Shown: positions 1 through 23,863 of the stretch, in pieces
Layout of the letters: each line of letters begins with the position of its first letter
How positions within the stretch are numbered: the stretch's first letter is position 1
NCBI RefSeq assembly: GCF_000143415.4
Contig: NW_003314383.1
Span: 435,329-459,191 of the forward strand
Direction of reading: 5' to 3'
Origin: Selaginella moellendorffii
Taxonomy: Eukaryota; Plantae; Lycopodiophyta
DNA: 23,863 nt
The notes under the pieces: generated by a model
What the model saw: the letters and a program-made list of their open reading frames with translations, nothing else
The model's database searches: none
What the model was told of the DNA's origin: nothing
Program-made: the position numbers and the translations under genes

Positions 1-1037
1 ACGTTCTACGCCGCTGTATCCTTCCTCACACTGTCATCACTTCATGCCATAATTCACCTTAAGGCCACTTTTCATCTGAGGCAACAATTCGTTTGGTTCT
101 TCAAGCTGGCTATTGGTGGCCAACGCTTCACAAGGATGTTGCTACCTACGTTCAGACCTGTGATCCCTGCCAGGGTGCTGGTCGCCCAACTCACCGCGAT
201 CTGATGCCGCTTAATCCTCTGCTTCTGGTGCTTCCTTTTGAGAAGTGGGGCATCGATTTTGTGGGACCGATCAAGCCGGCCAGTCATCCTTCCTGTTGTC
301 GCTACATTCTCGTTTGCATGGACTACGTCACAAAGTGGGCCGAGGCTGAAGCTCTCACGGAAGATACAGCCAAGGTTGCGACTTTTCTTTACAAGAACAT
401 CATCATGAGATTTGGCTGCCCTTTGGAGCTGGTGAGTGACCGAGATACTCACTTCATCAATCAAGTGATCGAGACCTTGGTGGAGAAGTATGGCATCGCT
501 CATCGCTACCACCCTCGTGCTTGGTGCGCACCAACAAGATATGTGTGACATCATCATGAAGCTCGCAAGTGCTTCTCGCACAGATTGGGATCACCGTTTG
601 CTCGATGCACTCTGGGCATACCACGTTGCTTACAAGGTCACCACCAAAGCTTCACCGTTCCATCTTGTTTATGGACAAGAAGCCATCCTGCCGCTTGAGC
701 TCGAGATTATGGCTGTCGAGCACAACTTGGACTGGGACAACACTCTTCAAGCTCGACTGGACATGCTTCTACAGCTCGACGAGCGTCGACTTCTCGCTTT
801 CCAAGCTCGCGAAGCATGCCGCAATGGTATGATCGTCATTTGCGTGCTAAACATTTTTCTGCTGGTGGTTCTGCTGTATGATAGCAAGCACTGAAAAAAG
901 CATGGGAAACTACGTGTTCACTGGCTTGGGCCATATTGCATTGTTGAAGTTTTTTCTAACGGCTCAGTCCAGCTTGAAGATTTCAGTGGGAACTTCTTAC
1001 CAACTGGTGCTCACTTGCGCAAGTACCATGAGTGAGA
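1..1037 (+). pseudogene. Ty3/gypsy pol C-terminus (integrase), frameshifted and partly deleted; no chromodomain
   Basis: ORF 93-548 has the integrase Zn-finger end (YWWPTLHKDVATYVQTCDPCQ) and core motifs (PFEKWGIDFVGP, LVSDRDTHF). ORF 490-894 continues (WDHRLLDALWAY..YKVTTKASPFHLVYGQE). A GPY/F module GKLRVHWLGPYCIVEVFSNGSVQLED lies at ~905-980. The 5' end runs off the window. Confidence 0.92.
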
Positions 1038-1080
1038 TGAAGCTGCCATGGAGTTATGTGCTCTGGGACGGAGCCCAATA

Positions 1081-1369
1081 GGTGGGGGGTGATGTAGATT
1101 CCAACTTTAGTCATGTCACCAGTGGGATTGTATGTAATGTATGTCTGTCCTGAAGATTACCAAGAGGGAGTGGACCTGGGCTATGATGGTGCTGAGGCAC
1201 GTCAAGAAGAAGCTATGCTGTTGATGAGAAGCCAAAAACCAGCCTAAGAACCAGACACTCTGTGCTGCTGACCTACACAGCCGCAGGGCTGCCGGGGTTT
1301 CTGGTTCTTCAAGACAAACATCTTTATTCTTTATATATAATCCCTTTTTACTTCTCTCCTATCATGACA
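1081..1369 (+). mobile_element. Polypurine tract (1081-1092) and probable 3' LTR (1093-~1369) of the gypsy element
   Basis: GGTGGGGGGTGA is followed directly by TGTAG..., just downstream of integrase. Candidate end ...ATCATGACA at 1369 gives TG...CA and ~277 bp. The right boundary is inferred because no second LTR is in the window. Confidence 0.65.
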
Positions 1370-3050
1370 TGGCTAAAGTTGGAATATTCTCTCAGTTCTA
1401 CATGCACCATTCACGACTTGATTTTATCAACTTTTACATAGTGCATCACAGTGTTCATCTACAATTTCCTCTGGCTTCAAAATGCTGCACAAGCTTAATA
1501 TGGAAGAAATTCAAAAAGTCTTAGATTCAATGGAAAGAAAACTCTTAGAAAACAATTTAATTTGTGCAAAATGGGCAAACCACATTATATCGTTCAGTAT
1601 TATAACTTTATACTACAGAACTACTACATTACTTCACCTAGGGAATTTTATAGGAATTAACCAAACATGAAATTTCATTATATATATTTGACAATTACAA
1701 CTTTAGGGTTCTTTAGTATCCAAGTGGCATTATAATAATTACTGCCTAACTTGGTTTAGTTTCATAATGCCATACAAAATTATGTTCTATGAGGATGGAG
1801 CAAATTGATACTTCACTAATTCATAATAAGGAAGTGTTTTAAGTGTATAGAATATAGAAATGTACATATTTAATAAGCTTAATAACCTCAGATTATATAT
1901 ATGAATGAGTGGTCCAGATTAAAATCAATTTGACAACTATGAAAAACTATATAATAATTTTATATGGCATTATTATATCATCACCTCCTATTTAAATGAT
2001 GGAAGGGAAATAAGATTCTCCTATCGATAAGTTGAGATTTGGAAGAACATCAGGAGGACACACCATTGAATTTGTAGGTGGTGTAATTTCTTTTTAATCC
2101 TTTTATACATATATAATTTCTAGAGGATTTATTTGTTAAATATTATGTCAAATATTATAAACTTGTAATCTAACTTGCTGCAACACTCAATATAGTCCTT
2201 TCTATTAGGTATAGAGCCCTTTAAAAAAACCACTTATTATAAGATTAGGAAAAATAAACCAACACCAAATCATTCATATTGATGGATGATATGAGAGTTG
2301 TAGTATTATTATTATCCCACTTGTATGTGACTTAAGTATTTAGAAAACTCTACTTGAACCAGTAGAAAAATACTCATTAAATATTAATTTCAAGATTTAA
2401 CATCATTGGCAATCATAAAAATAAACTCAAATTGATTAGCAATATATGCATAACTATATATGAGTTTATATAATGAAGCACTAATAGAACTTTACACCCC
2501 ATAACATATGTGTACTAGAGAGATAATAAATAATCATCCCAATCTAAATATTAAAAGTTATATACTTTGCAATTATCCCCTTGAAGGTTTAAATGAGCAA
2601 TTCTACCAAACTATCTATTTATGGATACTAAACACTCATGAAAGTGTGGTATATCAACAGCCAAGACATTAAGATGTAAATTACCTTAACCATAAATGCA
2701 AAACTATTATCTAAAAGAATTCATTTCAAACAAGAATGCTAAAACATTACTTAATTAGAGAGGAAGTATTTAATAACAATTGTAAATGCATTAATAAGAG
2801 CACAAACTTCCACCTAAGAAGTTATGAGACCAGAAGCAATAATGACATATTCATTATTGGCAGTTAGTCATAAAAAAAATGTCACCAGCTCAAACAAATA
2901 AAAAATTACAAACACACAAAAAGGAGTGTTATGAGTTTAGCACCAAATAAAATTATACACATACAAGATGACTATAAAAAACAAATTCCCTAAGATGTTG
3001 TTAGCTATAAAATTAAGATCCAAATAATAAAAAGGTTTGATTAGATATAT

Positions 3051-3468
3051 CTAGGGCTGGATGTATTTAGGACTTAATATATCTGAGACCGAATTCAAAA
3101 CCGAGTTTAAAATATAGACAAAGATTGAATTCAAGACCAAATATAAATAGGGGTCAACTATAAAGGATAATAGCCCAAGAGTAAGAATGTCCTTTTTTTT
3201 CCAATTAGTTAAATGTTTTGGGATATTTGGAGTTAAATATCATTAATTTTGCATACTATTGGGTTAAATAACCTCTAAAACACTTGAGACCAAGTTTAAG
3301 TTTAAGTTTGAGTACTATTGAGTTAAGTAACCTTTAAGAACATTTCAGACCAAATCCAAGAAACAACTTTACAATCCCTACTATTTCTGTAGATTTCAAT
3401 GTTATTTCCTAACATTATATATTGCATGTGTAATTGCAAGTTTGTCTTGCTTTAAACCCTAGCCCTAG
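3051..3468. repeat. AT-rich degenerate repeat / possible MITE-like relic with an internal ~60 bp direct repeat
   Basis: CTAGGGCT (3051) and AGCCCTAG (3461-3468) are inverted. An imperfect tandem duplication TACTATTG(G/A)GTTAA.TAACCT...AGACCAA occurs at ~3253-3300 and ~3313-3360. No convincing TSD. Confidence 0.3.
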
Positions 3469-4107
3469 TAAGAAATGGTTTTAAAAAATTTAAAATGCAA
3501 ATTTAATTTATCAAATTAGCAACTTTGTGAATAATCTATAATAATAAGAACGAAGAACCCACACCCCCGCAGCCGTCCGATCCCAGGCCCAGGGCAGCCT
3601 CGAAAGCCATGGTTCTCAGCAAGGGGAGGCCAGCCCAGGCTCGGGCCAGGGCCGGTGGCCATGGTTGGCGGGAATATCGGCTCAATGTTGTGGCAGCCAA
3701 TGGGTGGGATGCACGCGTGGCTGGGAAGGGAAGAGGGCGTGGTGACAAGTGTTATGCCATGCACTCCTAGGGCTCCCTGGCTGCTCTGGTCGGACACGGT
3801 TGTGTGGGATTCCCATGAGAGCCTGTGCGTGGTAAGTAACAGGGGCGAGAGTAATGGTAGGATCAACGAGGCCTAGGCGAAGCAGGAGATGCTGGCTTAC
3901 CAGGCCCTGTGCCAAGCCGAGCTCATGAGGTCGGAGAAGACGCCCCACCGGACACAACCTGGCACCGCACCCAATCACCAAGAAGTCGAAATATTTCGTC
4001 GAGCTTCCATCCAGACGTGTTCTTGAATGGTGGCCATTCTGGTGTGAGGAAATCCTCCCATTTGCGGCAGCGTTCGGTATGATCCCTGTTGGAGATCTGC
4101 ATCTTTA

Positions 4108-4286
4108 CCAGTGGATTCATAGAACGCTACTCTTTGAAGGTATGGCATGGAGTCCCTCTTTTGCATTAGAGCGAATGTTGTGAAGGGGAGCTGACACCTC
4201 TCTGTGGGATTTGCAGGCGAGAGAAGATGTACCTCGGTGATTTTCACTTGAAAGTCGTCCATTTTCATCTTCACCCCATATTCCAA
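4108..4286 (-). pseudogene. BAHD acyltransferase N-terminal fragment
   Basis: MDDFQVKITEVHLLSPANPTERCQLPFTTFALMQKRDSMPYLQRVAFYES matches the typical transferase N-terminus (V.I.....V.P..PT....L.L...D......Y...L.FY). Similarity is lost after ~4110 and no HxxxD motif is seen. Confidence 0.7.
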
Positions 4287-4379
4287 ACAGCACGCATGGA
4301 TTGATTGGAGTCAAGTCATGTCACACAAGCAGACGAGACGATGGACTCTGGATATTAACACGTAAGGTGGTACACAGGA

Positions 4380-4634
4380 TTAATTCGTTTTGACTTTCTC
4401 ACTGAACTTCGCCATTGTTTCAGGAGGAAGGAACACCATGACTTCAATGGCTTTCCCACCTCTCGGTGACAGGTCATAGAAGTAGAAGCCGTTCCACAGC
4501 TTCGTAGCGTGTCGAACAGTGGCTGGTTTCCCCCATCCAAAGTCCAGACTATACATTGGAAATCTTGGAGAGCTGCTAGAGATTGGTAAACACAACATTG
4601 GAGTTATTTTGTTGTTCTTGAGTGTGCTTCGCAA
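4380..4634 (-). pseudogene. BAHD acyltransferase C-terminal fragment
   Basis: SSPRFPMYSLDFGWGKPATVR...GGKAIEVMVFLPPETM contains the diagnostic DFGWG motif and ends in a stop at 4380. The 5' part is missing next to the Helitron. Confidence 0.9.
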
Positions 4635-4739
4635 AAGTCTAATATTTTCCTTTCAGATCATTACATAGTTGTGAAATTTATATATATCCAACTGTAGTCT
4701 GCATTTCTATTCTGCATAAACTTCTATACAAACTCAATT

Positions 4740-7700
4740 AATATATATATATATATATAATCGAAGTGACTGAAAATGCTTCGCCTCTGCCATCTTTTGA
4801 GAACCATACGACATAGTAAACAATCTAATGGAGATTTAGATGCCTCTGAAACTATGATTGATCATGATACACATACTATAGCTGTTCAAAATAATCATGA
4901 TAATGATTCTATACACCAAAATATTAATCTTGATAATGACTATATACAGCAATCAGTTGTACACTCAGAAGCATCTGGAACCTTACATGCATGTCATTAT
5001 GACAATTACATATATCAAGCAATATTAAATCCACCACTCCCACCCATGAATACCACACTAGCAAGCCATAGCATTTATAATGACTTTAACATAATAAATT
5101 TTAATATTGGTAGTTTATCATTTGTTTGTACTTTTTGTAATGCATTGCATTTTAAAGATGAAAACTCTTCAATATGTTGCCAGAATAACCAAGTTATATT
5201 ACCTCCAATTTCACCCTTACCATTTGATTTACTTTCACTTTACAAGCAAAATAAGAACTCTAATTTTAAAACAAATATTAGACACTATAATAGTGCTCTT
5301 ACTTTTGCATCTATGTCTTCTAATATTGATATTGTAAAAGGTCATGGTCCTTATCGCTTTAAAATCCATGGTCAAATATATCATAATATTGTTTCAGCAC
5401 ATCCTTCTAAAGGTCAATATCGAACTTATGGACAACTTTATATGCTTGATACTCTAGAAGCTACAAATATAAGAAAGCAAAACCCTTTTAATTCAAGTTG
5501 TGAGACAAACTTACTTAAACATGATGTTCTCCTTCGTCATGTTAACCCATATGCTCAAGCTTTCAAAATGATGTATGAAATGGAACAAGAAGAAATTCAT
5601 TTTGCTACACTTTCAGGTTATCCTATACGTGGTGTTTACATGTTATTAAAAACTGAAGGAACTGATCCACGACGCTATAATGCTCCACGGACAAATGATG
5701 TTGCTGTTGTGTTTGTTAGTGATGATGGAGAACCGCCATATAGTCGTGAAATTTATATATATCCAACTGCAAGCAATTCTAAATGTATCTCAACACTTGA
5801 TTATAATTGTGATCCAATGGTTTACCCATTAATATTTCCTTTTGGTGACAGAGGTTGGCACAAAAATATTTTTAATTCTGGACGTCGAATTACATTGCTC
5901 CAATATTATGCATACCGTTTATCTATAAGAGACACAATACACTTTGGTTTTGATCAAATTTTACATGCAGGAAAACTCACACAACAATATATTGTTGATG
6001 CTTATGTAAAAGTTGAAAGCAATAATTTGAATTACTATCGCACTCATCAAAAACAATTGTGAGTTGAAATGTATACTGGTCTTATGGATTATGTTGCAAA
6101 CCGTGCTACTAATGAAAATATAAATCCGATTGTTATTTTACCTTCAAGTTTTGGGGGTGGCCTTAGAGCAATGCAACAAAATTATCAAGATGCAATAGCT
6201 ATAGTTACCCATTTTTCAAAGCCAGATCTTTTCATTACTTTTACATGCAATCCCAAATGGCCAGAAATTTCTAAAAACTTACATCCAAATGAAAGCCTTG
6301 AGGATCGTCCAGACTTGGTTTCGAGAGTATTTCATATCAAGCTTAAAGAATTTTTGAATGATATTACTAAAAAACATATTTTTGGAAATTGTATTACTTT
6401 TATATATGTAATTGAATTTTAAAAAAGAAGCCTTCCACATTGTCACTTTCTAGGGATTTTATCTCATGAAAACAAGATTAAAAACCGTAATGCTATTGAC
6501 CAATACATAACGGCACAATTGCTTGATCCTCAAAATGAACCTGAAATTTCTAAAATAATTACATCTCATATGATATATAGTCCTTGTAGGCTTCTTTACC
6601 CTAATATTCTTTGTATGGAAAATGGCACTTGCTCAAAAGGTTATCCAAAAAAATTTAATTATGAAACTACTTTTAGTGTTGATGGATATCCAGATTATTA
6701 TAGACCTAATAATGGTCGTACATTTCTAAAAAATGGGTGTTATATTGATAATTGTTGGGTAGTGCCTTATAATAAATACCTTTGTAAAAAATATAATGCT
6801 CATATTAATATTGAAATTTGTGCTACTATAAAAAGTATTAAGTATTTATTTCAATATGTTTATAAAGGTTATGATTGTGCTACAATTGAAATCCATTCAG
6901 CAACCCAACCTGATAATAATTTAAATTGTGATGAAATCTCAACATTTTTAAATACACGTTATGTATCTGCTCCAGAGGCAATATGGAGACTTTTTAAATT
7001 TAAAATGCATGGTCATTCGACCCCTATAATCCGTCTTCCTATCCATCTTCCAAATTTTCAAAACATCTATTTTATAGAAGGTTCTGAACAAATAGCACTT
7101 CAAAGAGCTACTCAAAATCGTACGATGTTGACAAAATGGTTTGAATTAAATATAAATGACCCAAATGCTAGACAATATACATATCCTGAAATTCCTTTAT
7201 ATTATACATTTAACCCTCATATTCATAACTGGCAAATTCGACATACAAGAAATGTCATTCACCGAATGTATTCTGTGTCACCATCTAATGTTGAACTATA
7301 TCATTTACGTTTTATTTTACTCCATAAAAAAGGTGCTACATCTTTCAAAGATCTTAAGACAGTTAATAATATTTATTATGACACATTTCAACAAGTTGCA
7401 AATGCAATGGGGCTTATAGCTGATGATACTGAATGGGAAAAATGTTTAGAAGATGTTTGCTGTTTTTTTAGAATGCCATCACAATTAAGACAATTATTTG
7501 TATTACTTTGTATCTTTTCACTCCAAAAGATCCTTACTGCCTGTGGGATAAATTTAAAGACTTCCTCTCTGAGGATTTCATGCAACTAAATTCAATTTTT
7601 CATTATGAACATGCTTTCCATGATATAAATATTAAAATGAAAATGCATAGCAAAACTAATCAAAACTATCATCTATCTATGCCGTCTGAAAATTTTGATG

Positions 7701-9164
7701 ATGAAAAAATTGTCAACTCAACACAAATATATCAAAATGTTGAACAAAATATTCCTTAATTTAATCAAGAACAGTTAAATATTTTTAATGATATTCTTAA
7801 TGTTATTGATTACCCAATTGAGCATAATTGATACATTTTCATTGATGGTCCTGGTGGTACTGGTAAAACATTTCTTCTTAACACTCTTATAAATATTTTA
7901 CAACTAAAAAAAATAAATGTTATTAGCATGGCTTAGACAGGAATTGCAAGTACTTTACTTTATAATGGCCGAACTTCACATACTACTTTTAAACTTCATG
8001 TTTCAATAAATGAAACATTAACTTCCACTATAACTGCTAATAGTGAAGCAGGTATAAGAATCAAAACTACTAATGTATTGTTATGGGATGAAATAAGTAT
8101 GGTTCACACTCATGCATTCACTACTGTTGATCAAGTGTTGCAAGACCTAAAAAATACATCATTACTTTTTGGTGGCATAATTGTTGTCACTAGCGGGGAC
8201 TTTAGACAAGCACTTCCAGTCATTCCACATGGACATAGGGCACAAATTGTTTTAAGTTTTATAAGAATGAATAAGTTATGGAGATTATTTAGAAAGTTAT
8301 CTTTGAAAACAAATATACGGCTTGCTGAAAGTGATAAATCATGGTCTGAATGGCTTTTCAAAGTTGGAAATGGTGAAAATTTTGAAAATTTACCATCTTT
8401 ACCTTCTAACTCCATTTTATTACCTCATACACAACTAATTTATTCATCAATTATTGATTTTGTCTACCCTTCAATACTTGATATTTCAAACTCTTATATT
8501 GTAGCCAACCGAGTCATACTTACCCCACTTAACGATGATACATTTGCAATCAACAACACTATTATCTCTAGATTACAAGGTGATACATACATCTACAAAA
8601 GCATTGATTTTGTTGACACTGAACATCCTGAAAATTTTCCAATAGAATTCCTAAATTTTATTACACCTTTTGGTCTCTCACCACATAAATTCTCTCTCAA
8701 ACAAGGTGCTATTCTTATCCTCCTAAAAAATATGTCTCCATCAACAGGATTATGCAATGATACATGTCTCATCCTGAAAAATGCACTACCAAATGTTTTA
8801 GATTGTGAAATTGTGATGGGGCAATTTAAAGGGACAAGAGTTTTATCACACTAATACCATCAAATACAGAAATTCCATTCAAAATGTCCAGATGACAATT
8901 TCCAATTCGTTTGGGTTACTGCTTAACAATCTCCAAATGCCAAGGATAGACATTTGACTGAGTTGGAATTTACTTGCCCCACCCAGTTTTCACTCATGGG
9001 CAACTTTATGTGGCTTTATCAAAATGCACATCACCACATGGATTTAGAATTAAAGTTTAAAACACCACACGCCAAGGCCACCTCTTACAATTAACACTGT
9101 CTATAAAGAGGTTTTATATTGAACCTCTTTGTAAACAACCCAGCATTTGCTGGGCAAGTACTCG
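4740..9164 (+). mobile_element. Helitron rolling-circle transposon, ~4.4 kb, now defective
   Basis: It encodes Rep-helicase. The 3' terminal hairpin CCCAGCA-TT-TGCTGGG (9139-9154) is followed by CAAGTA-CTCG|T (end 9164). The 5' end is approximate, near the (AT)n tract at ~4740-4759. Confidence 0.88.
4776..9117 (+). pseudogene. Helitron RepHel (HUH endonuclease + PIF1-family helicase), intronless, disrupted by stops and frameshifts
   Basis: Zn-finger CTFCNALHF..CC. Rep motifs KPDLFITFTCNPKWPEI, VIEF*KRSLPHCH and KYLFQYVYKG. Walker A FIDGPGGTGKTFL (~7838-7876), Walker B LWDEISM, GDFRQALPV, and C-terminal QFPIRLGYCLTISKCQG..VFTHGQLYVALS. Stops at 6060 (TGA), 6420 (TAA), 7757 and ~7934; frameshifts near 7465 and 8850. 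Confidence 0.95.
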
Positions 9165-9556
9165 TATTATATGGTTGAAAGACCAACCAAATATCTTCAA
9201 GAAGTAAGTCAATATTTTTGGTATGTGAAGCCAGAATGTTTCAAAATTTCTATAGTTAAAATATATTGTTGAAGTGGATGGGAAGCATAGTGCCAAGAAG
9301 CCTAATAAAGTAAGTTGAGATGATGACAAAACTTCAAATAGTTTTCACAAGAAAAACAAATATAGCTTTTATAGTAAAATGCTAGTTTAACTTATTTCAC
9401 ATGTTTACCAAGTTTTATTTATAACCTTCAAATATAATAAACTATACAGATTAACTTCTTAATTGTATAACATAGGCCAAATATTGGTGTTTAAAATTTT
9501 TGGTTTACTTAAGCAAACCTGTGTAGTTATAGAATATGATTGGATATTATAAAAAC

Positions 9557-9583
<27 letters not shown>
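9557..9583. repeat. (TTA)9 microsatellite
   Basis: Directly visible perfect trinucleotide repeat. Confidence 0.9.
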
Positions 9584-9587
<4 letters not shown>

Positions 9588-9995
9588 AAAAATAATTTAT
9601 AAGATTTCCTAAACACTTCTTAGAACAAGAAAATAGTCAGTAATATACAGATTCCATCCACACAAATGGTGGCCCCAGCAAGAAATCAAACCATACACAA
9701 ATGCTAGCTATGGTTGATACACAATAAGATTAATCTGAATGATCAACAAAAGAACATTCTTTGTTTAGTGTTATTTTTGTTTAGGATTAATAAATAGTCA
9801 AATTTATTAATAATTATAAACATGTTTATAATTTATAAATCAAGATTAATCTTTATTAAATGATAGAATAATATAAGATTTAAATATGTTTATAAACTAA
9901 ATTGAATAACAACCATTAGATGGTAGAATATTCTATGTTATCTATACAGCAAATTATAAAAATAAGATTAATTTAAATGTATATTATAGAATATA

Positions 9996-10334
9996 CTAGA
10001 ACACCGTAGACGAAAAAAGCTCAGCATATTCACGCTTAAGGACCACAGAAACGTTTGCTCTCACTTCAAAAAAGGAAGGGTAAGGAATTAAAAAGACAGA
10101 CTTACTCCTGAAGATGCTTGCTTGTTTCTCCGTCAACAAAGCATAGATGGATTTCTCGTGGCAACCCAAGTAGACAGGACGCACTGGGCCAGGAAGCATA
10201 TTGAGCAATTCCACATAGGGCGTGATATTCTCAGGCTCTGGAATCAAGAACAATTTGAGATGATGATCTGGAGGTATTTTGACCGCATCTATTAGGAGAA
10301 GCGCCACAAGCAAGAGAAATTGAGACTTCCACAT
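9996..10334 (-). CDS. Small secreted protein, probably peptidase inhibitor I9 / subtilase-propeptide-like (copy 1, intact); probable 42-nt intron at 10064-10105
   Basis: Signal peptide MWKSQFLLLVALLLIDA. YALLTEKQASIFR resembles the I9 F(S/A)A.LT.EQA..L motif. The GTAAGT...TTGAAG intron is positionally conserved in copy 2, where the unspliced form contains a stop. Spliced C-terminus: ...IFRMRANVSVVLKREYAELFSSTVF*. Confidence 0.6.
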   Translation of the reverse strand: MWKSQFLLLVALLLIDAVKIPPDHHLKLFLIPEPENITPYVELLNMLPGPVRPVYLGCHEKSIYALLTEKQASIFRSKSVFLIPYPSFFEVRANVSVVLKREYAELFSSTVF

Positions 10335-10403
10335 AGTGCTGTTAGGTTAGGAAAACGCGTGCCCCAATAGGACTAAAAATCTTCTATTCAACAAAAGATT
10401 AAG

Positions 10404-10909
10404 ACTCTTCTCAACACGCTCCATGTCACTTGCTCGGTGCAGGGCGGTGATGTCAGTGATCCAACATATCTCAAGAATCGCTTGCCTCCAACATTGAGCA
10501 GCGAGGGATCCACCACTTGAACATCTTGCTCGCCACTCAGCTCAAGTTACCAAAACGACGAAAAAAACTAAAGATCTCTGTTTACCTGATCGATAAAAGG
10601 GTCGTACTCGGATCCAATCGTGTACATGACAGCGACGGACAAGATGCCCACGAGATGCTTCTCATTCACAGTGTCGCTGTGAACATGGATGTGATACTCG
10701 CTACAAGGATGATATGGATTCAGGAGATACATACTGCTATGTCGTGGTCGAGATTGGTGAGTGGCATTCGCTGGTTTGTATCTCGTCTGGAGCAGCTTCA
10801 AAGAGCACACTGGTTGGAGCCTCTCGGATTGAATGTCCACCGGAGATTGCATTCTGCCACTGCTGCAAACCCTCCATTCTTTTACCCAAGTTTCCCCAGT
10901 TTGCCTAGC
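10404..10909 (-). pseudogene. Alpha-carbonic anhydrase pseudogene (copy 1)
   Basis: Manual translation gives NWGNLG/EWRVCSSGRMQSPVDIQ..YKPANAT/TNLDHDIA, EYHIH..TVN, VAVMYTIGSEYDPFIDQ and RFLRYVGSLTSPPCTEQVTWSVLR. There are several frameshifts and deletions, and the last two exons are missing. The 5' end falls in the N gap. Confidence 0.9.
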
Positions 10910-11048
10910 NNNNNNNNNNNNNNNNNNNNNNNNNNNNNNNNNNNNNNNNNNNNNNNNNNNNNNNNNNNNNNNNNNNNNNNNNNNNNNNNNNNNNNNNNNN
11001 NNNNNNNNNNNNNNNNNNNNNNNNNNNNNNNNNNNNNNNNNNNNNNNN
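10910..11048. other. Assembly gap
   Basis: Run of N. Confidence 1.
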
Positions 11049-11169
11049 TCTCTCCATCTCTCCTAAACCCCATTAACACTTTAGTCAGCCGTGATCCGTG
11101 GAACGCGAAAAAATCCTTTTGAGTTGTGAATGTGGCACGGCCTTTGGACGCGGGGTCCCCAAAATAAAT

Positions 11170-11354
11170 AAAGCATCAGCATCAGAATCTTATGGGTTTC
11201 TTCCTGCGCGTTGGGTGCTGGGCGCCTCTCAGGTACGTTTTTCTCCCCTCATGGCGAGGATTTGGGCGCTCTAAAAAGAAATGCGAGCTGCACGGGTGTT
11301 CATCCAGTGTCTCCTTTCTTCTCTTCTAGCCTGCCGAGAATGGCCAGATGCATG
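11170..11354 (+). repeat. Dispersed repeat, copy A (homologous to 17407-17565)
   Basis: Shared blocks AAAGCATCAGCATCAGAAT, GCCTCTCAGGTACGTTTT, GGCGCTCTAAAA.GAAATGCGAGCTGC and CTCTTCTAGCCTG.CGAGAATGGC.AGATGCATG. Confidence 0.85.
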
Positions 11355-22750: not shown

Positions 22751-22888
22751 NNNNNNNNNNNNNNNNNNNNNNNNNNNNNNNNNNNNNNNNNNNNNNNNNN
22801 NNNNNNNNNNNNNNNNNNNNNNNNNNNNNNNNNNNNNNNNNNNNNNNNNNNNNNNNNNNNNNNNNNNNNNNNNNNNNNNNNNNNNNNN
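22751..22888. other. Assembly gap
   Basis: Run of N. Confidence 1.
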
Positions 22889-23293
22889 ACTTACTAGCCC
22901 CAAGAATGGCATCCATGCCACTCAACACTTGCACCTGGTCCAAGTGCTCCTCGTGTCCGGTCCCAAGACCGACACCCAAAGGTACCACTGACATCTCGGC
23001 CCGTTACGCTAAGGCCATGCCCATTCACCTTTGCTGCACTAGTGGTCCAATACCACTTGCATCACAATCCCGTCTCTCCAAGACTGGGCCATCCGTCCAC
23101 GAGTCGTCATCCTAGATCCACTCCTTAGCATCCTTAGGCTGCCCATAGATCTGGGGAATTGCCTTCCCCAAAGTCCCTTTGTCAGTTCCCACCAAGTCCC
23201 TTTCTGCCCCTGGCCGTGTTTGCCAACACTGCCACTGGATCGAGGCCCACAGGCCCGACCCCTAAGTCCCAGTGCTCGACCCGAGGGGTAGGG

Positions 23294-23863
23294 TGTCAAG
23301 AGAGCGAGGCTCTCAGGAGAGCTGCGGCTCTCAGCTTCCGTTCACGAGGGCATGAACTTGCAGGGAAGCGTGGTGGATTGTAAACAACCAAAGAGAACGA
23401 CTTGAGAGACGATCCATTGGGGTTCAAATATAGAGGGAAAGGGCCCATGAACAAGAGTGCACCCCTTTTTCCAATCGGTTAAGGGTCTTGGGATATTTGG
23501 GGTTAAGCGTCCTTGGGTTTGAATAGTACTGGGCTGGGTGACCTCCCGGGAAGTCCAAACTCAGGAGCTTACATTTGGTATCAGAGGGGTCTCGGGTCCG
23601 ACTCTGTTGGTTGGCTAAGGGAATCACACCACATGTTGATTGACATCTGGCTGGTCCAGTTTGCTCCCGCTGGGCTCGACCCGAGGGGTAGGGTGTCAAG
23701 AGAGCGGGGCTCTCGGGAGAGCTGCGGCTCTCAGCTTCCGTTCACGAGCGTGAACTTGCAGGGAAGCGTGGTGGATTGTAAGCAACCAAAGGGAACGACT
23801 CAAGAGACGGTCCATGGGGTTCAAATATAGAGGGAAAGGGCCCATGAACAAGAGTGCACCCCC
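23294..23863 (+). mobile_element. Cassandra-like TRIM: LTR1 23294-23573, internal domain 23574-23693, LTR2 from 23694 (runs off the window)
   Basis: LTR1 is TGTCAAG...CTTACA (280 bp). PBS TGGTATCAGAG (tRNA-iMet) at 23576-23586. The internal region is 120 bp and non-coding. PPT GAGGGGTAGGG at 23683-23693. LTR2 is ~94% identical over the visible ~170 bp, and the LTR contains a 5S-like segment. Confidence 0.92.
23501..23556 (+). promoter_or_regulatory. 5S rRNA-derived internal control region (Pol III A-box to C-box) inside the LTR
   Basis: GGTTAAGCGTCCTTGGGTTTGAATAGTACTGGGCTGGGTGACCTCCCGGGAAGTCC aligns with plant 5S AGTTAAGCGTGCTTGGGCGAGAGTAGTACTAGGATGGGTGACCTCCTGGGAAGTCC. Confidence 0.9.

What the first reader, a model, noticed from the sequence alone, without database searches (positions are those of the whole stretch)
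22889..23863. 5S-bearing Cassandra-type LTR shared between a minimal TRIM and a different, longer upstream element: candidate partner or helper
Seen: LTR1 is followed by a PBS, so it acts as the TRIM's 5' LTR. It is also preceded by the same ~20 nt end-of-internal plus PPT block (GCTCGACCCGAGGGGTAGGG, 23274-23293) that precedes LTR2. The ~385 bp further upstream (22889-23273) does not match the 120-bp TRIM internal domain and contains no LTR, so this is not a simple tandem TRIM array. Established: Cassandra TRIMs are non-autonomous, carry 5S sequence in their LTRs and need trans-acting enzymes; to my knowledge no autonomous partner is firmly identified. Inference: LTR1 is the 3' LTR of a longer element with 5S-bearing LTRs, and the TRIM may be its internal-deletion derivative. 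Relatives of the longer element could encode gag-pol.
Basis: partly seen in the sequence, partly recalled or inferred. Interest (0 to 1): 0.8.

Follow-up and report, generated by a model that had tools for sequence, protein, structure and literature searches.

The report
Left-truncated multi-LTR Cassandra retrotransposon remnant
This is a tiny gene-less plant retrotransposon of the 5S-carrying Cassandra type, most likely the wreck of a three-LTR tandem copy whose first spacer was cut off and now abuts an unrelated, very abundant repeat. That is a common kind of decay and not a trace of the long-sought helper element.

Summary
LTR1 (23294-23573, TG..CA) is followed by an initiator-Met PBS and a 120-nt internal domain, then LTR2, which the window end cuts. 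The same 20-nt internal-end plus PPT block precedes both LTRs and occurs nowhere else in the window. LTR1 carries a 5S-like segment (Rfam 34.4 bits, E 4e-5).

The helper reading is not supported:
- 22889-23273 has no coding signal, and no second LTR or PBS lies upstream.
- Public contigs of the same organism show this stretch is a piece of a very abundant repeat. In more than 50 contig variants that repeat runs on past position 23271 with its own conserved sequence, not into the Cassandra PPT and LTR. The join is therefore a breakpoint inside both families, not the natural end of a long internal domain.

Cassandra copies with three or more LTRs, each inner LTR flanked by PPT and PBS, and left-truncated copies are both well documented.

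Best reading: a left-truncated multi-LTR Cassandra.

Not excluded: a reverse-transcription chimera, or a collapse of two loci on this 975-bp contig, which follows a gap.

The scan has already noted Cassandra-type elements and chimeras elsewhere in this genome. Interest is low.

The parts
22751..22888 (.). Assembly gap (138 N). The finding lies on the 975 bases that follow it.
22889..23271 (.). Internal fragment of an unrelated, very abundant, non-coding repeat family. It is C-rich on the + strand (GC skew -0.33). It is truncated at both ends shown here: the family consensus goes on before 22890 and behind 23271.
   Evidence: more than 100 contig variants per run; loose ends at 22890 (agreement 0.8) and at 23271 (52 contigs, agreement 0.85); no coding signal; composition.
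23272..23273 (+). Two bases (GT) at the join, of uncertain origin. Cassandra has GG here. No microhomology between the two parents is visible.
   Evidence: Direct reading
23274..23293 (+). Last 20 nt of a Cassandra internal domain, including the PPT GAGGGGTAGGG (23283-23293). This is all that is left of the upstream unit.
23294..23573 (+). LTR1, 280 nt, TG..CA. It has a T5 run at 23466-23470 and a 5S rRNA-like segment at 23483-23570. The 3' boundary is confirmed because contigs diverge into unrelated flanks behind 23573.
   Evidence: (79 contigs, agreement 0.38 at 23573)
23574..23693 (+). Complete 120-nt internal domain. The PBS TGGTATCAGAGG is at 23576-23587. The second copy of the 20-nt block with the PPT is at 23674-23693.
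23694..23863 (+). LTR2, first 170 nt only, cut by the window end. It is about 94% identical to LTR1.

Best explanation
The locus is the remnant of a multi-LTR (three-LTR or longer tandem) Cassandra-type TRIM.

Shown:
- One complete unit survives: LTR1, PBS, 120-nt internal domain, PPT, LTR2.
- LTR1 was the middle, shared LTR, so it keeps the PPT and the last 20 nt of the preceding internal domain on its 5' side.
- The 20-nt stump abuts an internal fragment of an unrelated, very abundant non-coding repeat.

Inferred:
- The rest of the upstream unit (about 100 nt of internal domain, a PBS and a further LTR) was lost in a DNA-level break. A deletion or illegitimate recombination with end joining in repeat-rich DNA is the likely cause.
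- While intact, the element would have worked like other Cassandras. Transcription would start from the 5S-derived promoter in the LTR. Reverse transcription would be primed by tRNA-iMet at the PBS and by the PPT, using enzymes supplied in trans.

The upstream fragment plays no part in this and is not a helper.
For: - LTR1 is flanked by a PPT block and a PBS. In pear, every inner LTR of a multi-LTR Cassandra has this arrangement, and 15-20% of intact copies there have three LTRs (PMC4079214). Tandem arrays are also reported in ferns and many other plants (PMC7215508; PMC4717578).
- Truncation is the commonest fate. In pear, 52% of Cassandra copies are truncated and 821 are classed 'left side deleted'.
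- The upstream DNA is an abundant repeat with more than 100 contig variants per run. It continues past 23271 in 52 contigs with a conserved non-Cassandra sequence (agreement 0.85), and continues before 22890 as well. The join therefore cuts both families.
- All other high-support loose ends inside 22889-23273 also have high agreement, so no terminus of that family lies in this stretch.
- The repeat left of the gap (22566-22750) is likewise broken against its own consensus at 22565. The neighbourhood is a patchwork of truncated repeats.
- No coding signal, no further LTR and no further PBS lie upstream.
- Composition flips at the join: GC skew is -0.33 upstream and +0.2 in Cassandra.
Against: - The join was not confirmed independently. 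No listed contig bridges 23271-23274 (table 8 shows only the longest pieces).
- The 975-bp stretch follows a gap and probably ends the scaffold.
- The gap hides what lies 5' of the fragment, so a further Cassandra LTR there cannot be excluded.
- The genome could not be sampled for more copies of this join, so 'single-copy breakpoint' is assumed, not shown.
- Earlier notes of this scan report several Cassandra chimeras with other LTR elements in this genome. That raises the prior for an RNA-level origin.
Confidence: 0.55

Rival explanations
1. Assembly artefact. Two different loci were merged through the near-identical Cassandra LTR on a short, low-coverage contig at a scaffold end. One locus would be a repeat fragment followed by the 20-nt block and an LTR. 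The other would be an ordinary two-LTR Cassandra. Alternatively, the join itself comes from a chimeric clone. LTR1 would then not be shared on any real molecule.
For: - The finding sits on 975 bases between a 138-N gap and the window end, and all of it is highly repeated DNA.
- The best public runs hold only 0.45-0.61 of its sampled 31-mers.
- No contig bridging 23271-23274 was listed.
- Among the differences that one search lists (its table is truncated), the window departs from the family majority in the 5' part of LTR1 (23315, 23352, 23384, 23466) but nowhere in 23467-23700. A mosaic would allow this pattern, but the counts are too small to be significant.
Against: - Assemblers join reads through shared sequence. 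The repeat-to-Cassandra join has no shared sequence, so at least one read must carry it.
- An inner LTR flanked by PPT and PBS is a common real structure.
- An X7 contig matches 23627-23800 with no substitutions (2 gaps), so at least the internal-PPT-LTR2 part exists in an independent data set of the organism.
Confidence: 0.2
2. Reverse-transcription chimera. During minus-strand synthesis on a Cassandra RNA, reverse transcriptase copied the LTR, the PPT and 20 nt of internal domain. It then switched to a co-packaged RNA of the abundant repeat. The product integrated as a hybrid element, and LTR1 later gained the downstream unit by LTR-LTR recombination. This would imply that the two families share a particle and therefore a helper.
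For: - The break lies just inside the internal domain, next to an intact PPT and LTR. A template switch would leave the junction in that place (inference).
- Template switching is one proposed origin of Cassandra concatemers (PMC7215508).
- Earlier follow-ups of this scan describe Cassandra joined to other LTR elements at shared PBS sites in this genome (s1-432119, s1-402654, s1-434229). I did not check them here.
- One contig per run (X1-X3, all one sample) joins the same repeat at 23031 to the Cassandra LTR at 23379. This may be a second, different junction between the two families.
- The fragment has no T4 run on the + strand that would stop pol III.
Against: - No microhomology is visible at the switch point.
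- The 22.7 kb upstream shows no Cassandra LTR or PBS that could serve as the 5' end of such a hybrid.
- It is not known that the repeat is a retroelement, nor that its + strand is the sense strand. Its composition is opposite to that of Cassandra.
- Judged by the majority differences that one search lists (a truncated list), the repeat fragment is more diverged from its family (about 20 in 385 nt) than the Cassandra part is from its own (6 in 570 nt). One simultaneous origin does not predict this. The evidence is weak.
- The 23031-23379 joint rests on a 27-nt side.
Confidence: 0.15
3. LTR1 is the 3' LTR of a genuine longer element family with 5S-bearing LTRs. 22889-23273 is the end of its internal domain, and the 680-bp TRIM is its deletion derivative. 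Relatives could encode gag-pol.
For: - The PPT block precedes LTR1.
- The upstream DNA is repetitive, not unique.
- First-stage notes elsewhere in this genome propose 5S-LTR elements next to chromovirus genes. They are unchecked.
Against: - The repeat's other copies run on past 23271 into a conserved sequence that is not a PPT or Cassandra LTR.
- There are no gag, RT or IN signals and no related predicted proteins.
- There is no 5' LTR and no second PBS upstream.
- Similarity to the TRIM internal domain stops abruptly after 20 nt instead of fading.
- The literature held here reports no indication of an autonomous family for Cassandra. It argues that a pol III-driven LTR is unlikely to be shared with an autonomous pol II element (PMC10886601).
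Confidence: 0.07

Closest known systems
Multi-LTR (3L-type) and tandemly arrayed Cassandra elements (pear, barley, ferns; TA-TRIMs in general)
   Same: An inner LTR flanked by a PPT on one side and a PBS on the other. LTRs of about 280 nt with a 5S-derived segment. A short non-coding internal domain. (PMC4079214; PMC7215508; PMC4717578.)
   Different: Only 20 nt of the upstream internal domain survive, and no third LTR is present. The outer ends and the target duplication cannot be seen.
Truncated Cassandra copies ('left side deleted' class of Yin et al. 2014)
   Same: The element is cut on its left side and abuts unrelated DNA. In pear this is the most frequent class of Cassandra copies.
   Different: Here the cut falls in the spacer of a multi-LTR copy and leaves a complete two-LTR unit. 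That arrangement mimics a shared LTR between two different elements.
Chimeric LTR retroelements made by template switching between co-packaged RNAs
   Same: A junction between two repeat families lies close to a priming site (here the PPT).
   Different: There is no evidence here that the hybrid has two LTRs, a target duplication or more than one copy. The reported chimeras of this genome join at the PBS, not at the PPT side.

Membership tests
Cassandra lineage (5S-bearing TRIM) | 5S rRNA-derived segment inside the LTR | tested here: met
   RF00001 match at 23483-23570, 34.4 bits, E 4e-5. LTR2 is cut before this part.
Cassandra lineage (5S-bearing TRIM) | Complete pol III internal promoter (box A, intermediate element, box C) | tested here: inconclusive
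   The score is below the Rfam gathering score (38). Model positions 22-57 are missing, while the 3' part that includes the box C region aligns well. Assigning the boxes rests on general knowledge of 5S genes.
Cassandra lineage (5S-bearing TRIM) | Initiator-Met tRNA PBS just after the 5' LTR | tested here: met
   TGGTATCAGAGG at 23576-23587, 11 of 12 positions, 2 nt after the LTR. A methionine PBS is stated for all Cassandras.
Cassandra lineage (5S-bearing TRIM) | PPT directly before the 3' LTR, and LTR ends TG..CA | tested here: met
   GAGGGGTAGGG abuts TG of both LTRs. LTR1 ends CA. The 3' boundary is confirmed by divergent flanks at 23573.
Cassandra lineage (5S-bearing TRIM) | Under about 1 kb, with no coding capacity | tested here: met
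   A 280-nt LTR, a 120-nt internal domain and an LTR of which 170 nt are seen give about 680 nt if LTR2 is full length. Only short ORFs are present. The published range is 565-860 nt.
Cassandra lineage (5S-bearing TRIM) | 5-bp target site duplication | not testable with these tools
   The 3' end of LTR2 lies beyond the window, and the 5' side is truncated.
Multi-LTR / tandem Cassandra | Inner LTR flanked by a PPT upstream and a PBS downstream | tested here: met
   definition
Multi-LTR / tandem Cassandra | Full upstream internal domain and a further LTR | tested here: not met
   Similarity ends 20 nt upstream of LTR1. There is no other intact LTR in the window. This fits a truncated, not an intact, member.
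   The 138-N gap remains unread.
   No Pfam match at E<=1 for any ORF piece. No word-sharing proteins.
   52 contigs of run X1 continue behind 23271 with a conserved non-Cassandra sequence.

The most novel reading that the evidence does not exclude
The join records a reverse-transcriptase template switch between a Cassandra RNA and the RNA of another very abundant non-coding repeat packaged in the same particle. Together with the PBS-side chimeras noted elsewhere in this genome, it would point to a shared helper and give a handle on who mobilises Cassandra.
Probability: 0.15. Interest if true: 0.55.

Novelty: new member of a known kind. Interest (0 to 1): 0.2.

Why it matters
As it stands it matters little. 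It is one more decayed copy of a known kind of element, and its apparent 'second, longer element' is a breakpoint against an unrelated repeat.

Its value is cautionary. In Cassandra-rich genomes a PPT stump before an LTR is expected from truncated multi-LTR copies. It should not be read as a partner element unless the other end is seen.

If the RNA-level origin were shown, the locus would add to the evidence on which families Cassandra is co-packaged with. The literature held here says its autonomous helper is still unknown (PMC10886601).

Tried and rejected
- Other copies of the upstream repeat in the window: none.
- Coding signal in 22889-23273 and 22644-22748: no Pfam match at E<=1.
- Reaching other genomic copies through proteins: exact look-ups of four window ORFs found nothing on record. 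Word searches with the two longest ORFs of the repeat found no candidates.
- A search with the Helitron ORF returned only relatives at 48% identity or less, and none named from this organism. The genome could therefore not be sampled this way.
- A scan of metagenome contigs for a 22-mer from the deepest bin of the repeat (23197-23259) gave 0 hits.
- Look-ups of earlier findings by sequence and by relatives were blank.
- The idea that the 20-nt block belongs to the LTR was rejected. The LTR would then not start with TG and would have no PPT outside it.
- A clean nested insertion of the repeat into a Cassandra spacer was rejected. The repeat's consensus continues past the join.
- Strand composition as a guide to the repeat's orientation was judged too weak to use.
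- Two papers (PMC7750724, PMC2311327) are not held.

Full report
**What is there.** The last 975 bases of the window follow a 138-N gap (22751-22888). They read as follows:
- 22889-23271: a 383-nt stretch, C-rich on the + strand.
- 23272-23273: two bases, GT.
- 23274-23293: the 20-nt block GCTCGACCCGAGGGGTAGGG.
- 23294-23573: LTR1, 280 nt, TG..CA.
- 23574-23693: a 120-nt internal domain. It starts with TT plus TGGTATCAGAGG and ends with the same 20-nt block.
- 23694-23863: the first 170 nt of LTR2.

The block occurs exactly twice in the window, against 0 expected by chance. The PBS-like site is the only one in the window. LTR1 and LTR2 are about 94% identical, and all 9 substitutions are transitions.

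LTR1 carries a 5S rRNA-like segment at 23483-23570. It scores 34.4 bits, E 4e-5, which is below the Rfam gathering score of 38 because model positions 22-57 are missing. The element fits the Cassandra lineage on every feature that can be seen. Promoter completeness stays open and the target duplication cannot be seen.

**What the upstream 385 nt is.**
- It does not resemble the internal domain or the LTR on either strand, and it has no other copy in the window.
- It has stops in all six frames.
- None of its ORF pieces matches a Pfam family at E<=1.
- Its two longest ORFs share no words with any protein in the large collection.

I laid contigs of four public runs of the same organism on 22000-23863 (runs found, laid). 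The result is informative:
- The stretch is covered by more than 100 different contig variants per run, with summed depths comparable to those of the Cassandra LTR. It is a very abundant repeat, not unique flank.
- 52 contigs of run X1 leave the window behind 23271 and continue with a conserved sequence (agreement 0.85) that is neither a PPT nor a Cassandra LTR.
- 51 contigs leave before 22890, also with a conserved continuation.
- By contrast, contigs leaving behind 23573 go into unrelated flanks (agreement 0.38). This marks a true element end and confirms the LTR boundary.
- All other strongly supported loose ends inside 22889-23273 have high agreement. They look like subfamily indels, not termini.

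The fragment is therefore an internal piece of a larger repeat, cut at the join. Cassandra is also cut there, since 100 of the 120 nt of the preceding spacer are missing. No microhomology is visible at the join. GC skew flips from -0.33 to about +0.2.

**Surroundings.**
- The 185 nt left of the gap (22566-22750) belong to another highly repeated family. It too is broken against its own consensus, at 22565.
- Nothing upstream in the window looks like a 5' Cassandra LTR. The only other trace is an old, AT-rich, 72%-identical LTR fragment near 3115-3276.

**Comparison with what is known.**
[quoted passage not shown] 52% of all copies are truncated, and 821 are classed as left-side deleted (PMC4079214).
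- Tandem arrays of LTR and internal domain are reported for many plants, including ferns. Their proposed origins are LTR-LTR recombination or template switching (PMC7215508).

A PPT stump in front of an LTR that is also followed by a PBS is what a left-truncated multi-LTR copy looks like.

**Explanation and rivals.**
- Best reading (0.55): a multi-LTR Cassandra lost its left part in a DNA-level break and now abuts a fragment of an unrelated abundant repeat.
- Rival, assembly collapse or chimeric clone (0.2). The contig is short, follows a gap and probably ends the scaffold. I could not see a contig bridging 23271-23274, because one search lists only the longest pieces.
- Rival, reverse-transcription template switch (0.15). 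This becomes more plausible because earlier notes of this scan describe Cassandra joined to other LTR elements at PBS sites in this genome (s1-432119, s1-402654, s1-434229; not checked here). One contig per run also joins the same repeat at 23031 to the LTR at 23379.
Its tested predictions failed: a 5' LTR, a PBS, coding remnants and a natural end at the PPT. The gap limits the first two.

The literature held here still knows no autonomous family for Cassandra. It argues that a pol III-type LTR is unlikely to be shared with an autonomous element (PMC10886601).

**Limits.**
- No tool here could search the plant genome itself.
- The junction, the gap content, the end of LTR2 and the copy number of the join remain untested.
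If it is right, the papers I could search describe TRIMs and a tRNA-derived Helenus in that species, but no 5S-bearing element. That point belongs to the whole family in this genome, which the scan has already flagged many times, not to this locus.

**Verdict.** This is an ordinary decayed copy of a known kind, and interest is 0.2.

Noticed in passing
window 3115-3345: An old, AT-rich, heavily decayed Cassandra-type LTR fragment, about 72% identical to LTR1 positions 98-252. A second degenerate copy of the 5S box-C-like part appears to follow it. It sits in a block of 28-36% GC.
   Followed up: partly
window 4776-8854: Helitron ORFs (Helitron_like_N, PIF1 helicase) lie in a block of 26-33% GC, between flanks of about 40-50% GC. 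The best protein relatives are at most 48% identical. All the named ones are from animals (rotifers, frogs, spiders, ants, springtails), a fungus or bacterial metagenome bins; none is from a plant.
   Followed up: partly
window 20500-20926 and 21232-21658: A 427-nt inverted repeat, 92% complementary, with 305 nt between the arms and strongly skewed composition. A 233-aa ORF (21447-22148, minus strand) overlaps the right arm and has no Pfam match.
   Followed up: no
window 22566-22750: A second highly repeated family lies left of the gap. It is broken against its own consensus at 22565. Other copies have a 35-nt duplication variant at 22704/22705.
   Followed up: no
window 23031 joined to 23379 (contigs of runs X1-X3): One contig per run (all one sample) joins the upstream repeat at 23031 to the inside of the Cassandra LTR at 23379, with GG between. 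This may be a second, different junction between the two families elsewhere in the genome. It rests on a 27-nt side.
   Followed up: no
window 93-545: A retroelement integrase fragment (zinc-binding and core domains) at the window start. It is unrelated to the finding by position.
   Followed up: partly
window 17285-17356 (minus strand): A tRNA-Pro (AGG) gene, 56.7 bits.
   Followed up: no
They date Cassandra to the common ancestor of ferns and angiosperms.
   Followed up: partly
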